A stretch of DNA of 64,000 nucleotides, from the sequence record OX638288, one strand, 5' to 3'. Of the stretch, positions 1 to 64,000 are shown one piece after another. The position numbers and the translations under genes are program-made. This DNA comes from Escherichia phage UP19. The notes under the pieces are model-generated. The model did not search any database. It saw nothing but the letters and a program-made list of their open reading frames with translations, and was not told the origin of the DNA. How positions within the stretch are numbered: the first letter of the stretch is position 1; every line of letters begins with the position of its first letter.

Positions 1-195
1 AGTAAGATTGGTGAAGTATCTAAAAAGGATTTTGGAAAGGTAATGGGACTGACAGTCCAAGATATTTTGGAAGAAGCAGCCCGTGAAGAATTAGAATTAA
101 CCGATGCAGAAAATCCTGTTGAAGTTAAAAAGCAGCTCGTTGAGTGTGTAAAAGATACCTTAAGAGCCGTATGGATTGAACTAGTATCCAAATAA
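1..195 (+). CDS. 3' end of a gene running in from the window edge (partial), product unknown
   Basis: Frame-1 open from position 1 to TAA at 193-195; convergent with the gene 24 paralog; followed by a hairpin terminator. Confidence 0.4.
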   Translation, partial: SKIGEVSKKDFGKVMGLTVQDILEEAAREELELTDAENPVEVKKQLVECVKDTLRAVWIELVSK

Positions 196-200
196 ACAAT

Positions 201-229
201 AAAGGGACCTTACGGTCCCTTTTATTTTT
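201..229. terminator. Bidirectional intrinsic terminator between convergent genes
   Basis: Stem GGGACC(204-209)/GGTCCC(214-219), loop TTAC, A-run upstream and T-run downstream. Confidence 0.6.
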
Positions 230-1502
230 CTAGTGGTGGAAGTTTAACACCAAGATAAGAACTCAACTGGCTTTGGTTAGCCATTTTGTCCATATCAGAG
301 CCATCAATAATGCGGGCTTCTTTATAGTCCTTAGCGACGGTATAAGGGTTTGCAGTCAATGCATAACGAGCAAGCAATGCTACTGTAGGTTGTAAGCTTT
401 CCGGGTCAACAATAACCTTAAATTCACCTACTGAAGTATCCCCTTCCTCATCAACCTCATTCAAACCTTCCGTATAAGGCGCATAATATAAAGATGCGAC
501 TGTCTGTCCTTCACCCATCTGAGCATTTACACCAACAATAACATAATCACATGGACTATTCATATCAGCATAAAGAGGCAGACCATTCTTTAATACACCA
601 TAAGCCAGTTCGTCCTGGTCTTCCTTTTTCTCAACCCAACCAGAAGCGGCGAGAATAGCAGCACAACGAGAACTAGCTACTGCATAAGTCCCGGCGAAAG
701 AAGTTTGACGTTGGACGGCAGAGTTCATCTCACACATGTAATAATATAATGTACGAGCACGGTCCTGGGCATTATCGTAACGTGGGTTGGTAAGGTCTAA
801 TACACCCTTTTCAGAAACACCCTGGACTTTAAAACGAGAACTCACCGTAATTAATGACTGCAATACGTCCTTATTAATTTCTTCTGCCATTTGAATGCCT
901 AGCAGATTTTCAACGAAATTAGGAGCATTAAACCCATTTGATTCTAGGTCTTGGGCCAATTCGACTGTCAAAGAAGTTTTCAGTTTACGTGATTTAACCT
1001 CAGATTGCCATTTATCAATACGGAAGCCTGCTTCAGCAATTTCAGGGTGACCTTGTTCAAATTTAGAAGTAATAGCAGCATCTGATACCATACGAATATG
1101 CCCAGCGGCCACTGCTTCAGAAATAACTTCACCGAGGTCGGTTTCTGTGGTTCCGGCGAAAGGAGATGCTTCTAGAACTTTAAACACTACACTTTCAAAT
1201 TGGAACATATCGCCGGCTGCATAAGCTGTAGACGAATCGGTAAATTCAGGAATATTTTCACGTTCCGACATACCAATCTGGCCTGCAAATGTAGCGCCAC
1301 CAAGATAAGTCATTTTGTCGTCGGGATTAAGTACACGAATCCCGTACAGAGCGGCAACAGGTTGGCTTGTTTTTTGTTCAGCAACTAGGGCTTTAAAGAT
1401 TCGTTTATTAGTTGCTTGGGTGTATGAAAGAAGAGCAGGACGGCCAACCGAGTTGGCAGCCGTCAATGTGGATTCTTTAATTAGGTCTATAATCTTAGAC
1501 AT
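222..1502 (-). CDS. Second gene-24-family head vertex protein paralog (gp23/gp24 fold)
   Basis: 426 aa; roughly half identical by eye to the adjacent gp24; shared blocks SRKLKT..LTVELAQD.ESNGF and PYTVAKD.KEARIIDG; ATG overlaps the upstream stop (TAATG). Confidence 0.75.
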   Translation of the reverse strand: MSKIIDLIKESTLTAANSVGRPALLSYTQATNKRIFKALVAEQKTSQPVAALYGIRVLNPDDKMTYLGGATFAGQIGMSERENIPEFTDSSTAYAAGDMFQFESVVFKVLEASPFAGTTETDLGEVISEAVAAGHIRMVSDAAITSKFEQGHPEIAEAGFRIDKWQSEVKSRKLKTSLTVELAQDLESNGFNAPNFVENLLGIQMAEEINKDVLQSLITVSSRFKVQGVSEKGVLDLTNPRYDNAQDRARTLYYYMCEMNSAVQRQTSFAGTYAVASSRCAAILAASGWVEKKEDQDELAYGVLKNGLPLYADMNSPCDYVIVGVNAQMGEGQTVASLYYAPYTEGLNEVDEEGDTSVGEFKVIVDPESLQPTVALLARYALTANPYTVAKDYKEARIIDGSDMDKMANQSQLSSYLGVKLPPLEK

Positions 1503-2785
1503 TAATCAGCCTCGTAAATAATTGCTGGAAGTTTAACACCAAGCAGATAAGACATATTGCTCTGACCAGCCATTAAATCCATATTGGTTGCATCGATAAC
1601 ACGAGCTTCTTTATCGTCTTTAGCTACGGTGTACGGGTTAGCGGACAGTGCATAACGAACCATCAGAGAAATAGAAGGCTGTAATGAATCAGGGTCGACA
1701 ATAACCTTATAAGCACCAACGTGTTCTTGGTCATCTAAATCCAGGCCTTCTGTGTATGGGGCATAGAAAATAGAACCGACAACTTCATTACCTCCATAGT
1801 TCTCTTTAACACCTACGATAACATAATCCAATGGGCTGTTAACGTCACAGAACAGAGGTAATCCATTCAACAAATAACCATAGGCAGTTTCTGGGAGCCA
1901 ATTATTATCTTCAGGTTTATGTTTTAACCAGCCAGAACCTGCAAGCATTGCAGCCACACGACTTGAAGCCACAACAAACGTGCCGGAATAAGAAGTAGTT
2001 TTCTGGATTTCAGAATTCATCTCACAAACAATTTCATAAAGTTTACGTGCGGATTCCGGAGCACTGGCATAAGTCAAATCGATGATGCCATTATCAGATA
2101 CACCAGTAACTTTATAGCGTTTAGATACGGTTATTAGAGATTGCAGAACGTCTTTATTAATTTCATCTGCCATTACTGTAGCCAGGAGGTCTTCTAAGAA
2201 TGCAGGGGCGTCGAAGCCATTTGATTCCATATCCTGTGCCAATTCTACGGTCAAAGCAGTCTTCAATTTACGGGTCTTAACAGGAGCATTCCATTTATTA
2301 ACCTGGAATACGGCGTCAGAGATTTCTACATCACTCGCTTCGAATTTAGTGGTATGAGCAGCGTCCGGAACCAGACGACATGTTAATGACACCAAACCTT
2401 CTTGAAGAGCATCAGCCAATCCTGTAGCGCTAGTAGATGCGAGTGGGCTTGCTTGAAGAGCCTTATAAACCACATTCTGATACTTAAAGTAGTCACCCTT
2501 GGCAATAGCCTGGGCTTTATCTGTGAGTTCCTGGATAGTTTCACGGTCTTTAGAACCAACTTCACCACCATAAACAGCACCAGTTTGGAAACTGAATTCA
2601 TTATCAGGGGTAAGATATTTGACACCATACAATGCAGCAATAGGCTGACTAGTACGTTGTTCAGCGATGATATCGCGATAAATTAGTTTAGTGGTAGCAC
2701 GGGTCAAAGCAACAAGATTAGGGCGACCCAATGAGTTGCTGGTAGTAGTTGTTGACTCGCGCAGTAATTCGTTAATCTTTGCCAT
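1502..2785 (-). CDS. 24: gp24 head vertex protein
   Basis: 427 aa, same length as T4 gp24; N-terminus MAKINELLREST and most of the length match T4 gp24 as remembered. Confidence 0.9.
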   Translation of the reverse strand: MAKINELLRESTTTTSNSLGRPNLVALTRATTKLIYRDIIAEQRTSQPIAALYGVKYLTPDNEFSFQTGAVYGGEVGSKDRETIQELTDKAQAIAKGDYFKYQNVVYKALQASPLASTSATGLADALQEGLVSLTCRLVPDAAHTTKFEASDVEISDAVFQVNKWNAPVKTRKLKTALTVELAQDMESNGFDAPAFLEDLLATVMADEINKDVLQSLITVSKRYKVTGVSDNGIIDLTYASAPESARKLYEIVCEMNSEIQKTTSYSGTFVVASSRVAAMLAGSGWLKHKPEDNNWLPETAYGYLLNGLPLFCDVNSPLDYVIVGVKENYGGNEVVGSIFYAPYTEGLDLDDQEHVGAYKVIVDPDSLQPSISLMVRYALSANPYTVAKDDKEARVIDATNMDLMAGQSNMSYLLGVKLPAIIYEAD

Positions 2786-2813
2786 TGCGCTTTCCTTATT
2801 GAGGGTATATGTT

Positions 2814-2821
2814 TATTTATA
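2814..2821 (-). promoter_or_regulatory. T4-type late promoter (TATAAATA) for gene 24
   Basis: Plus-strand TATTTATA is TATAAATA on the minus strand, about 30 bp upstream of the gene 24 ATG. Confidence 0.6.
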
Positions 2822-2827
2822 AAAGTT

Positions 2828-2857
2828 GTTTACAGCAAGGTTCCCACGTGTTACTAT
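2828..2857 (+). promoter_or_regulatory. Early sigma70-type promoter (GTTTAC, 18 bp, TACTAT) of the conserved module family
   Basis: GTTTAC at 2828-2833 and TACTATAGTCCTATCAA box; drives the opposite-strand seg cassette. Confidence 0.55.
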
Positions 2858-2886
2858 AGTCCTATCAAAACATGAGGAGATTAAAA

Positions 2887-3156
2887 ATGGACAAGTTAAA
2901 CTTTATTCGTACTACTCTTTCAGCTCTTGATAAAGACATCAAAGCCTTGGTAGAAAAATATGGTTCCAATCCTAATGGTAATGCAGTGAACGCGTTAGTT
3001 AAGAAATACGAAACCATGGCTTATGCTACTGACTTCTGGTGGAATGGTGAATACTCTACCCATACCAAAGACAAATCCGGTAACTGGCTGAAAATCCAAG
3101 AAAATCGTATTGACTTCCGTGATATCATCAACCGCCGGGTCAAAGTAGAGGCCTAA
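2887..3156 (+). CDS. Hypothetical small protein, first gene of the seg cassette
   Basis: ATG at 2887 with GAGGAG SD at 2864-2869; the ORF-track start at 2872 lies inside the SD. Confidence 0.45.
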   Translation: MDKLNFIRTTLSALDKDIKALVEKYGSNPNGNAVNALVKKYETMAYATDFWWNGEYSTHTKDKSGNWLKIQENRIDFRDIINRRVKVEA

Positions 3157-3159
3157 AAT

Positions 3160-3819
3160 ATGAATTATTTAATTTATAAAATAACTAATCTCATTAATAA
3201 CAAGATTTATGTTGGAGCCCATGCAACCGTAGATATCAACGATTCTTATATGGGCTCCGGGGTTAACGTAGTAAAATCCATAAAGAAATACGGATTGGAG
3301 AATTTTAAAAAGGAAATCCTTTTCAATTTCGAAACATCTGAAGAGATGTATGCTAAAGAAGCCGAACTAGTTGATGAGGCTTTTGTCATGAGAACAGATA
3401 CCTATAATGCGGCCATAGGCGGTAAGGGTAATCCTGTTATAGTAGCTTTACAGGAACCTGGGTATCGTGAGATGTTATCCAAAAAGACTAAGGCCGGTAT
3501 GACTGAAGAAGTTCGGGCCAAAATATCTAAAAAGAAATTAGGTTCTAAAGAATCTAAAGAACATCGAGAAAACAAATCTATAGCAAATAAAAAGTTTTAT
3601 AAAAATAGAGATTCTCATCTTAAAGGTAGAAAACTATCAGAAGAGCATAAAGCAAAAATTAGAAAGAATTCTAATAAAGGTAAGAAATTTGTATTTGTGG
3701 ATATTTCTATTAAAGGTCATGAATTTAACCACTACGATTACGCTGCCGAATTCTTTAACGTATCCGCAAAAACTATAAGAAATTGGATTAATGAACGCGA
3801 TGATTGTTTTAAGCTATAG
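3160..3819 (+). CDS. GIY-YIG homing endonuclease (seg-like; same position as T4 segD)
   Basis: N-terminal YLIYKITN..KIYVGAH and YMGSG..NAAIGG match the GIY-YIG fold; basic C-terminal tail; 219 aa; opposite strand to 23 and 24. Confidence 0.7.
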   Translation: MNYLIYKITNLINNKIYVGAHATVDINDSYMGSGVNVVKSIKKYGLENFKKEILFNFETSEEMYAKEAELVDEAFVMRTDTYNAAIGGKGNPVIVALQEPGYREMLSKKTKAGMTEEVRAKISKKKLGSKESKEHRENKSIANKKFYKNRDSHLKGRKLSEEHKAKIRKNSNKGKKFVFVDISIKGHEFNHYDYAAEFFNVSAKTIRNWINERDDCFKL

Positions 3820-3829
3820 AAACAAGAAT

Positions 3830-3847
3830 GGGAGACCGGAGTCTCCC
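3830..3847. terminator. Hairpin terminator between the convergent seg-like gene and gene 23
   Basis: GGGAGAC-CGGA-GTCTCCC; near-identical hairpins recur at 41800 and 42859. Confidence 0.5.
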
Positions 3848-3876
3848 ATAAGGTTATGTATTTTAACGTTAAAGCA

Positions 3877-5436
3877 TTAAATTCCTTTAACGTAGACGCG
3901 TCTAAAGTAACCATTCAGACCAAGGCTATTAACAATGTCCGGCATGCCGTTCTGAATGCGCTTGGTCGGAGCCTGAGCAGCAGGGTCAGCAAACGGGTTA
4001 ATACCGATACCGTAACGAGTTTTGAAGCCCATTACCGGCTGGAAGTTCTTCGGATCGGAACCGCGCAGTGGGGTCAGTGCAACGTAAGGAGCGTAGTAGA
4101 TACCTGCGTCCATTTCGTTGGAACCTTTATAACCGATAGTGAAGTAATCAGCACGGGCATACTGGTCGATGTAAACGCGATATTTACCACCAAGAACACC
4201 GGCAAATACTGCTTTAGTGGTGTCAACGTTGAAACCTTGACCCAGACCCTGAGCGGCATAACTTACAGAAGTATCAACTGCAGCCAGTACGTTAACTACG
4301 TTACGGGAAGCGATGATGAAGTTACCAGCACCACGACCGGTCTGACGAGCGATTTCGGCTGCTTCTTTATCAATCTGGAACAGAAGGGCTTTAAAGCTCT
4401 CACCGGCCCAACGAGCACCACGGATATCAATCGGGTCCTGGAAGTCAAACACACCAGCTTTAGCGCCAACGGTGTTGGTCATACCGGATTTACCAACCTG
4501 TGCAGAGTAGTTAATCCAATCGATAACTTCACGGTTGATTTCCAGCATAATTTCGGTAGCCAGAATACCACTCAATTCAGCATCTGCATCCATACCGTGT
4601 ACTGCACGAAGGTCCTGTGCCAGTTCGATGGAGTAGCTTGCTTTCAGCTGACGGGATTTAGCTTCGATAACTTGTTTATCGATACGGAAGCCCATTTCGT
4701 TCCACGGGTTATCAGTAGAACCGTTGAAGCCTTCCTGAAGTTCAGCGATAGAAGTAGCCATACCTTCAGCCAATTCAGCCAGCTGACCAGCTTCTAACAG
4801 AGCGGTTACGGCAACATCCAGTTTAGCGGCATCGGTAGCAGCGGCATCAACGGTTACGGCTTCAACAGCCTGGAAGTGTGCAGAACCGGTAGCTTCGAAG
4901 AAGTGAGAATAAATTTTACCAACTTCCAGAACTTTACCTGCAGCCAGTGCTTCAAAAGTCTGAGCAGCACCCTGACCAGAGAACATAGCATTCGGAGCAT
5001 ACATCGGGTGGAAAGCTTCTTTAGCACCAGCAGCGATAGGGTCTTTACCGTATACTGCACGCAGTGCAAATACCTGGCCGGTAGGGTTATTCAGAGGCTG
5101 AACACCACAAATATCAAAAGCAATCAGATGAGGAATAGCACGACGAACCATACCCATTACTGCCGGCCCAATCTGAGTTACAGCACCAGAGGTCTGGCCA
5201 GCTGCGATATTGGTAGCATCATAACCGTGGTCACCACCGATTTCAGCTTCAGTCAGGAAAGAACCAAATGCTTCGGAGATTTTTTCGTCACGATATTCAG
5301 GAGCGGTCAGAATATCTTGTTCCTGGTTTTCAAAGATTTTAGCGATGATAGCTTGTTTAGAAGCACCAACGATTTCAGGAAGAGCTTCGTTTTCCAGCAG
5401 AGCGGACCATTTTTGAACTAATGCATTCTTTTTCAT
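3877..5436 (-). CDS. 23: gp23 major capsid protein
   Basis: 519 aa; ..LPEIVGASKQAIIAKIFENQE.. and gp23/gp24-family blocks; position after 22. Confidence 0.92.
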   Translation of the reverse strand: MKKNALVQKWSALLENEALPEIVGASKQAIIAKIFENQEQDILTAPEYRDEKISEAFGSFLTEAEIGGDHGYDATNIAAGQTSGAVTQIGPAVMGMVRRAIPHLIAFDICGVQPLNNPTGQVFALRAVYGKDPIAAGAKEAFHPMYAPNAMFSGQGAAQTFEALAAGKVLEVGKIYSHFFEATGSAHFQAVEAVTVDAAATDAAKLDVAVTALLEAGQLAELAEGMATSIAELQEGFNGSTDNPWNEMGFRIDKQVIEAKSRQLKASYSIELAQDLRAVHGMDADAELSGILATEIMLEINREVIDWINYSAQVGKSGMTNTVGAKAGVFDFQDPIDIRGARWAGESFKALLFQIDKEAAEIARQTGRGAGNFIIASRNVVNVLAAVDTSVSYAAQGLGQGFNVDTTKAVFAGVLGGKYRVYIDQYARADYFTIGYKGSNEMDAGIYYAPYVALTPLRGSDPKNFQPVMGFKTRYGIGINPFADPAAQAPTKRIQNGMPDIVNSLGLNGYFRRVYVKGI

Positions 5437-5457
5437 GTGTTGTATAACCTTATTAAA

Positions 5458-6273
5458 TTAAGAAATTCGTGATGCTGCGATTGCAGACAGGTCCGCGAAG
5501 GACAGGGTAGGCTTAGCGCCTTTTTCTTCAACTGCTTCCGAAATATAATTCAGTGCTGCAGCATCGTCTTCAGTTTTATTTATAGCGGCTTCGGTGATTG
5601 GTTTTTCAACGTCAGTCTGGCCTTTAACCATTTCAACGATAGCGCCAATTTTTTTACCAAATGCATCGGAATAATCCATGCCTTCTACCAGAGAACTAAC
5701 TTTTTCTTTCTGAGATTCAGTCAGGTCTTTAGTTGCTTCCATAACAGCTTGTTCACGCTGTACGTAATTAATATATGCGTCACGCTTGCCAACTTCTTCG
5801 AACAAACGAGCGGTTTCGGCTTTCTGTTCAGCCAATTCTTCTTCCATTTCAGAAACAACGTCTACTGCTTCTTCTGGAACAACCACGTTATGTTCAACAA
5901 ACAGTTCTTTCATACCCATCAACATGGATTCGAACAGTTCGGCTTTAATACCTTTATCAACAGCCAGCTGGTTTTCAGCCATCCATTCTTTAGCGACGTG
6001 GTCAAGGAAACGACCAGCAGCTTCTTGGATTTTCTTATCAGCTTTTTCTTCAGCTTCTTCTTTATTTTTCTCAACTTCTTCTTCCGCTTTTTCAGCGATT
6101 TTAGCGATGTGAGATTCCGCCAGTTTAACGGCGTGTTGCTTGACGGTAGCTTCGAATACAGTGCCGAAAGTTTCTTTTGCTTCCGGAGAAATATTAACTG
6201 ATTCGAAAATACTGTCAAGAGCAACGGAAGCATCAATATTCTGTGCTTCGGCGATCAGTTGTTCTTTAAGCAT
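5458..6273 (-). CDS. 22: gp22 prohead core scaffold protein
   Basis: 271 aa, highly acidic and helical; synteny 21-22-23. Confidence 0.85.
   Translation of the reverse strand: MLKEQLIAEAQNIDASVALDSIFESVNISPEAKETFGTVFEATVKQHAVKLAESHIAKIAEKAEEEVEKNKEEAEEKADKKIQEAAGRFLDHVAKEWMAENQLAVDKGIKAELFESMLMGMKELFVEHNVVVPEEAVDVVSEMEEELAEQKAETARLFEEVGKRDAYINYVQREQAVMEATKDLTESQKEKVSSLVEGMDYSDAFGKKIGAIVEMVKGQTDVEKPITEAAINKTEDDAAALNYISEAVEEKGAKPTLSFADLSAIAASRIS
5577..5584 (-). promoter_or_regulatory. Late promoter TATAAATA upstream of gene 23, inside the 3' end of gene 22
   Basis: Plus-strand TATTTATA at 5577-5584. Confidence 0.5.
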
Positions 6274-6300
6274 TTTGTAGTCCTGTTGTTTAGATAATAA

Positions 6301-6308
6301 TATTTATA
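6301..6308 (-). promoter_or_regulatory. Late promoter TATAAATA upstream of gene 22
   Basis: Plus-strand TATTTATA at 6301-6308, 28 bp upstream of the gene 22 ATG. Confidence 0.55.
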
Positions 6309-6939
6309 ACGCTTTTTTCATGGCCTCTGCGAGAGCCATAAAGGCGTCATCGGCACTGGTATCGGTATCTACCGTTTGTGATTCTGTAATTTGTTTAGGA
6401 GTTACATAAGCATCAGGAGCAGATGGACCCCATACTGCATCAACACCGACGGTTAATTTATAACCTTCGTTTACACGCTTATATCCTTTATTGGTTTCGG
6501 TTAAAGAACCTAGACCACGAGAACTAACACCAGGCACCCAACCGGCTCTAATATTAGCAGCTAGTTTATCACCAGGACCATGGTCGCCTTCAATAATACG
6601 AGCACGTCCATAAACGTCATTACCTTTCCACCACATATCTTCAATAATAATAGCGGCTTGCATAGGGTCGACGTTAGCGCGAGGCGGATGATTTAATTCT
6701 CCTAAAGCTTGTTTAGTAGCAACCTGTTCTGCCATATAATCAGCAACAGCTTTTTCCAAAATAGGTTTTGGATAAAGGCGTTTATTACGGTTAACCACTT
6801 CGGCTTGCATGAATATGCCTTCTATATAAAGGCCCGGGGCAAGTCCAGAATCTTTTCCATCATGAGATTCCAACATCGGAACCCCATCGATAATTTCACC
6901 TGGTTGTCCCCAATGTTCGATGAGCAATTCAGGTTTCAT
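6304..6939 (-). CDS. 21: gp21 prohead protease
   Basis: 211 aa; synteny 68-21-22; length matches T4 gp21. Confidence 0.85.
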   Translation of the reverse strand: MKPELLIEHWGQPGEIIDGVPMLESHDGKDSGLAPGLYIEGIFMQAEVVNRNKRLYPKPILEKAVADYMAEQVATKQALGELNHPPRANVDPMQAAIIIEDMWWKGNDVYGRARIIEGDHGPGDKLAANIRAGWVPGVSSRGLGSLTETNKGYKRVNEGYKLTVGVDAVWGPSAPDAYVTPKQITESQTVDTDTSADDAFMALAEAMKKAL

Positions 6940-7367
6940 TAGTTAAGTCCAAAGGCTTTACGTTTAGAACGAGCTTTCTTACGCTTACGTTCGGCACGTA
7001 CTTGAATAGATGGATTAGCACGTTTGGTTTTAGATGCTTTGCGAGCAATCTGACGGCGTTTTGCTTTAGACAACCCGGTCGTTTGATAAGCGTTGCGTTG
7101 ACGGGTTTTAATATCTTTAGTACGAGTAAGCTCACCTTTAGAAGAGACGTGCTTAACGATAAATTCGTTAAGAGCCATATTTTCATTCAAAGAGGCGATG
7201 GCAATAGCTGTATCGATATCGCCATCAGCAATCATGTTCTCTACAAGATTATTTATATCGCTTTTCTCGAGGGCTTCAGAAAGAGTAGCAAAACGTCCCT
7301 GTGCTTCTGGAATTTTGGCCTCTACGCTTTCTAGAGTTAATTCGTAATCATCAGGGATAAGGAACAT
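6939..7367 (-). CDS. 68: gp68 prohead core protein
   Basis: 142 aa; basic N-terminus; synteny 67-68-21. Confidence 0.7.
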
Positions 7368-7642
7368 TATTCGTCGTCCTCGTCGTCTTCATCATCGTCA
7401 TCACCTTCATCCGCATCGTCAGATTCTTTTTTGTCTTTCTTATCTGCTTTATCGGATTTTTCGTCTTTATCTTCGTCTTCGTCATCTTCGTCGGCTTCTT
7501 CGCCTTCAATCATAACGGAGCGAGCAATTTCTGCTTTACGGGCTTCAATCAAAGCGGCTACTCGAGATTCGATAAGCGGGGCTGCTGCTTTACGAACTGC
7601 TACGAGGTCGTTTGATTTAATAGCTTCGATTAAATCTTCCAT
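7367..7642 (-). CDS. 67: gp67 prohead core protein
   Basis: 91 aa with a strongly acidic C-terminal tract; synteny 20-67-68. Confidence 0.7.
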
Positions 7643-9216
7643 TAGAAATCCTCTTCTTCATCATCTGGGTTTTGGAAACGAGCCTCTTTAGACTCTTCTT
7701 CAATTTGCTTAGCTTCTTGATTAATTTCTTCGTCAGTCATCTGAAGGAAATCTTTCATAGCCGTTTGATGCGAAATATACTTACCAATAAATGGTTCAGC
7801 CATCGTTAGCATATTGATTCTGCGTTCCATGATTTCCGCATCTTTCATTTCACTGAAATAGCTATCACGGTTGAACGTAACTTTAATATTATTTATTTCT
7901 CTTTCCCACTCATCTTCTGTAATAATCTTTTTAAGAATGAGGTTTGTTTTTAATGGGTCTAAGAAAATTTCTTCAAATTTATTTTGGAGCTGTCGAATCC
8001 ATTTAGCAAATTTCAACTCATCACGAGTTATAGCCGTACCAGCATCAAACATAACACCGGAATTAGATTCACTAGGGATACGTGACTCCGGGATACGCAG
8101 CGCACGATAAAGTGCTGTGCGGAAATAAAGAACGTCATCCATATCACTCATACCTGTGGCACCAGGCATGGTATCAACTTCTGTTACCGCTTTACCGTCT
8201 CGACGTTGCAACCAATAGTCTTCAGTCATCGACATATTATGTTGCTGGTTTTTAATTTTACCGGTCGAAGCATCATATACCACACGGTTTTTCATCGTGT
8301 TCATGATATGTTGCATTTGTGCCGCAGCCTTACGAGAAGGCATATTTCCTGTATCGATATAAAATACACGACGGTCAGGAGCACGGGTAATACGATAGAT
8401 GACCATTGCATCTTCCATCAATTTAAGCTGGTTTGCAGGCTTAATAGCACGTTGCAAATAGCCAATGATGTTTTTACCACAGCAATCCAATAACCCAGAA
8501 TGTGCATAAACTACAGCAGCACGAGGAATTTTAACTTTAGTCCCAGCTGAATAAATGCGTCCATCAGCACAATAACTTTCATGACCAGTATCGTAAACGA
8601 AAAACTCGCGGTACCCATCTACAATTTTAACACCATCTTCCATACGTGTAACAATTTCACGAATGTATTGGACTTGGCGCGGGTCTAAGCGTCGAAGCTC
8701 TTGTACGCCATCTTTCATTTTTTTAGGGTTTATAATTTTATGAAAGAATATTCTCGAGTCTACATACCAACGTTGGAAATGGTCAGTGCCTTTACGTTGG
8801 AAATTTAAAAGATTCAAAACTTCACTAAATTCAGCCAAAATTTTATCTTTAATTGATTGACTGAACTCCGTCCCGTCTAAATTTAATGCAACTACTTCTT
8901 TATCATCCTCGTAGACAATAGCGTCAGACACAATTTCTTGAACTGCGTTATCGACTTCATAGTTGTTCATCAAATTACGGTAGGTATCAATGAGTTCCCT
9001 GGTGTTTTTAACTTCAGGCTCATTACTACCAAACATTTGTTGCATAAGAGCGTTATAAGGAATATTTTGCTCTTGGGTTTCAATTTCGCGAGCGCCATCA
9101 TCAAGCTTAGGTGCAGTGACAGACTCTAAATTGTTATTAATTTGTTGTTTATATTCTTTTTCGTCTTCATTAGCCCATGGCTTAAGAAAACTTAATATTG
9201 TATTAAAGTTTGCCAT
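7642..9216 (-). CDS. 20: gp20 portal vertex protein
   Basis: 524 aa, same length as T4 gp20; synteny 19-20-67. Confidence 0.9.
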
Positions 9217-9264
9217 TAGAGTCTCCGATGAATGGGATAAGGAGCCGAAGCTCCTTTATAATTC

Positions 9265-9272
9265 TATTTATA
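9265..9272 (-). promoter_or_regulatory. Late promoter TATAAATA upstream of gene 20
   Basis: Plus-strand TATTTATA in the 19-20 intergenic region. Confidence 0.5.
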
Positions 9273-9273
9273 C

Positions 9274-9777
9274 TCATTCCCACCAATCGATAGCGAACGT
9301 AGATTCGAAAGTTTCTACCTCGTTGTTTGAATCCCAATCCATCTGGACTTCACCAACGTTAGTAGGCCATAAGCCATAAATTGTAACTTCTTTAGTCACA
9401 GTCTTACCGTCACGATGGAACTGACGAACAACTGCTTGTTTCTTATATTCTGCAGGTGCTGCACCTGTAATTTCATTGGTCATACCATGGCAGAGGTTTT
9501 GCCAATCGACAATTGCCTGACGGGTGTCATGGGCATCATCGTTGTAAATGGTAATGGTCCAATCATCAAACGTACGGTCGCCAGCTACGTTAATTTTACG
9601 GTTCATGTAGCCAACCGGTACTTTTTCTACAATGCCTGCCGGCATAGGTGCTGCTTTACATTTAAAGCTAAAGTTTTTACCAAGAAATGGAATTTCCACT
9701 TCGAAAAGGTTAGGGCGTGCAAAGTCACCTGACTCAAACGCACGAGTGATATCTGTCAACTCCATGGGAGGCCTCAT
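9274..9777 (-). CDS. 19: gp19 tail tube protein
   Basis: 167 aa; position between the sheath and portal genes. Confidence 0.85.
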   Translation of the reverse strand: MRPPMELTDITRAFESGDFARPNLFEVEIPFLGKNFSFKCKAAPMPAGIVEKVPVGYMNRKINVAGDRTFDDWTITIYNDDAHDTRQAIVDWQNLCHGMTNEITGAAPAEYKKQAVVRQFHRDGKTVTKEVTIYGLWPTNVGEVQMDWDSNNEVETFESTFAIDWWE

Positions 9778-9783
9778 AAGTCA

Positions 9784-9825
9784 GTTCCTGGCCACACCAG
9801 GAACGTTCTGATTAATTTATTTATA
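9784..9825 (-). promoter_or_regulatory. Gene 19 late promoter (9818-9825) plus leader hairpin GTTCCTGG-CCACA-CCAGGAAC
   Basis: Perfect 8-bp inverted repeat at 9784-9804 whose mRNA 3' arm contains the AGGA SD 8 nt before the ATG. Confidence 0.5.
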
Positions 9826-9972
9826 ACAGTTGATAAATCATATTCCTGATAGTTAATCACTCCCAGGCGCAATTCTACGTGATATACGCTGTAACCAAAC
9901 ACATGGTATAATGGTTTTAGGTTCTTTATATTACAGCCTGGGATAATAGATTATACTAATAATATAATTTAT

Positions 9973-10614
9973 TTAGGATAGTAAGTCCCATAAGTCTATT
10001 GAACTAGACTTACTTTTAGCTCTATTAGATTCCCAAGTGATTATTTCTAAATTTGATAGTTGGGCTATCATTTCAGGAGGAAGATGATTATAAAATCCGT
10101 AAGCTATAGAAACCTTATGGTCTAATTGATACGCACCTTCAACTCCACATCGCCCTATTTTATCCGCATTTTCCCAAGTCATCCAAATCTTTTTAAGTTT
10201 AGGAGACCTAGTCAAAGCATGGACCCTTCCTGCATAAAGGTCGAATTCCTTTCTATTACCTTTCCATCTAGAATGCCCTTCTCCAATTTGCCAAGGCCTT
10301 GGCTTACCTGCTTGGGTTTTAGAATTGGTCTTATTAGCTTGTTTTCTAGAACACTCAAAACAGTGATGCTTATCGGCCCTATTTAAAAGTTGAAGACTTC
10401 TAGTAAATTTTAATCCGCACTCATCACAAGAAGCTTCTACCTCTTTATTAGAGTTTTTAGGGACCAAATGTATAGGAACCTCTATTACATCAGAATAATT
10501 TACAAGATATCCCAATATTTGACTCCATCTTTTGCAGTTGTTTCTTGGATATACTGTAACAAATTTAGAAATAATCACTTTAGAAATCCTTGCGCGTATT
10601 GTGTATACGCGCAT
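9973..10614 (-). CDS. HNH-family homing endonuclease-like protein inserted between genes 18 and 19
   Basis: CxxC..HHCxxC zinc motif and QLDHKVSIAYGF..NL..ITWESNRAK HNH motif; T4 has no gene here; hairpin GCGCGTAT/ATACGCGC overlaps the start codon. Confidence 0.6.
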   Translation of the reverse strand: MRVYTIRARISKVIISKFVTVYPRNNCKRWSQILGYLVNYSDVIEVPIHLVPKNSNKEVEASCDECGLKFTRSLQLLNRADKHHCFECSRKQANKTNSKTQAGKPRPWQIGEGHSRWKGNRKEFDLYAGRVHALTRSPKLKKIWMTWENADKIGRCGVEGAYQLDHKVSIAYGFYNHLPPEMIAQLSNLEIITWESNRAKSKSSSIDLWDLLS

Positions 10615-10642
10615 TATATTATAAAGCTTAGAGCAAGTAAAC

Positions 10643-12625
10643 TTAAACTAAAGGTCCAATCAACTCGTCAAAATCCGCACCGGTGGATGTAGCCACGAAA
10701 TTTAAAGTTATGTAATTTATCGATCTCGCAGGTTTAACATAGATATTAGCAATAAACTCATTACGGTCGATAACCGCAGGGGTGTTCACTGTAGTATCAC
10801 AAACCACACGTCCTTCATAAATCCCACCAAGTGCCTTAATACCATCTAAGTACTGAGAAACTTCCATACGGAAGCTTGAACGAGTGAAGTTATCGTTCAA
10901 TTCAAACAGTTTATATTTAGAGGCATCACCGATATTTTTCTTAAGCATGTTGAACAGACGGCGAACGTTAATGTGGTCCATCGGAGATGGAACTTTAGTT
11001 GCAGTCTTATCACCAAACAATACGAAACCATCACCACCAGCAAAACCAACAACTGGGTTAATAGCTTCCTGGTACATGCGGTCGCGTTGTGCTTGACGCG
11101 GTTCAATTGCCAATTTCAGAACGTTAAGAATCTGACCACGGTTATAACCGGCAGGAGACATCCAAGGCTGAGACACATCATCAGTACGTGCACACAAACC
11201 AGCCAAATCGGCAGCCAGTGGTACCCAACGGTTTACGTCGTTATATTTGTCGTATTGATATTTATAGTTACCATCAATAGCGGCATAAGTGGTACTGATG
11301 TTCATGTTGTTGGCATCGAAATTACCGGCACCGGTACGCCAGTCAATAAGGTTATCTACTGCACGAGTCAGTGGAACGTTAACCAACAGACCTTTAGGAG
11401 GAGAAATAAATGCTAAGCAATCCTGTCGTTCATCAGCAATACTCACAACGTGTTTCTGAACAGTAGAAGCCACTTCATCGCCTTCACCGGCAACAGCACC
11501 AGCAATAAGCAGGTTAATATGGAGTGCTTCACGGTCGGCAAACAAATCCCAACCCTGCATCAAATCGCCTGCAGTAACTTTATCGTTGGCGGAAATACCA
11601 CCAGACAGATTAATGATACCACTAAATCCTTTTGGCCAGTTTAACGAGGTAGCATAGATGTAATTAGAAGTACCTTTAGCGAAATAATCATCAAGATAAA
11701 TGTTATTACCGTAAACGTCTTTTTCACCTTCTTTGGTGGAAAGTACGACTGATTCTACGATAGCACCATCGCGACGAACGATAATGGCATATTGGTCATC
11801 TGTTTGAGGTCCGTAATTAAATACTGCCTTGACAATAGAAGCACGGGTACCGCCACCAGGATAAACATCCAACATTTTAGAAGAACCAGCTTCATAAGCT
11901 GCTTTAGAAACGATTTCTACTTCCAGAGTAGAACCAATTTCACCAGGATAAAGGGCCACTACGCCTGGCATAGCAAATTTCTTAAGGGCCGCTTGGAATT
12001 CAAGAGAAGTAATAGCTTCTTCACTATTCTCAGCTTCAGTCAAAAGAATACCGGAATCGGTAACAATTCGGCCGACGGTAATAGTACCGGAAACACCCGA
12101 AGAGGCAGAAGTAACTTCAGCAGTCCAAGCCGGGCCTAGGGTAGGATACTGGTTTAAAGAACGCGCGTAAGCAATAATTTTTGCTGACGGAATAAACACA
12201 GAGAGAATTTTACCGTCTGTATCTACAGAAGTCACACGACCTTCAGATTCGACTACAGTTTGGTTATATTTAATATTAATTTTATCGCCTACAGCGTAGT
12301 TGGAACCAGCCGTAGTAATAGTGGTTTCGATATTACCAGCGACAGGAGATGCGTTTTTAGCAAATTCGCGACTAACAACACGAACTGTACGAAGGTCATT
12401 ACCATACTGGAGGAAGTTCATACCAGACATAAAGTAATCTGCTACTTCGTTATTAGGACCTCCAAACAAATCAACCAGTTCAACTTCATTGGTAATCTGA
12501 GTTACCTGGAAAGCAGGGCCCCACTGGAATTTACCAACCAGCGCTGCACGACCCGTTGCGTTACGAACGACAGTACTCTGTACGGACGTTTCTTTGAGCT
12601 CAATGCCCGGTGATAATAAAGCCAT
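10643..12625 (-). CDS. 18: gp18 contractile tail sheath protein
   Basis: 660 aa, matching T4 gp18 length; synteny 17-18-19. Confidence 0.9.
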   Translation of the reverse strand: MALLSPGIELKETSVQSTVVRNATGRAALVGKFQWGPAFQVTQITNEVELVDLFGGPNNEVADYFMSGMNFLQYGNDLRTVRVVSREFAKNASPVAGNIETTITTAGSNYAVGDKINIKYNQTVVESEGRVTSVDTDGKILSVFIPSAKIIAYARSLNQYPTLGPAWTAEVTSASSGVSGTITVGRIVTDSGILLTEAENSEEAITSLEFQAALKKFAMPGVVALYPGEIGSTLEVEIVSKAAYEAGSSKMLDVYPGGGTRASIVKAVFNYGPQTDDQYAIIVRRDGAIVESVVLSTKEGEKDVYGNNIYLDDYFAKGTSNYIYATSLNWPKGFSGIINLSGGISANDKVTAGDLMQGWDLFADREALHINLLIAGAVAGEGDEVASTVQKHVVSIADERQDCLAFISPPKGLLVNVPLTRAVDNLIDWRTGAGNFDANNMNISTTYAAIDGNYKYQYDKYNDVNRWVPLAADLAGLCARTDDVSQPWMSPAGYNRGQILNVLKLAIEPRQAQRDRMYQEAINPVVGFAGGDGFVLFGDKTATKVPSPMDHINVRRLFNMLKKNIGDASKYKLFELNDNFTRSSFRMEVSQYLDGIKALGGIYEGRVVCDTTVNTPAVIDRNEFIANIYVKPARSINYITLNFVATSTGADFDELIGPLV

Positions 12626-12654
12626 TTTGAATCCTCTTGGTTATGCTTTATTGT

Positions 12655-14964
<2,310 letters not shown>

Positions 14965-14968
<4 letters not shown>

Positions 14969-15834
14969 GGGTTTCTCCTTGGTGCTGGAGGTTCTGGTTC
15001 AACAGGCACCGGAATATCTTGTGAATACGTTTGAATGGACTTGCCGTCCCATTCTTTTTCTTCTACACCTCTAGGAACTACTTCGCTATCAACCGATTCA
15101 AAATTACCTTCAGGAGCGAGTTCTTTAGAGTTGGCAAAGAAATCAAGATAAATGGTTTTGATTTCGCCTTCCATTTCTTTAACAGGAGGATATAGCCATC
15201 CATTAACCTCAAACATCATAGACCATTCTAAGCGACGACGTGAAGTGGTATCGCCTTCTAATTGTTCGTCCATTGCTATAGATTGGAACACAATACGAAT
15301 ATCACGGTCAAATTTAATTTCGTTTGTATAGAGTTCGGTAATTGTTGTATTAAAGTGAGGTTGGAAATACGGCATAATTTGTTCCACAATCTGGAACATA
15401 TCATCTTGAGTTCTAGTGTAAATACCCAGTTCAAAAATCATTTTTACTGGAGTAGGAGAATATTGGCTGACTCGTTTACGAGGGTCTCCATTCTCAAATT
15501 GAATTTGTGTTCTATTTTGAAGAGCTGTTTTGTATTGTGAGTTATAAAGCATGTCAACCATTTGGAGGTTCATACGTGGAAGAACAGTTTCCACCTTAGC
15601 TTTTTGTTCAGCCCTTTCTTTTGGCGTCATATTAGGATTTGGGATATTCTGTACTGCCGTCCATTTGCCTAAGTTAGCCATAAATCTTTCTTTAGAAGCA
15701 TACGTAATAGGAACCTTAATAAATTTAAGCCCTGTATCTTCTCTTTGACGTGCTACTTGAACATGGGAAAATAAATCACCCATCAAAACAATATAGCGAC
15801 GTAGCGAACTATTATACCAATGTCCAAACATCAA
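14965..15834 (-). CDS. 15: gp15 tail sheath stabilizer / tail completion protein
   Basis: 289 aa; synteny 14-15-16. Confidence 0.8.
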
Positions 15835-15845
15835 ACCTCCTAAAA

Positions 15846-15862
15846 TGGCGCGGGATGCGCCA
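15846..15862 (-). terminator. Intercistronic hairpin, possible partial terminator, between genes 14 and 15
   Basis: GGCGCA-TCCC-TGCGCC followed by a short U-run and the gene 15 SD (GGAGG). Confidence 0.35.
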
Positions 15863-15870
15863 TGTATTAT

Positions 15871-16644
15871 TTAATCATCTAAAAAAGCATCATCAAATGC
15901 TGTAGGAGGAGCATCTTCTCCTCTACCGTTAATCACTACATAAGGGTGTACGAATTCCGCCGCTTCAGCATTAATCTCATTAACCTCTTCATATTGGATA
16001 TCAGAGATATCAGCCAACCCATCAATATTCTTAACAGGCATTAAATCAAGCTCACTGAATTCAGGAATATTAATGCCTTCATTTCTCTGTAATTCAGGAC
16101 GAAGTTCTTCACCATTATAAATGAACTTGGTAGCAGTAATGCGACGCTGGACGTTTGTACCGACTTGATAGAATGGGTCATAAGGTTGCACCCAATTAAT
16201 TTCAAATAGACTGTTGTCCATTGGGAAATAAATCAAATCACCTGAAACAGGTTCAGTACCGTTGCATTGATGTTTAAAAAGGTTAGGGTTAATTGTGATT
16301 GTTACTTCATCATTAACCATCATACCGAACTTACTGAAATAAGTATTGTCACCGGAATAACCTTCAAAGGAATCCAAATAACCCGCAAACTTCCAGGCTT
16401 TAGTAAATTTGTTCTGAAGGTCTTCGCCAAATAGCTGGTCAGGATTAACGTATTCGCGTGGTATATAATAAAGCTCGATACCACGCATTTGAATAGACTC
16501 AGCAACTAAAGCATCAGCCAATGTTTGAGTGTTCTCATGGCGATAAAAGTTGACGAAAGGGTTCATTATTTCAGTTTCGTTCGTGTTAGCATAGCCGGTG
16601 TTATTTTCCAGCTTAGCAAATAAACTCGAATCGAAAGTAGCCAT
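15871..16644 (-). CDS. 14: gp14 neck protein
   Basis: 257 aa; synteny 13-14-15. Confidence 0.8.
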
Positions 16645-16646
16645 AA

Positions 16647-17582
16647 TTATCCAATTAAAATAGGTGTTGGTGGGTCGAGCAAATCTAATTCTTCGCGAAG
16701 ACGTTCTTTTTCTAAACGAGCTTCTTCAATCAATCGAATGCCATCTACAGTGGTTCCGCCGGCTAATTGCATGCCTTGGTGTTTGGCTAAAATATTACCA
16801 TTGACCTCTTTAACTAATGCCGTAGCGTAATCTTTGACCCAACGGTTATTATACGCGCCATCTTGTAGTCCAAGGTCCTCACCAGCTCTCATTCCAGAAA
16901 TTCGACGCGCAGGATTGTCCCAAATAGCCCCAGGACTCCATTCATTTTCGTCACAGCCACCAGAAGCATATCCATATCCTGCTGTATTCCCGACCATGGA
17001 ATCAACGCCATTAAATGAACGGGTATAAACTTCAATTACAATAAAGTCGCCTTTAACAAAGTTGCCCATTACCTTCAATTGTTCAGTGGCATCATTATAC
17101 CAATAATCAGGCAGCGGAACCAAAAGGTCTTGCATCATAGAACGATATTGCATTAATTGTGTAAAATAACCAAGGTCAGCGCCGAAGGCATTAGGTCCAA
17201 AACTATTACATGAAGACCCAAGACCACCATTAATACCTGCCAAACCTAGTACAAAATCTGTAAACCATGGATAAGTTGCTTGCCCGTCCATAGATGTTAA
17301 AGAGCCAACGTTAGTTCTCAAAATTTGTGTTACTGCAAATATATTACGTCCTTTAAGGTCGAATACACCATTACGGAATTTTTCTTCATCGTCATGGCCA
17401 ATATAAAAAGCCTGATAACCTTTGTTATACCCGTTATAATGGTATTCGCCGTAGAGCTCTAGAGCACGCTGGATGCAATCATATACTTGGTCTGTAGTTA
17501 CTTCAATATTTGTAATCGGTGCACCCAGGCGGCGCAGGATAGCGTCCTTGAGTTGCTTAGGGTTAAATGATTCGCTTGCCAT
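16647..17582 (-). CDS. 13: gp13 neck protein
   Basis: 311 aa; synteny wac-13-14. Confidence 0.8.
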
Positions 17583-17603
17583 ATTTTATTCCTCTAATAA
17601 CCG

Positions 17604-17611
17604 TATTTATA
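17604..17611 (-). promoter_or_regulatory. Late promoter TATAAATA upstream of gene 13
   Basis: Plus-strand TATTTATA immediately after the wac terminator. Confidence 0.55.
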
Positions 17612-17636
17612 GCAAAAAAGGGCCGAAGCCCTTTTA
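17612..17636 (-). terminator. Intrinsic terminator downstream of wac
   Basis: Minus strand AAAAGGGC-UUCG-GCCCUUUUUU, stem-loop plus T-run. Confidence 0.6.
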
Positions 17637-19841
17637 TTATGGTGCTGAGTTTAAAGTCACAAAATCAGACAATAATACCCATGCGTTATCAACCAGAACA
17701 TACGGGAGTCCGTCTGCAGCAGGAGCCACTGGTGGACGTTTAGCTAATTCTGTTTCTAAGGCCGTAATTTTACCTTCGGCAGCGGTTAAACGGATTCCTA
17801 AATCGGCAACTTTATCAGATTCAACTTTAACTGCGGCCAAACCTGTTTCAAGAGTACCAACTTTACCTTCGACCGTGCCTAAACGGGTATTGATTCCTGC
17901 TACTTTATCTGATTCGACTTTAACAGCAGCTAAACCTGTTTCAAGAGTACCAACTTCACCTTCAACAGCGGCTAAACCAGACTCAAGGGTAGTTATTTTA
18001 CCTTCAGCTGTGGTCACACGAGTTGTTAAAGGAGCTATTTTAGCGGTATCTAATTTAATATCAGTAATTTCGCCTTCATTAGCTGCTACTCGCCCGGTTA
18101 AAGTAACGATATCACCTTTATTCTTGGTTATATCGGCTTTAATAGGGGTTAATTGTGATTCTATAGAACTCACATCTAAAGCCAAAGCCGTAACATCAGA
18201 ATCGGTTGTATCCGTCTTGGTTTCCAATGCGGTTATTTTGCCATTAATAGTTACGTCACTTTCTTCCAAAGCAGTAATACGATTATCTTGCTCGGTGTCT
18301 TTGGATTTTAGCAAAACGACATCTGCTTTAATTTCTCCTACCGAAGTGTTTAAAGCACCAGTTCTAGTATCAAGAGAAGAAATGGAGGCGTCATTAGTAT
18401 CGACTCTGGAAGTTAAAGCGGTCACTTTACCATTGGTAACAACCAAATCGGCTTTAACAGTTTCTATTTCTGTGGAATTATTAACAACTTCAGCCCATGC
18501 CGCATTTCGACGTGCATAGAGTTTACCATCAGAAGGTGCATCACCCAATTTACCTTGCATCTGGGTTTCTAAAGAAGTAACCGCATTAATAAGACCACGT
18601 TCTTCTACGGTAGCTCCGTTAGGGTTCGTCCCGTCAACCTTATTTGTGAGCTTAAGCAAAGTACCTTTTATACCGGATTGGTTGTTACCAATTTCTACCT
18701 GAATATCCTGGATGGATGAGGTAGATTGGTTTGCTTGAATAATAACATCATTCAAACGCTTATTAATTGTGCCAGCAGCAGGAGACACTTCACTACCAAG
18801 GCGTCGATTAATATCGGAAACCTGGAAACGAAGCCCTTCACTAGAACTATTACCAACAACGGTTTTTAAATCATTTACATCAGTACGAAGTCCACTTAAA
18901 CGTCCATTAATAGATGCCGGTGCAGACTCAGAACCGATTTGAGTTTCTATAGAAGTTACTCTAGGTTTTAAATCATCGTTAACTGAATTTTCTAAGGTAA
19001 AGGTTTTGCTTTCTAAAGTAGTTACTCGGTCCTTTATAGGCATACCAGAGAAATCAATATTATCCTTAATTTCGTCAATAGCCGTATTAAAATTAACTGC
19101 AGCCGTTTCTAATACTGAAATTCGGGTATATGCAGGTTGTTTACCTACCGTATCAGAATGTGGTCCTAATTCGGCACGAATTTCATTTAGTTTAATACCT
19201 AATTGCCCAACATCAGAATCTTCATAGTTTCTTTCAAGGGTATCAATACGAAGACGGTGGTCCACCAATTCAGTGGTATTATCCATGATGCGGCGTTTTA
19301 TACCAGTGGCTTCGCTAGTTTCACCCGGAGGTAAAGGATTACCGTTTATATCCTGGTCCTCATAGTGACCAATTTCATTTTTAAGAAGAACAATATTTTC
19401 ACGTACAGTTAAATATGGGCCGTCTTGTAAAGGGTCATGGTATCCAACATCTTCACGCAAGAAATCAAAATTGGTTGTTAAGGTGTCCAATTTTTCTGTT
19501 GTATCTTCAGTGACTTTTTTAAGGTCTACAATATCAACACGGTTTTTCTCTATTTGTTGAATGATAGAAATATCTGTTGACATTTCTAAAGCGTCATTGA
19601 TATTATTAACGTTTTCTATAAGCTCATTAACTTTATCAGCAGTTTTTAAATCGTTGGCATCAAGAGCTTCTACGTTTTTCTGAACTCCTAAAGCAGCAGC
19701 GTTCAAATTACCTTCATTGCCGTATTTTGTTTTTGCTGCAGACATACAATCACCCTCGCGTATCCATTGGATACGCTTTTGAGGAGCATCAGGTACGCCG
19801 TCAACAAATGGTAACTCACTAAGTTCCAATTTGTTAATCAT
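17637..19841 (-). CDS. wac: Fibritin (whisker/neck fibre), extended coiled-coil form
   Basis: 734 aa against the remembered 487 aa in T4; long heptad coiled coil; C-terminal foldon-like ..DGLPYVLVDNAWVLLSDF.. Confidence 0.8.
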   Translation of the reverse strand: MINKLELSELPFVDGVPDAPQKRIQWIREGDCMSAAKTKYGNEGNLNAAALGVQKNVEALDANDLKTADKVNELIENVNNINDALEMSTDISIIQQIEKNRVDIVDLKKVTEDTTEKLDTLTTNFDFLREDVGYHDPLQDGPYLTVRENIVLLKNEIGHYEDQDINGNPLPPGETSEATGIKRRIMDNTTELVDHRLRIDTLERNYEDSDVGQLGIKLNEIRAELGPHSDTVGKQPAYTRISVLETAAVNFNTAIDEIKDNIDFSGMPIKDRVTTLESKTFTLENSVNDDLKPRVTSIETQIGSESAPASINGRLSGLRTDVNDLKTVVGNSSSEGLRFQVSDINRRLGSEVSPAAGTINKRLNDVIIQANQSTSSIQDIQVEIGNNQSGIKGTLLKLTNKVDGTNPNGATVEERGLINAVTSLETQMQGKLGDAPSDGKLYARRNAAWAEVVNNSTEIETVKADLVVTNGKVTALTSRVDTNDASISSLDTRTGALNTSVGEIKADVVLLKSKDTEQDNRITALEESDVTINGKITALETKTDTTDSDVTALALDVSSIESQLTPIKADITKNKGDIVTLTGRVAANEGEITDIKLDTAKIAPLTTRVTTAEGKITTLESGLAAVEGEVGTLETGLAAVKVESDKVAGINTRLGTVEGKVGTLETGLAAVKVESDKVADLGIRLTAAEGKITALETELAKRPPVAPAADGLPYVLVDNAWVLLSDFVTLNSAP
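17808..17956 (-). repeat. Tandem 93-bp (31-aa) duplication inside the fibritin coiled coil
   Basis: Near-identical DNA blocks encoding VGTLETGLAAVKVESDKVA twice. Confidence 0.6.
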
Positions 19842-19850
19842 TTTTTACCC

Positions 19851-21377
19851 TTATTCTACTTTAATAATAAAAAGAACGGACATTGTCCAAGGACGTGTTT
19901 CATTTGCAATAAGTCCTTCACTATTCAGTGTGGTATGGCCATCACGGTTCCAAGGTTCAGTGGTCTCAAACCCTTCGTTAGTATAATAACTACGGTTATC
20001 CCAGTCAAGTCCTTTACGAGTACCAACATACCCAGAGTTAGCGGTGTTACCAAAAGCACCATAGTTATCATGTTCACCAAAACCACCGGCGTGTTTATGA
20101 TAACGTAATGCTTGGGCTTGAACAGAAGATTGTGGGAACGAACCTACACCGTTACCTAAACGGGCTTTACCTTTACCGTCTTCTCCTCGGTTACCGGCAA
20201 TATGTGGGTTAACTTCACCTTCAGAATATCCACCAACCATGTTAGCACCGCGAGGATACAATCCACGGAAATCTGGAATAGCACCCCACCATCCCCAACG
20301 TCCGCCAACAGCATTTAAATATGCACCACCAGTATAAGTCCCACCTACACAAGCTCGCCATTTGCCCGGGATATTACCTTCATGTCCACCCCACATACAA
20401 ATAGTACCTACCGGAACGCTATCTGATAATTGGTCGTGGGTAACAACATCAACACCATTACGACGTAATGCGCCATTAACGTTTAAAGTACCCCATATTT
20501 CACCACCTGAAGTAGAAATAACGTTAGCATTATAAGCCAGGGCCGTATTACCATCGCCTTGTCCTACTGTAGTAGTTAAACGCACCAAGCCAATTCGTCC
20601 TGTATTACCTGTACGAGCTAGCAAAGATGCCGGAGTAACAGCGGCGGTATGGTCAGTACCATTAGATACCATATCCCAACCTGCGAGTTTAATAATACCA
20701 CTTCTGGCTTCGGTGGAAGTTAATGTGGCTAATCCGGCTGGAGAAATAGCAATACCTACCGAAAGACTTCCATTGCCAACTTCAGCATTAGTAGCTAAAC
20801 GAACCAAACCTTCATTTGTGGTCGTTGCCGTAGAATAAACCGGTAACGCTGCTGTGGCCGCACCAATTGCTTGAGATACTTTAAGTGGGGTCATTGCTGT
20901 GGTATCATCGGTACCAGCTAATGCAGCAGGCGTAGTTGAAATCTTGATAACGCCTGTAGTGTTCTCTGTTGATAAACGGTTCTCAAATGTATAATCCATT
21001 ACCGCTTTCAAAGAGGTTGCTACGATTGCAGCCTGGGGCTCTGTGCCTGCTATAGCTTCAGCATTAGTAGCATAACGGGTAATACCTACATAAGTTTCTG
21101 ATGCCTGAGTAGGAATATCTAAACGTGCTTTTAAAGTTGCAGGGGTCACTGCACTATAAGCATCCAACCCATCCATTACTTCTTGTGTTGTGGCAAGACG
21201 AATAATACCTTGGGATGTTTCTGTGGCTGAAGGAACATTACCTGTGACACCGATTAATGAAATAGCCGCCAATGCTTCTTGAACATTAGTAATATCAGGC
21301 GGGAAATTCGACCCAGTAGGGTCGAATGATTTGAATTCCGATTTATCACTAATGTGTTTTAGTGTGTTTGTTGACAT
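19851..21377 (-). CDS. 12: gp12 short tail fibre
   Basis: 508 aa; synteny 11-12-wac; Gly-rich C-terminal receptor-binding region. Confidence 0.8.
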   Translation of the reverse strand: MSTNTLKHISDKSEFKSFDPTGSNFPPDITNVQEALAAISLIGVTGNVPSATETSQGIIRLATTQEVMDGLDAYSAVTPATLKARLDIPTQASETYVGITRYATNAEAIAGTEPQAAIVATSLKAVMDYTFENRLSTENTTGVIKISTTPAALAGTDDTTAMTPLKVSQAIGAATAALPVYSTATTTNEGLVRLATNAEVGNGSLSVGIAISPAGLATLTSTEARSGIIKLAGWDMVSNGTDHTAAVTPASLLARTGNTGRIGLVRLTTTVGQGDGNTALAYNANVISTSGGEIWGTLNVNGALRRNGVDVVTHDQLSDSVPVGTICMWGGHEGNIPGKWRACVGGTYTGGAYLNAVGGRWGWWGAIPDFRGLYPRGANMVGGYSEGEVNPHIAGNRGEDGKGKARLGNGVGSFPQSSVQAQALRYHKHAGGFGEHDNYGAFGNTANSGYVGTRKGLDWDNRSYYTNEGFETTEPWNRDGHTTLNSEGLIANETRPWTMSVLFIIKVE

Positions 21378-22042
21378 TAATATAATCTCTTATAGTAATA
21401 TAAAGGAATCGTGCCGTTAACTGTACCACCTGCTAACGATTGGGTAGAGTTACCTAAGTATTCCCACTTACCATATCCGGCCCTTGGCTGCTGGACTATA
21501 GTATGGGAAATTGTACAACCCGATTGTTTATATGGTGAAAAAATATGATTCTGATAGTCATTGTATTTAATATTCAAGGTAGATTGGTCTAAGGCGTCAA
21601 TAGCTGTTTCGGCTAAAATATAGCTATTAGCAATGGCGTCTAAAAATACATCATTTACTTTAGATGCAACCAATACAGATGAATCACCAACTAAGACCTC
21701 TACAGGAAGTCCAAACACTTTAATAATAACCGGGTCGCCAAGTTCGCCGCCTGAAGAAATAGAACCGGTAAATGTAATTTTATCAGATTGTTGGATAAAT
21801 CCAGGTGCTCTGTTTTCTGTGGTAATAATAACAGAGTTCACAGGAAGCTCTGTTCTAAATGCAATATCATCTATTGCACTTTGGACTGTAGGAAAATAAA
21901 CACCCTTCTGGGTTTGGTTTGCAGAAGGGCCACCGATAGGTCGTTGGTCAGCGACAGCAGTAGGCTTGTCACTGGTGTAAGATAATTCCAAATAGTCAGC
22001 TAAGCGGGATTTTAACCCGCTTTTCATTTCAGTTAAAGTCAT
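21377..22042 (-). CDS. 11: gp11 baseplate wedge / short tail fibre attachment protein
   Basis: 221 aa; synteny 10-11-12. Confidence 0.8.
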   Translation of the reverse strand: MTLTEMKSGLKSRLADYLELSYTSDKPTAVADQRPIGGPSANQTQKGVYFPTVQSAIDDIAFRTELPVNSVIITTENRAPGFIQQSDKITFTGSISSGGELGDPVIIKVFGLPVEVLVGDSSVLVASKVNDVFLDAIANSYILAETAIDALDQSTLNIKYNDYQNHIFSPYKQSGCTISHTIVQQPRAGYGKWEYLGNSTQSLAGGTVNGTIPLYYYKRLY

Positions 22043-23853
22043 TATGCAATCCTCATCCAGCGATGAACAGTTAAGTATGGTGGTAGAGTATTAACCGGGA
22101 TAGGAGTGGTCCCTTGAGCCTTATTAATACTGGCTTTATCTTCACGATATTTTGTATAAGCCGGTCCTTGTGAATCAGGGTCAACTAAACATCCACCTAC
22201 AAAAATAGGGCCATCATTATCTGCAATAAGGACTTTATCATCTGTATTAAGTTCTGGGATATTCTCATATTTCAAATTAGCCACATGAGCACCACCGGTC
22301 CCGCCTGCAGTTGATTGTGGAACACCCGCTGAATCCAGGTCGTTATTATTTGCATTAAACAAAGAACTAGCGTCAGGAGACCAACCTACCAAGAACACAT
22401 CAGATAAACGCTTCCATGAACCAAAGCCCATATAAGTTTTAGGGTTATTAGGATTCACCGTGTTCTCATAGATGGTTCCTACAGGGTAAATTAAATCAAA
22501 AAATGTCGATGCCGTATCTATTGTAATATTAGATGGGGCGACAGGTTCAACGTTAGGTGCAAAAGGATTATCTACATCAGTGATACGAACCTGGCCTGAT
22601 ATATCAATAGAAGGGCCTTTAGAAATATAGATGTTGTTGGTATAATCCAAAATCTCATCAATTTCCATGGTAGTGCCGATATCGTTATTGTACCAAATTA
22701 CCGTAAGAATATCGCCATGTTCAAAGTCACGTCCAAATTCGATGGATTCAATCTTATCTTCAGGGGTCAAATTAAAAATATAGTCTGATTTAGATTGAGT
22801 CCATTGCCCACCTGCATTAAAACACTCGGTAGCAGTACGTCCGTCGGCACCTTCACAATAAAACGAAGGAAGGCCTGCAGTACCAGCTTGATGAAGTAAT
22901 GTGCTATTAAGCATGACTTGGCAAGCATTTGGGTTGATAGGACTGTTAACGGAAATATTCAAATCAGCTGCTGATATAACATGTGAAGTACTCAAATCAC
23001 CCACGAAAGAAGAACCAGGAACAGAAACGTCTTTAGTCAATTCTGAACTTTTGATTGTTATATCACGGCGGTTATAAGAACTGCGCCATTGGGCAAGTCC
23101 GTCATTATACGATTTGATAATAACAGTATCACCTGCTTCGCATGGATATTTTAAACGGATGTCCTTACCATTCAAGGCAACCAATTCACCTGGTTGAGCA
23201 CCTGGAGAACCAAACTCTGCGGTAGCAGCATCAAAAATATCATCAACACCATAGAACAAATTGTTACCACGTTGCGAAACGCTTAAACTTGCTACGTTGT
23301 AAGAAAGGCCAGGGAAAACATCTAGAAAATCTGTTTGACCTTCAGTAGCAATAAACTGCTTGGTTGCTACGGTAGCAAGGTCGTTATTTGGAATACGGTT
23401 TACTTGCTTATTTTCAACATATTCCCAACGACCAGGCGCACAATAAACCAATTCAAGGTCAGAGAAGTTGCGAGCAATTTCAACTTGAGTAGCTGAACCC
23501 TTAATGGTATCACCTGTGGCAGGGATTAAGGTTACTGGGTTAGCTTGCCATGAAGAATACACATCACGTACACGGATAACAAAGTTATATTCTTCAGGAG
23601 AGCCTTTAGGAAGCTGGACGTTAATACGCCCACCCTGGGTATTAAGGGTATAGCTATGGCCCATTACGGCATTCAACAAAGCACCGTCTTCAGTAGAATG
23701 TTGTTTCCAAGCGCCTGCGGCATGTGGGTTATTGCCGTCGCCTAATTGGTAATAAAGCTCATTGAAGTTGTTATTAATTTTAAGACCACCTGCACGCAGG
23801 TAATCACCGGACCCGTCATCAACAGCGGAACCTACTTTTAAGTCTTGTTTCAT
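22042..23853 (-). CDS. 10: gp10 baseplate wedge protein
   Basis: 603 aa; synteny 9-10-11. Confidence 0.8.
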   Translation of the reverse strand: MKQDLKVGSAVDDGSGDYLRAGGLKINNNFNELYYQLGDGNNPHAAGAWKQHSTEDGALLNAVMGHSYTLNTQGGRINVQLPKGSPEEYNFVIRVRDVYSSWQANPVTLIPATGDTIKGSATQVEIARNFSDLELVYCAPGRWEYVENKQVNRIPNNDLATVATKQFIATEGQTDFLDVFPGLSYNVASLSVSQRGNNLFYGVDDIFDAATAEFGSPGAQPGELVALNGKDIRLKYPCEAGDTVIIKSYNDGLAQWRSSYNRRDITIKSSELTKDVSVPGSSFVGDLSTSHVISAADLNISVNSPINPNACQVMLNSTLLHQAGTAGLPSFYCEGADGRTATECFNAGGQWTQSKSDYIFNLTPEDKIESIEFGRDFEHGDILTVIWYNNDIGTTMEIDEILDYTNNIYISKGPSIDISGQVRITDVDNPFAPNVEPVAPSNITIDTASTFFDLIYPVGTIYENTVNPNNPKTYMGFGSWKRLSDVFLVGWSPDASSLFNANNNDLDSAGVPQSTAGGTGGAHVANLKYENIPELNTDDKVLIADNDGPIFVGGCLVDPDSQGPAYTKYREDKASINKAQGTTPIPVNTLPPYLTVHRWMRIA

Positions 23854-24713
23854 TATACTGGAACTCCAATAGTTTGGGTTTCTACGACCTTAATTGCAAG
23901 CCTCATAGGGTTGACAGAAGAAACGGTCGCGATAATATAGTTTGATGTATCGAATTTAAAATCCATGGAATAAATTTCATCATCATCTGAAGTTTGTCCA
24001 CGTTTAATAACTGCGTATTCAGTGGAATAAATCTTTTTAGCTTGGTTGTCAATAAACACAAGATATTCTGAAGCTTTGTAAATGGTTTCGTTGGCATTCA
24101 CCGCCGTAACTAAAAGTTTGACCAATGAATACTGGCCTGAATAAACCACCGGGATATCACGAGCTACAGAAGATATATTATATGTCTTATTTAATGGAAC
24201 TCGTTTATCGCCAAACATGCTTTCAATTGAATAATCCCATACAGCCACACCGTTTGTATCCGATACACACCATAAAAGAACTCGTGTATAAGGTGTTACA
24301 ATACGCAGGGTTGAAGTAGGATGACTTGCAAAAGTATCTAATATGCGGATTTCAAGATAATTAGTAGAAGAAATACTTCCATTAGAGTTGATAATCTCTA
24401 TTCCTTCACCAACGGCACCTTTTACAGTAGTCAGTACAATAGAACCGGTAGAAGCATCAATATCCACCAAAGAGCCTAAATCAACAGAACTTGCTTGGTC
24501 GGTATCTCCGAATTTTTGATAGTATCCTGTGGCGTGTAATTTCTGGCCGGTCAATTCACCGGTTAAAGCGGTTTTACGTTGGTCGCCAAAAGTATTATAG
24601 ATGTTATTTAAGTCGGTGTTCAGTTTAACACCACCATCATAAAGGATGTCGCCGGTGCTGGCATTACCAATTTCACCGACGTCAATTAGTTCTTTACCAG
24701 TTTGCTTAATCAT
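23853..24713 (-). CDS. 9: gp9 baseplate wedge protein (long tail fibre socket)
   Basis: 286 aa; synteny 8-9-10. Confidence 0.8.
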   Translation of the reverse strand: MIKQTGKELIDVGEIGNASTGDILYDGGVKLNTDLNNIYNTFGDQRKTALTGELTGQKLHATGYYQKFGDTDQASSVDLGSLVDIDASTGSIVLTTVKGAVGEGIEIINSNGSISSTNYLEIRILDTFASHPTSTLRIVTPYTRVLLWCVSDTNGVAVWDYSIESMFGDKRVPLNKTYNISSVARDIPVVYSGQYSLVKLLVTAVNANETIYKASEYLVFIDNQAKKIYSTEYAVIKRGQTSDDDEIYSMDFKFDTSNYIIATVSSVNPMRLAIKVVETQTIGVPV

Positions 24714-24755
24714 AGGTATGCCTCATTATTGATATACTGTATTTATTAAACCCGA

Positions 24756-24773
24756 AAGGGCCTTGCGGCCCTT
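24756..24773 (-). terminator. Hairpin terminator between genes 8 and 9
   Basis: GGGCC-GCAA-GGCCC directly after the gene 8 stop, followed by a T-rich tract. Confidence 0.45.
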
Positions 24774-24774
24774 A

Positions 24775-25779
24775 TTAGAATTCGAAGACAATGTTAATTT
24801 CTTCTGTTTGGTCCATGGAACGAATAACCGGAGGACGGTTTTCCATATAAATCATTTCACCGGAATGGCGGGAGAGGTCTATAACATCATAGTACTCTTT
24901 TTCGGCTTTGATGATCGGGTCGGATGGGTGGGCTTTAGCTTCTAACGGGTTAGAAATTATCGAAAGCTGTCTAAAACCTTTGTTTCCTGGGAGACTAAAT
25001 TCAGGGAAATAAACCGAATCTAAGAATGCTTTAAAGCGAATAGTATTGGCTTTAATACGGTAAATTAACCCATAATCGTCTTGTTGCCAAGTGAGGTTAT
25101 TCTCGTATCCCCAACGTTCTGGGTCCTCAGCAATTTCTTCTGGCCATGGAACTACAATATATTCATTAGTGCATCGGTTAATACTTACATCAGGTGGAAT
25201 CTCATACAAATATTCCCAGAGATATCCGTCACCAGTATCCACCATACCTTCCGTATCACCCTGTCCTGCCGGGGCTTTAACTGATTGCACATTTGAAGTC
25301 CATTTGCCACCAAGTTTAACACACTCGGTTTTATTATCAAGGGTCAAAATAGAACATGTACCTGATTCAGGAATATCTACACAACGATAAACCATCCACC
25401 CAGCACCTACATCAGTACGGTTTTGTGGCTGGCTATTCGCTACCACAATTTCGCCGATCTGGAAAGTAAATGGGTTAGGATAAGTTGTGTCACCCCAGTC
25501 TTTGCGTGGGACAACACAATCCAGCATACTCTTATAAACCTTAACACAACCCATCATGTTGGTCCAGACGTCTTCTACGCCTTCAGAATCATCTACAGGA
25601 TAGGGTGGTGCAAAACCAGGGTCATTTTCGTTATCGGCCCACGGTCGGGCCCTTCCGAAAGATACATACATAGTGTTCTGGTCTTCACCGTCACCTATTG
25701 TTCTGTAAAAGTTGTACATTTTTTCCGTTCTAAATTTTGAAGTAACAATAGAACGATAAACTACTGTAGAATTAATCAT
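24775..25779 (-). CDS. 8: gp8 baseplate wedge protein
   Basis: 334 aa, same length as T4 gp8; synteny 7-8-9. Confidence 0.8.
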   Translation of the reverse strand: MINSTVVYRSIVTSKFRTEKMYNFYRTIGDGEDQNTMYVSFGRARPWADNENDPGFAPPYPVDDSEGVEDVWTNMMGCVKVYKSMLDCVVPRKDWGDTTYPNPFTFQIGEIVVANSQPQNRTDVGAGWMVYRCVDIPESGTCSILTLDNKTECVKLGGKWTSNVQSVKAPAGQGDTEGMVDTGDGYLWEYLYEIPPDVSINRCTNEYIVVPWPEEIAEDPERWGYENNLTWQQDDYGLIYRIKANTIRFKAFLDSVYFPEFSLPGNKGFRQLSIISNPLEAKAHPSDPIIKAEKEYYDVIDLSRHSGEMIYMENRPPVIRSMDQTEEINIVFEF

Positions 25780-28700
25780 TAATTTTTACCTGAGTTGGAA
25801 CTTTAGGGTCTCTAGGATTTCCAATATCGTCTTTAAGACGCTTATCAACCAGTGCCCGCCAATTGGCAAAAGTCACAGCACTTTGGTCAAACAATGGACT
25901 ATGCTTTTTAATACGTTCGTGTGGTAATTGACCTTGGAATACAGAGAAATCATTTTCTGCATCATAATCAGCAGGAATATCAAACGGTTCACCTGCTTTA
26001 GGTCCAACGTTGTACATCGGAGCACCTGTACGAGGGTCTCGTTCTATATTACCATCAAAACCTATTACAGCAACTCTATCATACCATTCAGATGGCAAAC
26101 CTGAGTCCCATTTATAGTTCTTAAGGATATTAATAATGGTTTCTGTATGTTTTAGTGTTAAACCAACGTTAACAAACATAGAAAGCAAAGTTATACCTAT
26201 AAAGCCGAAACCTACCGGGTGAACAAATCTCAAAACGTCGTTGCGATAACGAGAGGTTGGGAGATTAGACTTAATAGTCATCACATAGTAAGAACGGTTA
26301 CGGTTGATATAATCGATATTGTTACTCAAAAGCTCTTTGCCGCGAACACCTTGAACAATCATACCCTTAAATGAAGTACGTTCAGATTTGATTTCCTGAC
26401 CGACTATAAAACGACCTAAAAGATTATGAATGGTTAAACGCCATTGCAATTTACCATCTTTGTAATTTCGTTCTATATAAGTAACATTACTTCTTCCTGT
26501 AGGAGTATAAATCGTTTGGCCTACGATATCTTCACTGATATTGTCGGATTCTACGATGATATCATATTCGATAGAGTTCTTGGACTCGATATCAATTTCG
26601 ACATCTTCATTATAAAGCAATTTAAACAGGAATTTATATGAAGCTTCAGTACCTTTAGTTGACCAAAAATCAGACTGACGAGCTTGGAAAAATCTAACAA
26701 CTTCGTCGCGTTTTTCTTTTGACAAATAGATATTACGTTTATAAATTTCAGACCATAGGTATTCCCATGAGTCTTCTTCACGAGGATACTGATTACGAAT
26801 AAGGTTTAACAAATTATTATAATGAGTACCAGAACCATCACTAATAAACTGTAGATAATATTCGCAGAATTTTTCAAAATTGGAATCTTGGAGTAAATAA
26901 CTATCCGGAACCATTTTGACCAATAACGGTTTCAAATCAGGGTCTTGTTCGCCAGTCTCTTCTTTAGGGGCCCATGGAATTTCATGCTCTTGGTTTTGGA
27001 GCTCTGCCGTAAACATAATTTCTTTAGGCTTCCAAATAACACGAACTTCATCACGCACACGATAGTCGAATTCAAAATAACCAACTAATTCACCCGTAGA
27101 TTTGTGAATCATCATACCGGAGGAATATTTTTTAAAGCCATTAAATTCGATATTAGGGGACGTAACTTTGCAAAATCCTTTATTCCAAATCTCATGAACA
27201 ATACGTTCTGGTGATGAACCACTATTAAGGTCGATTACTTTCTGATACAAAGCATCGTTATAAACAACCATCGCATGGTCACCTGTAGTAATCCAAGAAC
27301 GGGTTCCATCACGACGTGACCAACTGAAGAATGGTTCAGCATAATAAGCCATACGGCCTGGTTTAAATTCTTTAAAATCTGATTTAGAGTTGGACCTAAA
27401 GCTCATCATCAAATAATGCTTATTATGAATCCACTGTTCGTCTTTAACGTATTTAACGGCCGAAGTAACAATTTCAGGATATTTCCAAGGAAGTTCAGAA
27501 TCAACCTCTACTTCGTATCTAAAGTTGCTTGAACTGAAAAATAATTCTTCACCATCTGTAGACATGCTAGTATATCCATGCTCTATACGACGACGTTCTT
27601 CTTCAGTATTTCCGAATACACGAGTCCAAGTATCTGTTTCTACATCCAACCAATAGACACCTTTAGATTCAGAATCAATTACGTTAGCCTCTACTGTAGG
27701 GTCCATTTTTTCTTCTTTAACTTCGCCTGTAATTAAAGCAAACGTATGCCCTTGGATAGAATCTAATTTATAGCAAACAGCTTTAGGGTTCCCTGTGATA
27801 GTTGAATATCCGCTTTCAAATATCTTCTCGCCGTAAGTTGGTGAGCTAGGGTCAGTGTCTATAGGGGCCTCGGATGTTTTTGCTTTATAAACTCTGTCTC
27901 TACCCGCAACATAAATGAAATCGTCAGAAGCACACATAGCTTCGGCAATAGTGGAAATAGGCAATGGGAGTTTTGCGTATGACCCAAATATTTCTATTTC
28001 AAACGGAAGGTCGATATCACTACCGATTTTAGCAAATGTTACATCCTGAGAACTAAAGCGAACGTCATCAGCAGACCATCTAATATCACTTGATTTACGC
28101 CCGTAAAATATTTGGTCATAACCTAGTACATATGTAGTAGTTTCTGTTTGGTAATGAGCCGTTCTAGATACCGGATTACCCACTCTATCGTTAAACAATC
28201 TAATATAGTGCCAGTTTTGTCCTTTATCATTAGAAACTTTAGCTGTGCTTTGGAATCTTTCTAAAAGATACAGAACTCCACCAAGTTCCATTAAAATAGA
28301 ACGTCTAGGGTCTTTACAAACTGCTTGAATGCTTCCTTGGATTTCATGGAATCGGTCGGCTTTTAAAACATAATTTGATATAGATGACAAATGTGAATAC
28401 GCCGGCGTAAAGTTAAAATCTTCCGTCATTAAGGAAGCCATAATGGCATCAGTATTAAAGTTCACATAATTCTGATTATTTTTTGTGAATTTTTCTTCAA
28501 TAAATTTATTAGACAATGTGAATTCACGCATATGCTCAAATGTATATGCGTTGGTAGAGAAAGTTTCAAATTCTTCAGTGTAAACCCACTCAGACTGCTC
28601 AAACCCCTGAGCAGCGACCGCAACTCGCATTTTATAAAATGAATTAGGAGAAATGAATGCCTCTTCAAACCATTCGTTATTAGGGGTGTAACCTAAATTT

Positions 28701-28867
28701 CTCCAAAATAATCTATCGTCGGGAATTTCTACACCCGCATCCTTCGTTTGGGCCAGTTCTACGAAATAATAGAAGTTGGCGCCTACGTCATCCCAAAGAA
28801 TGCTCACATGGTTAGCCGAGAGCTTATCAATTCTCAGACTAGTAACATAAGGCGCTTGTACAGACAT
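25772..28867 (-). CDS. 7: gp7 baseplate wedge protein
   Basis: 1031 aa against about 1032 in T4; synteny 6-7-8. Confidence 0.85.
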   Translation of the reverse strand: MSVQAPYVTSLRIDKLSANHVSILWDDVGANFYYFVELAQTKDAGVEIPDDRLFWRNLGYTPNNEWFEEAFISPNSFYKMRVAVAAQGFEQSEWVYTEEFETFSTNAYTFEHMREFTLSNKFIEEKFTKNNQNYVNFNTDAIMASLMTEDFNFTPAYSHLSSISNYVLKADRFHEIQGSIQAVCKDPRRSILMELGGVLYLLERFQSTAKVSNDKGQNWHYIRLFNDRVGNPVSRTAHYQTETTTYVLGYDQIFYGRKSSDIRWSADDVRFSSQDVTFAKIGSDIDLPFEIEIFGSYAKLPLPISTIAEAMCASDDFIYVAGRDRVYKAKTSEAPIDTDPSSPTYGEKIFESGYSTITGNPKAVCYKLDSIQGHTFALITGEVKEEKMDPTVEANVIDSESKGVYWLDVETDTWTRVFGNTEEERRRIEHGYTSMSTDGEELFFSSSNFRYEVEVDSELPWKYPEIVTSAVKYVKDEQWIHNKHYLMMSFRSNSKSDFKEFKPGRMAYYAEPFFSWSRRDGTRSWITTGDHAMVVYNDALYQKVIDLNSGSSPERIVHEIWNKGFCKVTSPNIEFNGFKKYSSGMMIHKSTGELVGYFEFDYRVRDEVRVIWKPKEIMFTAELQNQEHEIPWAPKEETGEQDPDLKPLLVKMVPDSYLLQDSNFEKFCEYYLQFISDGSGTHYNNLLNLIRNQYPREEDSWEYLWSEIYKRNIYLSKEKRDEVVRFFQARQSDFWSTKGTEASYKFLFKLLYNEDVEIDIESKNSIEYDIIVESDNISEDIVGQTIYTPTGRSNVTYIERNYKDGKLQWRLTIHNLLGRFIVGQEIKSERTSFKGMIVQGVRGKELLSNNIDYINRNRSYYVMTIKSNLPTSRYRNDVLRFVHPVGFGFIGITLLSMFVNVGLTLKHTETIINILKNYKWDSGLPSEWYDRVAVIGFDGNIERDPRTGAPMYNVGPKAGEPFDIPADYDAENDFSVFQGQLPHERIKKHSPLFDQSAVTFANWRALVDKRLKDDIGNPRDPKVPTQVKIND

Positions 28868-28894
28868 TAAATCTCCTTAAACCTCCGAAGAGGC

Positions 28895-30853
28895 TTATAT
28901 TGTAATTGGTTCCAACTCTATAGTTGTGTACTGAGGACGAAGGTCATCTTCAAATACGATTAAAGAGCCGTCTTTGGTAAAGATGTTGTCTTGGTCTGGT
29001 CCTGCATAAAGTTCAATAGACTGGACTTCAAAACGGTCGGAAGTAAGGCCTATTGCGGCGATATCCCAGAAAATAAAGTCTGAGTAATAATCAATTTCGC
29101 CAATAACATAGTAGACCGATTGGTCTGCAGGAGCTGCCATTTTATCGAAGTCATCTCCGGTATAAGGTTGGATGTATTGGTTTTCAATTACATCACCTGG
29201 ACGGAAAGGACCTATAACCATTTTACCATCGCCTCGTTCGTCTTTATCTGTAGCAACAATACGTACGTTATAAGATTTAATATCATCTGATACGTTTGTT
29301 GGGACGAACTCAAATTCACTAGAAGTTACAGAACGGTTGGTGTATTGATTATAGTATTTAATACCCGCTTCAGGTGTTTTGAAGAAGTTTAATACCTCGC
29401 GAACCATTGTTACCGTGGCCGAAGAGCCAAGGATACTGTGGTCTGCGTTATCAATATAAGTCAGCATTTTAGACTTGGCAAATCCATGGTTGAATATTTC
29501 AACTTCGTTAATATAATAACGGTCTATTTGGGAAAGGATTTGAGCCGTTAGCCATTGTTCGGATTCCTGTAATTTGTTCAGTGCATATGAAACCTTAATT
29601 TTATGCTTTAAGAACAAGTAGTCCGGAGAAATAACCGAAGGAGTAATAGGCGCCAAGTTAAATTCTGAAAGATAATTTTGGATATCTTCACGTTGAACCG
29701 CTGTCAAATACAATCCTGATTTTGGTTTAATAGTAACAAAGGCGTAACCTGGTTTATTTGGGTCTGTAAAGGTTTGTACTGCTTGTACAATAGAACCAAA
29801 TCGTTCTGAAACGAATGTATCATAATCTGTACCGGTTACGGCACGCATCTGGGCTTCGCGTTTAACTACAGCCAGTTCACGAATACGTTCGATATCTTCA
29901 GGGTCACCGCCACCATCAGCACCTACATAATCCGGATTCCCATCATAGTTTTCTGTAATTTTTTCAACCGTAATATATGCCAAAGAATCCGCATAACTAA
30001 AGTCCACAGCTCCGTTAGCAACTTCACCATCGGTACGAAGATATTCTATAACAATGGTAGCATCTTTAACAGGTTTTAAACCACCAATATAGTTAGCTTC
30101 TAATACACCACCCGCAACTGATTTTTCGGCAACGCCTTCACCAAAGAAGAATTCAGTATTACCATCTACGGTTTCACGCATATAGTAAATGGTTGATGTA
30201 CTACCAGCATGAACCATGGATTTATTAGTCCAGTTAGTCCATTCTGCACCATCGACATAAAGTTTAACTTCTTGTCTATCAATATCCGGGTCACGAATAA
30301 GAATAGGGGTTTTAGGGTCATACTTAAGTTCAGTACGAATAATACGACCTTGTGCTAAAGATACAATAGGGAGATATTGGTTATTAACATCACGTACGGC
30401 AATAACGTTTTCCGTGGTAACAAAAGCATACGGGTCTGCCGAAGTATCACGAGCATAGGCCAAGAATTTAGTACCACGTGGAATACGAATATTCTTTTCA
30501 TTAAGGGCCTGAGTACAGGTCAACATAATACTTGTTTTTGCCGCTGATTTAGAACTAGGAAGATATCCGTTATCTTGTGCAGCCTGGACAACCGAAGAAC
30601 GAAGGTTTGCCGTTCCTATAAAAGACTCGTATAAAGCTGTGTTAGCAAATTGCTGTATATAAAGAGTATTATAAGCAAGCATATCAATAAGGATATTCAT
30701 TCGAGAACCAACGAAATCGTAATCCTTAAATTCTTCCTGGCTGGAAAGCCAGTCTATAATATTCTTTTTAATTTCTTCAAACGTAGCTCCCACAAATACT
30801 TTTGGGATAGCGTTAACGGTTCTTGTTAATTGGTAATTCGTAGGAGTAGCCAT
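28895..30853 (-). CDS. 6: gp6 baseplate wedge protein
   Basis: 652 aa; synteny 5-6-7. Confidence 0.85.
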   Translation of the reverse strand: MATPTNYQLTRTVNAIPKVFVGATFEEIKKNIIDWLSSQEEFKDYDFVGSRMNILIDMLAYNTLYIQQFANTALYESFIGTANLRSSVVQAAQDNGYLPSSKSAAKTSIMLTCTQALNEKNIRIPRGTKFLAYARDTSADPYAFVTTENVIAVRDVNNQYLPIVSLAQGRIIRTELKYDPKTPILIRDPDIDRQEVKLYVDGAEWTNWTNKSMVHAGSTSTIYYMRETVDGNTEFFFGEGVAEKSVAGGVLEANYIGGLKPVKDATIVIEYLRTDGEVANGAVDFSYADSLAYITVEKITENYDGNPDYVGADGGGDPEDIERIRELAVVKREAQMRAVTGTDYDTFVSERFGSIVQAVQTFTDPNKPGYAFVTIKPKSGLYLTAVQREDIQNYLSEFNLAPITPSVISPDYLFLKHKIKVSYALNKLQESEQWLTAQILSQIDRYYINEVEIFNHGFAKSKMLTYIDNADHSILGSSATVTMVREVLNFFKTPEAGIKYYNQYTNRSVTSSEFEFVPTNVSDDIKSYNVRIVATDKDERGDGKMVIGPFRPGDVIENQYIQPYTGDDFDKMAAPADQSVYYVIGEIDYYSDFIFWDIAAIGLTSDRFEVQSIELYAGPDQDNIFTKDGSLIVFEDDLRPQYTTIELEPITI

Positions 30854-30861
30854 TTTAATTC

Positions 30862-31155
30862 CTATTTTATGAATACTTTAGATGAGGCTTGTGCGACTGT
30901 ATCTCCGCACGAAATAGGGTCTGCCATTTGGACAGCCTTTTTGCCTGTAACATATACCTTTGATGTTCTAGGTTGGGTTACCCCACCGTGGGTTTCATAT
31001 GGTTTTTTAATTTCTGTATGAGGAGTTATTGGGTCCCCATCGACTAATACAGGAATGCCGCCTGTAAATACTTTACCCTGGGTGGCATTTATTACTGTAG
31101 GAGGCCATGCTTCATGACCTGCCGTTACGCATTGGTTATAACTTAAGCCCGACAT
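30862..31155 (-). CDS. 5.4: gp5.4 PAAR-repeat spike-tip protein
   Basis: 97 aa, same length as T4 gp5.4; Gly/Pro/His-rich PAAR-like sequence; located between 5 and 6. Confidence 0.75.
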
Positions 31156-31676
31156 TATGGCCTCGCATATACATATTCTCTGAGTTGATTAGCCCATTTG
31201 CTCCAATTACCCACTATAACCTTGGTATAAACCTTAGTAAGAGTTTTTCTTACCGGTGCTGGAGGAGGGTCGGTTTCGTTACCGGCTCTAGAATTACTTC
31301 CTCCTGAGCTCCCTGTATCACCTCCTGATGACTCTTCCTGAAAGTCATAGATTAATGTGACGCTATAGGAAAAAGTCTTCTGAAGATTACCAGGGGCTTT
31401 CCAGAGGTATAATTGAGTGCTCTTGTCCTCTGGTAAATCTTTCCATGAACCTGCGGTTTTAAATTCATCACCTAATCGATATTTTAACGCATCTTCAGAG
31501 AATCCAAATACCGATTCATAGGTTCCGTATAAACGAGCCCCATCGACAATAATGCCTTCTGTTGGCTCATATTCTGTTATATTTATTTCAACTAATGTTT
31601 CGTTTGTTTCTAATTGAGCGGTAAACGTAACATCGATTGAGGCTCCTTCCATGGAGTCTCCTAAATCCGTGCTCAT
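31155..31676 (-). CDS. Hypothetical protein in the 5.1-5.3 position
   Basis: ORF-track frame 31155..31736; start placed at the internal ATG 31674-31676, 10 nt after the gene 5 stop; no clear SD. Confidence 0.4.
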
Positions 31677-31686
31677 AGGTAAAATA

Positions 31687-33429
31687 TTAGCCAATGTCAA
31701 TCCTCGAACCATCAATAGTATATTGACCGGACGCAATAGAACTCATAGTCGACATAGTTTCAGACCAATTACCGGCAACAGTCATATCAACGTTTCCGTT
31801 TACCGACCATTTAACGTTTCCATTTACTGTATAATCATGGTTGCCTTCGACTAATGTTTTTGCATCACCTTTAACAGTTATATCAGCATTGCCTTCAACA
31901 ATAACCGTAACATTTCCTTTAACAATAAGGGCCCCGTCGCCTTCTACCGTTTTGGTTTCATTACCACGAATATGGATGCTTTCAGAACCGTCAGTCTGAC
32001 GTCGAACGTTTGCCATATTATAATAGGTTTCATCGCCACCTATATTGACTTTATTATTACCACCAACATAAGTATTAGAATCGCCTTGGGTCATATAATA
32101 CCCGTCGGCTACTGTCTTAGAAGTTTTACGTCCGTCAGGAGCGACTTCTTCGTAACTACCTGTAGGGTGGATTAATCGGTAACGTTCTTGCCCTGGGGTG
32201 TTATCGAATTCTTGGATATGCCCACCTTCAGTTTGCATGGTTTGGACATATGGGTATTCGCCTTTATAACTAGAATCCGGCTCTTTAAAAAGAATCCTTG
32301 TATCTTCCGGAGTCCATGGGTCGGCTGGGTCGGAATTTGCAGGAGCCGCAAAGGTTTGAATCATCCTATACGAACGTCCTTTAAATTCTCTTTCTTTAGG
32401 GGCCATAATACCGTATGATTCCATATTACCTGTAAGGATAATCATTGATACCCTTGAGGCACGACCCTTAGTTTGGTTAAACCACACTGAATTACGAGCT
32501 TCCTCAAATGCCTTTTTATAATCGCCTATTAGCATTGCACTGAGCATACCACGGAATTTAGCAAGCCCACCTAAACCCATTTGGAAAGCCATGTTTTCAA
32601 GAGCCATTTGTCTTGAACGGTTTTCTTTATTGTAAACAGGACCTACAACACTATGCCTGCCTATATCGTTTTGAACTTTTTTAAGGTCTTCTTGGAATAA
32701 TTTAGAAGCCTCGTCCATTGATATTGCACCAGGGTTTCCTTTAACTTCACGACCTATTTGATTAGATAATATTTTGTTTATCTGGGTCATATCTCTAATA
32801 GGTTGTGGTGTAATAAGGTGACCTATACCAATAGTAGGATATCCTTCGGTGTCCCAATATACCTTCAGACGAAGACCCTCATCACGATGAAGCATGTTTT
32901 CTATTGTGAAATTAGGATTATCATCAGGCTTAACTTGGCTTAAATCTAATCCATCCGGATTAATACCTACATCAGTGTTTGCATCTTGTATTACGTTAGA
33001 AGCGGCATCATATCCAACTTCGCCACCTCGGTTTAGTGCAGCGGCATCATTACCTAAATAAAGCGGATACTGTCCTGTTGGGTCACTAAAACCTTCGTTT
33101 GGATTTGCCTTTTGTTTTGAAGCCGAACCGTATGTACCGAGGACAAGCCCGTTTAATTTCCACTTATCAAGAAAGTGTCCGTAAACTTGTGTACCCGGGA
33201 CCATACCGGTCATAGCGGTTTGGATACCTGAAACCGAGGCAGAAGATGTAGGCATTAATACCGACATCCATGGTAAATCTTCTGTACGAAGGCCTTTTAC
33301 AGGACCTTGTACTTTTTCATATGGATGCATACCCCAGACGCGTACGCGTACTCGGCCCTGTTTGAGTGGGTCCATTCGGTCTTCAACTACACCGACGAAC
33401 CAACTTAAATTATCAGACATGTTAATCAT
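31687..33429 (-). CDS. 5: gp5 baseplate hub / cell-puncturing device with tail lysozyme domain
   Basis: 580 aa; lysozyme motif YWDTEGYPTIGIGHLI; C-terminal VxGxxxxx beta-helix repeats. Confidence 0.9.
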   Translation of the reverse strand: MINMSDNLSWFVGVVEDRMDPLKQGRVRVRVWGMHPYEKVQGPVKGLRTEDLPWMSVLMPTSSASVSGIQTAMTGMVPGTQVYGHFLDKWKLNGLVLGTYGSASKQKANPNEGFSDPTGQYPLYLGNDAAALNRGGEVGYDAASNVIQDANTDVGINPDGLDLSQVKPDDNPNFTIENMLHRDEGLRLKVYWDTEGYPTIGIGHLITPQPIRDMTQINKILSNQIGREVKGNPGAISMDEASKLFQEDLKKVQNDIGRHSVVGPVYNKENRSRQMALENMAFQMGLGGLAKFRGMLSAMLIGDYKKAFEEARNSVWFNQTKGRASRVSMIILTGNMESYGIMAPKEREFKGRSYRMIQTFAAPANSDPADPWTPEDTRILFKEPDSSYKGEYPYVQTMQTEGGHIQEFDNTPGQERYRLIHPTGSYEEVAPDGRKTSKTVADGYYMTQGDSNTYVGGNNKVNIGGDETYYNMANVRRQTDGSESIHIRGNETKTVEGDGALIVKGNVTVIVEGNADITVKGDAKTLVEGNHDYTVNGNVKWSVNGNVDMTVAGNWSETMSTMSSIASGQYTIDGSRIDIG

Positions 33430-34031
33430 TAGAGGGCTTTCTCCATTTCACGAATAAGAGCAGAAATAAAAGACTCAATATCATTAGGGTCTATAATTTT
33501 TATTTCACGCTTATATTCATTTTTGCGAATAGCATCCTCGTAAATATCTACTGCGGCCAATGGGCCTTCGTATTGAGGATAACGTTTTTCTGTATCGCCT
33601 TTATCATACCAAGTATACGGATTTTCTGGTGTGTTGACAAGATTCCAGAATTTCTCGCCTTTTTCGTTTACATGGTAAAGGACCTGGTTTCCACCAGTGG
33701 TAGAATATCTTTGGATGGCTGCTTGGTAGGCGGCTTCTTGGCCGGTAATCCATCCATAATACGGGTCGTATATATTATTACACATCAGTAAAACCCAATA
33801 TAATTGGACATTGCCATAAAGAATATGGGCCAATTCTTCCGGGCGTGGGGCTCCATTGATATAATAAGTTTTTAGTGTATAATTTTTAGCCACTCTATCA
33901 AAATATTCTTTATAATTTCTAAATATATCAGTCATCGGCACGCTCAATACATCAGCATTTGTTAATGAGCCGGAATCTGGCTTGACTGTTTTTGATTCGT
34001 AATCGATAGGGTCGAAAAATGAGAAGAGCAT
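33429..34031 (-). CDS. 53: gp53 baseplate wedge protein
   Basis: 200 aa; ATG overlaps the gene 5 start region; divergent from gene 4 as in T4. Confidence 0.75.
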   Translation of the reverse strand: MLFSFFDPIDYESKTVKPDSGSLTNADVLSVPMTDIFRNYKEYFDRVAKNYTLKTYYINGAPRPEELAHILYGNVQLYWVLLMCNNIYDPYYGWITGQEAAYQAAIQRYSTTGGNQVLYHVNEKGEKFWNLVNTPENPYTWYDKGDTEKRYPQYEGPLAAVDIYEDAIRKNEYKREIKIIDPNDIESFISALIREMEKAL

Positions 34032-34043
34032 AGGGCCTCCGAG

Positions 34044-34051
34044 TATAAATA
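34044..34051 (+). promoter_or_regulatory. Late promoter TATAAATA for gene 4
   Basis: TATAAATA 27 bp upstream of the gene 4 ATG. Confidence 0.6.
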
Positions 34052-34058
34052 ATATTAA

Positions 34059-34066
34059 TATTTATA
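34059..34066 (-). promoter_or_regulatory. Late promoter TATAAATA for gene 53 (divergent partner)
   Basis: Plus-strand TATTTATA 28 bp upstream of the gene 53 ATG. Confidence 0.6.
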
Positions 34067-34077
34067 AGGAGGCAACT

Positions 34078-34527
34078 ATGGCTTACTCAGGGAAATTTAA
34101 ACCTACCAACTTACAAAAATATAAAGGTGACTGGAAGAAAATCCAATATCGTTCCTCATGGGAAGCATGGCTCATGCGTTGGCTTGACAATCATCCTAAC
34201 GTAGTCCAATGGAACTCTGAAGAGGTAGTTATTCCGTATTTTAGTAATGCTGATGGAAAGAAACGTCGATATTTTATGGACTTCTGGGTTAAGTTTGATA
34301 ATGGCCAACAATTCTTTTTTGAAGTCAAACCTTTTAAAGAAACCCATCCTCCAGCGGCTCCTGCTAAAATGACTACAGCCGCTAAAAAGAGATATATCAA
34401 CGAACATTATACATGGAGTGTAAATAAAGATAAATGGAAAGCTGCTAAAGCTACAGCAGATAAAATGGGAATCAATTTTAGATTGATAACTGAAAACTCA
34501 CTGAAAAAATTAGGATGGAAAGGATGA
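34078..34527 (+). CDS. 4: gp4 head completion protein
   Basis: 149 aa; N-terminus MAYSGKF..; AAGGAGG SD; synteny 4-2-3-1-57A-57B. Confidence 0.8.
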
Positions 34528-35351
34528 GTATATTTTCCTACATCAATGAGGCCACTGAAACCACAAAAGGTTCTAAGCCCACTCGTTCAGAGCAACAATG
34601 GATAGCTTTAGGTGTTGAATATGCCAAAGCTAAGGCCAAAGGTGTCTCGGCTAAGAAATTCGCTGAAGATAAAGGCATTAAGTATTCTAGCTTTACATCT
34701 GCGATGTCTCGATACTCGAGTCGAATTAAAACTGCTGTACAGGTCGAAAAACTCCAGAAGAAACCTGGCAATAAATTAACCAAAGCTGAACGTCAATTAA
34801 TTTTGGTGAATAGTTTTAGAAAGAGTATTCGTGATAAGATTGCTAACGAAGGAGCCTCTGTAAACAATAAATCAGCTAAATGGTTTACAGAAACATTAAA
34901 GAAAGGAATTCGTGGACACCAGGTATCTAAACCATCTCCCGGTAAGCTTTATGCTTATATCTATGATGCTAAACACAAGGACACATTACCCTACTGGGAC
35001 AAATATCCTTTAATCATTTATCTTGGACTTGGTAAGCATAATCTGATGTACGGGTTGAACTTACACTATATTCCGCCTAAAGCACGCCAGCAATTTCTAG
35101 AAGAATTGCTGAAGCAATACGCGAGTACGCCTACCATTACAAACTCGACTAAATTAAAAATCGATTGGAGTAAGGTAAAAGGATTCGCTGGCGCTGACGT
35201 GATGATTAAAGCTTATATCCCTGGAAATATCAAAGGACCTTTAGTAGAGATAAAACCTTCTGATTGGGCTAATGTCGTAATGATGCCTCTCCAGCAGTTC
35301 ATGTCTAAAGGTAAGCGTTACTCAGCTCAGACAGTATGGAAGAACGCATAA
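34515..35351 (+). CDS. 2: gp2 DNA end-protector protein
   Basis: 278 aa against 274 in T4; basic; synteny. Confidence 0.75.
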
Positions 35352-35436
35352 TAATCTATTATCCCAGCCAGTTATTGAATGGAACAGACCTAGGACCATT
35401 ATACACTGGCTAGGACTTAAGCAATATAGGAATCCT

Positions 35437-36027
35437 ATGAACGGTTTATTTAACCAAACTAACACTACCAACTTTATCTTAGAGGTTAGTGACTCAGGAA
35501 TGACGCAGGCATTCAAATTGAACGTACAAGATGTAACACTACCGGGCATCCATATTCCGGTCTCAGACGTCCCAGGATCGACCCAAGGTATAAACCGTGC
35601 TAAACTGCCAGGTTCTACTGTAGAATTCGACCCTTTGATTGTGAACTTTCTTGTAGACCGCGAGTTGAAATCATGGCTGGACGTTTATAAATGGATGCTA
35701 TCATTAAACAACTATGTAACACATGAATCTGAAGCCTGGCATCCTAAAGGTCAGCCTGAGGCTATCACCCTCCACATTCTTGATAACAACAAACAGAAAA
35801 TCGTAATGAGCATTCATTACTACGGTGGTTGGCCATCCGACCTTTCCGAGATTCAGTACTCTTATAAAGAAGATTCCGACCCTGCGATAATCGCTACAGC
35901 AACATTCAACTTCAAATCGTTTGCTGTAGAAATAGATGGTACAATAGTTACAGGTCGTCCACAAATTGATTCGTATGCCGAACAACGTGTGGCTCGTATG
36001 TCTATGCATCCATCTATGAGAAAATAA
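35437..36027 (+). CDS. 3: gp3 tail tube terminator / tail completion protein
   Basis: 196 aa; synteny between 2 and 1. Confidence 0.75.
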   Translation: MNGLFNQTNTTNFILEVSDSGMTQAFKLNVQDVTLPGIHIPVSDVPGSTQGINRAKLPGSTVEFDPLIVNFLVDRELKSWLDVYKWMLSLNNYVTHESEAWHPKGQPEAITLHILDNNKQKIVMSIHYYGGWPSDLSEIQYSYKEDSDPAIIATATFNFKSFAVEIDGTIVTGRPQIDSYAEQRVARMSMHPSMRK

Positions 36028-36780
36028 TGAAACTAATATCAATTGTAGGAATCAAACGTAGCGGTAAGGATACCGTTGCTAACTATGTAATTGAGAATAT
36101 GGATTCCGTAAAATTCCAACTCGCCGGTCCTATTAAAAAGTATCTGGCTGAAGCTTATGAATACATATCTGATGACCCTGTATTCGACCGTAGCTATATG
36201 CCTAAACTTGATTTTAACTGTTTTGAAGGTATCGGTTATGACCGTGAAGAAATCATTCCTTTAAAACCATATGATGTTATTGATATTTTTGAAAATGCTA
36301 TTGTTAAGCTGAATAATATCCTTCCTATTCCCGGAATTGATGTTCGTACCGCATATCATTATGGTCTTACCCCGGTCCAATATCTGTCTGAAGAAACAAA
36401 AGACCAGCTATTTGAAGTAATAAATAAAAATAACAATTGGTCAGTACGTCGTCTCATGCAGACCCTTGGGACTGATATTATTGTTAACCAATTTGATAAG
36501 ATGTATTGGGTTAAGTTGTTCGCTTTAGACTATTTTGATAAAATATACTCTGATGCGAAATACTATGTCGTACCTGATGTTCGTCAAACACATGAAATTG
36601 ATTCGCTCAGAGCGATGGGTGCTACGATTATTCATGTAGTTCGCGCTGAAACCGGTCAAGTACAAGACTCGCACATCACTGAAGCGGGTCTACCAATTTT
36701 ACCTGGTGACGTTGTTGTTGAAAATAACGGCACTCTTTCTGAACTATACACTACTATTGATAAATTATTAGGAAATAAAA

Positions 36781-36788
<8 letters not shown>
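36027..36788 (+). CDS. 1: gp1 deoxynucleoside monophosphate kinase
   Basis: 253 aa; N-terminal P-loop GIKRSGKDT resembling T4 gp1. Confidence 0.85.
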
Positions 36789-37687
<899 letters not shown>

Positions 37688-37699
37688 TTTAAAAAAGGT

Positions 37700-37728
37700 G
37701 TTTACAAGGTCTATAGACATGATACTAT
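37700..37728 (+). promoter_or_regulatory. Early promoter module (GTTTAC, 17 bp, TACTAT)
   Basis: GTTTAC 37700-37705; TACTATAGGCCTATCAA box. Confidence 0.6.
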
Positions 37729-37765
37729 AGGCCTATCAAAACAAACCAACCACATGGAAATCAAA

Positions 37766-37990
37766 ATGAAAACTTATCAAGAATTTATTACAGAAGCTAA
37801 AAAACACGAAGACCAACTGCCGGTTGTTACAAAAACCTTTGACGGTACATTGGCCGATTTTAAAAAAGTCCCTAGTGATAAGCTCGCTAAATTGGCCGGG
37901 AGTATCGGTGAAAAAGATGGCAAGGTCACGTTTTCTGCTCAAGGTACAGCCAATCTTAAAAAACTTTTGAAAGCCGCTGGCGCAGAATAA
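37766..37990 (+). CDS. Internal-protein-like gene (MKTYQEFITE|AK), Lys-rich
   Basis: Capsid-targeting leader at the ATG 37766; the ORF-track start 37754 lacks an SD. Confidence 0.6.
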   Translation: MKTYQEFITEAKKHEDQLPVVTKTFDGTLADFKKVPSDKLAKLAGSIGEKDGKVTFSAQGTANLKKLLKAAGAE

Positions 37991-37991
37991 A

Positions 37992-38264
37992 ATGAAAACT
38001 TATCAAGAATTTATCGCTGAATCTATTCTTAATGAGGAAGTAAAAATTAACAAATCTGTTAAGACTATGATTGATAATATAAATCATCTCTATAACATCG
38101 ATTTGACTAATCATGTAACTTTAGGCAATAAGCTAAACTTTTTTGTATTCGATACTTCAGAACTCGACCAAAATCAAATCAATAATATTGAACGCTTTGC
38201 TAATGACAAAGGGCTTCGTCACGAAACAGCTGGCTATAAAAAATATGCAATTTATCTAAAATAA
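37992..38264 (+). CDS. Internal-protein-like gene (MKTYQEFIAE|S)
   Basis: Capsid-targeting leader; ATG one base after the upstream stop. Confidence 0.6.
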   Translation: MKTYQEFIAESILNEEVKINKSVKTMIDNINHLYNIDLTNHVTLGNKLNFFVFDTSELDQNQINNIERFANDKGLRHETAGYKKYAIYLK

Positions 38265-38267
38265 ATT

Positions 38268-38297
38268 GTTTACAACGGGCTTTAGTGATGATACTAT
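38268..38297 (+). promoter_or_regulatory. Early promoter module
   Basis: GTTTAC 38268-38273; TACTATAGCCCTATCAA box. Confidence 0.6.
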
Positions 38298-38333
38298 AGC
38301 CCTATCAAAACAAATGAGTGATTGGAGAATAAA

Positions 38334-38519
38334 ATGAAACGTTGTGAATTAATTAGAAATGTTACTGCACTGGCCGCCGTTACTGCTTTTGGCTTTAGTA
38401 TGTTTGCAGGATTCATGTTGGATTTGCTTACAACTTCCGAGAATACAATCTCTTTAGTAGTGGCATTCTTAATTGGTTCAATCTCTTTCGTTATGGATAA
38501 AATCTCTAAAGGTGAATAA
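38334..38519 (+). CDS. Small membrane protein
   Basis: ATG 38334 after GGAGA SD; two hydrophobic helices. Confidence 0.45.
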   Translation: MKRCELIRNVTALAAVTAFGFSMFAGFMLDLLTTSENTISLVVAFLIGSISFVMDKISKGE

Positions 38520-38920
38520 TGAACGTTGAATATTATGTATATGCGGATTACGAAAATAATCCGTCTAAAGATGAAGATAACCGTTTAGGTGTAGATGCTT
38601 TTGAATCCCCTGCAGCGGCATGGCAATGGGTTGAAAGAACCGATATTCCTTACCGTTATATTGAAGTGGTCGACCACGCAGGAAACAAGTATCCTAAGGA
38701 AGCATATGTTCCTTCCGGAAAGGTAAATTTCCTTTTGTTTGCGGGTGATAATTATTATCCACGTGGCGGGTATACCGATTTAATCGCTAAGGCATTTTCT
38801 GAAGACGAACTACGTAATATCGTTAAAGATAATGAGAATAAGCCTCGTTACGGTTCTAATCGTTTTGACTGGTGGCAGATTGTTAATGCTAATACCCACA
38901 CTATTGTAGACGAGGGTTAA
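38519..38920 (+). CDS. Hypothetical protein
   Basis: 133-aa ORF with start overlapping the upstream stop; co-oriented array. Confidence 0.5.
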   Translation: MNVEYYVYADYENNPSKDEDNRLGVDAFESPAAAWQWVERTDIPYRYIEVVDHAGNKYPKEAYVPSGKVNFLLFAGDNYYPRGGYTDLIAKAFSEDELRNIVKDNENKPRYGSNRFDWWQIVNANTHTIVDEG

Positions 38921-39211
38921 ATGTTATACGTTAAGGTTACTAATCCAGGGAATGGCTATAAATCCGATCAGGTTGCAGCCGAGTTGTTGATTCGAAATTA
39001 CGGCAAAGATGCTGTGCTTGATGTTCAACAGGTTAATATTGGCCGTAGTTCAAGCGATGTTAAACTCAAAGTTAACAGCCAACGCTATAATTCTGTTAAC
39101 TTTACTTTTTATACGGCAAATGAAAATGGGTTGGTCGAATATGACATCTTTAAAAATCCTTTGAAAATTGCTTCTATTAAACTTGATTATATTAATATGT
39201 GGCCACAATGA
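38921..39211 (+). CDS. Hypothetical protein
   Basis: 96-aa ORF, tightly packed. Confidence 0.45.
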   Translation: MLYVKVTNPGNGYKSDQVAAELLIRNYGKDAVLDVQQVNIGRSSSDVKLKVNSQRYNSVNFTFYTANENGLVEYDIFKNPLKIASIKLDYINMWPQ

Positions 39212-39684
39212 ATATTAAATTCGGACAAATTATCCCTAAAGGTTATGCAATTGAAATTGAAACCTGGGAAAATGATGGCGATAACTATAAAACCCAGACT
39301 GTATTTGGCGTAGAAGAACATGAAATCCAACAGTACAAATATATCCTAGAACTTTTCCATGGTTCTCATTGCAACAACCCGGATAAATGTGGTAATTCGG
39401 AATGGGACGTAGTTAAGCATCTGGTTATTGCCCACATTGAATCGGGTGTAAAATCAGGCCAGTTGACCCCTGAATTTTTAGATAAGGCCCTCGGTATCCA
39501 AGACTTAGAAGCCTTGCTGAATGACGACGAGGAAGAATACTACTTGAATGAAGCCCTTACTGAGCTCCTTGGTATGGCTTGTGAATATGATGGTGATTTC
39601 ATCCGTGTAATTTCTTACGTTAAGCTGTATATTATTGAAGAAGAAATTAAAATCCCTGATGTGAAAGCACTTGATATGCTTTAA
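39199..39684 (+). CDS. Hypothetical acidic protein
   Basis: 161-aa ORF overlapping the upstream gene end. Confidence 0.5.
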   Translation: MATMNIKFGQIIPKGYAIEIETWENDGDNYKTQTVFGVEEHEIQQYKYILELFHGSHCNNPDKCGNSEWDVVKHLVIAHIESGVKSGQLTPEFLDKALGIQDLEALLNDDEEEYYLNEALTELLGMACEYDGDFIRVISYVKLYIIEEEIKIPDVKALDML

Positions 39685-39807
39685 GAATTATGTGATATTA
39701 TTACTCTATCATTAATACCCTCTATTACCAAAGGTTCTTCCCTCAAAGAGCCTTTCATAATAGACAAGGTCTATTAATCAAACTTACTTTACTTAATTTT
39801 ATTTGAG

Positions 39808-40080
39808 GTGTTTATGTTAGTATTAAAATTAGCTTTTTATGACCCAGAAACCAAGACAACAACTACTAAACGTTGTTCTATTTCATATGAATGCCAATTT
39901 GGCGAAGTTGAGACCGACGGCGAGCCCTTTATGGCAATTGCCGATAGCACATTCGCTAAACCAAAAATAATTCCACTAGTTAATGCTGCGGCTTATCTGG
40001 TTGCTCCTGAAGAAATGACTTATCATACAATTCAGCACATGGCTAAAGATGATAATGCTCCTGCTGGATTTGTAATTTAA
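39808..40080 (+). CDS. Hypothetical protein
   Basis: 90-aa ORF ending just before the tRNA cluster. Confidence 0.4.
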   Translation: MFMLVLKLAFYDPETKTTTTKRCSISYECQFGEVETDGEPFMAIADSTFAKPKIIPLVNAAAYLVAPEEMTYHTIQHMAKDDNAPAGFVI

Positions 40081-40085
40081 ATTAA

Positions 40086-40159
40086 GGCCCTGTAGCTGGA
40101 CGGTCAAGCGAGCGACTCATAATCGCTGGATGGTGGTTCGATTCCACCCAGGGCCACCA
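40086..40159 (+). tRNA. tRNA with CAT anticodon (Met, or Ile if the first anticodon base is modified)
   Basis: Perfect 7-bp acceptor GGCCCTG/CAGGGCC; anticodon loop CTCATAA; T-arm GGTGG-TTCGATT-CCACC; encoded CCA. Confidence 0.8.
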
Positions 40160-40163
40160 ATTT

Positions 40164-40238
40164 GGATGTGTAGCTCAGCGGTAGAGCAGTTGACTGTTAA
40201 TCAATTGGTCCATGGTTCGAATCCATGCATGTCCGCCA
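40164..40238 (+). tRNA. tRNA-Asn (GTT)
   Basis: D-stem GCTC/GAGC; anticodon loop CTGTTAA; T-loop TTCGAAT; encoded CCA. Confidence 0.8.
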
Positions 40239-40242
40239 AATA

Positions 40243-40318
40243 CGAGGCATAGCTCAGAAGGAAGAGCAACGGTCTTCTAAACCGTAGGTCGTAGGTTCGA
40301 TCCCTACTGTCTCGACCA
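40243..40318 (+). tRNA. tRNA-Arg (TCT)
   Basis: Acceptor CGAGGCA/TGTCTCG; anticodon loop CTTCTAA; T-loop TTCGATC; encoded CCA. Confidence 0.8.
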
Positions 40319-40319
40319 A

Positions 40320-40490
40320 ACAAGAAACCGGGTCGCTACCGGTAAGTCGTCGGACTGAAGCTCCCTGAATAAGACCCGACTTTAAGGCGTACATGAGTTG
40401 ACCTCTTAAAGTCCCTTATCTCACAGCTGAAACGGCGCACAGAACACTTGCCTAGCAGGTGGAACCCCGACAAGGTTACCCTAGGTTAAA
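40320..40490 (+). ncRNA. Putative small stable RNA downstream of the tRNAs (T4 has small stable RNAs in its tRNA cluster)
   Basis: About 170 nt with no ORF, between the last tRNA and a strong terminator; GC-richer and palindrome-rich. Confidence 0.3.
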
Positions 40491-40518
40491 GGCCCTTCCG
40501 AAAGGTTGGGCCTTTTTT
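40491..40518 (+). terminator. Intrinsic terminator (copy 1 of a duplicated cassette)
   Basis: GGCCCTTCC-GAAA-GGTTGGGCC followed by TTTTTT. Confidence 0.7.
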
Positions 40519-40519
40519 G

Positions 40520-40527
40520 TATAAATA
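40520..40527 (+). promoter_or_regulatory. Late promoter TATAAATA
   Basis: Immediately after the terminator, 27 bp before the ATG at 40554. Confidence 0.55.
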
Positions 40528-40553
40528 TACAGTAAACTAACTTAGGAAATAAT

Positions 40554-41108
40554 ATGAAACTTTTAAAATATTTGAGTTGGATTCTGTTGGTCCCACTAGA
40601 TTTTATCTCTATGGTTCTAGCCGTTATCCTTGCGCCTTTTGTGGTTCCTTTTCATAATAAAAAGACTGGTAAATTGCCATACGGTTTTGATTGGATGATG
40701 ACATACGATAATCCAATTGACGGCGATAAAGGTCATATTAAACGTTGGGCTAAAATCAGGAAAATGCCTGGTGGTGTTTATCTCCAGAGAGTAGCTTGGC
40801 TATGGCGAAATAAAGCTTATAACTTTGCTTATCATAAACTAGGCCGTGATTGTAGCTCGGAATTCCATTATCGTGGTAATCCTGACGTAGAATCAGGTTC
40901 TCCTGATAAAGCTCACCATGGTTGGTTGTGGATGTGGAATGATGACGCCTGGGGTGTATTTGCTTCAGTTCCTTATCTTAAGGTCGGCGGAATCACATTT
41001 TACCTTCGCGTGTACTGTGGCTGGAAGCTTAAGAGTCTTTTGTCTCGTAAAATCCCTAAAGCTATGTTGGCCTTCCACGTGAACCCGTTCCGGTTCTACA
41101 AGAACTGA
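40554..41108 (+). CDS. Membrane-anchored hypothetical protein
   Basis: 184 aa; N-terminal transmembrane helix; flanked by identical terminator and late-promoter cassettes. Confidence 0.5.
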   Translation: MKLLKYLSWILLVPLDFISMVLAVILAPFVVPFHNKKTGKLPYGFDWMMTYDNPIDGDKGHIKRWAKIRKMPGGVYLQRVAWLWRNKAYNFAYHKLGRDCSSEFHYRGNPDVESGSPDKAHHGWLWMWNDDAWGVFASVPYLKVGGITFYLRVYCGWKLKSLLSRKIPKAMLAFHVNPFRFYKN

Positions 41109-41113
41109 TTTAC

Positions 41114-41140
41114 GGCCCTTCCGAAAGGTTGGGCCTTTTT
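41114..41140 (+). terminator. Intrinsic terminator (copy 2 of the cassette)
   Basis: Same GGCCCTTCCGAAAGGTTGGGCC plus T-run as at 40491. Confidence 0.7.
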
Positions 41141-41141
41141 G

Positions 41142-41149
41142 TATAAATA
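41142..41149 (+). promoter_or_regulatory. Late promoter TATAAATA
   Basis: Follows terminator copy 2; 29 bp before the ATG at 41178. Confidence 0.55.
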
Positions 41150-41177
41150 GATAAGTTAATTAACACAGGAAACAATA

Positions 41178-41795
41178 ATGAAAACTTACAATGAATTTTT
41201 GAACGAAAGCGTTCTGAATGAAGCCGGCGTGCGCATGACTAAAGATATGTGGCAAGCTGCTTATGATAAAATTTCCGGGACTAAAACCACTACCGAGTTC
41301 TTTAAAAACGTTTATGATATGTATGGTTTTGATACTAGTAGCCAGAAAGAATATTACAAAGCTTCCAAAGCTTTTAAAGATATCGTAGCCGGTGGCTCTA
41401 CTAAGCCTGCTAAACCAGCTAAAGCTCCTGTTTCTAAACCCGCGGCTCAGACCAAAGTTGCAGCACCGAAACCTACACCTAAAGCAGAGCCTGTAAAAGA
41501 AGCTCCTAAACCTAAAATCAAGTTCGACACCAGCACTATTGTTAAAAAATATAACCAGCTGGCTTCTTTAGTGTCGGAAATCGAATCCGAAACTAAACAA
41601 CTTGTTCGAGAATTCAATGTTCTTCGTAATGGTCAACACATTAACAACCTAGATACCCCGGACCTCTATCGTCTTTACCTGACGGTTGAAGGCCTTAAGT
41701 ATACCCAGCCTATGCACGAAGAAATTGATAACAAACTTCGTCAAGCCCGCCGCCTTGCAGGTGACGCCGCTCAGTTCGAAAAGACCCGTAAATAA
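41178..41795 (+). CDS. IPIII-like internal protein (leader MKTYNEFLNE|S, Lys/Pro/Ala-rich basic linker)
   Basis: 205 aa against 194 for T4 IPIII; capsid-targeting leader; KPAKPAKAPVSKPAA..PKPTPK histone-like tract; late promoter. Confidence 0.6.
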   Translation: MKTYNEFLNESVLNEAGVRMTKDMWQAAYDKISGTKTTTEFFKNVYDMYGFDTSSQKEYYKASKAFKDIVAGGSTKPAKPAKAPVSKPAAQTKVAAPKPTPKAEPVKEAPKPKIKFDTSTIVKKYNQLASLVSEIESETKQLVREFNVLRNGQHINNLDTPDLYRLYLTVEGLKYTQPMHEEIDNKLRQARRLAGDAAQFEKTRK

Positions 41796-41799
41796 TGAA

Positions 41800-41820
41800 A
41801 GGAGACTTCGGTCTCCTTTT
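41800..41820 (+). terminator. Intrinsic terminator
   Basis: AGGAGAC-TTCG-GTCTCCT followed by TTTT. Confidence 0.65.
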
Positions 41821-41854
41821 AGGGGGTTTAATCTAAAAATAATTTCACAAAGTT

Positions 41855-41883
41855 GTTTACACCTCCTTTAAACGTGATACTAT
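41855..41883 (+). promoter_or_regulatory. Early promoter module; spacer CCTCCTT is complementary to the downstream SD AAGGAG
   Basis: GTTTAC 41855-41860; TACTATAGACCTATCAA box. Confidence 0.6.
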
Positions 41884-41918
41884 AGACCTATCAAAACAAC
41901 AGAGTGAAGGAGAGTAAA

Positions 41919-42182
41919 ATGGATAATTATGGTGAATTGTTTAATTTCTTTATGAAATGCGTTCCTGAAGAATTTGGTGCTACAGTAAACGATATTAAAG
42001 TTATAGGTGATGACCATCCTATATTTGAAACTTACGCAGTAATGGGTAATGACGATGGGCAGTGGTATACCGTAAAGGTTGTGGTTAATATGTTTGCTGC
42101 TGAAGGGTACGTTAAATTGTCGACCAAAGTTTATCACGATAATGATTTTGATGCGGAAGATTATTTCAATAATATGAAATAA
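41919..42182 (+). CDS. Hypothetical protein
   Basis: ATG 41919 preceded by AAGGAGAG; the ORF-track start at 41904 is a GTG. Confidence 0.5.
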   Translation: MDNYGELFNFFMKCVPEEFGATVNDIKVIGDDHPIFETYAVMGNDDGQWYTVKVVVNMFAAEGYVKLSTKVYHDNDFDAEDYFNNMK

Positions 42183-42184
42183 TT

Positions 42185-42214
42185 GTTTACAACCCTCAGA
42201 GGACAGGGTATAAT
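42185..42214 (+). promoter_or_regulatory. Early promoter with canonical TATAAT flanked by inverted repeat GAGGACA/TGTCCTC
   Basis: GTTTAC 42185-42190, 17-bp spacer, TATAAT 42209-42214. Confidence 0.6.
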
Positions 42215-42257
42215 GTCCTCATGGATTACAAAATACCAACCAACTGAAGGAAATACT

Positions 42258-42851
42258 ATGAATACTTTAAAGAAAATTGTTGAGTTCATCCGTTCTAAAC
42301 TGGGTACCGCAATGACTCAGAACCTGTCAATTGAAGACCAGTATACTAAAGCTGCTTCTACCCTGATTGATAAAATTACCGAACTTCAGACTGCTCATGT
42401 TAAGTCGGTGAATGAAGAAAAACGCATTCGTGCATTGGCAAATGAAAAAGACCAGCTCGCTGCTTCTAAAGAACGTGAAATTCGTAAACTGATTAAAGAA
42501 GGCGCCGATGTTCAGGTGCATGCTAAACTAGGCCTCCTTTATCGTCGTACCGCTAATCAACTTCGTAAGAAAGCAGACGATTATATCGAAATGCGTAATG
42601 AAATTAAACTGAAGGTCAAGGAACTTGATGACTCTCGTCAAGAACTGGCTGTTAAGCTCGAGTACATCCGTGAAACTCGTAATATGGCTGCCCTTGGTAT
42701 TGCTACTGCCGATGATGTGGTTGAAATCGCTGCACTGACTAAGATTGATATTGAAGATACCCTGCTGCGTGTAGAAACGTTTAAAGGCCCACAAGTTGGA
42801 ATGGATACGACTTCAGCTGATATCGAAGACTACATTAATTCACTTAAGTAA
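42258..42851 (+). CDS. Coiled-coil protein, function unknown
   Basis: ATG 42258 after AAGGAAA; about 197 aa of amphipathic helix. Confidence 0.5.
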
Positions 42852-42858
42852 TATTACC

Positions 42859-42880
42859 GGGAGACTTCGGTCTCCCTATT
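42859..42880 (+). terminator. Intrinsic terminator
   Basis: GGGAGAC-TTCG-GTCTCCC followed by TATTT. Confidence 0.6.
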
Positions 42881-42899
42881 TGGAGGAGAGGAGAATATT

Positions 42900-43442
42900 A
42901 TGAGTTTATATGATAACCTTATATCAAATATTGATTGGTTTAAAAATAGTGGTCTTTCCCATGAAACCAATTCAGTTCTTTATAGAATTCGCCAAGACCT
43001 AGGCTATTCAAACGATTTCTTAAGCAGAACATCTAGCCGTGGCGATACTACCAAATTACCTTTTATTTTTGCTTTAGCTGAAGACCTTTCTTTTGAAGAT
43101 GCTTTGGAAATTATTGACGTAAATCTGACTATTCAACGAGTGGAATTCGCTGGACTACGTTATTCAGTATATTCTTTAAATGAGAGCGATGATTGTGTGC
43201 TTCTTAATATGGCAGATGATGATTACCATTTAGTATGCTATGTGGCTTTAGAAAATGGTGATGTATTTGGAATGGTCGACCGTCGACCATCTTACACTGA
43301 TATTAAAAATTATGATAAAGCCGAGCTTGGTATCTTAACTGCTGAGTACACATTAGAAAGTCGTAAACAACAACGGAAGCTTAATCGCTTTATTGCTGAA
43401 TGCCGTGAATACGCTAAAGAGGTTCAAAATGGAACGGCCTAG
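42900..43442 (+). CDS. Hypothetical protein
   Basis: 180-aa ORF with GGAGGAGAGG SD upstream. Confidence 0.5.
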   Translation: MSLYDNLISNIDWFKNSGLSHETNSVLYRIRQDLGYSNDFLSRTSSRGDTTKLPFIFALAEDLSFEDALEIIDVNLTIQRVEFAGLRYSVYSLNESDDCVLLNMADDDYHLVCYVALENGDVFGMVDRRPSYTDIKNYDKAELGILTAEYTLESRKQQRKLNRFIAECREYAKEVQNGTA

Positions 43443-43782
43443 TCTTTCATCGCATGTTTATCAATTGGCTGAATATGATATTGCTATTTCCTTATTCACG
43501 GGAATTGTCACAGGTATGCTCGGCGGTCTGGTTGGTCTGGTAATGACCACAGTTATGGCTGCAATCGAAGGAGTCATGCCTATTGAGATGGGTTTCTATA
43601 TGATAATCGCTCCGGCTGTCGTGGCTTATTTTATCCCTCTTGTGTATGATATTTGCCATACAAATGCTTTGAATGCTCCCATCCGTAAGAGATATGCTTT
43701 AGAGATGGCTAATTATAATGAGTATGTAAAACAAACCAAACGTAATGACCTTGAAACCTTTATTAAGGAATGTAAATCATGA
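43429..43782 (+). CDS. Membrane protein with two or three transmembrane helices; paralog of 47860..48447
   Basis: Hydrophobic helices; C-terminal tail ..KRNDLETFIKECKS resembles ..KKNALNSFIEECRK of the other gene. Confidence 0.45.
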   Translation: MERPSLSSHVYQLAEYDIAISLFTGIVTGMLGGLVGLVMTTVMAAIEGVMPIEMGFYMIIAPAVVAYFIPLVYDICHTNALNAPIRKRYALEMANYNEYVKQTKRNDLETFIKECKS

Positions 43783-44069
43783 ATAAAATTGAAATTGAAA
43801 TCCCTGAATACAACGACGAGAAATCTGCAGAAAAAGCTATCTATGCTCTTCTGAATAAAGTAGATACCATCGAACATGAATGTGAAGCTATTGCTGATAA
43901 GTACGGTATTCAATTCGGAACAGGTGATTATGGCTCAGGACGTACATACTACCCTGTTGGTTATGAATGCTCCCAGTGGTTTAAAGATGAAATTGAAAAC
44001 AATGGTGGTGAAGTTGAAAATGGCGTCGTTACAGTTGGTGCCTGGATCTCCTCTTCAGCATTATGCTAA
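43779..44069 (+). CDS. Tandem small-paralog family member 1 (C-terminus ..GAWISSSALC)
   Basis: 96 aa; conserved TGCTAAGG stop/SD junction to the next gene. Confidence 0.55.
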   Translation: MNKIEIEIPEYNDEKSAEKAIYALLNKVDTIEHECEAIADKYGIQFGTGDYGSGRTYYPVGYECSQWFKDEIENNGGEVENGVVTVGAWISSSALC

Positions 44070-44078
44070 GGAAACGCT

Positions 44079-44360
44079 ATGATGAATGATAATCATAACC
44101 ACCCAGAGCTTCTGGCCGCAGTAAAAGAAATTCATGAAGCTATTCGTCGTGCCGAGGAAATTGCAGACAAATATGAGACTCATTTTAATATATACCCTGC
44201 TCGCGGTATGGGCGGTGACTATTATTCTCCTGGCGCCCTGAAAGCTGACCTAGCCCACTGGGAAGAAGATGGTCATCCTGAATGGGCTATTGTTAATACT
44301 CATGACTATACAACTGACCTGGAAAATGGTGGTTGGGTGTCCTCTTCTTCTGAATGTTAA
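44079..44360 (+). CDS. Tandem small-paralog family member 2 (..GGWVSSSSEC)
   Basis: 93 aa; shares IADKY(G/E) with member 1. Confidence 0.55.
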   Translation: MMNDNHNHPELLAAVKEIHEAIRRAEEIADKYETHFNIYPARGMGGDYYSPGALKADLAHWEEDGHPEWAIVNTHDYTTDLENGGWVSSSSEC

Positions 44361-44369
44361 GGAAATATT

Positions 44370-44567
44370 ATGTCTCGTGAATTAGATTGTGCAATCCGTA
44401 CTGCCGCCGCGGCTATTGAAAACGTTATCCAGATTTGCAAAGAAGAACGTGAAGAAGCTGATATCTATATCGATGGTGTTCGTGACCTGGAACGACATAT
44501 CACGCTTTACAATGGTTGTATTACAATTAGTGGTACCTCTTGGGTGTCCTCCTCTTACGAATGCTAA
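44370..44567 (+). CDS. Tandem small-paralog family member 3 (..TSWVSSSYEC)
   Basis: 65 aa; same C-terminal motif and junction. Confidence 0.55.
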   Translation: MSRELDCAIRTAAAAIENVIQICKEEREEADIYIDGVRDLERHITLYNGCITISGTSWVSSSYEC

Positions 44568-44576
44568 GGTAATAAA

Positions 44577-44789
44577 ATGACTATTGATGAAATTGAAAAA
44601 CAAATCCGTGAATTAGTACGTAAAGGCCAGTCCGTGGCTGATGAAACAGGTGAAGAGTTCCATGTTTCCGGTCGTGGACAATACATTTCTCCAAAGAATC
44701 CGGAATATGATGATTACGAATGGGCCCGTGATGATTACGGTATCCCAGATGGTGAAGGTTTCTGGTTTACATCCTCTATGTCTTGCTAA
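44577..44789 (+). CDS. Tandem small-paralog family member 4 (..FWFTSSMSC)
   Basis: 70 aa; same motif and junction. Confidence 0.55.
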   Translation: MTIDEIEKQIRELVRKGQSVADETGEEFHVSGRGQYISPKNPEYDDYEWARDDYGIPDGEGFWFTSSMSC

Positions 44790-44798
44790 GGTGATAAA

Positions 44799-45023
44799 AT
44801 GTCTGATATTAATGAATTAGAAAAAGCTGCTCTTGAACTGGCTGCATTGTATAAGAAAGTAAAAGATATGGCTTCTGCTCAAAGTTTTGGTGTTGAGTTA
44901 GACGATTACGATGGTGAAGTTCGTCTTGAAGATTGGTTGAATAGCTCTTGTTACGGCGAAGAAGCTGGTCGCACCTTCGTTGCTCGTTCCGATGGTAAAA
45001 TCTGGTACCCGAGCTCATGCTAA
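44799..45023 (+). CDS. Tandem small-paralog family member 5 (..KIWYPSSC)
   Basis: 74 aa; same motif. Confidence 0.55.
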   Translation: MSDINELEKAALELAALYKKVKDMASAQSFGVELDDYDGEVRLEDWLNSSCYGEEAGRTFVARSDGKIWYPSSC

Positions 45024-45244
45024 AATTAAAGAAAAGATACATTCGTAAAATAAACGGTCTTCGCGATTATGCCAAAGGTTGGCCATTAAGTATTATTATG
45101 GCTGATAGACACCCACGTTATAATACTGAGATGACCTATTATAAAAAGTATGATTCATATTGTCGGTCTAAAGCAGGTCGTTTAGATGGTTCTTATGAAG
45201 AATATTTTGGCAAAAAACCTACTCGTATTTCGTTAGGAAAATAA
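45017..45244 (+). CDS. Hypothetical basic protein
   Basis: 75-aa ORF; start uncertain because it overlaps the previous stop. Confidence 0.3.
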   Translation: MLKLKKRYIRKINGLRDYAKGWPLSIIMADRHPRYNTEMTYYKKYDSYCRSKAGRLDGSYEEYFGKKPTRISLGK

Positions 45245-45253
45245 TTTAGCCAC

Positions 45254-45604
45254 ATGGACGTGGTAGGAGGACTTATGCACAAAGATTCAGTATTCAAATA
45301 TCTTTTGAAAACAGATAAAGAATTCTATATGAATGGGCAAGCTTTCTTGTTCGTTCGTGGTAAACGTGAGATGTTTTATAAATGCGACCTCTCAATGCAC
45401 CATCACATGTATCATACTCATGGTGAGCCTATACTAGGGTTCTCTGGTGACGAGACTAGACGCATAGCTATGTATTATGACCATTTTAAGCTCAATGACT
45501 GTGGTGACAACGCTTTGGTCTGGAATCCATCTTGGCGTCGTTGGGATACGGTAGACAACGATAAATTATTTTTAGAATATTGCAGAAGTGATGTACAACT
45601 CTAA
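45254..45604 (+). CDS. Hypothetical protein
   Basis: 116-aa ORF; His-rich segment. Confidence 0.4.
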   Translation: MDVVGGLMHKDSVFKYLLKTDKEFYMNGQAFLFVRGKREMFYKCDLSMHHHMYHTHGEPILGFSGDETRRIAMYYDHFKLNDCGDNALVWNPSWRRWDTVDNDKLFLEYCRSDVQL

Positions 45605-45647
45605 AAACTTGTGTTACTATTACCTTACACAAACATGAGGAGAACAT

Positions 45648-45887
45648 ATGTGGTATTACTCTCCATTGTCTGATAAGTCTGATGAGCCGGTACGAATTAC
45701 TCGTGCCAAGTTTAAAAAGATTTATGGTTTTGCCTATAAGAAGTCTGATTATGGTGTTCGTTTTGAAGATGCTCACTGTATCAATGACCCTTATACAGAA
45801 GAAATCTCTAATGAGATAATTCCTATCATTAAGAATAATTCTGATGATATGTGGGAATTGCATAACGATTACGTTGCTGAAATTTAA
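45648..45887 (+). CDS. Hypothetical protein
   Basis: 79 aa; GAGGAG SD before the ATG. Confidence 0.45.
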   Translation: MWYYSPLSDKSDEPVRITRAKFKKIYGFAYKKSDYGVRFEDAHCINDPYTEEISNEIIPIIKNNSDDMWELHNDYVAEI

Positions 45888-45908
45888 GTTTACTCTGAGG
45901 AAAATATT

Positions 45909-46868
45909 ATGATGCTAGTTATTGGTTCTCGTGCACTGCACCATGCAGGTCTGATTGAAAGTAAGTATATAGAAAATTCTGATTGGGATTTCATTGCCGA
46001 CCAAGGCTCGTGGAATCAATTTAAAGCCCGGATGTTCGGTGCTCACGTTCCTGTGGATAATCCAGATGTCCAGGCTTTTAAATGCATGTACAATGGTAAA
46101 GAAACCTATTTTGAAGCTTATATCGTTCGTGCTCTGACTAACGTACGAGAAATTACCGGTGAGCTTCAAGACGAAGATTTCACTTCAAGCTATCGTCTCC
46201 TGAAATATGCTGAAACCCATATTCAAAAGGACCGTCTTACTGGTTTCTATTGGGCAACCCCTGATATCTGTCTGGCTATCAAAATGAGCCATCGTTATTT
46301 GAAGAACAACCCGTTCTTTTTGAAGACGATGTCCCACATCAAATATCTTCGTAATAAAGGTGTAACCTTGAATGAAGAGCTCCAAGAAATCATGTTGCAA
46401 CGTCAGAAAGAAACGTTGAGCTATTCTCATCCTAAATTGGATGTAAACAAATCATCATTCTTTAATGATACCATTTATACGCTAGACCATGACTCTATCC
46501 ACGAAGCTGTGGCATTGGCTGGACGCCCTGCATATACCTTTTATATGAAGGAAGGTTCTGAAGTCATGACCTCACGTGAGAAGTTTGAAGCTTTGCCTGA
46601 AGCTATTAAACTGGCTGGCGTATATGAAGAAACTTGTGTGTTGGCCCTAGAACGTTCACAGGTTCCTAACAACTTTAATATTTCACCGTCATTAAGTTTC
46701 TATATGGCTCTTGAGAAAGTGTGTACCTCAATCACTTCAGGCTGGTTCCGTGAGTATGCCTGGGAAAACTACCAAGCTGTAGTGAATATGTATAAGACCC
46801 TAGGTGAAAATGACTACATCAAGCGGTTCCAAGATAACCATCATTTAATTCGTCCTTTCGAAAAATAA
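45909..46868 (+). CDS. Hypothetical protein (319 aa)
   Basis: Long ORF with GAGGAAAATATT-ATG junction. Confidence 0.5.
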   Translation: MMLVIGSRALHHAGLIESKYIENSDWDFIADQGSWNQFKARMFGAHVPVDNPDVQAFKCMYNGKETYFEAYIVRALTNVREITGELQDEDFTSSYRLLKYAETHIQKDRLTGFYWATPDICLAIKMSHRYLKNNPFFLKTMSHIKYLRNKGVTLNEELQEIMLQRQKETLSYSHPKLDVNKSSFFNDTIYTLDHDSIHEAVALAGRPAYTFYMKEGSEVMTSREKFEALPEAIKLAGVYEETCVLALERSQVPNNFNISPSLSFYMALEKVCTSITSGWFREYAWENYQAVVNMYKTLGENDYIKRFQDNHHLIRPFEK

Positions 46869-46880
46869 TTGCATAAAACA

Positions 46881-46909
46881 GTATACAAGGTCTATAGGTG
46901 TGATACTAT
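46881..46909 (+). promoter_or_regulatory. Early promoter module (degenerate -35 GTATAC)
   Basis: TACTATAGACCTATCAA box; spacer GGTCTATAG pairs with the -10 region. Confidence 0.5.
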
Positions 46910-46946
46910 AGACCTATCAAAACAACAGAGTGAAATGGAGAATAAA

Positions 46947-47159
46947 ATGAAACTTTCTAACCAAGCAATCAACATGTTAAACGAAGTTCGTGCAGCTGGT
47001 GCTAAATGTCTGATGGTTAACACTCGTGACGGTGACCTTCGTCAAGCATTTGGTGAATTGAAATCTGCTGACCTGGTTAAATGTTCAGTTGGTATCGGTA
47101 ACGCACTTCGTGTATCCTTATCCCCTAAAGGTAAAATGTACTTTTTCAACAAAAAGTAA
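46947..47159 (+). CDS. Hypothetical small protein
   Basis: ATG 46947 after GGAG; the ORF-track start at 46869 precedes the promoter and is TTG. Confidence 0.45.
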   Translation: MKLSNQAINMLNEVRAAGAKCLMVNTRDGDLRQAFGELKSADLVKCSVGIGNALRVSLSPKGKMYFFNKK

Positions 47160-47173
47160 TTGAGGAAAATATT

Positions 47174-47860
47174 ATGAACAGCCCGAAAACTTTTAATTCC
47201 AAAGCTCGTGCAGTGGGTAGTTTTGCCGGTAAAATTTCTAACGATAAAATCAAAAACGAAACTATGTTCTTCAACAGCTCATTGGCTTTCGCTTTTGATA
47301 ATGGTGGCCCTATTACTCGCAGCTTCATCATGAACCTGCCGGATGATTGGAACACTGACCAGGTTGTATTTGATTCTCGAGTTCATATGCTTATGCCTGG
47401 TTGGTATCCTGCTATCCCAGGTTATCACCATGATGATGTACCACGCCCGGATATTCCGGTTGGTCAACACTTTATTACCGCAGGGCAACCTGATTATGAT
47501 AATCCTCGATACCATTCTGAACATATTCTTGGTCTTGTTAACGCTGATGTGTGTCCTACTTATTTTGCAACCGGAACTGCACAATTTAGCCAGATTCCTG
47601 AAGGCGAACTTATCTATCGCCAGTGGCATAAAGAAGTTCTGGAAAAAATTGAGTCCAATGAATTAACCAAGTGGGATGCTCCTGACCGCACATTGCTCCA
47701 GTTTGATTGGCAGACGTGGCATACTGGTTCTCGTGCAGTAAGTAATGGCTGGCGCTGGTTTGGTCGTGTGTCCCGTAATACCGACCGTGTTAAAAAGATT
47801 ACAAATGAAATCCGCGTTAATGCTCAAGTATATCTGGAATTCCCTATGGAGGGCTGGTAA
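47174..47860 (+). CDS. Hypothetical protein (228 aa)
   Basis: ORF with GAGGAAAATATT-ATG junction. Confidence 0.5.
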   Translation: MNSPKTFNSKARAVGSFAGKISNDKIKNETMFFNSSLAFAFDNGGPITRSFIMNLPDDWNTDQVVFDSRVHMLMPGWYPAIPGYHHDDVPRPDIPVGQHFITAGQPDYDNPRYHSEHILGLVNADVCPTYFATGTAQFSQIPEGELIYRQWHKEVLEKIESNELTKWDAPDRTLLQFDWQTWHTGSRAVSNGWRWFGRVSRNTDRVKKITNEIRVNAQVYLEFPMEGW

Positions 47861-48447
47861 TGGCCCTTTATGAACCTGGTTGCATGGGTGTTGATGTAAA
47901 CTTCATCCGTCGGTCAGAAAATGCCGGAATCATTATCCCAAGTGGTGAACATATGATTATTAAAAAGTCCTGGCGAAATATTGATGATGGGGATGAAGGA
48001 ATTTCAGCCAGTACAATAGATTGGTCAGGTTGTACTGCTGAAATGAAACAACTTTTAATTGAGGAATATAAAATGGGCTATATCGTAAATGGTTGGCAAC
48101 CAGAACCCCATAAAGAACAGACACCAGACCCATTGATTTGTTATAGCAAAAAATACGGCTTTCGTACATGGAGTGATGAATACGACAAATTAGTGAGTTC
48201 TAGGTTCTATGTTTGGATGGGGATATTATTTTTCCCACTCCTAGGGTTTTTCCTGACAACGGATAATGACTTACCTATTAGTGTGTTTGCTTCAGCGATG
48301 TCGGCGGCAATCTTAGGGCTTATTGCATCATTTTTATGGACTGCAGTTATTGAAGTACCTTTTCGTATTTCTAAAGTTAAAAAGGTGTATGACGATATCA
48401 CTAAGAAAAATGCATTAAACTCTTTTATTGAGGAATGCCGTAAATGA
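47860..48447 (+). CDS. Membrane protein, paralog of 43429..43782
   Basis: 195 aa; C-terminal transmembrane helices and conserved ..FIEECRK tail. Confidence 0.5.
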   Translation: MALYEPGCMGVDVNFIRRSENAGIIIPSGEHMIIKKSWRNIDDGDEGISASTIDWSGCTAEMKQLLIEEYKMGYIVNGWQPEPHKEQTPDPLICYSKKYGFRTWSDEYDKLVSSRFYVWMGILFFPLLGFFLTTDNDLPISVFASAMSAAILGLIASFLWTAVIEVPFRISKVKKVYDDITKKNALNSFIEECRK

Positions 48448-48680
48448 GTATTGCGATTTATATTAAATCCGAGTCATGCGATTCTTATCTGTATTCCTAT
48501 GACACCGGAACATCAGAAGAGAAAATCAAAGAAGATTTAGAAACCGACTTGGATATGTTCCGTCCTATTTCTGACTATATGGTCCAAGTGTCTGATAGTG
48601 AAAGCCCGTCATTAGAAAATAGACTTGAATTTTTAATGAGCGATATTTTTAACCAATCATGGAAACGTGATGATGAGTAA
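48444..48680 (+). CDS. Hypothetical acidic small protein
   Basis: 78 aa; overlaps the upstream stop. Confidence 0.4.
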   Translation: MSIAIYIKSESCDSYLYSYDTGTSEEKIKEDLETDLDMFRPISDYMVQVSDSESPSLENRLEFLMSDIFNQSWKRDDE

Positions 48681-49122
48681 GAAAGTTAAAGAACTATCAG
48701 CCGGTATTTTGTTCATGACTGTCGATAAAGAATTGGTTATGGGTCGTGTAACAGGTTCTCGTAATCCAGAGAATATGCGTCATAAATGGGACATTCCTAA
48801 AGGCCATGTCGAACCAGGTGAAGAGCCTATTCAAGCTGCTATGCGTGAAACCGAAGAAGAGATTGGATTCACTGCATATGACCCTGCGTTCCTGAAAGAC
48901 CTAGGTGAGTTCAAATATTCTAGCAATAAGAATCTACATCTGTTCTTATATACTGTGCCTGTCGAACACGAGCAGTTCAAGGATTGCAAATGTACCGCTT
49001 ATCATACGTTCCCTGACGGCCGTACGATTCCTGAATTCGATGCCTTTGCCTTGATTAAACGTCCGCAATGGGAATATGTCATGGGCCCGTCGATGTTTAA
49101 GGTTTTAGATTCGCTCTTTTGA
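48670..49122 (+). CDS. nudE: Nudix hydrolase (T4 NudE / e.1-like)
   Basis: Nudix box GHVEPGEEPIQAAMRETEEEIG; immediately upstream of e as in T4; first ATG at 48670. Confidence 0.8.
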   Translation: MMSKKVKELSAGILFMTVDKELVMGRVTGSRNPENMRHKWDIPKGHVEPGEEPIQAAMRETEEEIGFTAYDPAFLKDLGEFKYSSNKNLHLFLYTVPVEHEQFKDCKCTAYHTFPDGRTIPEFDAFALIKRPQWEYVMGPSMFKVLDSLF

Positions 49123-49130
49123 TATAAATA
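49123..49130 (+). promoter_or_regulatory. Late promoter TATAAATA for lysozyme e, inside an SD-sequestering hairpin
   Basis: TATAAATA followed by TACCTCCT..AGGAGGTA inverted repeat that pairs the e SD. Confidence 0.6.
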
Positions 49131-49152
49131 CCTCCTATAATCAGGAGGTATT

Positions 49153-49647
49153 ATGGATATTTTTGATATGTTACGTCAAGACGAAGGTCTTGATTTAAAT
49201 CTTTATAAAGACACTGAAGGTTATTGGACTATTGGTATTGGCCAGTTAGTTACCAAGAACCCATCTAAAGATGTTGCTCGTGCCGAACTTGACAAACTTA
49301 TGGGTCGGGTTTGCAATGGACGTATTACTATGGCTGAAGCTGAACAACTCTTTAACCGTTCAGTGGAAAATGCTCGTAGAGCTATAATGCGTAATCCTAA
49401 ATTGAAACCGGTTTATGATGTGCTGGACGAAGTTCGTCGTTGCGCGCTGATTAATATGGTCTTTCAAATGGGTGAAGCTGGTGTCGCTGGATTTACCAAC
49501 TCTCTGCGTATGCTCCAGCAGAAACGTTGGGATGATGCCGCAGTTAACCTGGTGCAGTCCCGTTGGTATAAGCAGACTCCGAATCGCGCTAAGCGAGTTA
49601 TCTCTACATTTAAAACAGGAACTTGGAAAGCATATGAAAACCTATAA
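49153..49647 (+). CDS. e: Endolysin (T4 lysozyme)
   Basis: 164 aa; catalytic E11, D20 and T26 conserved; roughly 70% identity by eye to T4 lysozyme as remembered. Confidence 0.93.
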
Positions 49648-49903
49648 AGAATTTTTGGCCGAATCTCAACTGAACGAAAACACTGACCTAGACCGTATGA
49701 CATTCCTGGCTAAGAAAGGCGGCTTCGAATTTAAAGCCATTAAGAAAGTAAATGGGTATTCTTTTGAAGTCGGTGAATATACCTTTGGTAACAAGGGTGA
49801 TGGCCAGTGGCAAATTGTTAAAAACGGCAAAGAAGTAGACTACCTTTTCGGTAAGAAACTTAGTGACATTGCTAAAATAATGGGCGAATATTCTAAAAAA
49901 TAG
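49634..49903 (+). CDS. Internal-protein-like gene ([10 protein letters not shown]|S)
   Basis: Capsid-targeting leader; ATG 49634 overlaps the 3' end of e. Confidence 0.6.
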
Positions 49904-49931
49904 TTTACATCTCCTGTATGCATGATATTAT
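49903..49931 (+). promoter_or_regulatory. Early promoter module; spacer CTCCTGTA pairs with the denV SD TACAGGAG
   Basis: GTTTAC 49903-49908; TATTATAGACCTATCAA. Confidence 0.6.
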
Positions 49932-49959
49932 AGACCTATCAATTACAGGAGATTACAAA

Positions 49960-50376
49960 ATGACTCGTATCAACCTTACCTTAGTATCTGAATTGGCTGA
50001 CCAACACTTAATGGCTGAATACCGTGAATTACCACGTGTTTTCGGTGCAGTTCGTAAGCATGTTGCTAACGGTAAACGTGTTCGTGATTTTAAAATCAGC
50101 CCTACTTTTATCCTTGGTACAGGCCATGTTACATTCTTTTATGATAAGCTTGAATTTTTACGTAAGCGACAAATTGAGCTTATAGCCGAATGTTTAAAAC
50201 GTGGATTCAATATCAAGGATACTACTGTCCAAGACATTTCCGATATTCCACAGGAATTCCGTGGTGATTATATTCCTCACGAAGCTTCTATCGCTATTTC
50301 ACAAGCCCGTTTGGATGAAAAAATTGCACAGCGTCCTACCTGGTACAAATATTATGGTAAGGCTATTTACGCTTAA
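49960..50376 (+). CDS. denV: Endonuclease V (pyrimidine-dimer DNA glycosylase)
   Basis: [31 protein letters not shown].. appears near-identical to T4 DenV as remembered. Confidence 0.92.
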
Positions 50377-50418
50377 TTAAATCCGTGATAGAATACTTCT
50401 ATCAACTTAAGGAATAAT

Positions 50419-50718
50419 ATGAAAACTTATCAAGAATTTATTACAGAAGCCAAAGCTCCTAAAGCATTCCAAATAGGTGTCCAAGGCACCTTAGACCAAG
50501 AATATGTTGATGCTATTGTAGCAAGCCTCGGTAAACAGGGCGTACAAGTGGATTTGGTTGATTTTACTAAAGGTAATACTTTTAATATTGTTACATCTAA
50601 AGGCTCTTTAGCTAAAGTTAAAAAGGCCTTTGGTGTAGCCCAAGCATACGAAATCGACCACTCTGAATTAGAAAATAAAGGTCGCCAGAATACAATTAAA
50701 GGTTCTGGTTCTTTCTAA
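50419..50718 (+). CDS. Internal-protein-like gene (MKTYQEFITE|AK)
   Basis: Capsid-targeting leader; 99 aa against 100 for T4 IPII. Confidence 0.6.
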   Translation: MKTYQEFITEAKAPKAFQIGVQGTLDQEYVDAIVASLGKQGVQVDLVDFTKGNTFNIVTSKGSLAKVKKAFGVAQAYEIDHSELENKGRQNTIKGSGSF

Positions 50719-50878
50719 TAAAGGCAAGCCGACCCTCTCCTCATGAACGTCGCATCCTCTGAGTGATGGACCTTTCCCTACCTGTAATAAGGTCGAGCCC
50801 AAGTGCGGTAAAGGGTTTACATACGGATACATGGATGAATTATGTGCCAAGGAACGGCCCCACAACTAAGAGACCACT

Positions 50879-51406
50879 ATGAAATTTTTAACTCCCATTT
50901 ATCTAACCTTAATGCACGCCTTCGCTGAACGCGCCATTGAACGTTTAGACTCAGACCAATATACCTGGTACGAACCCACTTCAAGAATGCAAGAGTTTGG
51001 TACTCTTCGACTTGACGGCGGGCGTCAAACAGGTAAAACAAGTGCCCTTGCCCAGTTCGCAGCTGATTGGGTTTCCAAGGGTAATGATGTGATTGTTATG
51101 TCAAGTTCTTCGCATCGCTCACGAGAAATCTGTAATATAATAAAAAGGGTTTCTAAGGCCCAACCACACCTTCAAGTAGAAGGTCCTGGGTTTGTTGTAT
51201 ATGATACCATGCGTTCATTTTTAGACGAAGATAACTTCCATAAGTATCGTGGTCTATCAGTTACTCGATTATTGATTATTATCGAAGAGCCAATGCGCCT
51301 TCCATCGATGGATAAGTTCTATGAAGCTTACCAGGTAATGATTAACAAATTTATGTGCCAGGGTTCTAAACCTCTGCCACTGTTCTTTGTGATAGGAATG
51401 CAATGA
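50879..51406 (+). CDS. Small P-loop NTPase-like protein
   Basis: Walker A-like GGRQTGKTS and Walker B-like LLIIIEE. Confidence 0.45.
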   Translation: MKFLTPIYLTLMHAFAERAIERLDSDQYTWYEPTSRMQEFGTLRLDGGRQTGKTSALAQFAADWVSKGNDVIVMSSSSHRSREICNIIKRVSKAQPHLQVEGPGFVVYDTMRSFLDEDNFHKYRGLSVTRLLIIIEEPMRLPSMDKFYEAYQVMINKFMCQGSKPLPLFFVIGMQ

Positions 51407-51699
51407 TGACTGATGAAGAGCTTTTTGAGTTCTGCTATTTCTCACGTAAGGTTCGAAGAGAGGACCTTACTGCAAATTTCGAATATGCTTATTTCTATCC
51501 ATTAGAATATGTATTCATGACAGGGCCCTTTAAGGGCTCTCGTTTTAGATGTCATGCCCCAAGCATCCGATTAATGAAACAGGTTCCTTACTTCACTCTC
51601 GAGTTCATCTCAGGCCCGTGTAAGGGTATTATTACTCGCAGTCTCTTGACGTATGACCAAGAGATTCATATGATTTCTGACTGGAAAAAATATGTCTAA
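51403..51699 (+). CDS. Hypothetical protein
   Basis: 98-aa ORF overlapping the upstream stop. Confidence 0.45.
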   Translation: MMTDEELFEFCYFSRKVRREDLTANFEYAYFYPLEYVFMTGPFKGSRFRCHAPSIRLMKQVPYFTLEFISGPCKGIITRSLLTYDQEIHMISDWKKYV

Positions 51700-51910
51700 A
51701 TTGACAATTGAAGGCTCTGATGCAGTCCTGAAAAGATTTGTTGAATGGTTTAATGGGCCGGGTGAACAAGACTTTCTGGAAGTCTGGAACGGTGGCCAGT
51801 GGAATGGTAAAGAAATAGTTTACCCGACTACTTATATCTCTGTATGTGGTGGGATCGACGGCCTTCGTTTGGTAGAATATGATATTGCAACAGGTGAGGA
51901 AGTGAAATGA
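51692..51910 (+). CDS. Hypothetical protein
   Basis: 72-aa ORF. Confidence 0.4.
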   Translation: MSKLTIEGSDAVLKRFVEWFNGPGEQDFLEVWNGGQWNGKEIVYPTTYISVCGGIDGLRLVEYDIATGEEVK

Positions 51911-52185
51911 TTGAAGATATCAAAGGTTACAAGCCACATACCGACGATAAAATCGGTAAAGTGAATGCCATTAAAGATGCTGAAGTCCGATTAGGCTTAA
52001 TCTTTAAAGCATTAGAAGAAGAATATGTTGAAGCCTTTACATGCTCAGGTGTTGATAAAATGAGTGATGAAGAATTCAACCTCACCCATGAACGCCTCGC
52101 CCAGATTCGTACGGCAATCGAACGCTTGAAAGAAGCTTCTATGTGGGCGTGTCGTTCCGTTTTCCAGCCCGAGGAAAAATACTAA
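51907..52185 (+). CDS. Hypothetical protein
   Basis: 92-aa ORF. Confidence 0.4.
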   Translation: MIEDIKGYKPHTDDKIGKVNAIKDAEVRLGLIFKALEEEYVEAFTCSGVDKMSDEEFNLTHERLAQIRTAIERLKEASMWACRSVFQPEEKY

Positions 52186-52190
52186 AAGCA

Positions 52191-52219
52191 GTTTACATCT
52201 CCTGTAGACGTGGTACTAT
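52191..52219 (+). promoter_or_regulatory. Early promoter module; spacer CTCCTGTAG pairs with the regB SD CTACAGGAG
   Basis: GTTTAC 52191-52196; TACTATAGACCTATCAA. Confidence 0.65.
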
Positions 52220-52247
52220 AGACCTATCAACTACAGGAGATTACAAA

Positions 52248-52706
52248 ATGTCAGAAATTAATTCAGAAGTATTCATCCGCCGCAACAAATTACGTCGACA
52301 GTTCGAAACCGAATTTCGTGAACTTAACGCGTCCATCAAAAAAGCCGCCATTAAGAGTGGTGTCCCAGCTTTCTTTATTAAGTACTCTAATCACTTGTTG
52401 GACCGTGCTATCCAACGTGAAATTGACGAAAAATATGTTTTCTCTTTGTTCAAGAAGCTCCACAATCATGTTAAAGAAATCCATGAATTTTTAATCCAGG
52501 AGCCTCTTCCTGACGTAGAATCTGAAATTGTCCCGGGTAAAGTGTATCGACCACTGCGTCTCGAGATTACCGATAAAACCTTATGGTTAGGTATGACCGT
52601 AGATCGTAAACATCCTGATAAAGGATATTCATTAAAATGCCGTATGGCATTTGTTAACTCTAAACGTTTAGAAGGTAAAACCAGCACTAAAGTAATCTAT
52701 CTTTAA
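52248..52706 (+). CDS. regB: RegB sequence-specific endoribonuclease
   Basis: ..EVFIRRNKLRR.FE.EFR.. and ..HLLDRAIQREIDE.YVF..LF.. resemble T4 RegB; about 152 aa. Confidence 0.85.
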   Translation: MSEINSEVFIRRNKLRRQFETEFRELNASIKKAAIKSGVPAFFIKYSNHLLDRAIQREIDEKYVFSLFKKLHNHVKEIHEFLIQEPLPDVESEIVPGKVYRPLRLEITDKTLWLGMTVDRKHPDKGYSLKCRMAFVNSKRLEGKTSTKVIYL

Positions 52707-52718
52707 TAATGAGGTCTC

Positions 52719-53258
52719 ATGAAAAAAGTATTAGCCACTTTACTATTGACAGTTAGTATGTCTGCCTATAGCGTAGAGCCTACTTTCAGTAATGAACAAC
52801 TCGATAATTTACATTATGCGTATGCTTTCGGTGAACAATACCAAAAGTCGGGAAAGTTCAAAGAAAACCCTAATCAAAAAGGATTAGGATATATAATGGC
52901 CGGATTATTATGGCAGGAATCATCTGCTGGAATTAATCAAGGTTTAAATAAAGATAAGCACCATGCTTATGGCATGTTCCAAAATTACTTGCCTACGTTA
53001 AGAAGTCGTGTTCAACAGGTAGGTTGGAAGATGTCAGACAAAGAAATAATTCGTATGGTCCAAAAACGACAGAACAGTGCCTCTTGGGCCTACATTGAAC
53101 TGTCTTATTGGATTGATGTTCACAAAGGTGACCTGAGAAAAGCGATTGCTTCTTATAATGCGGGCTGGAATGTCAAAGCAGGCAGTAAATATGCTTCCGA
53201 AGTTCTAGAAAAGGCCAATTACCTAAAATCTAAAAAGATGTTTGAGGCGGTATATTAA
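52719..53258 (+). CDS. Secreted lytic transglycosylase-like protein
   Basis: Signal peptide; SLT motifs ES (WQESSAG), GMFQ and YNAG. Confidence 0.6.
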   Translation: MKKVLATLLLTVSMSAYSVEPTFSNEQLDNLHYAYAFGEQYQKSGKFKENPNQKGLGYIMAGLLWQESSAGINQGLNKDKHHAYGMFQNYLPTLRSRVQQVGWKMSDKEIIRMVQKRQNSASWAYIELSYWIDVHKGDLRKAIASYNAGWNVKAGSKYASEVLEKANYLKSKKMFEAVY

Positions 53259-53615
53259 ATGATTAAACAGATGACTATAGCGCTTATGTTTATTGCTCCG
53301 GGAGTATTAGCATCACAGGTTGATGATACAAATAATTCAATTGTCGAGTATGCCACCCGTACAGCAAAAGATTATTGTCATCCGAGTAATACTGAATGTG
53401 TTATTGAATTCAGTTCAAAAATAACAGCTGCTTTTAAAGATGGACAGAACGACGTCGAGCATCGCCGAATGAAAGAGAAAACTCTTTCTAAAAGATACGA
53501 GCAACGTCTAAACGTTACTGAATGTGTTCCATCTGATAAAAAGTACAAAGAAATGTGCGCGTCTATGGTAGACAGACTCGTTGACTCTTACAACCGAGGG
53601 CTAAACTCTAAATGA
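53259..53615 (+). CDS. Secreted small protein
   Basis: Signal peptide MIKQMTIALMFIAPGVLASQ; 118 aa. Confidence 0.45.
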   Translation: MIKQMTIALMFIAPGVLASQVDDTNNSIVEYATRTAKDYCHPSNTECVIEFSSKITAAFKDGQNDVEHRRMKEKTLSKRYEQRLNVTECVPSDKKYKEMCASMVDRLVDSYNRGLNSK

Positions 53616-54079
53616 TTATTGATTATATTAAGGGCGATATCGTCGCCCTGTTTCTTCAAGGCAATAATGTTGCACACGGGTGTAACTGCTTTCACACAAT
53701 GGGTTCAGGTGTAGCAGGTCAATTGGCTAAGGCGTATCCACCTATTCTTGCTATCGATAAAACCACTTATTTAGGTGATATAGCAAAACTTGGAACATAT
53801 ACCCAAGCCACAGGTAATAATGGACAAATTTGCTATAATTTATACACCCAATACGAACCAGGCCCTAATCTTGATTACGGTGCTTTAGTAAACTGTATGA
53901 TAGAATTAAACCATACTTCAAAAGGTCTTTTGTTTAAACCGAGAATTTATATTCCTCGCATTGGCTGTGGTATTGCTGGTGGTGATTGGGACAAGGTTTA
54001 TCAATTGATTAATTTGTTTACTCCTGATATTAATTTAGTGGTGGTAGATTATGAAAGCTCATTATCCGCATCCGTTTGA
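53612..54079 (+). CDS. Macro-domain protein (ADP-ribose binding or processing)
   Basis: GDIV..(N/H)..HTMGSGVAGQLAKAYP and IPRIGCGIAGG match macro-domain signature positions. Confidence 0.6.
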   Translation: MIIDYIKGDIVALFLQGNNVAHGCNCFHTMGSGVAGQLAKAYPPILAIDKTTYLGDIAKLGTYTQATGNNGQICYNLYTQYEPGPNLDYGALVNCMIELNHTSKGLLFKPRIYIPRIGCGIAGGDWDKVYQLINLFTPDINLVVVDYESSLSASV

Positions 54080-54263
54080 CCCTAAAAACAAAGCGGAAAT
54101 TATTCGCCGCTGGACCGAAACCCGAGTAACTAAATGCCCTATAAAAAGTCATCACAATACTGATAAATGGTATATAGGTGAATATGTTGAATATACTTTT
54201 ATAGATAAAAATAAACGTAAACAGTATGTAGAAGAATACTGCTTAAAGGTGCAATGGTTATGA
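54051..54263 (+). CDS. Hypothetical basic protein
   Basis: 70-aa ORF; start overlaps the end of the macro gene. Confidence 0.35.
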   Translation: MKAHYPHPFDPKNKAEIIRRWTETRVTKCPIKSHHNTDKWYIGEYVEYTFIDKNKRKQYVEEYCLKVQWL

Positions 54264-54466
54264 GCCAAACCCGAATTCTTAAAACGGCTAAATGTGAAAA
54301 ATGTGAATGGCCGGTAATCGCAGCTTTATGCAACGATGAAATGGAATGTGAATTTGATTACTGGTGGTACTGTTCTAATAAAGGATGTTCTAATCATAAG
54401 GGTGAAGGTTTTCATTCCGGTTATTGCGAACATCCTAAATTTGTGCGATATGGTGAACCTAAATGA
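54254..54466 (+). CDS. Cys-rich, probable zinc-ribbon protein
   Basis: CEKCEW..C..C..C..C.. pattern. Confidence 0.45.
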   Translation: MVMSQTRILKTAKCEKCEWPVIAALCNDEMECEFDYWWYCSNKGCSNHKGEGFHSGYCEHPKFVRYGEPK

Positions 54467-54648
54467 GTTTAAGTATTAGTCAGAAAAGTAGATTGTTTGA
54501 GCTTATCCATGAGCTTTTGGATGAGCATACAGAAGCAAACGCTTTTTACGATGAATATGGCCCGCTATCTCCCGAACAGCAAGAAGAATTTGCTGATCGG
54601 TTTGATGAGAAAGAAAACGAATTAATAGCTTATGTGAATACGCTTTAA
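54463..54648 (+). CDS. Hypothetical acidic protein
   Basis: 61-aa ORF. Confidence 0.4.
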   Translation: MSLSISQKSRLFELIHELLDEHTEANAFYDEYGPLSPEQQEEFADRFDEKENELIAYVNTL

Positions 54649-54657
54649 GAAGGTAAT

Positions 54658-55230
54658 ATGGCTCAACTTTATTTTCATTATGCGGCAATGAACTCAGGTA
54701 AGACCGCTTCATTGCTAACGGCAGCTCATAACTACAAAGAACGCGGTATGAGCGTGCTCCTTTTAAAGCCTGCGATAGACAATAGAGAATCAAGCCATAC
54801 CATTTCGTCTCGTATAGGGATTAGTCAAGAGGCTAATGCGGTGACTCCGGATATGGACCTATACGAGTTCTATCGTTGGGCTGAATCTCAAAAAGATATC
54901 CACTGTGTGTTTGTGGATGAAGCACAATTCTTAGAACCTGCACAGATAAAACAACTGGCAAAGATAGTAGACAATTATAATGTTCCAGTTATGTGTTATG
55001 GGCTAAGAACTGATTTTCAGGGTAAACTGTTTCCTGGTTCTGCTGAATTACTCGCTACGGCAGATAAACTCGTTGAGTACAAAGGTGTGTGCCATTGCGG
55101 CCGTAAAGCTACTATGACTGCTAGGGTCCAAGATGGTGTCGCAATTAAGGACGGAGCCCAAGTTTCTATAGGTGGCAACGATTCTTACGTGTCATTGTGC
55201 AGGAAGCACTGGATAGAAATAACGAGTTGA
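54658..55230 (+). CDS. tk: Thymidine kinase
   Basis: P-loop AAMNSGKTASLL; CHCGRKAT..LC zinc site; 190 aa. Confidence 0.9.
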   Translation: MAQLYFHYAAMNSGKTASLLTAAHNYKERGMSVLLLKPAIDNRESSHTISSRIGISQEANAVTPDMDLYEFYRWAESQKDIHCVFVDEAQFLEPAQIKQLAKIVDNYNVPVMCYGLRTDFQGKLFPGSAELLATADKLVEYKGVCHCGRKATMTARVQDGVAIKDGAQVSIGGNDSYVSLCRKHWIEITS

Positions 55231-55237
55231 GGGTACT

Positions 55238-55516
55238 ATGGACCTAAATTCAAAGATTTTAATTCTAGCGTTCGCTGTGGCCATCTCTTATATTGTTCTT
55301 TCGCCCATCATGGATGATGCGGCTTACAAAAGAGAGATAGAAGTTGTAGCAGCGACGTATAATGCTAATAATAAAGAATGCCCTAATAAAAATGGAATGG
55401 ATTTAATTAAAGCACATTATATGCTTTCCATTACCTCGCCTATACAGAGGAATTGGGTTGAATATAATTTTAACGACGTGTTCTATTCTTATTGTCGTAA
55501 GCTTAAAAAGCTATAA
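55238..55516 (+). CDS. Small membrane protein
   Basis: N-terminal transmembrane helix; 92 aa. Confidence 0.45.
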   Translation: MDLNSKILILAFAVAISYIVLSPIMDDAAYKREIEVVAATYNANNKECPNKNGMDLIKAHYMLSITSPIQRNWVEYNFNDVFYSYCRKLKKL

Positions 55517-55519
55517 ATA
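55512..55519 (+). promoter_or_regulatory. Late promoter TATAAATA upstream of rI
   Basis: TATAAATA about 90 bp before the rI ATG. Confidence 0.4.
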
Positions 55520-55609
55520 GTAATACTAACCGTAGAGCTTTAGCTTTTGGTAATCGCTATCGGTTAAGGCCGAAAGGCAAATTCGTATAAAATAACAAAG
55601 GACTTTTGT

Positions 55610-55903
55610 ATGGGTATTTTCCGTACAGTGGCTTGTATCCTTATGATTGGATGTTTAAGCCCAACATCTTCACTAGCAAACAAATCCGACCCTAAATTGA
55701 TGGACGCCTTTGCTAGTAGTGCGATGCCAGTTTATGCGCAAATGAGTAAACCTAGTGTAAAGGCCTCCGAAGACTACTGGGCTTATGTAACTGCTTCTTG
55801 GAAAATTTCAAATTGCAATACAATAGAGTCTTGCTCGATTGAAGGTCAGGCTATCGGAGAACGATACGCTAAACTAATGAAGGTAGATGATGAAATTCAA
55901 TGA
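55610..55903 (+). CDS. rI: RI lysis-inhibition antiholin-like periplasmic protein
   Basis: 97 aa as in T4 RI; N-terminal signal/anchor; LSP..AN.DP block resembles T4 RI; adjacent to tk. Confidence 0.65.
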   Translation: MGIFRTVACILMIGCLSPTSSLANKSDPKLMDAFASSAMPVYAQMSKPSVKASEDYWAYVTASWKISNCNTIESCSIEGQAIGERYAKLMKVDDEIQ

Positions 55904-56273
55904 TTTCGTACTTAGTCGAGGGACTGAAGTAGATTCTTATATTGGTTGGCTGTTGGTTTCTTTAGCCTATTTTAAGTCAGCCCATTTGGAAACCAAAAGC
56001 TATGCAAGACACAAAGCATATGACTTCTATTATACAGAAGTTCAAGGACCACTAGACCAGTTCAGTGAACAGTATTTAGGATTTAGTGGCAAAGAATATA
56101 AAGCATCACTACCATCTGCTTCAGAACTGCCTAAAGACCCCATAGATTTTCTTGATGAACTTATTAAAGCGTCTGATAAAATCTACAAAAATCTTCCTAA
56201 GGCCATCCAATCGACTTTGGACGACATCACTGGTGTCTTTTACCAGACTAAGTATTTGTTAACGTTAGAATAA
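55887..56273 (+). CDS. Hypothetical protein
   Basis: 128-aa ORF followed by a terminator. Confidence 0.45.
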   Translation: MMKFNDFVLSRGTEVDSYIGWLLVSLAYFKSAHLETKSYARHKAYDFYYTEVQGPLDQFSEQYLGFSGKEYKASLPSASELPKDPIDFLDELIKASDKIYKNLPKAIQSTLDDITGVFYQTKYLLTLE

Positions 56274-56277
56274 TCAA

Positions 56278-56305
56278 AGGTCTCACTTCGGTGGGACCTT
56301 TTTTC
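56278..56305 (+). terminator. Intrinsic terminator
   Basis: AGGTCTCAC-TTCG-GTGGGACCT followed by TTTTTT. Confidence 0.65.
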
Positions 56306-56313
56306 GTTTTAGT

Positions 56314-56342
56314 GTTTACTTCCTCTAGGAACGTGATACTAT
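56314..56342 (+). promoter_or_regulatory. Early promoter module
   Basis: GTTTAC 56314-56319; TACTATAGACCTATCAA. Confidence 0.6.
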
Positions 56343-56370
56343 AGACCTATCAACTAATGAGGAGAACAGT

Positions 56371-56607
56371 ATGAAACTTACAAGTACTACGGTTTCATTG
56401 GAATATGAAATCAATAACCGCCTCCTTGAGATTAAGATATTCGACGACCGAAGTATCTTTGCTGACTACCGAGGGTACAGAATTCGCCTAGAAAAGGACG
56501 AGCTCAAGGAACCACGGCTCCTTAAAGACACATTAAAGGGATGTGGGTGTAAGCTGAAGACCACTCAAGCCCAAGAATTAATTTCTACTATCAACAAATA
56601 CTGGTGA
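56371..56607 (+). CDS. Hypothetical protein
   Basis: 78 aa; GAGGAG SD. Confidence 0.45.
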   Translation: MKLTSTTVSLEYEINNRLLEIKIFDDRSIFADYRGYRIRLEKDELKEPRLLKDTLKGCGCKLKTTQAQELISTINKYW

Positions 56608-56611
56608 TATT

Positions 56612-56794
56612 ATGTTAACTACTGAACAGATTGAGAAAATTATTAAACTCGCCCAGCATATTGAAAACGCATCCAATGACCTAGCTGTTGAATATTGCGA
56701 AGGTTATTCATATTCTGGAATAGAGCAGTGTAAACGAGATTTGGCTAACTCCAAAGCGGCCTTGGCTGAGTATCTTAATGAGTTGAAAGCATAA
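56612..56794 (+). CDS. Hypothetical protein
   Basis: 60-aa ORF. Confidence 0.4.
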   Translation: MLTTEQIEKIIKLAQHIENASNDLAVEYCEGYSYSGIEQCKRDLANSKAALAEYLNELKA

Positions 56795-57051
56795 TGGCTG
56801 TTGGATTTGCTAAGGACGGAGCCGAACAGCTCGAAATGGAAGCGGTCGTTCAGGCCGCTATAGTACACGCCCGTAAGCAAGTAGCAGTTGAACGTGAATC
56901 GGCTAAATATTGTTTTGATTGTGATGAAGAGATTCCTGAAGCACGACGTCAAGCTATCAAAGGTGTGATATATTGTATAGGTTGTCAGTCAATGCATGAT
57001 GAAATTTTTAAACGTGAGCCACGTAACTGTTGGCACAGGAGCATGAGATGA
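56794..57051 (+). CDS. DksA/TraR-family C4 zinc-finger protein
   Basis: CFDCDEEIPEARRQAIKGVIYCIGCQ is a CxxC-x17-CxxC finger of DksA/TraR type. Confidence 0.6.
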   Translation: MAVGFAKDGAEQLEMEAVVQAAIVHARKQVAVERESAKYCFDCDEEIPEARRQAIKGVIYCIGCQSMHDEIFKREPRNCWHRSMR

Positions 57052-57132
57052 TTTACTATCTTGAACCTTGGGCTTGGCTTACAATGCTTATTGGTCCAGT
57101 TTTAATAGGTTTATTCTTTTCATGGCTAGCGA

Positions 57133-57340
57133 GGAAACTGTAATGTTATACGACCCAAGTGGTAATTCTGAAGACGGTATTATTGTCCTTTTGGCAGATG
57201 TTGAAGAGTCTGACGATGACATTTTTGTTAAAGATTGGGAAGAAAAAGGCGGAATCACGCTCCAACAAGAAAATGATATGATTTGTCTGAATGCGAGCCA
57301 AGTCGAAGAACTGTACAGTATTTTAAAACACAACCGTTGA
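57133..57340 (+). CDS. Hypothetical acidic protein
   Basis: ATG 57133 after GAGGAAA; 68 aa. Confidence 0.4.
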
Positions 57341-57350
57341 GGAACAGAAA

Positions 57351-57911
57351 ATGATTATTGAAACAACTGAATTGTTTGGCGAACTGACCGCTGAAGTAGT
57401 TAATAATGCAATTGAGCTTTGTCAAGAAGACGATAAAATCGTACTGACTATCCAAGATATTAAACCACTTTATGATTTAAAGGTTTTGGATAAAGATGGG
57501 TATCTTGATGGACGCCATAGAGCATCGTTTGATATTAACGACGATGTATGGGCCCAGATTTATAAAAATGAAGACGGATTTAATATCGAAACTGATACTG
57601 AATGTCTAAGCATTAGGAATTCTAGTAATTTCTTTAAATGTATTTTTAAACTGTTCCAGGAAGAATGCAAGCCAGAAGTTGAATGGAAAGTTCCAGGTCA
57701 AGATGCAGTGATTCGTTCTAGTGAAACATTTGAAGGTGATGAAGAAGAACTGGATTATGATACCGAATTAACCGTGTATCAACACCAGGGTCGTGATTTG
57801 CTATCCTTGACCCAAAGACACGACGGTGAAAATGAAGTGGTATTTACTAAAGACGAGCTAAAAGTTTTAGTCTCTTATCTGAACTCTGTTATCCCAACTA
57901 TGAACCCTTAA
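57351..57911 (+). CDS. Hypothetical acidic protein
   Basis: 186-aa ORF. Confidence 0.5.
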   Translation: MIIETTELFGELTAEVVNNAIELCQEDDKIVLTIQDIKPLYDLKVLDKDGYLDGRHRASFDINDDVWAQIYKNEDGFNIETDTECLSIRNSSNFFKCIFKLFQEECKPEVEWKVPGQDAVIRSSETFEGDEEELDYDTELTVYQHQGRDLLSLTQRHDGENEVVFTKDELKVLVSYLNSVIPTMNP

Positions 57912-57921
57912 GGAAAATATT

Positions 57922-58374
57922 ATGATTATCAATTCAAACTCTTGGCACGTTAAATTACACGACCGTTTTTATGACCGTCATTCTCGACCACACTCTTTGT
58001 GTGCTTATTTCTGGAAAATGGTTTGGGCTTGTTTTGCTTGTGCTGTTGTTGCAGGTAGTACGCTTTTTGGATTAACTGTTGCAGGAGCTGGTGTATTAGA
58101 GCATTTCTTTGTATTAAGTACTCCTGTTCTGTTGAGTCTAGGGTTTGTTTTAGGGTTGATTGCAATAGCTCTTATTATTGCTCTATCCATTGGTTTGGCA
58201 TTAGGTGCGATGAATTTACACGCGTGGTATGATGCACGTAGAGAAGAAAAGGAATGGCAACGTATTCAAGCTGAGCGTGAAGGCCGAGAAACTAAAGAAA
58301 ATATCGTCGTCCAATACATTAAAGCTCGTAAATCTAAGATGTGTCCTGTAATTCACTTCGAGAACAAAGAATGA
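57922..58374 (+). CDS. Integral membrane protein
   Basis: Two or three transmembrane helices; 150 aa. Confidence 0.5.
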   Translation: MIINSNSWHVKLHDRFYDRHSRPHSLCAYFWKMVWACFACAVVAGSTLFGLTVAGAGVLEHFFVLSTPVLLSLGFVLGLIAIALIIALSIGLALGAMNLHAWYDARREEKEWQRIQAEREGRETKENIVVQYIKARKSKMCPVIHFENKE

Positions 58375-59381
58375 GAACAGTTATGAAAGGCTACTTCGGT
58401 AGCCATCTTTATGGAACAAGTACTCCGGAATCTGATGTCGATTTTAAAGAAATCTTTGTTCCACATCCGCGTGATATTCTGTTAGGTACGGCAATGAATC
58501 ATACCAACCTGAACACGAATAACACTGCTTCCAAAAACACTAAAGATGATGTTGACCATGAGCTTTACAGCCTGAAATATTTCTTTAAACTGGCTGCTGA
58601 AGGCGAAACCGTTGCTCTGGATATGCTCCACACTCCGCCTGAAATGGTGGTTAAATCCGATTTACCTGATGTATGGAAATTTATCCAAGATAACCGTTCG
58701 CGTTTCTATACAACTAACATGAAAGCCTATTTAGGGTACGTTCGTAAGCAAGCTTCTAAATATGGTGTTAAGGGTTCTCGTCTGGCTGCTCTGCGTGGTG
58801 TACTGGCTATCGTTAACCAGATTCCTGAACAGTGGGTTGATTATCAAGAAGATGGTTCTACTAAGCAACGACGTACTAAGGTAGAAGATATTAAGCACCG
58901 GCTCCCTGAAAACGAGTTCTGTGAATGGGTATTTCATAACCACGAGAAAACAGGTCCTCAAACGTTCTATACTGTCCTCGGACGTAAGTACCAAACTACT
59001 CTGTCATTGGTCGAGCTTAAGCAATCTCTGAATAAACTTGATGCAGAATATGGCGAACGTGCTCGTAAGGCTGAAGCTAATGAAGGTATTGACTGGAAAG
59101 CTCTGAGCCATGCTTATCGTGCTGGATATCAGTTGAAGGAAATCTATATGACCGGTGACCTTCAATATCCTTTACGAACAGCACCATTTATCCTTGAAAT
59201 CAAACAGGGGCTACATGCTTTTAAAGATGTACAGGCTGAGCTCGAAGCTATAGTTGATGAAGTCGAAACCAATGCCATCTGGGCAGCTAAGAACGGTATG
59301 CCTGATAAGGTAGATATGAAGTTCTGGGACAAGTTCGTTGAGCAGGTTTACCTAGAAAACCATAACTCGTATTATAAATGA
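58371..59381 (+). CDS. Pol-beta-superfamily nucleotidyltransferase-like protein
   Basis: GS-x9-SDVD motif (YFGSHLYGTSTPESDVDF) and downstream acidic residue (ALDML); 336 aa. Confidence 0.55.
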   Translation: MRTVMKGYFGSHLYGTSTPESDVDFKEIFVPHPRDILLGTAMNHTNLNTNNTASKNTKDDVDHELYSLKYFFKLAAEGETVALDMLHTPPEMVVKSDLPDVWKFIQDNRSRFYTTNMKAYLGYVRKQASKYGVKGSRLAALRGVLAIVNQIPEQWVDYQEDGSTKQRRTKVEDIKHRLPENEFCEWVFHNHEKTGPQTFYTVLGRKYQTTLSLVELKQSLNKLDAEYGERARKAEANEGIDWKALSHAYRAGYQLKEIYMTGDLQYPLRTAPFILEIKQGLHAFKDVQAELEAIVDEVETNAIWAAKNGMPDKVDMKFWDKFVEQVYLENHNSYYK

Positions 59382-59383
59382 TA

Positions 59384-59405
59384 AAAGGCCTTCGGGCCTT
59401 TTTTG
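59384..59405 (+). terminator. Intrinsic terminator
   Basis: AAAAGGCC-TTCG-GGCCTTTTTT. Confidence 0.7.
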
Positions 59406-59424
59406 GGTTTAGTGCAAAAAAGTA

Positions 59425-59453
59425 GTGTACATCTGCTTTAAACATGTTATTAT
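59425..59453 (+). promoter_or_regulatory. Early promoter module (GTGTAC / TATTAT variant)
   Basis: Near-duplicate of the 59737 promoter. Confidence 0.5.
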
Positions 59454-59503
59454 AGACCTATCAGCTAAAGAGCTGAAAACTTAAACCAAACGGAGATATA
59501 AAA

Positions 59504-59734
59504 ATGTACGCTATCAAAAATTACAAATACGGTTCTTACACTACTAACTTGATCGCTCTGGAAGATACCTTTAAAGCTGATCGTGCTGAAGAATATGAAA
59601 TTATTGAAGCTGTAACTAAAAACAAAGGTAAACAAGTTGTTATGCCTAATGGCCGTAAAGCTGCTCTTTATACAGTAAATGGTGAAACATGGGCCCGCTA
59701 TAAAGATGGCTTCTGTGAAATTATTGCAAAATAA
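59504..59734 (+). CDS. Hypothetical protein
   Basis: 76 aa; flanked by duplicated promoters. Confidence 0.45.
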   Translation: MYAIKNYKYGSYTTNLIALEDTFKADRAEEYEIIEAVTKNKGKQVVMPNGRKAALYTVNGETWARYKDGFCEIIAK

Positions 59735-59736
59735 GT

Positions 59737-59765
59737 GTGTACATCCATTTCAAACATGTTATTAT
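59737..59765 (+). promoter_or_regulatory. Early promoter module (GTGTAC / TATTAT variant)
   Basis: GTGTACATC..AAACATGTTATTATAGACCTATCA. Confidence 0.5.
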
Positions 59766-59800
59766 AGACCTATCAAATCTACTGAGTGAAGGAGAATAAA

Positions 59801-60781
59801 ATGTTAACTATCAAAATCAACAAAGGTATCTATCGCGGTAATGAAATCTCTGGTACGTTCATGAGTTCAGGTAAAACCTGGTTCCCAAATAAAATTCATG
59901 AATCTGAAGCTCACCTCGGTGATGGCAAGGTATTCGTGCAGATTGATGGTGTTGAACGTGGTGTATGGGTGTTCAAATGTGACGTTGAAATGGAAGGCGC
60001 TGAAGCTCCTGCAATGGTTACTGAATCCGCTGAAGAAATGAAACATCGTATCAACAAACGTTTTAAAGTAATGAACATGATGACTAACGGAATCATCGAT
60101 GGTAAAATTCGTTCCCTTATCATCTCTGGTGCCGCAGGTATTGGTAAAACTTATTCTTTGGATAAAGCATTACAGAATGCCCACGAAAATGAAACTATCG
60201 AATATAAATCAATCAACGGAAAGATTAGTGGAATCGGTCTTTACGAGCAGCTTTGGAATAACCGCGGCCCTAATAGTGTTCTTCTTATTGATGATGTTGA
60301 TGTATTCTCTGACATGGATATTCTGAACCTTCTGAAAGCCGCATTGGATACCGGTGAGAAACGTAAGGTGTGCTGGAGCACTTCAAGTTCTTATCTCGAT
60401 GATAAAAATATCGATAAAGAATTCGAATACGAAGGCACCATCGTGTTCATCACCAACGTTGATATTGACCGTGAATTAGAGCGTGGAACTAAACTTGCTC
60501 CGCACCTCCAGGCTTTAGTATCTCGTTCAGTTTACTTAGACCTCGGAGTTCACTCTAACGAAGAGATTATGGTTCGTGTTGAAGACGTTATCCTGTCCAC
60601 TGATATGATGCAAAATCGAGGTCTGACCGATGCTGAGACTTATCAAGCACTGGCATGGATGAAGGCTAATGTATCTCGTCTTCGTAACGTATCATTACGT
60701 ACAGCTCTTTATCTGGCGGACTTCATTGCCACCGATAAAAATGACTGGAGCGAAATCGCTGAAGTTACACTTCTGAAATAA
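59801..60781 (+). CDS. P-loop (AAA-like) ATPase
   Basis: Walker A GAAGIGKT and Walker B LLIDDVD; ATG 59801 after AAGGAGA. Confidence 0.6.
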   Translation: MLTIKINKGIYRGNEISGTFMSSGKTWFPNKIHESEAHLGDGKVFVQIDGVERGVWVFKCDVEMEGAEAPAMVTESAEEMKHRINKRFKVMNMMTNGIIDGKIRSLIISGAAGIGKTYSLDKALQNAHENETIEYKSINGKISGIGLYEQLWNNRGPNSVLLIDDVDVFSDMDILNLLKAALDTGEKRKVCWSTSSSYLDDKNIDKEFEYEGTIVFITNVDIDRELERGTKLAPHLQALVSRSVYLDLGVHSNEEIMVRVEDVILSTDMMQNRGLTDAETYQALAWMKANVSRLRNVSLRTALYLADFIATDKNDWSEIAEVTLLK

Positions 60782-60791
60782 AGGTGAAATT

Positions 60792-61133
60792 ATGTTTGAA
60801 CAATTTATTTACAATCTTTATAAAGCAGGTTTGGCCCATCGTAATGCCATGAAACAGTCCGTCGAGGACTATGATAAAGAAGTTATCGACGGATATACTA
60901 ATAGAGTTTATAAAACAGATTGTGAAGAAGGAGACTACAAGAGACTGCTCTTGGCTGCGAAGACTCAGGCCTTAATAAATCTAGACCGTAAGCAGGTAAA
61001 GTTGGCAGGCGACTTCCGAGGTGAACTCTGCGCCATCAGGAATGAATATCGCATTCGTATTGAACATCAACGGAAACCTAATACCCAATCAGCGTGGTTT
61101 AGTGGACATGCCGGTGAAAAAAGTTTCTATTAG
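60792..61133 (+). CDS. Hypothetical protein
   Basis: 113-aa ORF. Confidence 0.45.
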   Translation: MFEQFIYNLYKAGLAHRNAMKQSVEDYDKEVIDGYTNRVYKTDCEEGDYKRLLLAAKTQALINLDRKQVKLAGDFRGELCAIRNEYRIRIEHQRKPNTQSAWFSGHAGEKSFY

Positions 61134-61135
61134 TT

Positions 61136-61164
61136 GTTTACATCTCCAGTAGAAATGATACTAT
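61136..61164 (+). promoter_or_regulatory. Early promoter module; spacer CTCCAGTAG pairs with the SD CTACTGGAG
   Basis: GTTTAC 61136-61141; TACTATAGACCTATCAA. Confidence 0.65.
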
Positions 61165-61190
61165 AGACCTATCAACTACTGGAGGTTATC

Positions 61191-61715
61191 ATGAACGCTA
61201 AAGATATTTTTTCACTGATTAATTTTAACAATGGTAATTTCAAATCTGAAAAACAAAGCAAGTTCTTTAACGACGTTGCTTGTGGTAATGAGATTACCGT
61301 ATCTGGAGGAGAGATTTACAAAAGCCGTTGGAACTGGATTGCTGTCATTGATTCAGTTGGTATTGTAGAGCTCTATAAAAACACTAACAAAAAACGTACT
61401 CTTCACTGGAGTCGTGAAACCAATCAAGCTTATCAAGCTGAACGTAACAAACGTTTAATGCCTACTGAATCTGACCTGGCAAACGTTAAATCAGATATCG
61501 CTTATTTTGATAACTTGATTGCTGAACAACAAGCGGTTATTGATAAGTTTGATGAAATCAAAGCTTGTAAAGAGATTCCTGAATTCATGCGGGAATCAGT
61601 AAACGAACAATACGCCCTCACTTCAGGTCGTATCGAACAGTACAAATCGCAACGAGCTGAACGCCAAGCTCTGCTTCAGAAATTTGAAGAGCGTTTAAAG
61701 ACGGTTCTCGCATAA
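61191..61715 (+). CDS. Hypothetical protein
   Basis: 174-aa ORF. Confidence 0.5.
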   Translation: MNAKDIFSLINFNNGNFKSEKQSKFFNDVACGNEITVSGGEIYKSRWNWIAVIDSVGIVELYKNTNKKRTLHWSRETNQAYQAERNKRLMPTESDLANVKSDIAYFDNLIAEQQAVIDKFDEIKACKEIPEFMRESVNEQYALTSGRIEQYKSQRAERQALLQKFEERLKTVLA

Positions 61716-61778
61716 ACGCTTTATACCAAGGATGGTATAATGGTTCTAGGTTCTTAATTACTTACTGAGGAAATTATT

Positions 61779-62624
61779 ATGTCACAGGCAATTAATCAAA
61801 TTCGTTCTGAAGTTAAAAAAGTTATTAAATTTGGTCATATTCCGAGTTCCAAAGAAGTGGTTGAAAAGGTCCTATATATGATGTGGGACAAGTTCAATGT
61901 TTGTACTGTTAAAGATGACTTCACTAAAATCTTTGACAAGACTAAAGGTTCGTTTACCTTAGAAGACCGAGTCATGAAAACTCTTCGTAAAACAGGTATG
62001 TTGTCTCGTGCTAATGCCAAAATTATTCTTAAAAATTATAACAAAGGCTACGACCTCTATGGTCGTTTAATCCCGGCGATGTCATTTGACGAAGTGGTTA
62101 AAGACCTTAATACTAATCAACGTCGTCTACTGGCTCTTGGCGCTCGCCTTGCAAAAGGCCAAGATAAACAAATGACATTTAAGACTAATGGTTCAGGTGA
62201 TTGGATTATCTTTAATATTGTTAACCACCCTAGAAATGAAAATGAGTATACCATTTCCCATTACAGTGGTTGCCAATACGACAACTGGAAGTTCCATCTC
62301 CGATTAGCCTTGTCTGAATTAGAACAGCACGGTGTTCTTAGTTTTGGTGATGCCGAAACTGGAGTGGGTCAGCGTATTAAACTTTATAAAATTAAAGACC
62401 TGGCTGAAGAGCATCCAGAACAAGCTCCTAAAATGGAACCTGTACCAGTGCGCAGCAATGAGAAACATCAAGCCCAGATTGAGTATTTTAGCAATTTGAT
62501 TACTTGCTTGAATGTTACAATCCAACAACAAGATGATGAGATTTTCCGACTCTCTGGTCTGAATGCCAAAGCTAAGGCTGAACGCCAGAAATATATCGAT
62601 ATCCTAAATCTTCTTAAGGGTTAA
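61779..62624 (+). CDS. Hypothetical protein
   Basis: 281-aa ORF. Confidence 0.5.
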   Translation: MSQAINQIRSEVKKVIKFGHIPSSKEVVEKVLYMMWDKFNVCTVKDDFTKIFDKTKGSFTLEDRVMKTLRKTGMLSRANAKIILKNYNKGYDLYGRLIPAMSFDEVVKDLNTNQRRLLALGARLAKGQDKQMTFKTNGSGDWIIFNIVNHPRNENEYTISHYSGCQYDNWKFHLRLALSELEQHGVLSFGDAETGVGQRIKLYKIKDLAEEHPEQAPKMEPVPVRSNEKHQAQIEYFSNLITCLNVTIQQQDDEIFRLSGLNAKAKAERQKYIDILNLLKG

Positions 62625-62626
62625 TT

Positions 62627-62707
62627 ATGGAATGGCTCGCTGTTCTTGGATATGTAATCGTAGCCACGGGTGTTCTGTGGCTAATTTTCTCAAACATTGT
62701 AGGTTAA
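62627..62707 (+). CDS. Possible 26-aa single-helix membrane peptide
   Basis: ATG 62627; hydrophobic MEWLAVLGYVIVATGVLWLIFSNIVG; too short for the ORF track. Confidence 0.25.
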   Translation: MEWLAVLGYVIVATGVLWLIFSNIVG

Positions 62708-62708
62708 T

Positions 62709-62924
62709 ATGGAAATCTTAGGTTTTATTCTCCTTTACTTTGTGCTAGGATTTATGACGACCTTTATCATTCATAAATCAGGTGATTGGAATCCAATCGA
62801 AATTGAATCAAGCTATGATGCAGTATTCATTACACTAGTATGGCCCCTACTTTGGGTTGTTTTGGTCATTATGATGGTGTTTTGGCCTATTGCTAAATTC
62901 TATGAAAAATTATTTGGACTTTAA
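62709..62924 (+). CDS. Small membrane protein
   Basis: 71 aa; two transmembrane helices. Confidence 0.4.
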   Translation: MEILGFILLYFVLGFMTTFIIHKSGDWNPIEIESSYDAVFITLVWPLLWVVLVIMMVFWPIAKFYEKLFGL

Positions 62925-62925
62925 T

Positions 62926-63807
62926 ATGAACATTAAAACACGTAAAGAATACTCTATATACGACCATGACACGACTCGTCGTATCGCTATCGATCGGCTA
63001 GCCGACTTTGGCTATATTCGTAATGGTAATTATACTTATGGTGTAGGACGTAAAGGAACTTATATCGGTTCTTTGAACGATTATTGCCGTTGCCCAGCCC
63101 ACCTGTTTGGTGCAACATTGCGGGCTAATATCAAAGACCTCTTGGCTACCGCAGGACGTATTTCTACGGTTCCTGTTAATATCAAAAGTATTAATTTTAC
63201 GGCTCGTAACCTAGTCATTAATATTCTGGCTGACGGTATTCAAGTTCGTTTCCGTCCTACCTCAAAAGGTAATAAGGCCCTTCGTGAAGCATTCGAAACC
63301 TTATTCAGAGAAGCAATGACTCGTATTAAGGCCGTAGAATCATATAAAGTTACAACCGATGAATATGCTGATTGTTCTGGACGGGCTGATGCGGTGTATT
63401 TTAATGTTAAACTAACTCGTGAATATCTTTTGTCTTATGCCCCTTATCAATCCCAACAAAAGGACCCACAAATGGAACGTCGTATATCTATCGCTACCTC
63501 TACAGTATCATGTGACAGTGTAGGCCAGTATGCAGCCTATGACAAATTCAAAACCACTGCTGTGCCTAGTCCATTCAATTCCGAACCATATCATTGGAAA
63601 ATTAAACCTGATAATTCTTTGGTTGTTACTAACCCTACGATGAAACCTATTGAGACCTATTATGCAGATAGCATTCAGGAATCAATCCACCGTTTAAATG
63701 GTCAGATTGAAGATGAGAAAAAGAGCATTCAAGACGTATTGACCCGCATCAAGAATATGGAAAACCAGCGTGACAAGCTCAGCGCGGCACTATTAGCTCT
63801 AAAATAG
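62926..63807 (+). CDS. Hypothetical protein
   Basis: ATG 62926 one base after the upstream stop; 293 aa. Confidence 0.5.
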   Translation: MNIKTRKEYSIYDHDTTRRIAIDRLADFGYIRNGNYTYGVGRKGTYIGSLNDYCRCPAHLFGATLRANIKDLLATAGRISTVPVNIKSINFTARNLVINILADGIQVRFRPTSKGNKALREAFETLFREAMTRIKAVESYKVTTDEYADCSGRADAVYFNVKLTREYLLSYAPYQSQQKDPQMERRISIATSTVSCDSVGQYAAYDKFKTTAVPSPFNSEPYHWKIKPDNSLVVTNPTMKPIETYYADSIQESIHRLNGQIEDEKKSIQDVLTRIKNMENQRDKLSAALLALK

Positions 63808-63838
63808 TGTTTACATCCAAGGACGGATGGAGTATAAT
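63808..63838 (+). promoter_or_regulatory. Early promoter (GTTTAC, 19 bp, TATAAT)
   Basis: GTTTAC 63808-63813; TATAAT 63833-63838. Confidence 0.55.
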
Positions 63839-63866
63839 CCTTTTATCAACTACTGAGGAGAATATC

Positions 63867-64000
63867 ATGACCCGTACTGAATACATCAATGCCTTTACTA
63901 AGTATATCACTGACAATACCCCTCCATTAACACCGTATGAGGTGATAGTTTCTAATATCAATAAATGGGTAGACCAAATTGATAAAGCATTATCCAATTG
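63867..64000 (+). CDS. 5' end of a gene running out of the window (partial), product unknown
   Basis: ATG 63867 after GAGGAG; frame open to the window end. Confidence 0.4.
   Translation, partial: MTRTEYINAFTKYITDNTPPLTPYEVIVSNINKWVDQIDKALSN

Follow-up and report, generated by a model that had tools for sequence, protein, structure and literature searches.

Three tRNA genes of the phage DNA analyzed here, all with an encoded CCA, are followed on the same strand by a candidate structured RNA gene, a conserved trailer, and an intrinsic terminator (Table 1). To judge from its sequence, the window, by which we mean the whole 64-kb stretch of DNA that was analyzed, stems from a JS98-like Dhakavirus, a relative of T4. 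In a 5-kb neighborhood, it is 93-99% identical to the JS98-type phages IME281, JS98, EcWhh-1, MN04, and JS10, and JS98 itself is classified as a Dhakavirus within the Tevenvirinae, Straboviridae. In the RefSeq record of JS98, three tRNAs are annotated and no feature follows until the next CDS.

Table 1. Features of the tRNA region and of the downstream segment, and apex types of the RNA family.
Feature	Position	Strand	Basis or remarks
Putative MotA-type middle promoter (TGCTTTA, 12-nt spacer, TATTAT)	39677-39701	+	predicted from pattern
tRNA-Met(CAU), tRNA-Asn(GUU), tRNA-Arg(UCU)	40086-40318	+	ARAGORN; Rfam tRNA model, 62.6-71 bits
Probable rnaD ortholog (T4 'species 2' stable RNA), ~122 nt	40320-40441	+	ends set by homology to annotated T4 gene
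P1 5' hairpin, ACCGG-GUCGCUA-CCGGU	40327-40343	+	MFE fold; covariation
P2 5' strand, GUCGUCG	40346-40352	+	pairs with 40433-40437 and 40439-40440; C40438 bulged
Purine-rich internal loop, 5' side, GACUGA	40353-40358	+	opposite GAAA 40429-40432
P3 5' strand, AGCU	40359-40362	+	pairs with 40425-40428
CCCUG of the (U)UCCCUG motif	40363-40367	+	opposite (A/C)UCAC(AG) 40419-40426
P4 (40366-40373 with 40415-40423) around apical hairpin 40374-40414, 'type A'	40366-40423	+	covariation
Conserved 3' trailer: H1 40445-40461, H2 40463-40477, H3 40478-40486	40442-40487	+	hand pairing and comparison
Intrinsic terminator, interrupted 8+2-bp stem, GAAA loop, six U	40488-40518	+	-17.8 kcal/mol
Apex type A			window, JS98, L007
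Apex type B			T4, RB69, most others
Apex type C			L006, L011, UPEC01

A sequence-only reading of the segment between the tRNA genes and the end of the terminator (40320-40518) had described it as free of ORFs, richer in GC than its surroundings, palindromic, and closed by a strong terminator, and this description is correct on all counts. Nothing above 46 aa touches the segment on either strand, and what is there are only mechanical ORFs; over 200 nt, the absence of ORFs is by itself weak evidence. The GC content of positions 40300 to 40499 is 0.52, compared to 0.30-0.43 in the coding flanks, and that of the tRNA genes is about 0.50. Besides the P1 hairpin, there are inverted repeats at 40378-40386/40405-40413, 40476-40489, and 40488-40495/40508-40515, and the terminator hairpin itself spans positions 40488 to 40512 and is followed by six U. 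As such descriptive features alone are no proof of a gene, it is not the lack of ORFs, the GC content, the palindromes, or the terminator that lifts the segment beyond chance; homology and covariation carry the case.

We regard positions 40320 to 40441 as very probably the Dhakavirus ortholog of T4 rnaD, that is, as a structured RNA gene of the rnaD family. Positions 40323 to 40440 align with positions 1501 to 1615 of the T4 locus (89 of 120 positions identical, E = 6e-18) and thereby cover the T4 rnaD gene (NC_000866, 71053-71171) from end to end. The first 36 nt are identical and the last ~20 nt nearly so, whereas the center has diverged. The terminal helix and the internal loops are common to both RNAs, and so is the genomic position. 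In T4, tRNA-Arg (1422-1496) is followed by rnaD (1498-1616, 119 nt), rnaC (139 nt), and ~80 nt to the terminator; in the window, rnaD starts two positions after the last nucleotide of tRNA-Arg(UCU), on the same strand and with the operon terminator downstream. The GenBank record of T4 describes rnaD as a 'small, stable RNA; species 2 RNA' and rnaC as 'species 1 RNA'. The two rnaD genes differ in the apical third, which is unrelated in sequence (type A in the window versus the T4 type) but a hairpin in both, and in the last base, which is C in T4 and A in the window. They also differ in that rnaC follows in T4 and not in the window.

The proposal in the sequence-only reading that the segment encodes a small stable RNA corresponding to rnaC or rnaD of T4 is therefore supported for rnaD by the full-gene alignment and has to be dropped for rnaC, for which a local blastn search with the T4 gene returned only chance matches of at most 19 nt in the segment and in the whole window. 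A covariance-model search had been suggested there as a check, along with the comparisons to T4. With model R1, built from an alignment (A1) of 27 distinct homologs, there was a single match in the window (40319-40441, 117.1 bits, E = 1.9e-27), the next best reaching 8.8 bits, and no further rnaD copy was found in the window with the filters switched off. In Rfam searches of the window, T4, and eight related loci, only tRNAs passed the gathering thresholds, and even at E values up to 10 nothing but tRNAs was matched, with no family for rnaD or rnaC. Using blastn, the segment matched 742 of 50,697 phage records, and the annotated features beneath the matches were rnaC and rnaD (T4, RB9, Aplg8). 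An rnaD homolog is present in 734 phage records. The 202-nt segment was matched whole at ≥90% identity in ~37 of the 742 records, a rough guide to how many phages have the rnaD-only arrangement; among the matches listed, those in a single piece lie within or just under this identity band. In JS98, too, rnaD is unannotated. The Dhakavirus rnaD is thus an unannotated addition to a known RNA family, and its identification is routine and no surprise to a specialist.

For the structural comparison, 30 distinct homologs were gathered from IMG/VR, metagenomes, and GenBank phages, 27 of which were aligned in A1. One of the 13 loci obtained from IMG/VR with an 18-mer scan was a chance match (L014), and 7 of the 18 loci obtained from metagenomes with a two-part pattern were GC-rich coding false positives. 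The RNAalifold consensus of A1 is a 5' hairpin (P1) next to a long interrupted stem, which comprises the 7-bp P2, the purine-rich loop, the short P3, a second loop, P4, and the apical hairpin. The pairing of P2 secures the 3' terminus within a helix beside P1. When 40320-40441 was folded by itself, the plus strand gave z = -1.99 in comparison to shuffles, with the MFE structure accounting for 32% of the ensemble, and the minus strand was no better than shuffles (z = +0.37).

That the secondary structure is kept by compensatory substitutions on the plus strand is supported by several aspects of the alignments. In A1, 94.2% of the cells are paired, compared to 32-50% when the partners are slid by one to three columns, and 10 of the 31 pairs changed on both sides. 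Double-sided cells numbered 46, with 16.2 in shuffles, and none of 500 shuffles reached the covariation score. When distant members from Moonvirus, Kanagawavirus, Marfavirus, and Karamvirus were added (alignment A2), 17 of the 31 pairs varied on both sides, including the inner P2 pair and all of P1, a count that supports rather than proves the structure, as A2 is model-fitted and leans towards the model. The closing pair of P1 is A-U, G-U, or G-C in close relatives, and with the distant members added, each of the five P1 pairs varies in both of its strands. Of 14 divergent members, 5 have C-G in place of G-C as the innermost pair of P2. The first pair of P3 is U-A in 16, A-U in 8, and U-U in 3 of the 27 sequences, and distant members show changes in P3 from U-G to U-A or A-U. 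In P4, the covarying pairs are G-C/A-U, U-A/G-C, and A-U/U-A. Among the 27 close homologs, the purine-rich loop is at least 90% conserved, and the most widely kept unpaired elements are (U)UCCCUG and (A/C)UCAC, with UCCCUG found from Tequatrovirus to Karamvirus, Kanagawavirus, and Marfavirus.

The purine-rich loop, with GACU-GA opposite GA-AA between the G-C-rich P2 and the covarying P3, is reminiscent of kink-turns and other loops with tandem sheared G-A pairs, and its sequence pattern is partly compatible with a kink-turn (a 4 x 2 loop plus GA/GA). The loop could form tandem G-A pairs beside a bulge, which is a resemblance only: unlike in kink-turns, there are two extra A residues on the non-bulged strand, and the loop is replaced by pairs in several lineages.

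The length of ~170 nt suggested for the RNA in the sequence-only reading needs to be corrected, as ~122 nt constitute the RNA gene and the following positions up to 40487 belong to a separately conserved trailer. Over positions 40436 to 40520, the identity with the T4 sequence that lies downstream of rnaC amounts to 82%, and the alignment skips rnaC exactly. In L031 and L036, both bases of a pair in H1 of the trailer have changed, from G-C to A-U. The helices H1 to H3 were assigned by hand pairing and comparison, and the isolated RNAfold MFE of 40442-40519 pairs the trailer otherwise. Across genera, the trailer is better conserved than the rnaD apex, with covariation in H1. Together, trailer and terminator would give an RNA of ~75 nt with an sRNA-like 3' end. 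The terminator hairpin has a z-score of -4.35, which none of 200 shuffles equaled, and it was missed by a simple terminator scan because of two U-U mismatches in its stem. In its stem, a pair that is G-C in some phages is C-G in others, and the alignment indicates homology to the T4 terminator that follows species I RNA (PMC2330249).

Two side aspects concern the terminator. A 32-nt direct repeat, 94% identical between 40486-40527 and 41109-41149, consists of the terminator hairpin and, immediately following, the late-promoter motif TATAAATA. Its copies flank an ORF at 40554-41108 (184 aa; RB43 ORF080w-like in JS98), and the repeat resembles the border of a terminator/late-promoter cassette, where a gene has been inserted or may be swapped. 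In the Gaprivervirus UPEC01 (L041) and two related contigs (L003, L032), two tandem hairpins that resemble each other, AGCGGGCGGUGCGCCCGGUA and AGCGGAUGGUGCAUCCGGUA, stand in place of the usual trailer and terminator, with TATAAATA after them.

Divergent rnaD members were reached via rnaC matches in other genera. They include the Citrobacter Moonvirus phages NM4.3, Moon, and Merlin, the Kanagawavirus phages PEi20, Kosakonia 305, KLB31, CIP9, and ZX14, the Klebsiella phage Marfa, and a Karamvirus, and most of them score 16-42 bits with R1. In such divergent members, P1 is wholly different in sequence but still a hairpin (e.g., CCAUGA-GACG-UCAUGG), or it is expanded. With these, the T4-like phages known to carry rnaD represent at least eight genera, of which seven belong to the Tevenvirinae. 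The RNA does not depend on tRNA-Arg, since in L005, L006, L013, and RB69 it comes directly after the stop codon of an ORF, is located after an ORF in Merlin, and follows tRNA-His in Moonvirus NM4.3 and two Kanagawavirus phages. The purine-rich loop is kept in Tequatrovirus, Mosigvirus, Dhakavirus, most Gaprivervirus phages, and Marfa. Watson-Crick pairs take its place in UPEC01 (L041 597-710; GCCUG/CAGGC) and Moonvirus NM4.3 (L043 738-837; AUCU/AGAU), as do base pairs with one mismatch in Moon and Kanagawavirus (among L044 and L046-L051), and these replacements weaken the case for an indispensable binding site.

Conservation is distributed very unevenly along rnaD. The scaffold has a mean pairwise identity of 0.93, and the apical third has a mean of 0.62 and a minimum of 0.22. 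There are at least three apex types that cannot be aligned with each other, and every type folds as a hairpin. As the apex type varies without regard to the P3 pair type or to whether rnaC is present, the 120-nt rnaD gene is a recombination mosaic. This mosaicism fits the homing-endonuclease traffic documented for the tRNA region of T4, in which SegB drives the co-conversion of flanking sequence (PMC2330249). The preferred target of SegB is the gene for tRNA-Asn in phages that lack segB (PMC2330249). The tRNA-Asn gene of the window carries GGTTCGAATCC, the conserved core of the SegB recognition site, at 40213-40223, and no segB is annotated in the homologous region of JS98; during mixed infection, the tRNA region of the window may serve as a gene-conversion target.

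Some further structured elements were seen along the way. The apices of Moonvirus, Marfavirus, and Karamvirus contain another conserved motif, UCCCUCAYUGAAAC, which is an echo of the basal UCCCUG and CUGAAAC. A mini-rnaD paralog of ~70 nt lies between a T4-type tRNA-Arg and a full rnaD in L010 (322-393) and also in L009 and L011. It consists of the 5' hairpin GACUAU-UAU-AUAGUC, an AAG linker, a CCGUCG/CGGCG helix, and a GGACUGA motif, lacks the long stem, folds with z = -2.4, and is unannotated in 27 phage records (WG01, QL01, AnYang, KIT01, and others); the window contains none. The tRNA clusters of Moonvirus and Karamvirus contain a structured, non-tRNA spacer of ~110 nt between the Gln and His genes (L043 541-655, L042 835-947), with a closing helix of 15-17 bp that is unlike in sequence between the two phages (z = -4.0 and -3.2). 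A ~60-nt spacer between Asn and Gln (L043 402-470) is closed by GCGGUGG/CCACCGC, and neither of these spacers has an Rfam family.

Like rnaD, rnaC (species 1) is a small stable RNA embedded in Tevenvirinae tRNA clusters. The spread of the two RNAs is similar, with 748 phage records for rnaC and 734 for rnaD, and rnaC is 95-99% conserved in most records. A T-arm (GGTTCGAATCC) and an acceptor-like stem are features of rnaC. In Moonvirus and Karamvirus, rnaC is located between other tRNAs, apart from rnaD, and the two RNAs therefore move independently. The gene arrangements provide evidence that rnaD would function without rnaC and without an adjoining tRNA.

In T4, a single precursor of ~1.75 kb comprises the tRNA cluster and the species I and II RNAs; it begins at a middle promoter that lies just upstream of the tRNA genes and ends beyond species I RNA (PMC2330249). 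An RNA-seq study of T4 with Northern validation, for which the described probe was directed against RNAC, placed RNAC and RNAD among the late RNAs (PMC9697503). In the window, TGCTTTA-N11-13-TANNNT occurs 6 times, with 1.05 occurrences expected, and no late promoter TATAAATA was found on the plus strand between 34044 and 40520. By analogy to T4, a polycistronic precursor would probably begin at the MotA-type promoter listed in Table 1, with rnaD as its tail, and a single transcript would start at ~39708, comprise the orf at 39808-40080, the three tRNAs, and rnaD, and end with the terminator at 40518. Host nucleases involved in the maturation of tRNA-Arg would release the 5' end of rnaD with a cut in the A-rich spacer after CCA, and the 3' end would result from a cut in the single-stranded AGAACAC spacer and trimming back to P2. 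P1 and P2 would then clamp both termini, and the resulting rod of ~122 nt would resist exonucleases and accumulate.

The accumulation as a discrete stable RNA of ~120 nt is expected for the phage of the window by transfer from T4, and the predicted mature ends in the window are placed by homology alone. As rnaC is missing downstream, the formation of the rnaD 3' end in the window is independent of the processing of a downstream tRNA-like RNA. Without rnaC in this position, the 3' end may differ from that in T4, and rnaD could also remain joined to the trailer as a species of ~200 nt. In being small, rod-like, and highly paired, rnaD resembles the 4.5S RNA of E. coli and the C4 antisense RNA of P1/P7 (PMC11143913), and the release from a longer precursor by host tRNA-processing nucleases, presumed for rnaD, would be a further likeness; there is no sequence or Rfam similarity between these families and rnaD.

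Several other explanations of the locus need to be weighed. The element could serve only in cis: as a folded spacer or as a 3' trailer, it would steer or insulate the processing of the tRNA precursor, shield this precursor from 3' exonucleases, and be functionless once released. This would agree with the observation that rnaD always shares the strand of the tRNAs and lies within a tRNA cluster or at its border, with the existence of other structured spacers (~60-115 nt) between tRNAs in Moonvirus and Karamvirus clusters, and with the fact that 50 years have brought no trans function to light (PMC3014915). However, a mere spacer would not need the sequence conservation of the unpaired UCCCUG, AUCAC, and GACUGA/GAAA elements, and rnaD is kept where no tRNA precedes it. 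In addition, the T4 record calls rnaD a small, stable RNA, and its transcripts were detected in T4 infection (PMC9697503). We therefore consider a function exclusively in cis to be unlikely. A base-pairing regulatory sRNA, which would bind mRNAs of the host or the phage through its conserved single-stranded motifs or through the variable loop at its apex, is a little less probable still. The conserved unpaired pyrimidine motif UUCCCUG (UCCCUCA in Moon-type apices) would be suited for pairing, target specificity could reside in the variable apex, and the architecture of trailer plus terminator is like that of 3'-derived sRNAs. On the other hand, when 5,426 complete E. coli genomes were searched by blastn with the 202-nt segment, neither similarity nor an extended antisense match was found at the sensitivity of this method. 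Apex types that are unrelated in sequence would furthermore imply different targets in close phages, and most of rnaD is locked in helices.

Three more readings were rejected, as each fails specific tests. The location in a tRNA cluster and the P1 hairpin (5 bp, 7-nt loop), which has the 8-mer AACCGGGU in common with the T-arm region of rnaC, might suggest a degenerate tRNA or tRNA-like decoy, as rnaC with its T-arm and acceptor-like stem appears to be. This is very improbable, as neither ARAGORN nor the Rfam tRNA clan (CL00001) matched anything in 40320-40441 at E values up to 10 and there is no cloverleaf, and as P1 precedes the terminal helix, in a strand polarity opposite to that of a T-arm/acceptor stack, and has no T-loop consensus in its loop. 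A hammerhead-like self-cleaving ribozyme comes to mind with T4-type sequences, in which CUGAUG and GAAA surround a stem and GGACUGAUG and CAGAAAC flank the long stem, but stem I and a three-way junction are missing, the window reads CUGAAGC, Moonvirus and Kanagawavirus lack the motif, and no Rfam ribozyme was matched at E values up to 10, so that we give this idea practically no credence. The same holds for a small protein encoded on either strand. There are mechanical ORFs of 45-46 aa on the minus strand, and annotated CDSs overlap the homologs in many records, but the homologs are 114-123 nt long with length differences that are not multiples of three, the central third has been exchanged for unrelated sequence, and the substitutions compensate one another so that RNA pairing is kept, in part through G-U pairs, which are possible only on the plus strand. 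The 'hypothetical protein' CDSs that lie over or inside rnaD or rnaC homologs in many records (L043 749-844, L040 687-809, L036 682-810) are, in view of the RNA-level covariation, probably annotation artefacts.

Deletions in the tRNA region of T4 are viable on laboratory hosts. The function of RNAC and RNAD is reported as unknown (PMC9697503; PMC3014915). A possible role, which we propose tentatively and with clearly less than even confidence, is that rnaD binds proteins or serves as a decoy RNA in trans, with its loops as recognition surface and its apex as host-specific module. The recognition surface would be formed by the conserved loops GACUGA/GAAA and UCCCUG/AUCAC, and the interchangeable apical hairpin would adjust the effect to particular hosts. 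A more specific version, in which rnaD is a modular decoy that titrates a host factor or counters a host defence, with the scaffold as a handle and a hypervariable, recombining apex as the host-specific part, must be regarded as doubtful. If true, it would explain the shuffling of apices between otherwise similar phages, the missing phenotype on laboratory strains, and a single rnaD nucleotide change during adaptation to a semi-permissive E. coli isolate (PMC12685909), and the mini-rnaD paralog of 27 phages would be a second member of such a family. In the latter study, the T4-like phage BW-1 was adapted to ECOR34, and the one SNP common to three lines was inside rnaD (PMC12685909). By the loose coordinates of that paper (PMC12685909), the SNP would lie roughly 41-45 nt from the rnaD 3' end, in the apical part, and it could be a pre-existing variant.

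As rnaD has been without a known function for ~50 years and is without an Rfam family, the comparative picture is of more use than the identification of one further ortholog. It provides a constraint map, in which P1, P2, P3, UCCCUG/AUCAC, and GACUGA/GAAA are constrained and the apex is free, and it indicates that probably spurious 'hypothetical protein' CDSs have been placed over rnaD in many GenBank records. The value of the finding is modest: the comparative model, with a structure that is backed by covariation, turns the question of what rnaD does in T4-like phages into defined experiments.

Follow-up and report, generated by a model that had tools for sequence, protein, structure and literature searches.

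The question raised by this locus is why a single 37-bp unit, a stem-loop with a run of T joined to a promoter motif, stands both before and after one membrane-protein gene, and whether the two copies have contributed to the gain or loss of that gene. The DNA investigated is a stretch of 64,000 nt from Escherichia phage UP19 (sequence record OX638288), referred to here as the window. It belongs to a JS98-like Dhakavirus (Tevenvirinae), with identities over the repeat region of 97.6% to JS98 and 99.6% to EcWhh-1, and its + strand corresponds to the T4 strand running 57A, tRNA genes, e.8 and e. We propose, with a probability of roughly 80%, that the two repeats are copies of a single dispersed regulatory hairpin of T-even phages, here coupled to a late promoter of the T4 type, serving as portable recombination homology.

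The repeat unit and its T4 counterpart

Repeat and pattern searches of the 64 kb detected two exact copies of GGCCCTTCCGAAAGGTTGGGCCTTTTT, comprising the 27-nt hairpin and T-run, at 40491-40517 and 41114-41140, with no mismatches between them and no chance matches in 100 shuffles. Copy 1 continues as T-G-TATAAATA to position 40527, giving six T and 37 nt in total, and copy 2 continues as G-TATAAATA to 41149, giving five T and 36 nt, a single T indel in the T-run being the sole difference between them. Homology is lost outside the unit edges, the 5' flanks reading ttaaa at copy 1 and tttac at copy 2 and the dissimilar 3' flanks tacagtaaac and gataagttaa, respectively. The copies lie 623 bp apart, start to start, and the interval contains one ATG-initiated open reading frame of 184 aa at 40554-41108, the DUF7338 gene. 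The repeat is real and non-random. The initial annotation, which had placed a 37-bp unit before and after the 184-aa gene, was right in coordinates, description and T-run indel, and the copies differ no more than it had read, being identical at 27 of 27 hairpin and T-run positions and at 9 promoter positions. The features of the locus are collected in Table 1.

Table 1. Features of the tRNA-end locus in the window, with the evidence for each
Feature	Position	Strand	Evidence	Predicted role or remark
tRNA-Met, tRNA-Asn, tRNA-Arg cluster	40086..40318	+	ARAGORN; Rfam tRNA matches	
Homolog of T4 rnaD (species 2 stable RNA)	40319..40440	+	Alignment to T4 rnaD-rnaC-trailer region; T4 annotation	
Conserved 50-nt trailer before hairpin	40441..40490	+	Long invariant blocks in 4-way alignment	Found in Dhaka-, Tequatro- and Gaprivervirus
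Hairpin copy 1 + T6	40491..40518	+	Stem-loop 40491-40512 with GAAA loop and 2x2 U.U internal loop; folding, covariation, alignment	Predicted intrinsic terminator of tRNA/rnaD unit; predicted left recombination joint
TATAAATA, late promoter 1	40520..40527	+	Exact match; Shine-Dalgarno AGGA 40544-40547, ATG 40554	Predicted promoter for DUF7338
DUF7338 / phrog_2143 gene, 184 aa	40554..41108	+	Pfam, PHROG	Dispensable 'cargo', absent in IME08/CLB_P2
Hairpin copy 2 + T5	41114..41140	+	Stem-loop 41114-41135; folding, BLAST breakpoints at 41114 and 41140	Predicted terminator of DUF7338 transcript; predicted right recombination joint
TATAAATA, late promoter 2	41142..41149	+	Exact match; ATG 41178	Predicted promoter for orf135
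orf135 homolog, 205 aa, phrog_2280	41178..41795	+	PHROG	Itself a swappable module
Different stem-loop, AAAGGAGAC-TTCG-GTCTCCTTT	41798-41819	+	UUCG-loop hairpin	Start of cassette 41798..41883
Early-type promoter upstream of e.8	TTTACA 41856 .. TACTAT 41883	+	TTTACA-N16-TACTAT after AAAGGAGAC-TTCG-GTCTCCTTT hairpin	

In T4 this trailer and hairpin (AGCCCCGACCGAAAGGTTGGGGCT plus T-run) occur a single time, 3' of rnaC. The T4 hairpin is homologous to copy 1 in both position and sequence, each is preceded by the trailer, and both follow the pattern A-G(C/G)CCC..CC-GAAA-GG-TT-GGG(G/C)C-T and then a T-run. In contrast to the window, T4 possesses a single copy, its stem is fully paired, with GA in place of TT, and the hairpin is followed by TATCTAAG where the window has TATAAATA and then by the e.8 early promoter, with no gene between. 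Copy 1 is therefore the resident hairpin at the end of the tRNA region and is not peculiar to DUF7338.

The rnaD homolog is located directly 3' of tRNA-Arg, and the trailer blocks are invariant across four genera. The gap between rnaD and the trailer contains rnaC in T4, a protein-coding gene in VR20 and nothing in this phage, alignment with T4 revealing no rnaC homolog in the tRNA-end region of the window. At the gathering threshold Rfam detected three tRNAs only in the whole window, with no family for rnaD or the trailer, and a permissive Rfam scan of 40300-40560 returned only chance-level matches.

Predicted terminator, late promoter and encoded proteins

The predicted fold of the unit RNA, with a free energy of -15.3 to -17.8 kcal/mol and z-scores of -3.4 to -3.9, has a 5-bp G-C stem separated by a 2x2 U.U internal loop from a 2-bp C-G stem, which is capped by a GAAA loop; 5-6 U come after the hairpin. 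This is the layout of a rho-independent terminator, a G+C-rich stem-loop and then a U-run, in which the 2x2 U.U internal loop is atypical; a simple built-in terminator scan of the window did not flag the unit, and the T4-type hairpin copies of phage fPS-90 have been annotated as terminators by other groups, by prediction. Covariation was scored in eleven distinct hairpin variants from Dhaka-, Mosig-, Gapriver-, Tequatro- and RB43/KP15-type phages. Two-sided changes are observed across genera in 5 of the 10 hairpin pairs; pair 3/22, for instance, switches from G-C to C-G, and pair 2/23 is A-U instead of G-C in AnYang copy 2. None of 500 shuffles reached the covariation score of 0.289, the value in shuffles being 0.120, and register-shifted controls collapse. 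In this small sample, picked around a fixed CCGAAAGG core, the result is supportive rather than conclusive for a pairing kept by compensatory base changes. Thus, the terminator proposed in the initial annotation remains a prediction that agrees with hairpin stability and G+C content, the 5-6 U, homology to the hairpin ending the T4 tRNA/rnaD/rnaC region and the compensatory changes.

Hairpins that sequester the ribosome-binding site are found at T4 genes e, soc and 49. A similar role is not supported for this unit by folding of the read-through and late-start RNAs: late-start leaders fold no better than shuffles, and the only effect seen is that the U-run pairs weakly to the Shine-Dalgarno sequence of orf135.

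Terminator hairpins built on CC-GAAA-GG-TT-GGG(G) and followed by a U-run also occur commonly in many apparently unrelated viral contigs (IMG/VR, loci L099-L178). One 251-kb IMG/VR contig contains five, four of them within 3.5 kb and two of these 557 nt apart. The TT-opposite-TT mismatch is retained in many CC-GAAA-GG-core hairpins of IMG/VR contigs.

TATAAATA is the late-promoter motif of T4, where it works with gp55 and gp33 (PMC3014915). Promoters of this type have the motif at about -10, need no -35 element and start transcription a few nt further on, late and coupled to replication. In both units it is located 2 nt after the T-run and 26-28 nt before the respective ATG, with a Shine-Dalgarno sequence between, in agreement with the late promoter predicted initially. 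The motif occurs 16 times in the window, 7.5 being expected, and the only sigma-70-like site at either unit is a weak 9/12 match whose second hexamer abuts the DUF7338 ATG. In the phages with an empty site, IME08 and CLB_P2, promoter 2 and its leader likewise follow the single hairpin. An exact TATAAATA is also present ahead of DUF7338 in Gaprivervirus VR20 and Mosigvirus KMB38, and Karamvirus PG7 carries CATAAATA at this place; these motifs before DUF7338 in other genera and the internal-protein-like N-terminus of orf135, described below, lend indirect support to late expression. The further proposal of the initial annotation, that DUF7338 is expressed only from the late promoter and insulated from read-through, is plausible, although read-through from early or middle promoters of the tRNA region is possible and the stem contains two U.U mismatches.

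On the minus strand, with TATAAATA at 17604-17611, another terminator-like hairpin is combined with the late promoter as AAAAGGGC-TTCG-GCCCTTTTTTGC-TATAAATA, ahead of a Shine-Dalgarno sequence and ATG. This brings to 3, out of 16 in the window, the TATAAATA sites that stand directly behind a hairpin of this kind.

The 184-aa protein matches Pfam DUF7338 over residues 1-183 (E 4.6e-63, 212.6 bits against a cut-off of 27) and phrog_2143 (E 1e-79). Strongly hydrophobic 19-residue windows start only at residues 3-17, covering approximately residues 3-35, and the AlphaFold2 model places a helix at residues 9-33. The protein has no match in NCBIfam or PADLOC, a literature search found no mention of the family, and a BFVD structure search returned nothing informative, mostly unnamed or uncharacterised proteins and one labelled 'Envelope protein'. 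A few records name DUF7338 homologs 'holin', which are source labels only. Flanking repeats were rejected as a general trait of DUF7338: among 76 IMG/VR loci examined, direct repeats surround the gene at JS98-type loci only, and outside Dhaka- and Mosigvirus it has no direct-repeat flanks.

The N-terminus of the orf135 product, MKTYNEFLNESVLNE, is near identical to those of Ip8/Ip9-annotated genes (MKTYQEFIAESILNE for Ip9) and follows the motif MKTYxEF(I/L)xES(I/V)LNE, as in genes annotated as internal head proteins; it is also similar to MKTFKEF of T4 IPI, both likenesses being motif resemblances only. T-even internal head proteins have a conserved capsid targeting sequence in common (PMC3012670). 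Given the MKTY-x-EF-(I/L)-x-E N-terminus of T-even internal-protein annotations, orf135 therefore probably encodes a packaged and injected protein. DUF7338 does not have this N-terminal motif, whereas orf135 does. Internal-protein genes, like this locus, are diverse swappable genes with short conserved 5' sequences, and shuffling of the internal-protein locus is mentioned in PMC4122927; their conserved segment is coding, however, whereas the joint in the window is a non-coding terminator hairpin. The MKTY-x-EF-(I/L)-x-E start is also observed in window ORFs beginning at 37766, 37992, 49634 and 50419 (+), and the motif is common to the differing genes found at the orf135 site, g136c and g135c of fPS-90 and gp145 of VR20.

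Empty, filled and reordered sites in relatives

At the tRNA-end locus IME08 and CLB_P2 contain a single unit whose left flank is that of copy 1 (..ccctaggttaaa) and whose right flank is that of copy 2 (gataagttaattaacacaggaaacaataATG, orf135), so that a 623-bp presence/absence polymorphism with boundaries within the repeat distinguishes them from the window. Both genes, DUF7338 and then orf135, are present in the window, JS98, MN04 and AnYang, and neither is present in T4. The DUF7338/unit/orf135 junction is found in 11 records from 8 phages. The trailer/unit/orf135 junction is found in 13 records, most of them without DUF7338; among these, vB_EcoM_005 has DUF7338 downstream and IME341 has only a DUF7338 remnant. 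IME540 and JS10 carry DUF7338 alone, orf135 being missing (together with e.8 in JS10), and here DUF7338 is followed by the hairpin and then an early promoter. The reverse order, orf135 and then DUF7338 with two hairpin copies bracketing both, is observed in QL01 and vB_EcoM_005, and in Tequatrovirus fPS-90 the orf135 homolog is bracketed by two T4-type hairpin copies. An early promoter, TTTAC..N..TACTAT, comes after the second hairpin in JS10, IME540 and QL01, and the hairpin, not the promoter, is therefore the common joint.

Partial BLAST alignments to the window have their start at 41114 or their end at 41140, where hairpin copy 2 with its T-run begins and ends; the homology of JS10 also ends at 41140. 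One QL01 junction lies at the ATGAAA start and not at the hairpin. Comparison with related genomes, proposed initially as the check on this locus, thus revealed a single-copy empty site and a gene variably present between the same flanks, rather than one uniformly present with unrelated flanks. The initial suggestion that the repeats could mediate gain and loss is borne out, as far as aligned genomes can do so, by the empty sites and the mosaic breakpoints at 41114 and 41140, and this comparison indicates that recombination at the hairpin signal has led to gain, loss and reordering of the gene. T-run length was rejected as a clue to the direction of these events, T5, T6 and T7 being too variable.

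In IME341 (L170, ~1040-1135) the first 17 nt of DUF7338 (ATGAAACTTTTAAAATA) are fused to its last ~60 nt, just before the hairpin. This internal deletion is independent of the repeats and represents a second route of DUF7338 loss.

A second hairpin locus follows rI. In Mosigvirus, RB69, phiC120 and most relatives, the rI stop is followed by tttact, AGCCCCTTCCGAAAGGTTGGGGCT, a T-run and an early promoter, with one hairpin only. A minority differ, the KMB38 query being covered to at least 80% in 23 of 193 matching records, and in the members read, KMB38 and LF82-1, a 622-bp insertion is located at the post-rI hairpin in the order hairpin, GTATAAATA, a leader related to that of the window, DUF7338, tcaa, hairpin and resident early promoter. 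In LF82-1 the left copy has kept the resident flank tttact and the right copy has the cassette flank tcaa, the outcome predicted for a single crossover inside the hairpin. In KMB38 tcaa is found on both copies, which implies an extra, later conversion step. The hairpin-PL-DUF7338 unit has thus been placed at two unlinked resident hairpins, that of the tRNA end and that following rI. Mosigvirus and Dhakavirus DUF7338 are only ~74-75% identical, which implies that there was no recent direct transfer and that the movement was old or occurred through unsampled donors.

In VR5 and IME341 (L115, L141) a third Dhakavirus-type hairpin, TGGCCCTTCCGAAAGGTTGGGCCT plus T-run, is present outside the region of this window, at what was read by eye as a convergent gene junction.

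Recombination at the hairpin, its alternatives and its precedents

In the account that we favour, copy 1 would end the tRNA/rnaD unit and allow a late restart for DUF7338, and copy 2 would end the DUF7338 transcript and allow a late restart for orf135. The 27-37 nt unit would also provide a portable homology patch for general homologous recombination, within one genome or between co-infecting genomes, so that the genes between copies could be inserted, deleted or reordered, each keeping a terminator in front and its own promoter. The window arrangement could have arisen when a 'DUF7338-only' genome crossed over unequally with an 'orf135-only' genome, the reciprocal product being the T4-like arrangement with neither gene, or by integration of a hairpin-PL-DUF7338 circle at a resident hairpin-PL-orf135 site. 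The reverse event, deletion between copies, would yield the empty site and possibly a circle that is re-insertable at any cognate hairpin. We infer a recombination pathway at the hairpin, for which general homologous recombination is the simplest account.

Several observations weigh against this account: the stretch of homology measures no more than 27 nt in hairpin and T-run, or 36-37 nt if the promoter is counted, tcaa on both KMB38 copies needs the extra conversion, and the Mosigvirus and Dhakavirus DUF7338 versions are diverged, the gene having no direct repeats outside these two genera. Breakpoints at an inverted repeat and one unit at two unlinked hairpin sites would also follow if recombination were structure- or site-specific, the hairpin being cut as cruciform or ssDNA by a nuclease, e.g. 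endonuclease VII, or acting in an attC-like manner, with the gene a true mobile cassette, and the choice between 'homologous or site-specific' was left open by the authors who described the PeSL cassettes discussed below (PMC4122927). We consider this unlikely, as the cassette has no associated recombinase, its one ORF encoding a small protein with an N-terminal hydrophobic helix and of no recognised catalytic family, and as the KMB38 flank conversion, the QL01 ATGAAA junction and the IME341 internal deletion have the look of ordinary homology or micro-homology; the crossover point itself is unmappable within identical repeats. Similarly doubtful is the bolder proposal that the hairpin is a dedicated, structure-recognised recombination site, that units hop between unlinked hairpins and that DUF7338 function is tied to tRNA regions. 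If true, lytic T-even phages would possess an integron-like system without an integrase, with cognate hairpin sites at the tRNA-region end, the rI terminator and the third, convergent junction.

Two further explanations assign the repeats no part in the exchange itself. The presence or absence of DUF7338 might have been spread by co-conversion during SegB-type homing-endonuclease break repair in the adjoining tRNA cluster, the repeats being incidental. In AnYang and IME540 the tRNA cluster just upstream contains a gene for a homing endonuclease, and T4 SegB drives preferred inheritance of the tRNA region, a result for which PMC4122927 cites earlier work. No endonuclease gene is present at this site in the window, JS98 or MN04, however, and the hairpin-edge boundaries and the cassette at the Mosigvirus rI locus are not explained; we therefore regard co-conversion as improbable at the origin of the arrangement, which it could help to spread but does not create. 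Pure regulatory reuse, a terminator-promoter design selected twice by convergence or local duplication with no role in gain or loss, is the least probable reading and would be surprising. G+C-rich terminator hairpins with a CC-GAAA-GG core are common in unrelated viral contigs, and the minus-strand composite at 17604-17611 joins another hairpin to TATAAATA, both as such reuse would predict. It is nevertheless at odds with identity at 27 hairpin and T-run and 9 promoter positions, including two U.U positions that do not pair, and is contradicted by the precise empty site, the hairpin-edge breakpoints and the occurrence of all flanked-gene combinations in relatives.

Recombination between hairpin copies has a close precedent in the promoter-early and promoter-middle stem-loop cassettes (PeSL and PmSL) of T4-type phages (Arbiol et al. 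2010, PMC2839356; Comeau et al. 2014, PMC4122927), a model developed for RB49/phi1, PST/T4 and nt-1/KVP40 with mini-circles detected experimentally (PMC2839356, PMC4122927). Those cassettes occupy intergenic spaces of hyperplastic regions. As in the window, the promoter, with a Shine-Dalgarno sequence and ATG after it, comes immediately behind an intergenic stem-loop terminator, the ORFs flanked by copies vary among close relatives, and a sister phage has an 'empty' state with a single cassette. Presence and absence of the ORF is observed here both at the empty site of IME08 and CLB_P2 and between RB69 and LF82-1 at the rI locus. The mechanism proposed for PeSL/PmSL, recombination between cassettes and possibly via mini-circles, matches the account given here. 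Neither window copy carries the sigma-70-like early promoter of a PeSL, of the form TTGACA/TTTAC .. N17 .. TATAAT-like, both having TATAAATA: the window promoter is of the gp55-type late class, whereas that of PeSL is sigma-70-like early and that of PmSL MotA middle. The word 'late' is absent from PMC4122927, as is 'late promoter' from PMC2839356. The homology is also shorter, ~27-37 nt compared with ~100 nt for PeSL, and, unlike in PeSL, one and the same hairpin precedes a late promoter in some relatives and an early promoter in others. The locus is a late-promoter version of an already described T4-type gene-shuffling cassette, and the downstream interval 41798..41883 is a classical PeSL-like cassette that closes the module series. 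Lambdoid morons and integron cassettes resemble the window in placing a single accessory gene with its own promoter and/or terminator between resident genes, and integron cassettes further in having boundaries at an imperfect inverted repeat. In contrast to both, the window lacks an integrase and an attC/attI system, its phage is lytic, and a resident copy of the hairpin is required for insertion.

To a specialist in T4 genomics the locus would not be surprising, but the natural series is unusually complete, with all gene combinations, two loci and exact breakpoints. The PeSL idea is extended by the addition of late promoters and by showing the hairpin to be the point of exchange, since this one hairpin is found at unlinked loci and with either class of promoter, late or early. 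A ~30-nt terminator hairpin may thus serve as a universal joint for accessory-gene swapping in lytic T4-like phages, in which case an inserted gene would arrive insulated and with a promoter of the right temporal class. This predicts where insertions and deletions, whether engineered or natural, will appear in Dhakavirus and Mosigvirus phages used for therapy, and marks DUF7338 and the internal-protein-like orf135 as dispensable cargo of the host-adaptation type.

DUF7338 adjoins or is located inside tRNA clusters, always co-oriented, in several unrelated phage groups (neighbourhoods read at window 40554-41108 and at loci L025-L028, L036, L037-L058, L057 and L079-L084). It lies within an array of 15-16 tRNAs in Felixounavirus and between tRNA-Phe and tRNA-Met in Karamvirus, and further examples come from Dhaka/Gaprivervirus, RB43/KP15-type phages, a 183-kb S13-like contig and 237-kb jumbo contigs. 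The pattern might arise because tRNA clusters are hotspots of insertion, or because the gene is linked to them in function. In a plain count that ignores kinship, a tRNA is present within 1.5 kb at 30 of the 60 DUF7338 loci scanned.

Follow-up and report, generated by a model that had tools for sequence, protein, structure and literature searches.

Internal head proteins enter the host along with the phage DNA. To our knowledge, IPI* of T4, an anti-restriction weapon, is the only internal head protein whose function is understood. Genetic work in T4 mapped capsid targeting to residues 4 and 7 of the leader and cleavage to residues 8 (I/L) and 10 (E) (PMC9026906), and the first 10 residues of IPIII are enough to bring foreign proteins into heads (PMC9026906; PMC3012670). 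The leader can be shared by internal proteins that are otherwise unrelated, and in T4 heads only the lysines of internal proteins contact the DNA phosphates (PMC3012670). T4 IPIII carries a capsid-targeting leader with an (I/L)-x-E cleavage site and is encoded by a non-essential late gene on the early-gene strand; on the T4 map, ipIII is located between e and ipII/denV, and ipI between trna.4 and 57B. The polymorphic Ip proteins (IPI, IPII, and the Ip4-Ip13 type; phrog_7673, phrog_8765, phrog_2667, phrog_4363, and phrog_7857) share the leader and have unrelated mature parts; they are single-domain proteins of 69-100 aa, are encoded mostly at the ipI and e/denV loci, and vary in presence among close relatives. 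Another described system is that of the PeSL, mobile regulatory cassettes of RB49/phi1 in which a repeated stem-loop and an early sigma-70 type promoter flank accessory genes and mark recombination joints (Arbiol et al. 2010, PMC2839356).

The gene described here occupies positions 41178-41795 (+) of the window, which is the whole stretch of 64,000 nucleotides from Escherichia phage UP19 (sequence record OX638288) that was analysed. In this region, identity reaches 99.8% with Escherichia phage EcWhh-1 and 98.3% with JS98, two phages of the genus Dhakavirus, and the window is that of a JS98-type Dhakavirus. The gene is the counterpart of JS98 orf135 (YP_001595264), and its product is a "hypothetical protein" in every record listed. 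It probably encodes an accessory internal head protein of this JS98-type T4-like phage, an analogue of IPIII belonging to phrog_2280, which would be packed and injected with the DNA.

Expression signals, leader, and domains of orf135

The ORF encodes 205 aa from the start MKTYNEFLNESVLNE and is preceded by a Shine-Dalgarno sequence, AGGAA, at 41167-41171 (+), 6 nt ahead of the ATG, as read directly from the sequence. A perfect T4-type late promoter motif, TATAAATA, is present at 41142-41149 (+), 28 nt 5' of the ATG and straight after an intrinsic terminator at 41114-41140 (+), which is made up of a hairpin at 41114-41135 (GGCCC..CC-GAAA-GG..GGGCC) followed by T5. This hairpin, overlooked by a simple terminator scan because of its internal loop, has a folding energy of -15.3 kcal/mol (z = -3.2 vs shuffles) and terminates orf136, the gene on the upstream side. 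On the downstream side, a second intrinsic terminator with a UUCG loop (GGAGAC-UUCG-GUCUCC and a T-run) extends over 41796-41826 (+), its hairpin at about 41796-41821, and the early-type promoter for the e.8 homologue comes only after it. The TATAAATA motif occurs 16 times in the window vs 7.5 expected, a count reached by none of 100 shuffles, and (T/C/G)ATAAATA is found after a terminator hairpin 5' of the homologues in six genera (Tegunavirus, Marfavirus, Karamvirus, Mosigvirus, Winklervirus, and Kanagawavirus). On this motif evidence, the ORF is probably expressed late, as a monocistronic unit insulated by two terminators. The dN/dS of the whole gene is 0.02-0.14, so the gene is real and under purifying selection.

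The locus is bounded by the tRNA cluster and orf136 on one side and by the e.8 homologue on the other. The orf136 gene (DUF7338, phrog_2143; 40554-41108 (+)) has a TATAAATA of its own, 26 nt ahead of it, and is predicted to encode a late-expressed membrane protein whose N-terminus is hydrophobic; it adjoins the putative internal-protein gene. Behind tRNA-Arg, the stretch 40319-40440 (+) is clearly homologous to T4 rnaD (species 2 stable RNA), with both ends conserved; it is unannotated in the JS98 record and has no Rfam family match, and it is followed by a tRNA-like T-arm segment near 40455-40475. The Rfam scan of the ORF neighbourhood returned three tRNAs only.

Positions 41178-41222 (+) encode the leader (propeptide), MKTYNEFLNE/SVLNE/A, in which slashes mark the candidate cleavage points. 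Two L-N-E protease motifs are present in the ORF product, at residues 8-10 and 13-15, and the mature N-terminus could thus be Ser11 or Ala16. MKTYNEFLNE has all four of the residues mapped in T4 leaders (Y4, F7, L8, and E10), and seven of its ten positions, including these four, match T4 IPIII/IPII; the functions ascribed to the leader here are taken from that T4 literature. The family alignment covers at least eight genera; of its 43 sequences, 37 have [LI]xE at leader residues 8-10 and four shorter ones have it at residues 7-9. Position 4 is aromatic across genera despite diverged leader DNA (MLNFKEFIAE, MYTFNEFLAE, and MLKFKDILTE), and a second [LI]xE site at residues 13-16, beside Ala or Ser, is common in the family.

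The enzyme expected to cut off the leader is the gp21 prohead protease (Peptidase_S77, Pfam E = 1e-103), encoded at 6304-6939 (-) and adjoined by the gene of the gp22 scaffold (T4_CASP, Pfam E = 5.5e-90) at 5458-6273 (-); the window also encodes gp23, gp20, and gp24. The gp22 protein has 14 [LI]xE sites, of which 12 are past residue 20 vs 4.6 expected there, whereas those of the ORF product are confined to the leader. Depletion of [LI]xE gave no signal in the mature part of the window protein (0 observed vs 1.16 expected, P = 0.28), nor was any found in the mature parts across the family (42 observed vs 44.8 expected), and so this test offers no evidence that the protein persists in a compartment full of protease.

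An AlphaFold2 prediction run on the 43-sequence alignment gave two helical domains joined by a disordered linker. The N-domain, residues 16-73 (41223-41396 (+)), is marked by invariant or near-invariant columns (RMTKxxWQ ... YGxxT ... YYK ... AFK) and is predicted to be helical at residues 18-73 with a pLDDT of 82-88. The C-terminal domain, residues 114-205 (41517-41795 (+), stop codon included), is of type A (..NNLDTPDLY..) and has three long helices at 119-204 with a pLDDT of 83-97, the predicted fold being a generic antiparallel three-helix bundle. Among Dhakavirus orthologues, the dN/dS is about 0.03 for the N-domain and 0.03-0.06 for the C-domain. Searches of Pfam, NCBIfam, and PDB sequences with the ORF product returned sub-threshold low-complexity or coiled-coil noise only; fold and profile searches provided no functional lead, and the fold searches gave no sign of DNA binding.

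The Lys/Pro/Ala linker between the two domains, residues 74-113 (TKPAKPAKAPVSKPAAQTKVAAPKPTPKAEPVKEAPKPK; 41397-41516 (+)), has a pLDDT below 50. It contains 10 K, 2 E, and no R or D, with a net charge of +8, and the mature protein as a whole has a net charge of +12. Across the family the linker is 33-54 aa long, with 22% A, 21% P, and 20% K and a net charge of +2 to +10 (mean +7), its composition being kept and its sequence variable. Its dN/dS among Dhakavirus orthologues is 0.1-0.75, with indels among close relatives, and it includes a 9-nt repeat of 2.6 copies at 41401-41423. Its weak profile matches are only to other Pro-rich spacers, e.g., TonB. The linker is a disordered interdomain tether, short, length-variable, and under relaxed constraint, with no long histone-like repeat array.

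The original prediction had assigned to this interval a strong terminator with a late promoter directly behind it, a capsid-targeting leader, a low-complexity basic linker, and a helical C-terminal domain, and all of these elements lie where it had put them, the leader with a gp21-type cleavage motif. Its description of the tract as histone-like finds little support, the tract being 40 residues long with relaxed constraint and a 9-nt unit repeated 2.6 times. Membership of the histone H1 or AlgP-like KPAA-repeat proteins, in which long Lys/Ala/Pro arrays form most of the protein, is likewise unlikely, as the tract makes up just 40 of 205 residues and is located between two folded, constrained domains; no Pfam or NCBIfam match was above threshold.

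Relation to T4 IPIII and the polymorphic internal proteins

The same prediction had called the protein IPIII-like and proposed an alignment to T4 IPIII. The likeness stands for the 10-residue leader, the size, the charge, and the Lys/Arg content (205 vs 193 aa; pI 9.51 vs 9.54; K27/R8 vs K26/R8), but not for the homology of the mature part or for the locus. The BLASTP alignment with T4 IPIII is limited to residues 1-25, and comparison of the family profile with IPIII by hhalign gave a probability of 6%, in the leader only. The ORF product matched phrog_2280 ("unknown function") with E = 3.4e-59, its residues 1-200 aligning with the entire profile (positions 1-178 of 178). T4 IPIII belongs to phrog_5341 (3e-117), IPII to phrog_7857, and IPI to phrog_4363; phrog_5341 is not among the listed PHROG matches of the ORF product, which reaches the internal-head-protein PHROGs solely via its first 22-24 residues. 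Nor did sequence, profile, or PHROG family reveal any similarity of the mature part to IPII or IPI, and a tblastn search of the window with T4 IPIII, IPII, and IPI detected leaders only.

The genomic position also differs from that of T4 ipIII, since the gene is found between the tRNA cluster/orf136 and e.8 instead of between e and ipII/denV, and the slot after e in the window is occupied by an 89-aa leader-bearing ORF at 49634. Both proteins have a capsid-targeting leader, a late gene (for orf135, a predicted one) on the early-gene strand, dispensability, and near-equal length, pI, and Lys/Arg content; unlike IPIII, the ORF product has two domains with a PAK linker and a second L-x-E at residues 13-15, and after the leader neither sequence nor profile similarity remains. 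As judged from sequence, the ORF product is not a homologue of IPIII and resembles it at most as an analogue, in its size, charge, and proposed route.

The window contains five further leader-bearing ORFs, and for four of these the PHROG family annotation is internal head or virion protein. Three are in tandem at the ipI locus (37478-37687, 37766-37990, and 37992-38264, all (+)), one overlaps the end of the lysozyme gene (49634-49903 (+)), and one comes after denV (50419-50718 (+)). The ORF at 37478 has a GTG start and belongs to phrog_23867 ("unknown function"). The three ORFs of the ipI locus are situated around early-type promoter repeats, without a perfect TATAAATA. Like these polymorphic Ip proteins, orf135 combines the shared leader with a mature part unrelated to theirs and is variably present among close relatives; unlike them, it is modular and twice as long, its locus is tRNA-e.8, and no annotation calls it an internal protein.

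The phrog_2280 family and exchange of its modules

Full-length relatives of the ORF product were identified in 143 phage records, all of T4-like phages of Enterobacterales, and 511 phage records, most of them from Tequatrovirus-type phages of Escherichia/Shigella, contain a sister subfamily of 157 aa. An exhaustive profile search of 1.84 billion representative proteins returned 21 hits only, among them no bacterial homologue of known function, and the hits whose sequences were inspected had the same leader type and architecture. The family layout consists of the leader, a variable N-domain, the basic linker, and one of two C-domains. At least three types of N-domain and two of C-domain exist, the alternative versions being unrelated to one another and variously combined; the type-B C-domain, unrelated to type A, is found in Kanagawavirus-type members and some other, mostly metagenomic ones. 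The phrog_2280 profile is also matched by the 157-aa protein of vB_EcoM_005, Yen9-01 gp153, and a CIP9 protein. Yersinia phage fHe-Yen9-01 has tandem phrog_2280 genes at 1501-2070 and 2080-2616 of the extracted segment, gp154 being a full-length homologue and gp153 a protein of 178 aa with the leader MLEYSEFLKE, so phrog_2280 can be duplicated in one phage. 

For the 157-aa subfamily, virion evidence is available from the literature. The g140 protein of Yersinia phage fD1 (phiD1) has the leader MKSYTQFLNEAVLNEA, a near-identical terminator and TATAAATA cassette, and the corresponding locus, and it shares 81.5% identity with the 157-aa protein of vB_EcoM_005, itself a phrog_2280 match with a C-domain homologous to that of the window family (hhalign 93%). 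LC-MS/MS of purified virions scored g140 as particle-associated, on the strength of 2 or more peptides and a mean spectral count of 2 or higher (PMC8309999, supplementary Table S3). As 113 proteins, enzymes among them, were particle-associated in that study (PMC8309999), the specificity is moderate, and the detection of g140 is supportive rather than decisive. By analogy with this sister, whose leader and cassette are near-identical, the prediction that orf135 is late-expressed and capsid-packaged gains weight. The subfamily of g140 resembles orf135 in its locus after tRNA and stable-RNA genes, its cassette, its leader with two LNE sites, its PAK linker, and its homologous C-domain; it differs in an unrelated N-domain, a length of 157 vs 205 aa, a much shorter linker (16 residues, net about +2), and the mass-spectrometric detection of g140 in virions. 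No homologue was found in the syntenic region of phiR1-RT, and a peptide search for a homologue found none in the accessible part of the ValerieMcCarty (Jiaodavirus) supplements. In the text of the ECLFM1 (Karamvirus) paper, the "hypothetical" bands are left unnamed, and no virion proteome paper for a Dhakavirus was found in the literature.

Two sister phages do without the gene. In VR5 it has been deleted, the last ~25 nt remaining beside the same downstream hairpin, and JS10 is without an orf135-type gene; the gene is thus accessory and not required for head assembly.

The terminator and promoter cassette of orf135 is itself repeated. A second terminator with TATAAATA at 40486-40527 (+), ahead of orf136, is near-identical to 41109-41149, including a 32-nt repeat at 40486-40517 with 94% identity, and this copy is a recombination partner of the orf135 cassette. 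In vB_EcoM_005, the terminator, promoter, UTR, and first 16 codons are identical to those of orf135, yet they head the different, 157-aa gene, which is located upstream of orf136 and not downstream, the gene order being permuted. At 1484-1612 of the segment extracted from vB_EcoM_005, the tRNA-proximal copy of the cassette is fused to the orf135-type UTR and 16-codon leader. Within orf135, the leader and N-domain do not differ from JS98, IME281, and CLB_P2 at any synonymous position, but dS rises to 0.18-0.45 in the C-domain; this contrast between the 5' half and the C-domain indicates a breakpoint near the linker and recent recombination. The joints suggest that the gene has been swapped at the promoter cassette, at the end of the leader, and probably near the linker.

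In its arrangement, the cassette looks like a late-promoter counterpart of PeSL shuffling. A repeated stem-loop with a promoter flanks accessory genes and marks recombination joints in both, and in both the surrounding gene order differs between sister phages; unlike the PeSL, the cassette of the window has the late TATAAATA promoter, is present in two copies, and is accompanied by a second joint at the end of the coding leader. The window also has a family of 64-nt repeats at 37681-37744, 38250-38313, and 41836-41899 (+), each with an early-type promoter (GTTTACA ... TACTATAG) and a conserved CCTATCAAAACAA leader, which are similar to the PeSL early cassettes of RB49/phi1.

Proposed role, competing explanations, and significance

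The orf135 product would follow the route of the T4 internal proteins. Late transcription of the monocistronic unit from TATAAATA, between its two terminators, would yield a protein whose leader ties the nascent chain to the prohead scaffolding core, built of gp22. Cleavage by gp21 after Glu10 and/or Glu15 would release a mature protein of ~21.4-21.9 kDa with a pI of ~9.6, and its two small helical domains on a flexible Lys/Pro/Ala tether would stay inside the head, amid the packaged DNA. Contacts with DNA phosphates would probably be made by the lysine-rich tether and surface, and on ejection the mature protein may enter the cell together with the DNA.

That orf135 is a true orthologue or a diverged homologue of T4 IPIII is highly improbable. 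The shared leader type, the near-equal length, pI, and Lys/Arg counts, and the fact that the window has neither another IPIII-sized leader-bearing ORF nor an IPIII match would fit such a relationship, but leaders are common to unrelated internal proteins (PMC3012670), and past residue 25 the two proteins have no detectable similarity by BLASTP or hhalign and fall into separate PHROGs. The tRNA-e.8 locus against the e-ipII locus of T4 and the two predicted helical domains with the PAK linker, which have no counterpart aligned to IPIII, speak against it as well. It is unlikely that the Lys/Pro/Ala tract is an H1- or AlgP-like DNA-condensing module and carries the main function of the protein. 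Its Ala, Pro, and Lys content and positive charge are kept in the family where its sequence is not, and the phosphate contacts of T4 heads are made only by internal-protein lysines (PMC3012670); against this, it spans only 33-54 residues with 2.6 copies of a 9-nt repeat, is relaxed between two strongly constrained domains, matches only Pro-rich spacers such as TonB, and is reduced in the sister subfamily to 16 residues with a net charge of about +2. A tether that is short, variable, and much reduced in a sister subfamily makes a dedicated histone-like role unlikely.

The remaining alternatives concern the place where the protein ends up. A prohead core or assembly accessory protein that is degraded or expelled at maturation, neither staying in the mature virion nor being injected, would account for the leader and the gp21 motifs, which show core entry only; T4 IPIII itself affects the rate of head assembly (PMC9026906), and generic fold searches liken the long helical C-domain to scaffold elements of the coiled-coil type. 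This reading is quite unlikely, since the restriction of [LI]xE to the leader, against 14 sites in gp22, means that the protein should survive as one large fragment, and since fD1 g140 is present in mature virions and the gene is dispensable in sister phages. An unpackaged late cytoplasmic protein, with the leader merely part of a conserved recombination cassette of promoter, UTR, and first 16 codons, is very unlikely. Hitch-hiking is conceivable where cassette and leader DNA are identical between different genes, but the key residues of the leader are kept in genera where divergence has affected the DNA and the other leader residues, which points to selection on the leader peptide, and the virion detection of g140 again argues the other way. 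Set against these explanations, an injected accessory internal head protein remains the favoured reading, and orf135 probably adds a member to the polymorphic class of T4-type internal head proteins that is already known.

A host-specific function exerted once the protein has been injected, modelled on that of IPI*, would be in keeping with the accessory status, the modular swaps, and the strong constraint that acts on each domain. A bolder extension would make phrog_2280 a set of combinatorial injected effectors, in which the leader and basic tether carry interchangeable helical modules, swapped at the promoter cassette, the leader end, and the linker, and each countering a different host defence at DNA entry, as IPI* does against GmrSD; this we regard as a doubtful, speculative possibility.

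The finding fills an annotation gap and gives evidence of cargo swapping at the level of leader and cassette, and it does not describe a novel type of system. In annotation, "putative internal head protein" would be a better label than IPIII for JS98 orf135 and its relatives. The identical leader and promoter unit on different genes provides a concrete example of the swapping of packaged cargo, in a modular family that is found in ~650 sequenced T4-like phage records, many of them therapy candidates, and that is "hypothetical" in all records inspected. Such a family would supply candidate anti-defence or DNA-organising factors.

What the first reader, a model, noticed from the sequence alone, without database searches (positions are those of the whole stretch)
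43779..45023. Tandem array of five diverged small paralogs ending in W-x-S-S-S-x-x-C, joined by a conserved TGC-TAA-GG junction
Five back-to-back genes of 65-96 aa share an acidic helical N-terminal part and a C-terminus of the form G(A/G/S)W(I/V)SSS(x)(E/A)C, WFTSSMSC or WYPSSC, each ending on Cys. Every gene is linked to the next by TGCTAAGG(A/T)..ATG, so the stop codon doubles as the next gene's SD. I do not recognise the family. Tandem duplication with rapid divergence of small early genes is the usual signature of host-interaction or anti-defence loci.
Basis: seen in the sequence. Interest (0 to 1): 0.72.

Follow-up and report, generated by a model that had tools for sequence, protein, structure and literature searches.

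The report
Tail-tagged small proteins with partner nucleotidyltransferase
Five small phage genes share an invariant C-terminal tail (Trp-x-x-Ser-Ser…Cys-end), and in hundreds of very different phages genes with this tail sit just upstream of the same uncharacterised nucleotidyltransferase, which points to an undescribed two-part enzyme-and-partner system rather than a fast-evolving anti-defence gene cluster.

Summary
Five co-directional genes (96, 93, 65, 70 and 74 aa; pI 4.3-4.7) at 43779-45023 each end in W-x-x-S-S-x(0-2)-Cys-stop. They are joined by TG(C/T)-TAA-GG with a constant 9-nt gap from stop codon to ATG. The window is a JS98-like T4-type coliphage (Dhakavirus).

The "recent duplication, rapid divergence" reading does not hold.
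- Each gene has its own orthologues in other phage genera and families.
- dN/dS is 0.04-0.56.
- g1, g2 and g4 are homologous without the tail. g5 is marginal. g3 shares only the tail.

The tail is kept with both serine codon families, all three stop codons and unrelated junction DNA, so selection acts on the protein.

- 72 of 76 viral loci with this enzyme carry tail-bearing small genes. All 205 tail-ending ORFs found by the regex scan lie upstream on the same strand.
- The reverse test gave 18 of 19, and an independent sample gave 6 of 6.
- No other neighbouring gene is conserved.
- T4 lacks both at the syntenic site.

I found no literature on either family. My best reading is that the tail is the enzyme's docking or acceptor site. 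The chemistry is inferred, not shown.

The parts
43779..44069 (+). g1, 96-aa acidic small protein, tail GAWISSSALC-stop ('A type')
   Evidence: ORF. PHROG 899, E 1.5e-22. Homologous to g2 and g4 without the tail (hhalign 99.4% and 98.0%). dN/dS 0.04-0.24.
44079..44360 (+). g2, 93-aa acidic small protein with central YGMGG-type motif, tail GGWVSSSSEC-stop ('B type')
44370..44567 (+). g3, 65-aa small protein, tail SWVSSSYEC-stop ('C type'). Shares only the tail with the others
   Evidence: PHROG 4882, E 2.4e-36. hhalign 13% or less to every other type once the tail is removed. Absent from close relative L008. dN/dS 0.07-0.22.
44577..44789 (+). g4, 70-aa acidic small protein, tail GFWFTSSMSC-stop ('D type')
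   Evidence: PHROG 899, E 3.3e-14. hhalign 98.0-98.6% to g1 and g2. dN/dS 0.14-0.56, the least constrained of the five.
44799..45023 (+). g5, 74-aa acidic small protein with the motif twice: internal DWLNSSC and terminal IWYPSSC-stop ('E type')
   Evidence: PHROG 899, E 1.4e-9. Marginal body similarity to g1, g2 and g4 (hhalign 25-50%). dN/dS 0.05-0.15.
44064..44081 (+). Junction g1/g2: TGC TAA GGAAACGCT ATG (Cys codon, stop, SD-like AAGG, 9-nt gap). The same layout occurs at 44355-44372, 44562-44579 and 44784-44801
   Evidence: Read directly. The layout is common among the Tevenvirinae loci examined but not universal. Other phages use overlapping stop/start or unrelated spacers.
45909..46868 (+). 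319-aa partner enzyme: Pol-beta-fold nucleotidyltransferase, Pfam DUF7277 (residues 2-101) + DUF7275 (residues 120-305)
45017..45887 (+). Three intervening small ORFs (45017-45244, 45254-45604, 45648-45887). These are lineage-specific filler, not part of the conserved module
   Evidence: No Pfam hit. No homologue in 56 distant loci. In many phages the enzyme gene follows the last tail gene within 13-100 nt.
42186..42214 (+). Best sigma-70-like promoter match upstream of the block (TTTACA-17-TATAAT, 11 of 12). No terminator-like site on the + strand between it and 49500
   Evidence: Consensus scan only. Co-transcription of the array and the enzyme gene is inferred, not shown.

Best explanation
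The five genes are the 'partner' half of a conserved two-part phage module. The other half is the nucleotidyltransferase gene 0.9 kb downstream (45909-46868).

The small proteins are folded, acidic and cytoplasmic. Their bodies differ, with at least three body families (g1/g2/g4 type, g5 type, g3 type). All end in the same exposed tag: Trp-x-x-Ser-Ser, then 0-3 residues, then a Cys that is the last residue.

I propose that this tag is what the co-encoded enzyme recognises. The tail docks in or next to the active site, and one of the two invariant serine hydroxyls accepts a nucleotidyl (or phosphoryl) group. Trp and the terminal Cys would act as recognition or anchoring determinants. The different bodies would then give the tagged proteins different downstream roles in the infected cell.

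Shown here:
- the tag is under protein-level selection;
- the enzyme has an intact Pol-beta active-site signature and fold;
- the two gene types are almost always adjacent and co-oriented across very distant phages, and nothing else in the neighbourhood is conserved.

Inferred:
- physical interaction between tail and enzyme;
- the tail as acceptor;
- the chemistry (O-nucleotidylation);
- any effect on the host.

Confidence by step: functional module about 0.85; tail is the element read by the enzyme about 0.6; serine nucleotidylation or phosphorylation of the tail about 0.35.
For: Linkage:
- In 76 IMG/VR loci found through the enzyme alone, 69 had 1-6 tail-bearing small ORFs. Three more had copies cut by the contig end or frameshifted.
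- All 205 tail-ending ORFs were upstream on the same strand. None were downstream or on the opposite strand, among 5,635 small ORFs.
- Reverse test: 18 of 19 loci found through the small-protein YGMGG motif have the enzyme gene 1.3 kb or less downstream. The exception ends at the contig edge.
- Independent look-ups of 7 divergent family representatives: 6 of 6 informative contigs have a DUF7277/DUF7275 gene adjacent.
- Only these two gene types are shared across 56 distant loci.
- The linkage spans Tevenvirinae, Erwinia jumbo phages (enzyme 53% identical), Phapecoctavirus and Acinetobacter T4-likes.
- T4 lacks both at the syntenic e.3/e.2 site.

Tag:
- W, S and S are invariant in all 308 Cys-terminated tails, out of 320 unique tails. 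The Cys is the last residue in those 308.
- 120 of 128 cluster representatives from a 1.84-billion-protein search end this way, and the other 8 have one extra residue.
- The tag is kept across all serine codons and all stop codons.
- It sits on at least three unrelated or barely related bodies.
- 72 of 350 members carry extra internal copies. That fits a modification or recognition unit better than a fold element.
- The last residues of the g2 model have low confidence, consistent with an accessible tail.

Enzyme:
- G6-S7, D25-x-D27 and E69 are invariant.
- Its best structural neighbours all transfer NMP to a hydroxyl group: MenT toxins to the tRNA 3'-OH, and ANT(2'') and LnuA to antibiotic hydroxyls.
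- MenT-type enzymes are known to pair with small upstream partners and to phosphorylate an active-site Ser or Thr (PMC11375011).
- The enzyme is strongly constrained (dN/dS 0.04-0.07).
Against: - No direct evidence of binding or modification. No complex model could be run.
- Trp86 lies inside a predicted beta-strand, so part of the motif may be structural rather than a free tag.
- The internal copy in g5-type proteins does not end the chain, so a free C-terminal carboxylate cannot be essential for every copy.
- The most remote enzyme relatives (25-34% identity: L079, L080, L082, L103-L106) have no tail genes. The enzyme fold therefore works without them in some lineages.
- Gene adjacency also fits a regulator-enzyme relationship with no covalent chemistry.
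- The enzyme is not basic (median pI 5.8). This argues weakly against an RNA substrate but says nothing positive about a protein substrate.
Confidence: 0.4

Rival explanations
1. Toxin-antitoxin-like regulation. The nucleotidyltransferase acts on RNA, for example host tRNA 3' ends as MenT does. The small proteins are non-covalent inhibitors or timers that plug or reshape its active site. The tail would be a pseudo-substrate and the N-terminal helix the binding element, as in MenA1-MenT1.
For: - Best fold matches are MenT1, MenT3 and MenT4 toxins.
- The partner genes lie upstream and co-directional, as antitoxin genes do.
- The small proteins have a long N-terminal amphipathic helix, and MenA1 binds MenT1 through a single long helix (PMC11375011).
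- RNA-repair or tRNA genes are near the module in some phages.
Against: - One enzyme would not need three to six different inhibitors whose types are conserved across phage families.
- Extra internal tag copies are not expected of an inhibitor.
- No sequence membership in DUF1814/AbiEii: no Pfam hit at E up to 10 in 37 members.
- The enzyme is not basic.
- tRNA genes are nearby in only about 10 of 52 distant loci.
Confidence: 0.25
2. One reading: independent, fast-evolving host-interaction or anti-defence proteins. Their adjacency to the nucleotidyltransferase would reflect only a shared early-gene neighbourhood.
For: - They are small, acidic, early-region genes in the plastic e-tRNA segment.
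- Copy number varies: 2-6 per phage, and g3 is absent from L008.
- There are lineage-specific expansions, for example five FW(V/I)PSSM(E/S)C genes in L067.
Against: - dN/dS is below 1 for all five.
- The same types recur in different phage families.
- Adjacency and orientation relative to the enzyme hold in 72 of 76, 18 of 19 and 6 of 6 tests, in genomes with no other shared neighbours. Neighbourhood drift cannot explain that.
Confidence: 0.1
3. The tail is a structural or self-association element, for example Trp packing plus a terminal Cys forming a metal bridge or disulfide dimer. The enzyme would be functionally coupled only at pathway level and would not read the tail.
For: - Trp86 is in a predicted strand.
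- In about 43% of members the terminal Cys is the only Cys, which is compatible with intermolecular bridging.
Against: - The same tail occurs on unrelated bodies.
- The spacing between SS and Cys varies.
- The two invariant serines have no obvious structural role.
- The tail occurs as repeated internal units.
- The cytoplasm is reducing (general knowledge).
Confidence: 0.12
4. RiPP-like maturation. The small proteins are precursors whose Ser/Cys tail is dehydrated and cyclised (lanthionine-like), or whose terminal Cys is processed, with the nucleotidyltransferase activating serine.
For: - Tandem small genes with a conserved C-terminal Ser/Cys motif upstream of an enzyme resemble precursor arrays.
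- Ser plus C-terminal Cys is the chemistry of lanthionine and AviCys (my own knowledge, not tested here).
Against: - The bodies are confidently predicted folded domains, not leaders.
- Pfam on the ORFs scanned around the array found no LanB/C/M/KC, radical-SAM, flavoprotein decarboxylase, protease or exporter domain, and no such gene is conserved in distant loci.
- No Pol-beta enzyme is known to me to drive such chemistry.
Confidence: 0.05

Closest known systems
MenAT / AbiE toxin-antitoxin systems (DUF1814 Pol-beta nucleotidyltransferase toxin plus upstream antitoxin)
   Different: - No sequence-level membership in DUF1814.
- Phage-encoded and essentially absent from cellular genomes: 8 MAG contigs among 185,579 species.
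- Several partner genes per enzyme.
- The partners are unrelated to MenA or AbiEi and are defined by an invariant C-terminal W-x-x-S-S...C tail.
- Toxicity and a tRNA target are untested.
- The enzyme has an extra conserved C-terminal domain (DUF7275).
MNT-HEPN (MntA-HepT) modules
   Same: A minimal Pol-beta nucleotidyltransferase that covalently AMPylates its small protein partner on a hydroxyl side chain (my own knowledge). This is the closest precedent for 'the enzyme nucleotidylates the neighbouring gene's product'.
   Different: - The partner there is a HEPN RNase modified on Tyr.
- The candidate acceptor here is Ser in a C-terminal tail.
- There are multiple partners per enzyme.
Antibiotic O-nucleotidyltransferases ANT(2'') and LnuA
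   Different: Their substrates are small molecules. They have no protein partner genes and no DUF7275 domain.
CitX / MdcG with the citrate-lyase or malonate-decarboxylase acyl-carrier subunit
   Same: From my own knowledge, not tested here: a nucleotidyltransferase-class enzyme attaches a nucleotide-derived prosthetic group to a serine of a small acidic carrier protein encoded in the same operon.
   Different: - No sequence or fold match was sought or found.
- Those are metabolic operons with one carrier.
- The serine there is internal, not in a C-terminal W-x-x-S-S...C tail.
C-terminal tag plus cognate processing enzyme pairs (for example CaaX prenylation, sortase LPXTG, PEP-CTERM/exosortase)
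   Same: The logic is the same: unrelated or diverged protein bodies share a short terminal motif, and that motif co-occurs in genomes with one dedicated enzyme.
   Different: Different enzyme class, different motif, and a cytoplasmic phage setting. This is an analogy of logic only.

Membership tests
PHROG 899 / PHROG 4882 (phage proteins of unknown function) | Profile match | tested here: met
   g1, g2, g4 and g5 match phrog_899 (E 1.5e-22 to 1.4e-9). g3 matches phrog_4882 (E 2.4e-36). Neither carries a functional annotation.
W-x-x-S-S-x(0-3)-Cys-COOH small-protein family (defined here) | Small acidic protein ending in the invariant W, S, S and a terminal Cys | tested here: met
   All five window proteins fit. 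308 of 320 unique tails end in Cys, with W, S and S invariant in those. 120 of 128 cluster representatives fit.
W-x-x-S-S-x(0-3)-Cys-COOH small-protein family (defined here) | Adjacent to a DUF7277/DUF7275 gene | tested here: met
   In the window the enzyme gene is 0.9 kb downstream. Elsewhere: 72 of 76, 18 of 19 and 6 of 6.
Pfam DUF7277 + DUF7275 | Scores above the gathering thresholds | tested here: met
   93 bits and 262 bits against a cut-off of 27. All 37 diverse homologues match DUF7275 and 36 match DUF7277.
Pol-beta nucleotidyltransferase superfamily | hG[GS] motif and the [DE]h[DE]h metal-binding carboxylates | tested here: met
   I5-G6-S7 and D25-W-D27 are invariant in 37 sequences. 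They are also kept in 'orphan' relatives.
Pol-beta nucleotidyltransferase superfamily | Third catalytic carboxylate | tested here: inconclusive
   E69 is invariant in A5 and is E or D in most others. Its position relative to the other two carboxylates in the model was not inspected.
Pol-beta nucleotidyltransferase superfamily | Fold | tested here: met
MenT / AbiEii (DUF1814) toxins | Sequence membership (Pfam AbiEii/DUF1814 profile) | tested here: not met
   No hit at E up to 0.1 for the window protein, nor at E up to 10 in any of 37 homologues.
MenT / AbiEii (DUF1814) toxins | Four conserved motifs I-IV (PMC11375011) | tested here: inconclusive
   Equivalents of motifs I and II are present. 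Motifs III and IV were not mapped. K125-M-S-H-R129 is a candidate only.
MenT / AbiEii (DUF1814) toxins | Growth inhibition and addition of nucleotides to tRNA 3' ends, neutralised by the cognate partner | not testable with these tools
   Needs expression and tRNA-seq experiments.
RiPP (lanthipeptide-like) precursor array | Co-encoded dehydratase/cyclase or radical-SAM enzyme, leader protease and exporter | tested here: not met
   Pfam on the ORFs scanned around the array finds none. Nothing else is conserved across 56 distant loci.
RiPP (lanthipeptide-like) precursor array | Unstructured leader plus short core | tested here: not met
   g2 is predicted as a compact helix/strand domain with pLDDT 88.
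Known anti-defence or defence proteins | Match to a curated model | tested here: not met
   PADLOC-DB gives no meaningful hit. An anti-defence catalogue was not available.

The most novel reading that the evidence does not exclude
This is a previously undescribed phage protein-tagging system. A dedicated Pol-beta nucleotidyltransferase (DUF7277/DUF7275) covalently nucleotidylates, or uses as a primer, a serine in a portable C-terminal tag (W-x-x-S-S...Cys-COOH). The tag is carried by a set of small acidic effector proteins. That would be a new enzyme-substrate pair and a new post-translational modification, widespread in large virulent phages (733 sequenced phages and about 2,700 database proteins for the enzyme).
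Probability: 0.3. Interest if true: 0.85.

Novelty: new variant of a known kind. Interest (0 to 1): 0.7.

Why it matters
Both gene families are annotated only as 'hypothetical'. Yet the enzyme occurs in at least 733 sequenced phages, including the model phage RB69 and phages from therapy-relevant groups, and in about 2,700 database protein clusters.

Showing that the two families form one module turns two sets of orphan genes into a single testable hypothesis with clear reagents: one enzyme, one tail, four invariant residues.

If the tail is a nucleotidylation site, this would be a new protein modification and a new use of the MenT-like fold by viruses. If the small proteins are regulators, phages would be carrying a MenT-like enzyme with an unusually elaborate control set. 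Either way the result bears on host takeover and translation control, and possibly on counter-defence.

Tried and rejected
- **Junction-DNA artefact.** Rejected. The tail is kept with different codons, stop codons and junctions.
- **Untranslated ORFs.** Rejected. dN/dS is well below 1, and orthologues exist across genera.
- **Recent duplication.** Rejected.
- **Coiled-coil neighbours.** The window's e.6-like gene and Kaldavass CDS0575 are not homologous, so there is no third conserved component.
- **tRNA-cluster association.** tRNA genes are nearby in only about 10 of 52 distant loci. Too weak to use.
- **Residues lost in 'orphan' enzymes.** R129, R165, Y172, H174 and C272 are lost in the enzymes without tail genes. 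This is confounded by phylogenetic distance, so it is not used as evidence.
- **HD-domain or AbiEii reading of DUF7275.** No supporting Pfam signal in 37 members.
- **Tool limits.** The search for related loci with the whole-family alignment failed because it had no conserved 7-mer; a B-type alignment was used instead. The afdb50 fold library was unavailable.
- **Literature.** Seven searches in all. Four on locus tags, PHROG and Pfam ids and phage nucleotidyltransferase terms, and a fifth broad keyword search, found no description of either family. The other search retrieved the MenT papers used as background.
Full report
**Origin and anatomy**

The region 43300-45300 is 96% identical to Escherichia phages dhabil, CLB_P2 and JS98. 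The window is therefore a Dhakavirus, a T4-type myovirus.

g1 is 43779-44069 (96 aa), g2 44079-44360 (93 aa), g3 44370-44567 (65 aa), g4 44577-44789 (70 aa) and g5 44799-45023 (74 aa). All are on the + strand, with pI 4.26-4.69. Their tails are AWISSSALC, GWVSSSSEC, SWVSSSYEC, FWFTSSMSC and IWYPSSC. Each of the four internal junctions is TG(C/T)-TAA-GG(A/T), with exactly 9 nt from the stop codon to the next ATG.

In annotated relatives the array lies between the e.3/e.4-like membrane-protein genes and e.2/nudE/e. This is the plastic 'e to tRNA' segment of T4-type genomes.

**Is the similarity real, and at which level?**

With the last 10 residues removed, BLASTP still links g1-g2, g1-g4 and g2-g4 (E 3e-3, 9e-3 and 1e-5). 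I then built subfamily profiles from many phages, trimmed the tails, and compared them with hhalign.
- g1, g2 and g4 are clearly homologous (probability 98.0-99.4%).
- g5 is marginal (25-50%, confined to the N-terminal helix).
- g3 shows nothing beyond the tail (13% or less).

The tail is not a by-product of junction DNA. Across phages it is encoded with TCN and AGY serine codons, followed by TAA, TAG or TGA, and by unrelated intergenic sequences or overlapping stop/start.

All five genes are under purifying selection against five relatives: dN/dS is 0.04-0.24 for g1, 0.21-0.42 for g2, 0.07-0.22 for g3, 0.14-0.56 for g4 and 0.05-0.15 for g5.

**Not recent, not fast**

Each of the five has its own orthologues elsewhere.
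- SP18 (Gaprivervirus) has all five in the same order.
- RB69 has the g1, g2 and g3 types.
- Merlin has the g1, g2 and g5 types.
- Marfa and CIP9 have all five in a different order.
- Erwinia jumbo phages have g2- and g4-like genes.
- Phapecoctavirus ESCO13, from another phage family, has g2-, g5- and g1-type genes.

The diversification is old and the types are conserved. That is the opposite of an arms-race signature. Copy number does vary: 1-6 per locus, and g3 is missing from L008.

**The family**

Pfam, NCBIfam, PADLOC and PDB sequence searches give nothing. PHROGs 899 and 4882 match but have no known function.

An exhaustive HMM search of 1.84 billion representative proteins found 130 clusters. 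Of the 128 new ones, 120 end in the tail and the other 8 have a single extra residue.

Over 320 unique tails:
- 308 end in Cys, and Trp and the two serines are invariant in those;
- the SS-to-Cys spacing is 0 (53 cases), 2 (232) or 3 (18) residues;
- median pI is 4.4;
- in about 43% of members the terminal Cys is the only Cys;
- 72 of 350 members carry additional internal W-x-x-S-S-x-C units, including g5.

**The linked gene**

A 319-aa ORF at 45909-46868 matches Pfam DUF7277 and DUF7275. It is 53% identical to a gene that also follows two tail-bearing genes in the otherwise unrelated 366-kb Erwinia phage Kaldavass.

I searched IMG/VR with an alignment of this protein alone and obtained 76 loci. 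Many came from jumbo phages and unclassified contigs where the protein is only 35-55% identical.
- Of these, 69 had 1-6 tail-bearing small ORFs.
- On inspection, two more had copies cut by the contig end and one had a frameshifted remnant, giving 72 of 76.
- All 205 tail-ending ORFs lie upstream on the same strand. None lie downstream or on the other strand, among 5,635 small ORFs.

The converse search started from the small-protein YGMGG motif. It found the enzyme gene 1.3 kb or less downstream in 18 of 19 loci, and the exception stops at the contig edge.

Seven very divergent family representatives were looked up in independent assemblies. All six informative contigs had an adjacent DUF7277/DUF7275 gene.

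No other window gene is shared with the 56 distant loci. T4 has e.3 abutting e.2 and lacks both components there.

The enzyme family has 2,718 database members and occurs in 733 sequenced phages. It is essentially absent from cellular genomes: 8 MAG contigs among 185,579 species, most of them carrying tail genes too. The most remote relatives (25-34% identity) have no tail genes.

**What the enzyme is**

G6-S7, D25-x-D27 and E69 are invariant in 37 diverse sequences. This is the Pol-beta nucleotidyltransferase signature.

It is not a sequence member of DUF1814/AbiEii. It carries a further highly conserved C-terminal region, including KVC(T/S)SITSGWFREY. It is under strong constraint (dN/dS 0.04-0.07) and is mildly acidic (median pI 5.8).

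MenT-type enzymes transfer NMP to a 3'-hydroxyl, pair with small upstream partners, and are regulated through an active-site Ser or Thr (PMC11375011).

**Interpretation**

The firm conclusion is a two-component module: tail-tagged small proteins plus a nucleotidyltransferase.

The same short tail is invariant while its carriers diverge or are unrelated. It can be repeated within one protein. It co-occurs with one strongly conserved enzyme. For these reasons the most economical reading is that the enzyme reads the tail.

The enzyme's nearest structural relatives all nucleotidylate hydroxyl groups, and the tail's invariant residues include two serines. I therefore favour serine O-nucleotidylation or phosphorylation of the tail. 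This step is inferred.

The main rival is a TA-like arrangement in which the small proteins restrain an RNA-directed enzyme. That explains the gene order and the helix. It does not explain the multiplicity of partners, the conservation of their types, or the repeated tags.

**Expression context**

The best sigma-70-like site is at 42186-42214. No terminator-like site follows on the + strand up to 49500. The array and the enzyme gene are therefore plausibly co-transcribed, but these are consensus matches only.

**Literature**

I found no paper in the held library that mentions DUF7275, DUF7277, phrog_899 or the RB69/JS98 locus tags, or that describes a phage MenT-like enzyme with such partners.

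**Verdict**

The real finding is larger than the stated coordinates: a widespread, undescribed phage module. I class it as a new variant of a known kind (a Pol-beta nucleotidyltransferase with small protein partners). I give about 30% probability that it is a new protein-tagging chemistry.

Noticed in passing
L002 3673-3979 (RB69 ORF139c + ORF138c): In the RB69 reference genome the g1-type gene is split into two ORFs, and the tail reads WVSSPALC (Ser to Pro). A close relative (L015) has it intact as WVSSSALC. This is a pseudogene or a sequencing error in a model phage.
   Followed up: partly
window 48444-48680 (+): A 78-aa acidic ORF between e.2 and nudE has homologues (E 1e-7 to 1e-9) that sit directly upstream of the tail-bearing genes in the Erwinia jumbo-phage clade (for example L006 3750-4004). 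It was not seen in other lineages. It may be an accessory component or a co-transferred neighbour.
   Followed up: partly
L006, L101, L104-L106, L120, L123; window nudE side: In distant phages the module often lies near RNA-repair or NAD/ADP-ribose-related genes: polynucleotide kinase, RNA ligase, NinI-like phosphatase, Sir2, NADAR, Nudix, NAPRTase/Nampt and PTH2. This is anecdotal. No statistics were done.
   Followed up: no
L067 5099-6645: A 368-kb jumbo-phage contig carries five tandem genes ending FW(V/I)PSSM(E/S)C. Their bodies cluster apart from all other types, so this looks like a lineage-specific expansion next to the enzyme and an 11-tRNA cluster.
   Followed up: partly
L007-L016 versus L008: Copy number varies among close relatives. 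L008 has four genes and lacks the g3 type. dS differs several-fold between adjacent genes for the same phage pair (for example g1 0.88 versus g2 0.19 against SP18), which suggests recombinational mosaicism inside the array.
   Followed up: partly
window 45017-45023: The ORF after g5 (45017-45244, PHROG 7065, unknown function) starts at an ATG that overlaps the g5 Cys and stop codons (TC-ATG-C-TAA). Coupling therefore continues beyond the array, although the TAAGG junction does not.
   Followed up: no
window 20242-20361 (-): A 39-aa minus-strand ORF ends in WIVSSRC. It has no family profile match and is taken as a chance match to the tail regex.
   Followed up: yes
L102 2993-3259 (Acinetobacter phage Minot): Next to a normal tail-bearing gene is a related small ORF that ends ...WHNSNWSNSEA with no terminal Cys. 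It may be a decayed or functionally diverged family member.
   Followed up: no
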